This document shows, in pieces, positions 1 to 32,000 of a stretch of 32,000 nucleotides of DNA. A model generated the notes under the pieces. The model saw nothing but the letters and a program-made list of their open reading frames with translations, ran no database searches and was not told where the DNA came from. The stretch covers positions 1-32,000 of the forward strand of contig JBHLRO010000018.1 of assembly GCA_048882505.1 (NCBI GenBank), written 5' to 3'. Position 1 is the first letter of the stretch. Each line of letters starts with the position of its first letter. The DNA is from Candidatus Thorarchaeota archaeon. GTDB taxonomy: Archaea; Asgardarchaeota; Heimdallarchaeia; Hodarchaeales; Hodarchaeaceae. A program made the translations under genes and the position numbers.

Positions 1-14089: not shown

Positions 14090-14584
14090 TTGATCGACCC
14101 GAGACGATTTGATACGGTCTTAAGCAAAATCATTAAGAGTGAGCCTGGTATTAAAAAGGTCATACTTGTAGATCGGACAGGGCTAACAATTGCTCATGCC
14201 AGCAAGTATGATTATGCCTCAATAGATGTGGATGGGATCGGGGCCATTGCCTCAGCTGTGTTCATGGCCTCCGCAGAACAAGGCTCAAATTTAACCATCG
14301 GAGGATTAGGAATTGTAACCTCTGAATTTGATACAGGAAAAATCTTTGCGTCTTCATGTGGGAAAGGCATACTAACCCTGATTTCGGATGCGGAAGTCAA
14401 TATCGGGATGATTCGTCTTTTGATGCGGCAGGCCAATGATGAGCTTGCTAGTACCTTAGATGAGTTTTTAGCAGGAAAACCCACGAGAGTACCCTCTAGT
14501 GGGATGACAGCGGCCCCTGAGGTTCGTACTAGCTTGGAAAAGGATGAACTCGAAGCAGCTTTGAGAGAACTGGAGAAATTTTAG
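14090..14584 (+). CDS. mglB: Roadblock/LC7 protein, MglB-like, with linker and C-terminal helix
   Basis: VILVDRTGLTIA and GMIRLLMRQANDEL resemble MglB; directly upstream of MglA. TTG start with a GGAGA RBS. Confidence 0.85.
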   Translation: MIDPRRFDTVLSKIIKSEPGIKKVILVDRTGLTIAHASKYDYASIDVDGIGAIASAVFMASAEQGSNLTIGGLGIVTSEFDTGKIFASSCGKGILTLISDAEVNIGMIRLLMRQANDELASTLDEFLAGKPTRVPSSGMTAAPEVRTSLEKDELEAALRELEKF

Positions 14585-14612
14585 ATCATTCTGTGTAGTG
14601 GTCAGATGCCAC

Positions 14613-15197
14613 ATGGTTAGAAAGGATGCGGAAGGACGTCAGCGTTATAAAATAGTATTTTACGGCCCCTCGCTAGGTGGAAAAACTACCACCCTAAGAT
14701 GGTTGTACGATCAGGTAGATGGGCTCGATAAAGGAAAATTTACTCAATTAGCTGATCCTACGGGGAGAACCCTCTTCTTTGATTTTGCACCCATGCAGGC
14801 TACAACGGGCGTGGTTTTTGATGTATATACGACTGCCGGGCAGGATCGGCACAAAAGCCAGCGAAAAATAGTAATTCAAGGTGTAGATGGATTAATCTTT
14901 GTGGTCGATTCCTCCAAATCACAGCTCGAAGAAAATCTCGCCTCTATCAGTGAACTGCGTGCACATGTTGGAGATAAGCTCGGAAAAAGCATTCCAATGG
15001 TCATTACACTGAATAAAAGGGATGTGCCGGATGCATTACCTCGTTCTGAGTTGGTCGATATTCTTAAGCTTACGCAATTTCCGATATATGAAACAGTTGC
15101 CACGACAGGCATTGGAGTCAAGCGAGCTTTTCAATCATTGGCACGGGAAATTATAATGATCCAGCTCTACGGAACGAAAGATTCCCAGGTTACTTAA
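14613..15197 (+). CDS. mglA: MglA-family small GTPase
   Basis: KIVFYGPSLGGKTT, GRTLFFDF (intrinsic Arg), YTTAGQ, GVDGLIFVVDS, NKRD, VATTGIGV. ATG 14613 (ORF track starts at GTG 14598). Confidence 0.92.
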   Translation: MVRKDAEGRQRYKIVFYGPSLGGKTTTLRWLYDQVDGLDKGKFTQLADPTGRTLFFDFAPMQATTGVVFDVYTTAGQDRHKSQRKIVIQGVDGLIFVVDSSKSQLEENLASISELRAHVGDKLGKSIPMVITLNKRDVPDALPRSELVDILKLTQFPIYETVATTGIGVKRAFQSLAREIIMIQLYGTKDSQVT

Positions 15198-15203
15198 GGT
15201 AGA

Positions 15204-15467
15204 TTAGAGAATTCTTTCCAAAATTACTGTCCATCCCCTGGCCTCAACGATCCGAATATGCTGAGGTAAAGAATCTCGAAGTGCAGTCAGGGCTTCCTCC
15301 TTCGATGAAAAGGGAGCGGATTTACCTACTCGAATTTTCACCACCTTGTGCCGCTTAAGTTGCATTTCCAATTCTGTAAATACATCAATAGAAAATCCGT
15401 TCTTACCTATTTGTAGGATGGCGGGATCCTTTCGTACTTGAACCAGATCATCTTTCTTGCTGGGCAT
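15204..15467 (-). CDS. yhbY: YhbY/CRM-domain RNA-binding protein
   Basis: PAILQIGKNG...ELEMQLKRHKVVKIRV...GWTVIL. Confidence 0.85.
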   Translation of the reverse strand: MPSKKDDLVQVRKDPAILQIGKNGFSIDVFTELEMQLKRHKVVKIRVGKSAPFSSKEEALTALRDSLPQHIRIVEARGWTVILERIL

Positions 15468-15870
15468 TCTTAACGGACTCCAATCAAGGATGATTTGAAT
15501 TTAGCTTTACGTATGAGAAAATACCATCTAAAGTAAGAGTTTTTCCCTAGAATAGATCACATAATGGTTCCGAGACGATTTCAGATGAATAAACCCATTG
15601 TCAGGACTATGATCTAAGAGTAATCTGATGTTATTCAAATGATAGGATGCTATTTAATTTTCTGTTCCATTATTGAACTGGAATCAAGGCACTTCTTAAT
15701 TTCAAGAATTAGTTGAGAAATATATTTATATATCAGAGACATCGATACGACATGGTTATGCCACCAAATTCCGTTCAACTTTGCTCATTCTGAAAAGAAA
15801 GCAGAATTTCAGGTGATTATAAACATAAAGCTTTTGTAAAGAGAATAAAAATCAATAGGGGCAACAAATT

Positions 15871-16275
15871 GTGTACATACCCGATGCCGAGGCCGATCAA
15901 GCGGTTCATAAGGAAATCAATGAAGTTCTAGAGGCTTTTGTGAGTAAACTCCCGGCAATAGACTTTGCCAGTGTTGTGTCCCTAGAGGGGTTGCCCATTT
16001 CGTCATTCCCACCCACATTACCCAATAATCTAGATGATGTCCGAGTAGCAGCAATGACAGCAGCAATCCTTAGCTTAGGAGAACGCGCAGTCATGGAAAC
16101 AAATAAGGGGGAAATGTCAAAAATTTATGTCGAGGGGGAGAACGGGTACTTGATTTCGGTTCAAAGCGGTAGTAAAGCAGTATTAACCGCATCTGCGAAT
16201 AAATCTGTTAAATTGGGTCTAATCTTTTTAGATATGAAACAAGCCGCGAAAAAGATCGGGGAGATTTTGGGTTAG
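15871..16275 (+). CDS. Roadblock/LC7 domain protein
   Basis: ASVVSLEGLPI, VAAMTAAILSLGER, IYVEGENGYL, KLGLIFLDMK. Confidence 0.9.
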   Translation: MYIPDAEADQAVHKEINEVLEAFVSKLPAIDFASVVSLEGLPISSFPPTLPNNLDDVRVAAMTAAILSLGERAVMETNKGEMSKIYVEGENGYLISVQSGSKAVLTASANKSVKLGLIFLDMKQAAKKIGEILG

Positions 16276-16366
16276 CGTAATAAGACTAAAATTAGGTCGA
16301 CACGAGGAATTGGGAGGATTTAATCCCTCTAATGCGATACCCCGAGTAAAAGAACGAATATCAAGC

Positions 16367-17623
16367 CTAAATGAGACGATCCTTCATGGCTCGGGCTCGA
16401 TGAAGGTAATATTCTTTTAGATGGTAGTTCCGTGCCTTTTCTGCAGCCTTTTCATAATAAAGGAAACTTGCCTCAAAATTCTGGAGATTGGCTTCAAGCT
16501 GGGCATATATTCCATAAATCTCCATTATTCCGCTTTCACTTGCCAGTTGCTCGAACAAATGCAAGCCTTCATCTAGGTAAAAGCGAGCTTGGGTCTCGCT
16601 AGAGGAATTTTGAACGACTTGCTGCGTAAGAACTTTTCCAAGGTTAGCTTGGGAAATAGCGAGGAATTTCTTATCGTTACGTTCTTCAGCGAGACGACGA
16701 GCTTTATCAAAGTTTTCGCTGGCCTCATTAAACCGATCAACTCGAAAGTAACACTCTCCAATGTTACAATATGCGTTTACAACGGCAGAATGGATGTTTG
16801 CTCGTTTTGCACGTTCTAGTGCTTGCTCGAATTTTGCTATCGATTGCTCATAGAGCTTGTCTTCATATAGAAGGATTCCTTCGACTGTAAGGATGTTTTC
16901 CTCCAGCATTGGATCCCCTAATTGATTTGCTAATGCCCAAAGAGTTTCAAGCCGTCCACGAGCGTAATCTGTATTTTGAGTGTCAAGGGCAAGCTCTGTC
17001 AGCGCATATAACGCGTGAAATTGTCCGTTAGTATCGTTCAGAACATTAAATACTTGGTATGCTGTTTCAAAGTTCTCCATTGCTTTTTTTGGATTGGAAT
17101 AGACGATATTGCGTCCCTGTTCAATCAATGCCCACGGCTGGGCACCCACAATTTCGCTCAATTGCTTCCATTCAGCTTTGGATTTCGCCGAAATAACAAT
17201 TTTGGTCTTCCAGAGATCGGGTTTTTCAAATAATTCATCTACGAGTTGAAGAAGTAGATTACTATCTCCGCCAGCTTTTTCTGTTAAACTGGGAGGTCCT
17301 ACGCCACGTAATTTCAGATCTCCTTCTGTGAATTCAAACAAAATTCCTAGAGGTACCCCCCCCTTCCATTTTCGGGACACACACATGAAAAAATTTTTTA
17401 TGGGAATATTTAGGCTTTTTTCTCCATCAAATCTCTCAATCGCAGCCAAACCTTTCGTCCATGAATAATCGGTTCCAAAAAATTTAGCCATATATTCTCC
17501 TTTGAATTCGGGCTGCCAGTCAACCAATGTAGCTACATCGGTCAATTCAATTTTCTCTTGTCCATTTAAGGCGAAAATGACGATCCATCTTTCAACCATT
17601 CGACAATTCAACCCGTTATTCAT
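16367..17623 (-). CDS. TPR-repeat protein with an uncharacterised N-terminal alpha/beta domain
   Basis: C-terminal repeats such as AYCNIGECYFRVDRFNEASENFDKA and SQANLGKV. Likely start ATG 17599. Confidence 0.75.
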   Translation of the reverse strand: MNNGLNCRMVERWIVIFALNGQEKIELTDVATLVDWQPEFKGEYMAKFFGTDYSWTKGLAAIERFDGEKSLNIPIKNFFMCVSRKWKGGVPLGILFEFTEGDLKLRGVGPPSLTEKAGGDSNLLLQLVDELFEKPDLWKTKIVISAKSKAEWKQLSEIVGAQPWALIEQGRNIVYSNPKKAMENFETAYQVFNVLNDTNGQFHALYALTELALDTQNTDYARGRLETLWALANQLGDPMLEENILTVEGILLYEDKLYEQSIAKFEQALERAKRANIHSAVVNAYCNIGECYFRVDRFNEASENFDKARRLAEERNDKKFLAISQANLGKVLTQQVVQNSSSETQARFYLDEGLHLFEQLASESGIMEIYGIYAQLEANLQNFEASFLYYEKAAEKARNYHLKEYYLHRARAMKDRLI

Positions 17624-17692
17624 TTTAGTGAGACACTAATGGCGAATACCTACAATTTTTGGAGTAACTATCAAGTGCATAAGGTTCAACTG

Positions 17693-19309
17693 CTAGGTTA
17701 TTTGAAAAGTTTTCTGAAAGGCCCTTATCTGATTGACAAGTTCAGATCTAGTAATGCGAGTCTGTTCCATTGAATCCCTCATTCGCACCGTAGTACTAGT
17801 ATCTTCTAAAGTTTCATAGTCTACGGTGACACAGAAAGGGGTACCAATCTCATCATGCCGACGATATCGCTTACCGATGGATCCACTGTCGTCATAGCTT
17901 ACAACAAAGCCATGGGAACGCAGGTACCGAAAAATTTCCGTGGCCTCTTCTTCGATGCCGTCTTTTTTCATTAAGGGAAACACAGCTACGTCATAAGGAG
18001 CTACCCGAGGATGAATTTTTAGTACCACCCGTTTTCTACCCTTTACTATCTCCTCGGTATAACTATCTGCAAGAATAGTAAGAAGGATCCGTCCTAATCC
18101 CACAGAGGGTTCAGCTACTACATAAGGAACGTAACGTTTTACGCCCTTCTCTGTTGTTTCCGTAAAGTGCAATTTTGCATTTGAATGAGTTTGATGTTGT
18201 TCAAGATCGTATTGTGTTCGATTTGCACACCCCATCAGCTCTTTCCAGCCAAATGGGTACTTATACTCAATATCCCAGGTGTCCAACGCGTAGTGACTCA
18301 ATTCCGTTTTCAAATGCTGTCGAAATCGGAGATTTTCCTTTCGGATTCCAAGGTTCTGTGAAAACCAAATAAAGAATATGGTCATCCAATAGGCTTGCCA
18401 CTTGTTAAGGAAGATCTCTTTTTCCCATGCTTCTCCTACTGTCATTATACGGTAATGGTTCTCAAAATTTTGACTCTGTTCAGATCGAGAATAAATATGG
18501 ACCGGAGTTTCTGCGATCGAATCGAACTTGGGACAATCATTGATTTTATCGGGATCAGTAAAGTACTCAAATTCCATTAATTCAAATTCACGAACTCGGA
18601 ACAAGAAATTTCGTGGGGATATTTCATTTCTAAAGGCCGGTCCAGACTGAGCGATTCCAAAGGGCATTTTAACGCGCGTGGAGTCAATAACATTCCGAAA
18701 ACCAGAGAAAATAAGTTGGGCATTTTCAGGTCGTAGATACGCGACCGAAGATGAATCTTGGACTGGGCCGATCTGTGTTTTAAACATCAAATTAAATTTA
18801 ATCGGGTCTCCTAGGTCCCCTCCGCAATCCGGGCATTTTAAAGCATTTTCTGTGACAAGATTACCCATTTCTTCCAAGGTTAGATTCTCTGTTCGTATTT
18901 CTAATTGATCCTCTAGCAGATGGTCGAGACGGTGTCTTTTTTTACAGTTACCAGTGCAAAATATTAACGGGTCGTTGAAACTAGAGACGTGTCCAGAGGC
19001 TTCCCAAATCTTGGGGTGTGTTATAATTGCCCCCTCATACCCTACTACGTCATCACGATTACGAACAAAATCCATCCACCAAGCTTCTTTGATGCGGTTC
19101 TTTATTTCGATTCCAATTGGTCCATAATCCCAAAATCCGGCTAAACCCCCATAAATGCTTCCAGTCATAAAGGCGATGCCTGTTTTATTAGCAAACGCCA
19201 TGATTTTCACAAGGAACTTTCTTAACTCGTCTTTGTCGACACTCACGTTCATCGCCCAAGTCTCATAATCCATTTCACATCTATAAGGTGAAAGGATAGG
19301 TTGTGGCAC
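17693..19309 (-). CDS. glyS: Glycyl-tRNA synthetase (homodimeric class II)
   Basis: IYGGLAGFWDYGPIG, HPKIWEASGHV, YLRPENAQ, FRNEISPR..FRVREF, EPSVGLGR, SGSIGKRYRRHDEIGTPF. True start probably ATG 19252 or 19273. Confidence 0.96.
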   Translation of the reverse strand: MPQPILSPYRCEMDYETWAMNVSVDKDELRKFLVKIMAFANKTGIAFMTGSIYGGLAGFWDYGPIGIEIKNRIKEAWWMDFVRNRDDVVGYEGAIITHPKIWEASGHVSSFNDPLIFCTGNCKKRHRLDHLLEDQLEIRTENLTLEEMGNLVTENALKCPDCGGDLGDPIKFNLMFKTQIGPVQDSSSVAYLRPENAQLIFSGFRNVIDSTRVKMPFGIAQSGPAFRNEISPRNFLFRVREFELMEFEYFTDPDKINDCPKFDSIAETPVHIYSRSEQSQNFENHYRIMTVGEAWEKEIFLNKWQAYWMTIFFIWFSQNLGIRKENLRFRQHLKTELSHYALDTWDIEYKYPFGWKELMGCANRTQYDLEQHQTHSNAKLHFTETTEKGVKRYVPYVVAEPSVGLGRILLTILADSYTEEIVKGRKRVVLKIHPRVAPYDVAVFPLMKKDGIEEEATEIFRYLRSHGFVVSYDDSGSIGKRYRRHDEIGTPFCVTVDYETLEDTSTTVRMRDSMEQTRITRSELVNQIRAFQKTFQIT

Positions 19310-19374
19310 TTTGGTTAGTCAATAGGGAGGAAATTTCTCTCTTCCGACATCGACTTGCCTTTTTTCAAGAATTA

Positions 19375-20181
19375 TTAAAAGCTACTCCGTGGATTAGCAG
19401 GTTCCCAGTAAGGAAATACTCCAGAGGTGAACTCTCTCATGAGGACTTTTGCTGCTTCTGATAAATTGAGATGTCCACCTTTCAGGAATAGTCCGCGGTT
19501 ATGGGCAATTTGAGAGAGAATAGTCTCATTATCAACATCTAAAGAGGTCAATTCGTATCTAGCCTTTAAGCCTTTAGCGTTGTACCGTTTTATCCTATCT
19601 AGAAAAAATTCTACTGTTGAAATGGGATCAGTCAGTTTTTCTATTGGCAAAGCGCCGAGAAAAGCTTGGATGCTTTCATTCTGATGATCCAAAGGGACCA
19701 CTCCAGGGGAATCAAAGGCCAATGCACGTTTAGAGATTCGAACCAGTTGCTCACTTCTGGTAATTCCTGGCTTTTGGCCAGTTGGGGACACATGTTTCCC
19801 ACGTAGGACATTTAACAGACTACTTTTTCCCGTATTCGGTATCCCTACAATGCTAATAGTTATTTCCTTCTGCGGAGATATCCTTGCGATTTGGGATCGT
19901 AATTTTTTTGTTCCTTGTCTTGCTTGGGCAGAAATATACACTGTTGGATAGCTACGACTTAGAATATGCTTGTTATGTTCACAAACTCGCTGAGGAACCA
20001 AATCACATTTGTTCAACACAATAATTAATGGGATTTGGGACTTGCGCGCAAAGTTTTCTATTGCAGATACCCGAGTGAGGGCTGGAAGACGCCCATCTAT
20101 CACTTCAAGGCACAGATCTGATCTGGAGATGAGATCGAATACCATTCTATGTTCCCGCCGACGCCGCAAGGTAAAACTCAA
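19375..20181 (-). CDS. Circularly permuted ribosome-biogenesis GTPase (RbgA/YlqF/YawG family)
   Basis: EVIDGR and LNKCDL (G4) precede VGIPNTGKSS (G1), GITR and DSPG (G3). Confidence 0.92.
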   Translation of the reverse strand: MSFTLRRRREHRMVFDLISRSDLCLEVIDGRLPALTRVSAIENFARKSQIPLIIVLNKCDLVPQRVCEHNKHILSRSYPTVYISAQARQGTKKLRSQIARISPQKEITISIVGIPNTGKSSLLNVLRGKHVSPTGQKPGITRSEQLVRISKRALAFDSPGVVPLDHQNESIQAFLGALPIEKLTDPISTVEFFLDRIKRYNAKGLKARYELTSLDVDNETILSQIAHNRGLFLKGGHLNLSEAAKVLMREFTSGVFPYWEPANPRSSF

Positions 20182-20426
20182 AATCAGACCTCAGGCTGCA
20201 TTTTAAGCCAAGAGTTTTAACTTGATTCGCAATTATCTCAAAGTCATTCCTTCAAAGTTAAAAAAATTCCTACTGCTCTCCAAAAAGGGGGATCTTATCA
20301 TCAATAGCATTAAAAACTTAGGCGATGGGGCCATTACATGAATGTATTGTTTCAATAGCTACTGAATTGGTCCGTTGGGGTCAATTTTTCAATCGTTTAA
20401 CCGGATTTTTAGGATTGAACAAAATA

Positions 20427-20843
20427 ATGGCATCTGAGGAAGCATATCTAAAGGCACTCAAACGCGCTCGAGACAATTTGCCAGCACATGTCTTTGAAAG
20501 AACTCGGTTTCAAATCCCTGAAGCGGATGTTTTCCGAGAGGGCAATAAAACCTGGATCACAGATTGGCGTAATGTGCTTAAAATAATAAATCGAGAGGAA
20601 ACAGCGGATCATTTGGCAAAACATCTAGCCCGCGAATTCGCAACCAGTACAACCGAAGAACGGGGACGGCTAGCATTGCAGGGAAAGTTCTCTCGAAAAA
20701 TGATCAACAAAGAACTGGCTACCTATGTCAAAGAATATGTAATTTGTCCTGAATGTGGGAAACCTGATACCAGGCTAATTCGAGAAGGGAGAATCCTGCA
20801 AAAACAGTGCGAGGCGTGTGGTGCCCGCAGTGCAGTCAAATGA
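20427..20843 (+). CDS. eif2b: Translation initiation factor 2 subunit beta (aIF2beta)
   Basis: ERTRFQIP, LAKHLAREFAT, LQGKF, YVICPECGKPDT...CEACGA. ATG 20427 preferred to 20325. Confidence 0.95.
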   Translation: MASEEAYLKALKRARDNLPAHVFERTRFQIPEADVFREGNKTWITDWRNVLKIINREETADHLAKHLAREFATSTTEERGRLALQGKFSRKMINKELATYVKEYVICPECGKPDTRLIREGRILQKQCEACGARSAVK

Positions 20844-21198
20844 AGAATCCCTAGAGGGTTCTAACGAGGATTCTGGCCCAACACGTATCGTGTTCAAGAT
20901 CCATAGACGAAATCGATCAGAAATCCTCGCTGTTTGTGATTTTTCCCTGTTAGGACAGACCATTTCAAATGACAGGGCGCGCGTAAAGATTTCGGAACAG
21001 TTCTATCTTGGTCAGGAGATTTCAGCGGATGATGCACTAGCCTTGTTTCGAAATTACGGCAATATTAATGCTTTTGGTTCAGTTTTAGAGCTTGCCATTC
21101 AGAAGCAGCTGATTAGAGAGGAGGCTTGTGTTTGGTTCAAAACATCGGATGGTAAAAGGATTCCTCACCTTTTAATCTTCTCTATTCCTCCAATTTGA
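20818..21198 (+). CDS. DUF424 family protein
   Basis: EILAVCDFSLLG...VKISEQFYLG...NINAFG...IPHLLIF; usual neighbour of aIF2beta and nmd3. Start uncertain. Confidence 0.8.
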   Translation: MVPAVQSNEESLEGSNEDSGPTRIVFKIHRRNRSEILAVCDFSLLGQTISNDRARVKISEQFYLGQEISADDALALFRNYGNINAFGSVLELAIQKQLIREEACVWFKTSDGKRIPHLLIFSIPPI

Positions 21199-21240
21199 AA
21201 GTTTAACGTTAGGCAATTGCTAGATTGAAGGGGTTCACTC

Positions 21241-22341
21241 ATGTCTCCCTGCATTGTATGTGGATTAAGGACGGTGTTTTTTCAAAGAATGTGCAGACAA
21301 TGCTATTTAGAAAGCCATCCCATTATTTTGGATGCAAAACCCCTTTCAGTGGTGGTTTGTGATCAATGCGGTCTCCTTTTCGCAGGAAAACAATGGTCAA
21401 CGTTTTTCCTAGATGAAATCGAAAGTCCAGAAGTCAAACAATGGTTTTCGTCATTGATTTCGAAACTCTGGCGTTTTCAGTATAAACCAACTTCTTTAGT
21501 GGTCAAAGAAGTAGAAATAGTTATCGATGAAGAGAGTCGTGGTCCTATTGCTGCTAATGGATATGTGGAGATTCAAGCCAGTCCAGATGCTTTTGTACCT
21601 CTTTTAAAAGTATCTGAAGAGCTGAATATTAAATTAGAAGGGGGAGAATGTACTGAATGTCGAGAACGGGCTTCAGGTCAATACGCAGCAAAGATTCAAG
21701 TTCGTACACATCAGAGCCTTAGCCCAGAAGAAATATCTAAGTGGGATGAAGAAATAACTATGTTAAGTCAGAATTACCCGCTAACAGACGGGAAGAATCC
21801 TTTGTTTCGTATTGATGTACTTAAAACTGGAATCGATGCCTTGTTTCAAACCCGATCACCCGCAATGGCAGTTGCCCGAGAATTTGCAAGAAATCGAGGC
21901 GGCATTTTGAGTACTACCACAGAATTTGCAGGTTTTGATAAATCGAGATCTCGGGAATATCCTCGGAAGCATGTTGTGTTGGTGGATTTACCTCCCTACA
22001 AACCTAATGATATCATCATCTATGCCGGGACTCCCGTCCAAATCCTTGGATTTCGAGATTTCAAGGTGGATTACTGGGATTTCAAGCAAAATAGGCGTCA
22101 TAGCAGTCCATTGAAACAGTTTCGAGAAGCAAGAATTCAAATAATTAACCAGGAGTTCACCCGTTTTCAATTGGTGAACTTTGAACATGATCACGAAATA
22201 GCCCAGATTATGAATACTTCCACTTTCGAGATACGTTTTGTTGAAACACGTTTTCTTCCCCACCTTAGCGAGGGGGAAACATTCCTAGGGAAATGGTTTT
22301 CTGATATTCTAGTAGTCAAACGACAAGAGAAAGATAATTAA
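21241..22341 (+). CDS. nmd3: 60S/50S ribosomal export/maturation factor Nmd3
   Basis: CIVCG...CRQC, CDQCG, CTEC...YAAKIQVR Zn motifs; C-terminal QIMNTSTFE. Confidence 0.9.
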   Translation: MSPCIVCGLRTVFFQRMCRQCYLESHPIILDAKPLSVVVCDQCGLLFAGKQWSTFFLDEIESPEVKQWFSSLISKLWRFQYKPTSLVVKEVEIVIDEESRGPIAANGYVEIQASPDAFVPLLKVSEELNIKLEGGECTECRERASGQYAAKIQVRTHQSLSPEEISKWDEEITMLSQNYPLTDGKNPLFRIDVLKTGIDALFQTRSPAMAVAREFARNRGGILSTTTEFAGFDKSRSREYPRKHVVLVDLPPYKPNDIIIYAGTPVQILGFRDFKVDYWDFKQNRRHSSPLKQFREARIQIINQEFTRFQLVNFEHDHEIAQIMNTSTFEIRFVETRFLPHLSEGETFLGKWFSDILVVKRQEKDN

Positions 22342-22366
22342 GGCAGGTAACCTGGAGGAGCTAATT

Positions 22367-23752
22367 TTGGCTGTACCAAAGGATCCCCCGAGTACAGAAA
22401 CTATTATTCGCATGGCTGCCGCAATTTTAACCCATCTTGATAATAATCAAGTGTCTCTTAGGAATGCCATGAAGATTTTTCCGACCCTAACTTCTCACAA
22501 CAATCCCTCTTTATATGCCCAGGTGAATGCTCTTACATTTGAAACTATACGTTATAGAAATACTCTCAATCGTCTTATCTATAACCATATACAACGTTTT
22601 CTGAGTGAGGCGCTCCCTGATTCTGTGTTAAATTTATTGCGTGTCGTGGTTTATCTGCTTGCGCTTGCTCCAGAGTCCCAAAGTACAGAACAATGGCGGC
22701 TAGGATGTCACGCGGTTTTAAAGACTATCACCTCACACAATCTTCCCGAAATACTGATGGATCTTGATTCGATTTTCACAGATTGGCATCTCTCTGAACT
22801 TCTTTTGACAATCAATGATCCTGAGGAGAGATTAGCCGTTCAATTCGCTCATCCGACTTGGCTGGTTCGTGATTTCACGCAGTACTATGGTCGAGAAACC
22901 ACCGTTCAGATTTTAACCACGAATAACAAGATTCTTCCGACCTATCTAAGATTGAATCTTATGAAGTATACGAAAGATGAGATCATTCAAACATTAAGAG
23001 CTGAAAAAGTCACCTTGGAAGAAGACCCTGATTTTAATGATATTATTCGTGCCGTGAATTGGGAATTACCCCTTCCCCGGCTACCCTCATTTAATAAAGG
23101 GCTATACTACATCCAAAACAAAGGATCTGCTCTTGTTTCCCATATCTTGAATCCTCGACCTGGAGAAACAGTTTTAGACGCATGTGCTGCTCCTGGAGGC
23201 AAGACGACCCACATTGCTGCTTTGCAGCAAGAACAAGGAAAAATAATTGCTTTAGACAATCATGAGAGAAGAATTGCAGAGCTGATACGTAAAATTAAAC
23301 TGTACAAATTGCGTACCATTTATCCCCTCCTCACTGACGTGAGGAAGCTACCCGTTAACGACCTTTTTCATATCCGTTTCGATAAGATTCTCGTTGACGC
23401 CCCGTGTTCTGGAACTGGAACTTTTTCATCCAGACCAGACGCTAAATGGAGGATAAATCGCCATCAAGTGAAATGGTTGAGTAAACTCCAGCTTGGGTTG
23501 TTATCCCAGGCATCCCAACTGCTCAAACCGAATCCAACTTCACGGTTGGTCTATGCCACCTGTAGCCTTCTACCCATGGAAAATGAGGACGTAATCGCGA
23601 AATTTTTGGATGAAAATCCAAATTTTACTCTAAAACCGCAATACCCCTATATTGGAACACCGATATCAGATTTCCCATTAGCACAACGTTTGTTTCCTCA
23701 CAAAACTCAAACTGAAGGCTTTTCAATATTCAAGCTTGGACTTCACAATTGA
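22367..23752 (+). CDS. rsmB: RsmB/NOP2/NSUN RNA m5C methyltransferase with NusB-like N-terminus
   Basis: HPTWLV, LRLN, DACAAPGGKTT, DAPCSGTG, YATCSL, TEGFSI. Confidence 0.92.
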   Translation: MAVPKDPPSTETIIRMAAAILTHLDNNQVSLRNAMKIFPTLTSHNNPSLYAQVNALTFETIRYRNTLNRLIYNHIQRFLSEALPDSVLNLLRVVVYLLALAPESQSTEQWRLGCHAVLKTITSHNLPEILMDLDSIFTDWHLSELLLTINDPEERLAVQFAHPTWLVRDFTQYYGRETTVQILTTNNKILPTYLRLNLMKYTKDEIIQTLRAEKVTLEEDPDFNDIIRAVNWELPLPRLPSFNKGLYYIQNKGSALVSHILNPRPGETVLDACAAPGGKTTHIAALQQEQGKIIALDNHERRIAELIRKIKLYKLRTIYPLLTDVRKLPVNDLFHIRFDKILVDAPCSGTGTFSSRPDAKWRINRHQVKWLSKLQLGLLSQASQLLKPNPTSRLVYATCSLLPMENEDVIAKFLDENPNFTLKPQYPYIGTPISDFPLAQRLFPHKTQTEGFSIFKLGLHN

Positions 23753-23913
23753 GTCAATCTTCTATGCCTTGAAATCCTCCCCGTGAGAAATTTTCACATG
23801 AAAATGCTTCTGCAACGCAATCCTCGATAAAGCTTATGACTTGAAATTAATTTGACAGAAAGGCGAGATAAGTATAAACCTCAAGTTCAACAGGTAGAGA
23901 TTAAAGGATAAAA

Positions 23914-26421
23914 ATGTCTAATCAGTTACTTGCGAATCGGGACTATTTCCTTATGTCCACAGTTTATGACGCAAACTCTAACGGGGCGGGCATTAAACTA
24001 TTAGATGTTCAGGCTCAAAAAATAGTTTACGTGACGGATACTTATGGTCATGAACCGTACTGCTTTAGTAAAGAAACCCTTGATCGAATTTCATCGCTTA
24101 GCTCATTGTCCACGGTTACCAAGAGAATTGATTCAGTTACTCGAATTGATCTTTTGGAAGATATAGAAAGAGAATTCACGCGTATTGTAACTCCCACGCC
24201 CAGCGAAGTTCCTAAGGTTCGAGATATAATCAAAAAAGAGCTTAACCAAGAAACCTGGGAATCTCGCATTAAATATCACCGTAATTGGCTTTACGACGTG
24301 CAATTGGTTCCTGGCCGAAAATATTGGTGGGATCCGGAAACAAGTCGATTTATTCCTTCTCAGACCAGCAGTACAGGGATGCGAATTCCACAAGCTGTTG
24401 TAGAGAATTTGGCTCAATATCGAGGCTTACTTGAGGTCTTTCAGGACGATTTTGTCCAAGAAATTCCTGAAATGCGCGTAATCGCGTGTGACATTGAAAC
24501 TGATTATTCTGCGGGCCAAATTCCCCAACCTACTGATCCCAAGTTTCCGATCATTTGTATCTGCTTTGCAGATAGCCAAGGAAAGCAGATCGCGTTGGTT
24601 CTCGAACGGAAGAACATTTCAAAAGGATCTAAACCAGATGACTTACCTGAAATCCAGATCTTTTACTTTACAGAAGAGCGAGAGCTCCTCAAAGAGGCCT
24701 TTGAAATTCTAAACGGCTATCCAATGATCGTTACCTTTAATGGAGATAATTTCGATTTTCCCTATATGCACGAACGAGCAAGGCACCTTGGGATTCGAGG
24801 TTCTAGCCCAATTATATGGAACCGTCGGAATAAGGATTGTAACTTCACTCATGCAATCCACATTGATACCTACAGATTCTATCACAATGTAGCAATCCGA
24901 TCCTATGCGTTTGGAAACCGTTACACCGAGGAGTCACTGGATGCTATAGCAGAAGCCATGCTAGGGGTAGGAAAGCTCAGCCTCACAACGGAAATCGCTC
25001 AGCTTTCCGAATGGGAGCTCATTCATTACTGCGCCCGGGACGCAAAGATCACTCTGGACTTGCTATTCTTTGATAACCGTACCCCCCTCAATCTTATTTT
25101 TACACTAGCCCGTATCTCTCGGACCCCTCTAGACGATCTTGTCAGAACAAGTGTATCTAATTGGGTTAGAAGTATGTTTTATAGTGAGCACCGCCGTAGA
25201 AAATACTTCATTCCAAATCCTGAGGACATAGAATTAAAGAAAGGATCGATAGCAAGCTCTCAAGCCATTATCAAGGGGAAAAAATACAAGGGTGCATTAG
25301 TAATTGAACCAGTACCAGGGGTTCATTTCAATGTGGCCGTCCTAGACTTTGCTTCTCTATATCCTAGCATAATTGGAACATTTAATCTGAGCTACGAGAC
25401 CATAAACTGTACGCATACCGATTGTCGTAACAATAAGGTCCCTCAAACAGATTACTGGGTCTGTACGAAAAAACGTGGTGTGATTTCTGACATCATAGGG
25501 TTTATCAAGGATGTTCGTGTCCAGTGGTTAAAACCCGAATCGAAAAAGAAGGGCCCACACAAGGAATTCTTGCAGATTCTAGAACGGAGCCTGAAGGTAC
25601 TGATAAATGCCTCCTACGGTGTACTAGGTAGTGATCGTTTCCAATTATACTGTCTTCCTGTTGCTGACTCGACCACAGCCTATGGACGTGATGCCATTGA
25701 GCGAACTGTTTCAAAAGCTCGTGAACTCGGAGTCACAGTCCTGTATGGCGATACTGATTCGGTATTTCTTTTATCTCCAACGTCAAAACAAATCGAGGAG
25801 ATTATTCAATGGAGCCAGCGCGATCTCGGTGTGGGATTAGAAATGGAAAAGACCTATCGGTATATGGTTCTCTCTGAGCTTAAAAAGAACTATTTCGGTG
25901 TGTTTCCAGATTCCAAAGTGGATGTTAAAGGTCTTATGGGCAAGAAACGTAACACGCCACCCTTCCTACAGGACGGATTTCGCGAGGTACTCAAAATCCT
26001 TAGCCAGGTTTATTCTAATGAAGAATTTGATGAGGCCAAAGAAAGAGTAAAAAAACTTGTTCGCTCGATATACCAACGTTTAGAGAAAAGAGGATACACT
26101 AGTGAAGATCTAGCAGTCACTATGCAATTGACAATGCCTTTGGACAGATATAAGGTTAACTCACAACATGTTAAGGCGGCTCGTCAGCTCGAAAAGAAGC
26201 AACCAGGCCGAATAAAGGCAGGCACATTAATTCGTTTCGTTAAAACCAAGACTGGAGATCGTGTTACGCCAGTAGAGCTAGTCACTCCTACAACACAAAT
26301 AGATGTAAAGGCGTATAAAACTATGATTGATTCAACTTTTGATCAGCTATTAGGAGCGTTAGATTTGTCAGGACAGGAATTAGAATCTGGACAAATCAAT
26401 TTGATGGAATTTTTTACCTGA
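23914..26421 (+). CDS. polB: Family B DNA polymerase, PolB1 type, intein-free, C-terminal PIP box
   Basis: Exo motifs DIETD and FNGDNFDFPY; pol motifs DFASLYPS, KVLINASYG, YGDTDS; PolB1-type N-terminus (DTYGHEPY); ends QINLMEFF (QxxLxxFF). Confidence 0.95.
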   Translation: MSNQLLANRDYFLMSTVYDANSNGAGIKLLDVQAQKIVYVTDTYGHEPYCFSKETLDRISSLSSLSTVTKRIDSVTRIDLLEDIEREFTRIVTPTPSEVPKVRDIIKKELNQETWESRIKYHRNWLYDVQLVPGRKYWWDPETSRFIPSQTSSTGMRIPQAVVENLAQYRGLLEVFQDDFVQEIPEMRVIACDIETDYSAGQIPQPTDPKFPIICICFADSQGKQIALVLERKNISKGSKPDDLPEIQIFYFTEERELLKEAFEILNGYPMIVTFNGDNFDFPYMHERARHLGIRGSSPIIWNRRNKDCNFTHAIHIDTYRFYHNVAIRSYAFGNRYTEESLDAIAEAMLGVGKLSLTTEIAQLSEWELIHYCARDAKITLDLLFFDNRTPLNLIFTLARISRTPLDDLVRTSVSNWVRSMFYSEHRRRKYFIPNPEDIELKKGSIASSQAIIKGKKYKGALVIEPVPGVHFNVAVLDFASLYPSIIGTFNLSYETINCTHTDCRNNKVPQTDYWVCTKKRGVISDIIGFIKDVRVQWLKPESKKKGPHKEFLQILERSLKVLINASYGVLGSDRFQLYCLPVADSTTAYGRDAIERTVSKARELGVTVLYGDTDSVFLLSPTSKQIEEIIQWSQRDLGVGLEMEKTYRYMVLSELKKNYFGVFPDSKVDVKGLMGKKRNTPPFLQDGFREVLKILSQVYSNEEFDEAKERVKKLVRSIYQRLEKRGYTSEDLAVTMQLTMPLDRYKVNSQHVKAARQLEKKQPGRIKAGTLIRFVKTKTGDRVTPVELVTPTTQIDVKAYKTMIDSTFDQLLGALDLSGQELESGQINLMEFFT

Positions 26422-26572
26422 GGGAATTTTTTTTAGTTGTTTACGAGAATACGATCCAATCGATCTTGAATCTACGATCGATAGAACAAAAAATGAATTT
26501 CGAATCAAACATATATCTGGAAATTTACACCGTTCATCTAACCTTAGAGCATTTTGCGAAGGAGAAAATATC

Positions 26573-27325
26573 ATGGACACCATTCGAACTGAGGAAATGA
26601 CCTGGCCAGATATAAAAAACGCCATAGATAAAGGTTTTAATACGATAATATTTTGTATTGGATCTATTGAACAGCATGGCCCGCATTTACCTGAATATAC
26701 AGACTCTTTTTGGGGAGATGAAGTAGCAAATCGAATCGCCGTAAAATTGGGAAATACCCTCCAGGCTCCTACGATAAAGGTGGGTAATTCAGCACACCAT
26801 TTAGATTTTCCAGGTACGATTTCTCTCAAACCTTCAACACTAAAAGCAGTCATTAGAGATTATGTTGAAAGCCTTGTGAGGCATGGCTTTACGAGTATTC
26901 TCTTATTCCCCAGCCATGGTGGGAATTTCAGATTAACGGGGGAAATTATAACAGAATTAACTCCCTTGTATCCTGAAGTAAAGATTTGGGGCTACACTGA
27001 CTTGAAAAGACTTCTTGACATGCTTGCCGAATTTTCTGCTAATTTTGGAGTCACAAAAGCAGAGTCAGGAGGGCATGCGGGTGAAAGCGAGACCTCCATG
27101 ATTTTATCTTTAGCTGAAGAATTTGTTGTAAAAGAAAGAATGGATCCTGGCTATATCGGTTCACTTGGGGATAAGCAAATCTCTCAGATCTTTGATCATG
27201 GCATGAAGGTATTAACTGAGAATGGAATCCTCGGTGATCCGACAAAAGCCACAGCGGATGCGGGGGAGTTTTACATTCAAAAATTAGCAGATTTTTTGGT
27301 GAATGAAATCAATAAAATCATTTAA
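26573..27325 (+). CDS. Creatininase/creatinine amidohydrolase family protein
   Basis: GSIEQHGPHLP..TD, SAHHLDFPGT, SHGGN, GHAGESETS, GILGDP. Substrate unknown. Confidence 0.9.
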   Translation: MDTIRTEEMTWPDIKNAIDKGFNTIIFCIGSIEQHGPHLPEYTDSFWGDEVANRIAVKLGNTLQAPTIKVGNSAHHLDFPGTISLKPSTLKAVIRDYVESLVRHGFTSILLFPSHGGNFRLTGEIITELTPLYPEVKIWGYTDLKRLLDMLAEFSANFGVTKAESGGHAGESETSMILSLAEEFVVKERMDPGYIGSLGDKQISQIFDHGMKVLTENGILGDPTKATADAGEFYIQKLADFLVNEINKII

Positions 27326-27426
27326 AGTTGAACTGAATGAGATAAAACCTGTTATTAGATTGAGTCAGAACTTGTAAGGAACTCTATTTAAGATAGTCTT
27401 CCTGCAATCTAGATCGGTTTCCCTAA

Positions 27427-27762
27427 ATGACATCCTCTGAGACGAACGAAAAGAAGATCGAAACTCTGACCAAGATAGCCCGATTATTGAGTGATCAGCT
27501 GAAAGAACAAAGCACAAAGTTAGCGCTTCTCCAGAAAGAGGTTACAACCTTAAAAGCAACGATTGATCAGAACCTAAGACCAAATTCTGCTTCTGAGGTC
27601 ACAACATCCTCTTTAGACAACGAATCAACGCCTCATATCAGCTCAACACCCCTTAATGAGGAGACTTCTCTCTCAACGGGTGCGGTACCTGATTTACCAA
27701 TAGAAAGGGATTCAGAGAAAAAGGAGTTATTAGCTGCATTAAAAGTAATTGATAACCTGTAA
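27427..27762 (+). CDS. Small protein: coiled coil, disordered linker, C-terminal amphipathic helix
   Basis: Heptad-like N-terminus, Ser/Thr/Pro-rich middle, terminal EKKELLAALKVIDNL. Confidence 0.65.
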   Translation: MTSSETNEKKIETLTKIARLLSDQLKEQSTKLALLQKEVTTLKATIDQNLRPNSASEVTTSSLDNESTPHISSTPLNEETSLSTGAVPDLPIERDSEKKELLAALKVIDNL

Positions 27763-27808
27763 GAATAAATTTATACGACTCCATCAGGAGTGAGGGTTGT
27801 TTTTTACA

Positions 27809-29521
27809 CTATCTCAAAACGCTACGGATCTGTTGGCGTATTTCGAGTGGGGCCCCCTTATTACCCAAGATGATATCACGGTAGGCGGATATCTGATCGG
27901 ACCAATTCAGGCGATCAATTGAATAAACCTCTTCCCCCTCGGCAGTCATGTCGACTTTTAAGATATGCTTGTCCACGAAATCGTTCAAACGTCTTTGTAG
28001 TTCCATCCGTCTCTCAGTAGGAACGCCAAGTATTTGAGCGATTGCCCCGCGAGTTAAAGCTTGAGGTGTACTAAGCAGGAAGAGGATCCAATTATCTGGG
28101 TGGGCTAGGAATGTCTTCACCAATTGCTTCCAGTTTACATCGACGCCAAATGGAACGTCTTGACCTGATTGCGGGGGAAGGGATTGATTTGTTTTCATCG
28201 TGAGTTTTTGGGTAACCTCATAGCTCAATTCCTTGGCTTTAGGCTCTCCAATGGTAGCCAAACGGATTTTTAAGTCTTCTACTTCTCCGCGCAATTTTTC
28301 TAGATCTTCGGCTAGATTTGAGGCATTGGCTACATCTTTTAGAAAAGGTTGTTTAGAAGAAATTGTCCCGCTTTGACGTAAAAGCCGTTTCAATTCTTCA
28401 TTTTCTCGTTTCGAACGGATAAGGATATGCTCAAATTCTTTCAGTTTCTCGGTTAATTCCTCAACAAGACGTTCATCCATCCCACGTGACCAGAGTACTT
28501 TTTCACTTGCGCTGCTTGTGGTTTCGTTCAATTCAGTTTCTAAAGAAAATTTTATTGTTTCTAGTTCTTTGATCCGTGCATTCTGGTTTGCGATTTTAGA
28601 TCTTAAGCGGGAGACCACTGAGGGATTGGCGAGGATAAGCTCATTATCCGCTACATTAGGGATCCGGTATACTGGTACGAATTTGTTTCCTCCTTCCATG
28701 ATTGACCCTGTATCACACTGTACCCCCAGTTTTTCTAGCAATTTGACGATCTCACGTGTTTCGTCGGAAGCTCTAAACATGAACAGATCTTCTCCCTGTT
28801 CAAATCGATAGACCCTTGAAAATTGAAGCCACATACGGACGAAATCTAAAATATCCTGCTCATCTTCACACTTAGCTACTGAATGAATAATTTGGGGGAA
28901 ATTAGCTTTATATTCCCCCGTGAAGACTTTGATCAAAGCCTGACAGAGTTGTACAGGAATTTTAATATAATACCCCCTCTGATTATAATCGATTTCACCA
29001 TCTGGGCATAAATTAACATCAAAAATTTCTTCAAAGGTCTCGATTAAAGCCTCGACTTTATGACGTTGATCTGTTTGATAGGTGCCAGTCAAGAAAACAT
29101 TGCGGGCCAGAGTAAGTAGGGCAAGCAGCTTTGCAAGGTGATTTTTCTTGGTCCGAATGGGTAGTCGAATTGGGAGTTGAATCTTTTTTGATCCGATCGA
29201 AGTGACTGTAAATGAAGTCATGAACATTTCGTGGTTGGATTGTCCAATCAATAAACGAAGGGTAGACAAAGGAATAGTCATTTCAGGATTAGACCGGTAT
29301 CGTGACCATTGGGCGCGACTTACTACACCCTCCAGATCTTTTTGGACATTTCCTTTCTGAAAAATGAATTTGCGCCCACGTGCCGTCAGATTGACCCTTG
29401 TGTCATCAGGGAAGTGTTCTAAGGTGAGCCATTGATCAGTATCGTGATCAGGATTCCGCTTCGGGCGAGACTGCTTAATAGATTCCTTTAAATCGTCGTT
29501 ATCCACAAAAAAAATCTCCAC
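27809..29521 (-). CDS. Hypothetical DNA-binding protein: HTH + degenerate LAGLIDADG-like domain + coiled coil + winged helix
   Basis: LPIRLP...LAKLLALL, FEEIFDV, YYIKIP, FPQII...DFVRMWL, IVKLLEKLGV, VYRI follow the two-motif LAGLIDADG layout without the DG acids. Coiled coil in the middle; C-terminal LTRGAIAQILGV...FVDKHIL...VYSI wHTH. Confidence 0.55.
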   Translation of the reverse strand: MEIFFVDNDDLKESIKQSRPKRNPDHDTDQWLTLEHFPDDTRVNLTARGRKFIFQKGNVQKDLEGVVSRAQWSRYRSNPEMTIPLSTLRLLIGQSNHEMFMTSFTVTSIGSKKIQLPIRLPIRTKKNHLAKLLALLTLARNVFLTGTYQTDQRHKVEALIETFEEIFDVNLCPDGEIDYNQRGYYIKIPVQLCQALIKVFTGEYKANFPQIIHSVAKCEDEQDILDFVRMWLQFSRVYRFEQGEDLFMFRASDETREIVKLLEKLGVQCDTGSIMEGGNKFVPVYRIPNVADNELILANPSVVSRLRSKIANQNARIKELETIKFSLETELNETTSSASEKVLWSRGMDERLVEELTEKLKEFEHILIRSKRENEELKRLLRQSGTISSKQPFLKDVANASNLAEDLEKLRGEVEDLKIRLATIGEPKAKELSYEVTQKLTMKTNQSLPPQSGQDVPFGVDVNWKQLVKTFLAHPDNWILFLLSTPQALTRGAIAQILGVPTERRMELQRRLNDFVDKHILKVDMTAEGEEVYSIDRLNWSDQISAYRDIILGNKGAPLEIRQQIRSVLR

Positions 29522-29736
29522 AAGGTACTTCTAGAGCGTACCCCTAATACTTAAGACCATATGGTCTGGATTTCTTGTCTGATATTGTTCTTACAAGCCC
29601 TTCTAATATGTGTTTAGGTACGGGGCTAATTCCGTGATTACCTTGAACATAAATAACGGCGCTAAAATGGACGATACTGCCACATAATGGGAAATAAACG
29701 CTGCAAACTTCATTCTGGGCCTAATTTCATCAAGCA

Positions 29737-30513
29737 ATGGGATCCACAGTGATTGCTCAAATCCTTACCTCTATCTGGGATTATCTAAATGATGTTTTAG
29801 TGTATCTAGTCGAAACATTCGGAGTCTTTGGCCTTATTTTTGCCATGGTATTCCAAGCCATTGTTGCTCCAATTATTTCTGAAGCTGTTTTAACAGTTGC
29901 AGGGTTTGGATTCTATGATCGTTATGGTCCCACAGGAATATTACTAGCCTTAGCTGGTGGTATAATTGGATCCATATTTGGTGCTATTGGAGCGTTTTAC
30001 ATTGCAAAAGGGGTCCAAACCCTTCTGAAACGTCACATTGTTGATGAATTCGGAACAGGAAAAGGTCCAGAAACGGGAGAGGGTTCAGAACATAGAATCC
30101 TAACTCCTCTAGCCAATCTACTGGCACGATTTATTGATGAAGATTCAGAGTATTTTTTGGATGTAATAGAAACGCATGGTTTCAAATTTGTCCTCATTGG
30201 CAGATTAGTACCGTTTATTCCATTTGATGCGGTATCTTACGGTGCTGGTATGACAAGGATTCGTTTCTGGAGTTTTTTCATTCCCACTTTAATAGGTACT
30301 ATTCCACGTGTTGCTTTTTACGTTTTATTAGGTGCTGGATTGGTATCCTTCGCTGAAACAGATCTAAACCTCTTTTTTATCATTCTCCTGGGAACAGCTC
30401 TTGGAATTTTAGCTTTATACATTATTTTCATGAAAAAACTGAAACAATACGTCAGTAGAGAGGAAGAATCACAAGTTGACTTAGCTGAATCCCAATTTGG
30501 ATCATTAGAGTGA
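29737..30513 (+). CDS. VTT/DedA (TVP38/TMEM64) family membrane protein
   Basis: FQAIVAPIISE, LIGRLVPFIPFDAVSYGAG, FFIPTLIGTIP. Confidence 0.88.
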   Translation: MGSTVIAQILTSIWDYLNDVLVYLVETFGVFGLIFAMVFQAIVAPIISEAVLTVAGFGFYDRYGPTGILLALAGGIIGSIFGAIGAFYIAKGVQTLLKRHIVDEFGTGKGPETGEGSEHRILTPLANLLARFIDEDSEYFLDVIETHGFKFVLIGRLVPFIPFDAVSYGAGMTRIRFWSFFIPTLIGTIPRVAFYVLLGAGLVSFAETDLNLFFIILLGTALGILALYIIFMKKLKQYVSREEESQVDLAESQFGSLE

Positions 30514-30757
30514 ACTTATGGCATCTTCCCTCCTTTTTACTCTGATTCCGCATCGTTTGGTGTTTGGGATGTGAGGTAAAGGTCAAAATATGCAAGTATT
30601 GATCCATTGGACTCCGAAAACGCGAGATCTCTCCCTTTAGAATAAACTGGTGTTCCAATAAATATAGCCATATTCAAAGATACGGGATCTACCGTTCTTT
30701 TAAAACCAATAACCGCTAGTTTTCCTTCGACCGTTACTCGTCAGTGTTCGTTGTACA

Positions 30758-31135
30758 CTATATTAAAACTGCATCCACCGTACCAGTTTGGCCTGGACGA
30801 CTTGTGACTCGAGCTAATCCTTTTTTGGTACGAATGATTGCTCCTTTCGTAATAATTTTACGGCGAGCAAAGTCACGATTCGCAGAATTATCTTCAATGT
30901 CTTCAATTTCCAATTTTTCTGTTTTTCTCGGTTTTCCTGTTGATATATTGGCAAACTGAGTTACCTGAAGCCGGATTTTTCTATTTCCTCCACGAGTTCG
31001 AATAATCTTCTTCCGCCCCTCACCGAGATTTGTTAAAGCTGGGGGTCGTGCAAGGTCACGGCTTTTCTTTTTGGTGGAAACGTGATAGCGTCCTCCGCTA
31101 GGTTTACGCTTCGATCTTCTTTGTGTTCGCGCCAC
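30758..31135 (-). CDS. rps8e: 30S ribosomal protein S8e
   Basis: KRKPSGGR, RTRGGN, IITKGAII, ARVTSRPGQTG. Confidence 0.96.
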   Translation of the reverse strand: MARTQRRSKRKPSGGRYHVSTKKKSRDLARPPALTNLGEGRKKIIRTRGGNRKIRLQVTQFANISTGKPRKTEKLEIEDIEDNSANRDFARRKIITKGAIIRTKKGLARVTSRPGQTGTVDAVLI

Positions 31136-31219
31136 ATGTGTACCTTCCTATGATGAAGCTCTATGAGTCTTAGACAACCTGTCGAGCACAGGTTAAGCGA
31201 TTAAGGTTATTTATCATCC

Positions 31220-31552
31220 TTAAAGGGTGGTCTTTTGTGTTTTTTTCCCTCGTTTTTTACGAGTAAAACTCTTCAGCTTTTTTCTAACGGGGCGTTCTCC
31301 GATATAAATCACGTCATCTGATTTTACAAGCTGATAGATTTCTTTTTTCACTGCAATAACAATCCACGGACTTCGTGTTGAGCCAATCACCTCAATAATC
31401 TCCCCTATTTCCTTATATACACCATTTTTCCTAACGACAGCACGGGTTCCAATTTTTGGTAATTTTCCTTCTTTGACCTGAACAAGAACCTTTCCTTGGG
31501 TCTTTTTTGCACAAATTCCTAGTCTTTTTGGGTCTTGTGGCACGATCAACAT
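31220..31552 (-). CDS. gar1: H/ACA RNP Gar1/Naf1 family protein
   Basis: PKIGTRAV...EIGEIIEVIGSTRSPWIVI matches the Gar1 GxVxDxFGPVxxPY core; basic tail. Confidence 0.72.
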   Translation of the reverse strand: MLIVPQDPKRLGICAKKTQGKVLVQVKEGKLPKIGTRAVVRKNGVYKEIGEIIEVIGSTRSPWIVIAVKKEIYQLVKSDDVIYIGERPVRKKLKSFTRKKRGKKTQKTTL

Positions 31553-31636
31553 TTTCTCAGATAAATTTATATTATTTCTGAGGAGATATGAAGGCTAACT
31601 CAGAAAGATCTCGATTCAGAAAGCAAACGATAGAAA

Positions 31637-32000
31637 ATGGCTGATTTTGACGTGATAGTTGTTGGTGCTGGCCCCGCGGGGTTATCAGCAGGAATTACAA
31701 CAGCCCAATCTGGTTTAACTACCTTTATTATTGAAGAACACCAAGAAATCGGGCAACCTCTCGCTTGTGGGGAGGGAATCTCTGCAGAGAAGCTTTTAAC
31801 GCTCGAAAACATGCCAAAACCTCAAATTCAACTCCGAAAATCCCAACTTGAGTTACAAAGAACAGGGTCATTCATCGAACGTGGCTTAAATGTCCAACGC
31901 TTTTTTTTTGGAAATACAGGAGTAGCAACATCAAATCTTCCAGCTCTTACAATTAACCGCCCCAGATTTGATCAGATTATGGCGGAAAATGCCACAAAAA
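31637..32000 (+). CDS. Geranylgeranyl reductase family FAD oxidoreductase, 3'-truncated (not in ORF track)
   Basis: ATG 31637: MADFDVIVVGAGPAGLSAG...IIEEHQEIGQPLACGEGIS...TINRPRFDQIMAENA, open to the window end. Confidence 0.88.
   Translation, partial: MADFDVIVVGAGPAGLSAGITTAQSGLTTFIIEEHQEIGQPLACGEGISAEKLLTLENMPKPQIQLRKSQLELQRTGSFIERGLNVQRFFFGNTGVATSNLPALTINRPRFDQIMAENATK

What the first reader, a model, noticed from the sequence alone, without database searches (positions are those of the whole stretch)
27809..29521. Apparently domesticated, nuclease-dead LAGLIDADG protein with coiled coil and winged helix
Seen: an HTH-like segment (VSRAQWSRYRSNPEMTIPLSTLRLLI), then the two-repeat layout of intein-type homing endonucleases. 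Both LAGLIDADG helices lack the catalytic acid and Gly (LAKLLALLTLARN; DFVRMWLQFSR). A long coiled coil and a C-terminal wHTH follow. No intein splicing residues or host gene are evident. Established: bacterial WhiA and yeast HO are domesticated LAGLIDADG proteins. Inference: an undescribed archaeal DNA-binding regulator or chromosome-organisation factor derived from a mobile endonuclease.
Basis: inference. Interest (0 to 1): 0.65.

Follow-up and report, generated by a model that had tools for sequence, protein, structure and literature searches.

The report
Dead homing-endonuclease fold turned DNA-binding protein
One order of Asgard archaea (Hodarchaeales) keeps a single-copy gene for a protein with the fold of a DNA-cutting homing endonuclease but without its cutting residues, joined to two helix-turn-helix domains and a coiled coil, so it looks like an independent archaeal parallel to the bacterial regulator WhiA, though its function is untested.

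The parts
27809..29521 (-). Whole ORF, 570 aa from GTG 29521. The likely true start is GTG 29506 (565 aa). The stop codon is at 27809-27811.
   Evidence: The GGAG at 29516-29519 aligns with the orthologues' SD. The database version P0002 is 565 aa.
29216..29389 (-). Residues 45-102: small helical bundle, an XRE-like helix-turn-helix that includes the quoted VSRAQWSRYRSNPEMTIPLSTLRLLI.
29156..29215 (-). Residues 103-122: beta-hairpin SFTVTSIGxKKxQLPIxLPI, the most conserved segment of the protein. Its role is unknown.
   Evidence: Strands 104-109 and 112-120. Pairwise identity 0.76-0.84. pLDDT there is only 51-67.
28622..29155 (-). Residues 123-300: two-lobe LAGLIDADG-fold core without catalytic acids.
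29084..29137 (-). Residues 129-146: first signature helix HLAKLLALLTLARNVFLTG. The acid position holds K/R140 (hhalign register) or T/S145 (register helix-G146-strand).
28805..28861 (-). Residues 221-239: second signature helix EQDILDFVRMWLQFSRVYR. FVRMWLQFSR lines up with the inteins' FLRGLFDADG, so the acid becomes S235 and the Gly becomes R236.
28250..28621 (-). Residues 301-424: coiled-coil region, a helical hairpin (302-338, 343-383) with a conserved WSRxxDERL turn, then a third helix (400-424).
   Evidence: Coiled-coil Pfam and PADLOC noise hits. Alignment.
28136..28249 (-). Residues 425-462: low-confidence linker containing a conserved KELSYKVTQEITMK-like motif.
   Evidence: pLDDT < 50. 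Motif conserved in alignment A1.
27812..28135 (-). Residues 463-570: MarR/ArsR/PadR-type winged helix-turn-helix with a C-terminal helix.
29554..29567 (.). Perfect 14-bp palindrome AGACCATATGGTCT abutting a TATA-like TTAAGTATTA upstream of the gene. It is a candidate operator (inference only).
   Evidence: unique in the 4.3-Mb genome and conserved only in the 95%-identical relative L002.
27427..27762 (+). Convergent 111-aa coiled-coil gene, always adjacent to the LAGLIDADG-fold gene in family f1. It is a possible partner (inference).

Best explanation
The gene encodes a catalytically inactive descendant of a LAGLIDADG (LAGLIDADG_3/intein-like) homing-endonuclease fold. It has become a fixed, vertically inherited host protein of the Hodarchaeales. 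Shown: the fold, the loss of both metal-binding acids, the absence of any splicing domain, single-copy order-wide conservation, and strong purifying selection that is strongest on the endonuclease-like module. Inferred: the protein dimerises through its coiled coil and binds specific DNA with several modules together. These are an N-terminal XRE-like HTH, a C-terminal MarR/ArsR-like winged helix, and possibly what remains of the LAGLIDADG beta-saddle, whose strand residues Q149, R182, Y185, K187, R250 and Y285 are invariant. It would then act as a transcription regulator or DNA-bridging architectural factor, perhaps regulating its own promoter, in the manner of bacterial WhiA.
Confidence: 0.6

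Rival explanations
1. This is the WhiA-type division of labour. The dead LAGLIDADG core no longer touches DNA bases and instead serves as a protein-protein docking platform, for example for the adjacent 111-aa coiled-coil protein or for the transcription machinery. Only the HTH and wHTH domains read DNA.
For: In WhiA the endonuclease-like domain bridges to WhiB while the HTH makes the base contacts (PMC10243135). The lobes are modelled one strand short and lobe 2 is acidic. The small coiled-coil gene is co-distributed and always adjacent in family f1.
Against: Polar and basic residues on the remaining strands are invariant, which also fits nucleic-acid contact. The small neighbour is convergent rather than co-transcribed, it was not detected in sister family f2, and it is under weaker constraint (dN/dS 0.5).
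Confidence: 0.22
2. It is an RNA-binding, maturase-like or ribosome-biogenesis cofactor. The LAGLIDADG scaffold was recruited to bind structured RNA, as in group I intron maturases.
For: LAGLIDADG proteins have repeatedly become RNA maturases (PMC3384342). The conserved neighbourhood is rich in translation and ribosome-biogenesis genes: eIF2-beta, NMD3, RsmB/Nop2-like, S8e, Gar1.
Against: The two flanking domains are classical DNA-binding folds. The neighbourhood is not an operon with this gene, which has a convergent neighbour on one side and a neighbour of variable orientation on the other. That neighbourhood is lost in the sister family.
Confidence: 0.08
3. It is still a nuclease, using a non-canonical active site, for example acidic residues in the loop 240-245 after the second helix.
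For: E244 is common in the main clade (51 of 77). Basic residues that could stabilise a transition state (K155, R250) are conserved.
Against: E244 is not conserved in the divergent clade (K, D, R, N or Q). Both canonical acid positions are non-acidic across the family, with a single D at the alternative position 145 in 1 of 77 members. Single-copy vertical inheritance with no target-site or mobility signature is unlike an active homing enzyme.
Confidence: 0.05
4. The LAGLIDADG resemblance is convergent or a modelling artefact, and the N-terminal module is an unrelated alpha/beta domain.
For: There is no significant sequence or profile similarity to any LAGLIDADG family. The alignment behind the model is shallow (23-32 sequences, Neff about 2-3). 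The topology lacks one strand per lobe.
Confidence: 0.05

Closest known systems
WhiA / DUF199 (bacterial transcription factor; PDB 3hyi, 3hyj, 8dy7, 8dy9)
   Different: There is no sequence relationship: no hit to the WhiA_N, LAGLIDADG_WhiA or HTH_WhiA models. The lineage is archaeal and limited to one order, rather than Gram-positive bacteria. The architecture differs, with an extra N-terminal XRE-like HTH, a ~120-aa coiled coil, and a MarR/ArsR-type winged helix instead of a sigma-region-4-like HTH. This is most simply an independent domestication.
Intein-encoded LAGLIDADG endonucleases (TliVMA intein 7qsu/7qss, PI-PfuI 1dq3, PI-TkoII 2cw7/2cw8, PI-SceI 1vde/1lwt; Pfam LAGLIDADG_3)
   Different: There are no Hint or splicing domains, no host extein, no catalytic Asp/Glu, and no mobility. 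The gene is single-copy and order-wide, whereas true inteins in the same genomes number 0-21 and are patchy. The intein in a neighbouring PolB (L008) is unrelated.
Monomeric intron-encoded or free-standing LAGLIDADG enzymes (I-DmoI 2vs8, I-Tsp061I 2dch)
   Different: Those enzymes are active nucleases with D/E at both motif ends and four-stranded saddles. They lack the added HTH, coiled-coil and wHTH domains.
Yeast HO endonuclease and LAGLIDADG maturases
   Same: They are other cases in which a LAGLIDADG element acquired a host function (PMC3384342).
   Different: HO keeps its nuclease activity and its intein-like domains. Maturases act on RNA and stay inside introns. Neither was compared structurally here.

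Membership tests
LAGLIDADG homing endonucleases (as a fold superfamily) | [quoted passage not shown] | tested here: met
LAGLIDADG homing endonucleases (as active enzymes) | Acidic residue (Asp/Glu) at the C-terminal end of each signature helix, to bind the catalytic metals (I-DmoI D20/E117; PMC3384342) | tested here: not met
   Positions 140 or 145 and 235/236 are K/R, T/S, S and R in 77 members, with one D at position 145 in one member.
LAGLIDADG homing endonucleases (as active enzymes) | Match to a curated sequence model (Pfam LAGLIDADG_1/2/3, Hom_end) | tested here: not met
   No hit at E <= 10 for the query, or at E <= 0.05 for 32 members. hhalign to local intein endonucleases gives probability 2.5%.
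LAGLIDADG homing endonucleases (as mobile elements) | Residence in an intein or intron, or a patchy, multi-copy, horizontally spread distribution | tested here: not met
   Free-standing, single-copy, 22 of 23 other genomes of the order, syntenic. Real LAGLIDADG_3 domains number 0-21 per genome.
Inteins | Hint splicing domain (blocks A, B, F, G) with N-terminal Cys/Ser and C-terminal His-Asn plus Cys/Ser/Thr, inserted in a host protein | tested here: not met
   No Hint or intein Pfam match. A coiled coil follows the core directly. The gene has its own SD and start codon. The TxxH-like T33..H36 is not conserved.
WhiA / DUF199 | Sequence membership (Pfam WhiA_N, LAGLIDADG_WhiA, HTH_WhiA) | tested here: not met
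   No hit. The PDB sequence searches (single sequence and profile) found nothing.
WhiA / DUF199 | Dead LAGLIDADG core tethered to a DNA-binding HTH domain | tested here: met
   The HTH type and the domain order differ, so this is functional analogy and not membership.
WhiA / DUF199 | Sequence-specific promoter binding and transcription activation or autoregulation | not testable with these tools
   The only lead is a gene-specific conserved palindromic element upstream of the TATA box.
MarR/ArsR-type winged-helix regulators (C-terminal domain only) | Winged helix-turn-helix fold with recognition helix and beta-wing | tested here: met
XRE/Cro-type HTH (N-terminal domain only) | Five-helix bundle with helix-turn-helix | tested here: inconclusive

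The most novel reading that the evidence does not exclude
This is an independent, archaeal domestication of a homing endonuclease into an essential lineage-defining chromosome factor of the Hodarchaeales, the archaea placed closest to eukaryotes. It would be a coiled-coil dimer that uses three DNA-reading modules to bridge or mark long composite sites, for example at replication, segregation or cell-division loci. It would work together with the co-inherited 111-aa coiled-coil neighbour, and would not be an ordinary single-operon regulator.
Probability: 0.15. Interest if true: 0.75.

Novelty: new variant of a known kind. Interest (0 to 1): 0.55.

Why it matters
Domestication of selfish homing endonucleases into host regulators is known from very few cases (WhiA, HO, maturases), and I found no archaeal case described in the paper library. 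This family shows the same outcome arising separately: the fold is kept, the acids are lost and HTH domains are added. It has a different and richer architecture, and it is fixed in the whole order of Asgard archaea thought to be closest to eukaryotes. It gives a defined, order-specific, strongly constrained candidate DNA-binding factor whose targets could be mapped directly. It is also a natural example of a LAGLIDADG scaffold that has been inactivated and re-equipped.

Tried and rejected
- **Sequence searches:** Pfam, NCBIfam, PHROGs and PDB-sequence searches with the single protein and with the profile gave no informative hit for the N-terminal module.
- **PADLOC:** the LmuB hit (E 1.6e-5) lies wholly in the coiled coil (293-430), so I rejected it as compositional. 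The NCBIfam ASRP and Pfam Rootletin/Filament hits were rejected for the same reason.
- **hhalign:** the comparison with intein endonucleases collected from the same class was not significant (probability 0.8-2.5%). I used it only as a co-linear register.
- **'Liberated PolB intein' idea:** the intein in the neighbouring PolB of L008 shows no similarity. PolB orientation differs between species and a creatininase gene is inserted in the window's species. Rejected.
- **Regulon search:** the upstream palindromes AGACCATATGGTCT and AAGRTTCATGAAT are no more frequent than the control, and occur essentially only at the gene's own promoter.
- **Other architectures:** neither the C-terminal half as a separate protein nor other fusions of the N-terminal module were found. 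Only contig-end fragments turned up.
- **Expression:** no RNA holder is listed for this stretch, so expression could not be examined, and read laying was not used.

Full report
**Observation.** The window holds a 570-codon ORF at 27809..29521 on the minus strand. Alignment of the upstream regions of 21 orthologous loci shows a GGAG Shine-Dalgarno about 8-9 nt before their ATG. In the window that GGAG lies at 29516-29519, inside the first codons of the long ORF, and the next GTG is at 29506. The real protein is therefore probably 565 aa, as in the database copy P0002.

**No sequence family.** Pfam, NCBIfam and the PDB sequence library gave only coiled-coil noise. A profile of the N-terminal module also found nothing in the PDB. 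A word-indexed search found 71 clusters, all full-length, 31-89% identical, and all from Hodarchaeales, Hodarchaeota or 'Heimdallarchaeota' MAGs. An exhaustive HMMER profile search of 1.84 billion representatives with residues 27-300 returned only 15 proteins, about ten full-length clusters plus fragments. It gave no bridge to any other family or architecture. The C-terminal half is not found as a separate protein.

**Structure.**
- The full-length AF2 model (pLDDT 72) is confident for residues 30-300 and 465-570. A second model of residues 27-300, from an independent alignment of locus-derived sequences, reached pLDDT 81.8 and pTM 0.83.
- Foldseek against the PDB puts intein-type LAGLIDADG endonucleases first (PI-SceI, TliVMA, PI-TkoII; E 1e-4 to 2e-3). 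I-DmoI, I-Tsp061I and WhiA follow.
- The ESM Atlas feature search independently returns archaeal LAGLIDADG_3 clusters for 22 of 30 neighbours.
- The modelled topology per lobe is helix-strand-helix-hairpin-helix, one strand short of the canonical pattern.

**Catalytic residues.** LAGLIDADG enzymes need an Asp or Glu at the C-terminal end of each signature helix. WhiA lacks them and cannot cut DNA (PMC3384342). Here the two helices are 129-145 and 221-234. A co-linear but statistically insignificant hhalign against intein endonucleases taken from the same class places LLALLTLARN on YLLGLLLGDG and FVRMWLQFSR on FLRGLFDADG. Across 77 family members these positions hold:

| Position | Residues in 77 members |
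|---|---|
| 140 | K55, R20, T2 |
| 141 | N/G/H |
| 145 | T65, S10, N1, D1 |
| 146 | G77 |
| 235 | S72 |
| 236 | R76 |

So in either register there is no conserved acid. Strand residues Q149, N180, R182, G183, Y185, K187, F249, R250 and Y285 are invariant or nearly so, which points to a conserved functional surface.

**Flanking domains.**
- Residues 103-122 form a hairpin that is the most conserved stretch of the protein but is modelled with low confidence.
- Residues 301-424 form long helices, with a hairpin whose turn carries a conserved WSRxxDERL motif.
- No Hint or splicing model is matched by any member.

**Distribution and evolution.**
- The gene is single-copy in its genome.
- In 83 genomes of the class it is present in 20 of 21 genomes of its own family (the exception is 74% complete) and 2 of 2 of the sister family. 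It is absent from all 61 genomes of the other five families.
- Gene order S8e, VTT/DedA, this gene, a convergent 111-aa coiled-coil gene, then PolB, RsmB, NMD3 and DUF424 is kept in about 19 loci.
- Pairwise identity of the protein correlates with that of PolB (r 0.78) and RsmB (r 0.72), and its mean identity (0.65) lies between theirs.
- Against the closest relative, dN/dS is 0.054 overall. By domain it is 0.027 for the N-terminal module, 0.10 for the coiled coil and 0.065 for the wHTH.
- Genuine LAGLIDADG_3 domains in the same class vary from 0 to 21 per genome and sit in long intein-bearing ORFs. The contrast argues for a fixed host gene and against a mobile element.
- The intein in the PolB next to the orthologue in L008 is unrelated, so there is no sign that the gene was freed from the adjacent polymerase.

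**Mechanism.**
- Shown: the fold, the loss of the acids, the extra domains and the constraint.
- Inferred: a coiled-coil dimer that reads DNA with its HTH and wHTH domains and perhaps with the remnant saddle, working as a regulator or DNA-bridging factor.
- WhiA offers two lessons. Such proteins can autoregulate (PMC3384342). Their dead endonuclease domain may serve mainly as a docking platform for a partner while the HTH reads bases (PMC10243135). The latter is my main rival reading, and the acidic second lobe (pI 4.6) and the trimmed sheets favour it somewhat.
- Candidate operator: most orthologues share AAAGrTTCATGAAT, with a palindromic core, about 10 nt upstream of a GAATATATAAG TATA box. 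That long motif occurs essentially only at this promoter in each genome. The window's species has instead a unique perfect 14-bp palindrome abutting a TATA-like element. This fits gene-specific control but does not show who binds it.

**Comparison and novelty.** The protein works like WhiA in outline but fails every sequence-membership test for WhiA, for active LAGLIDADG enzymes and for inteins. Its domain set (XRE-like HTH, dead LAGLIDADG, coiled coil, MarR-like wHTH) was not found elsewhere or in the literature library. I rate it a new variant of a known kind: an independent, order-restricted archaeal domestication.

**Earlier scan notes.** Earlier notes of this scan flagged orthologues in other genomes, and one follow-up reached the same reading. 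My tests were run independently on this window.

**Limits.** Model coordinates could not be analysed in scripts. Homology to LAGLIDADG proteins rests on predicted structure.

Noticed in passing
window 27427-27762 (+): A 111-aa protein with a conserved N-terminal coiled-coil helix (NAKKIETLTKVARLLGDQI...), a variable disordered linker and a conserved C-terminal helix (SEKEELLxALKVIDNL). It has no Pfam, PHROG or PADLOC match. It is present in the same 20 of 21 family-f1 genomes as the LAGLIDADG-fold gene, always adjacent and convergent. It was not detected in sister family f2. There are weak C-terminal-motif hits in ~200-aa ORFs of family f7. dN/dS against L002 is 0.5.
   Followed up: partly
window 29554-29567; L003-L022 upstream regions: Three promoter types occur upstream of the orthologues. 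One has AAAGrTTCATGAAT plus a GAATATATAAG TATA box, about 100 nt before the ATG. A second type is shared by L010, L012, L013, L015 and L021. The third is the window's unique palindrome AGACCATATGGTCT. The promoter type changes with the orientation of the upstream VTT/DedA gene.
   Followed up: partly
window 23914-27325: In the window and its closest relative L002, PolB is inverted relative to about 17 other Hodarchaeales loci, and a creatininase-family gene (26573-27325) is inserted between PolB and the small coiled-coil gene.
   Followed up: no
L008:3923-7540: The PolB orthologue is 1205 aa and carries an intein of about 358 aa, with an AIYGLFLSDG motif, inserted at the conserved ...LDFASLYPS... 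site. The window's PolB (835 aa) has no intein.
   Followed up: partly
G000 and 82 genomes of the class: Intein-type LAGLIDADG_3 domains vary from 0 to 21 hits per genome. The window's genome has only two (G000:C2:361904-362131 and C28:19157-19336).
   Followed up: no
ESM Atlas neighbours of residues 27-300: Some archaeal clusters, mostly labelled Nanobdellota, combine LAGLIDADG_3 with HTH_5 (ArsR) or HTH_26 (XRE) domains in 19-32% of members. An unnamed 398-aa Asgard cluster was the top neighbour. These may be further LAGLIDADG-plus-HTH domestications in archaea. No ids were available to follow them up.
   Followed up: no
window 20325-23752 and 30758-31552: The conserved housekeeping neighbourhood holds eIF2-beta, DUF424, NMD3, an RsmB/Nop2-like methyltransferase, ribosomal protein S8e and a Gar1-like protein (weak). 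It is syntenic across the family.
   Followed up: no
G063 (C30 and C379): One genome (contamination 9%) carries two full copies of both the LAGLIDADG-fold gene and the small neighbour on separate contigs. This is more likely two strains in one bin than a duplication.
   Followed up: no
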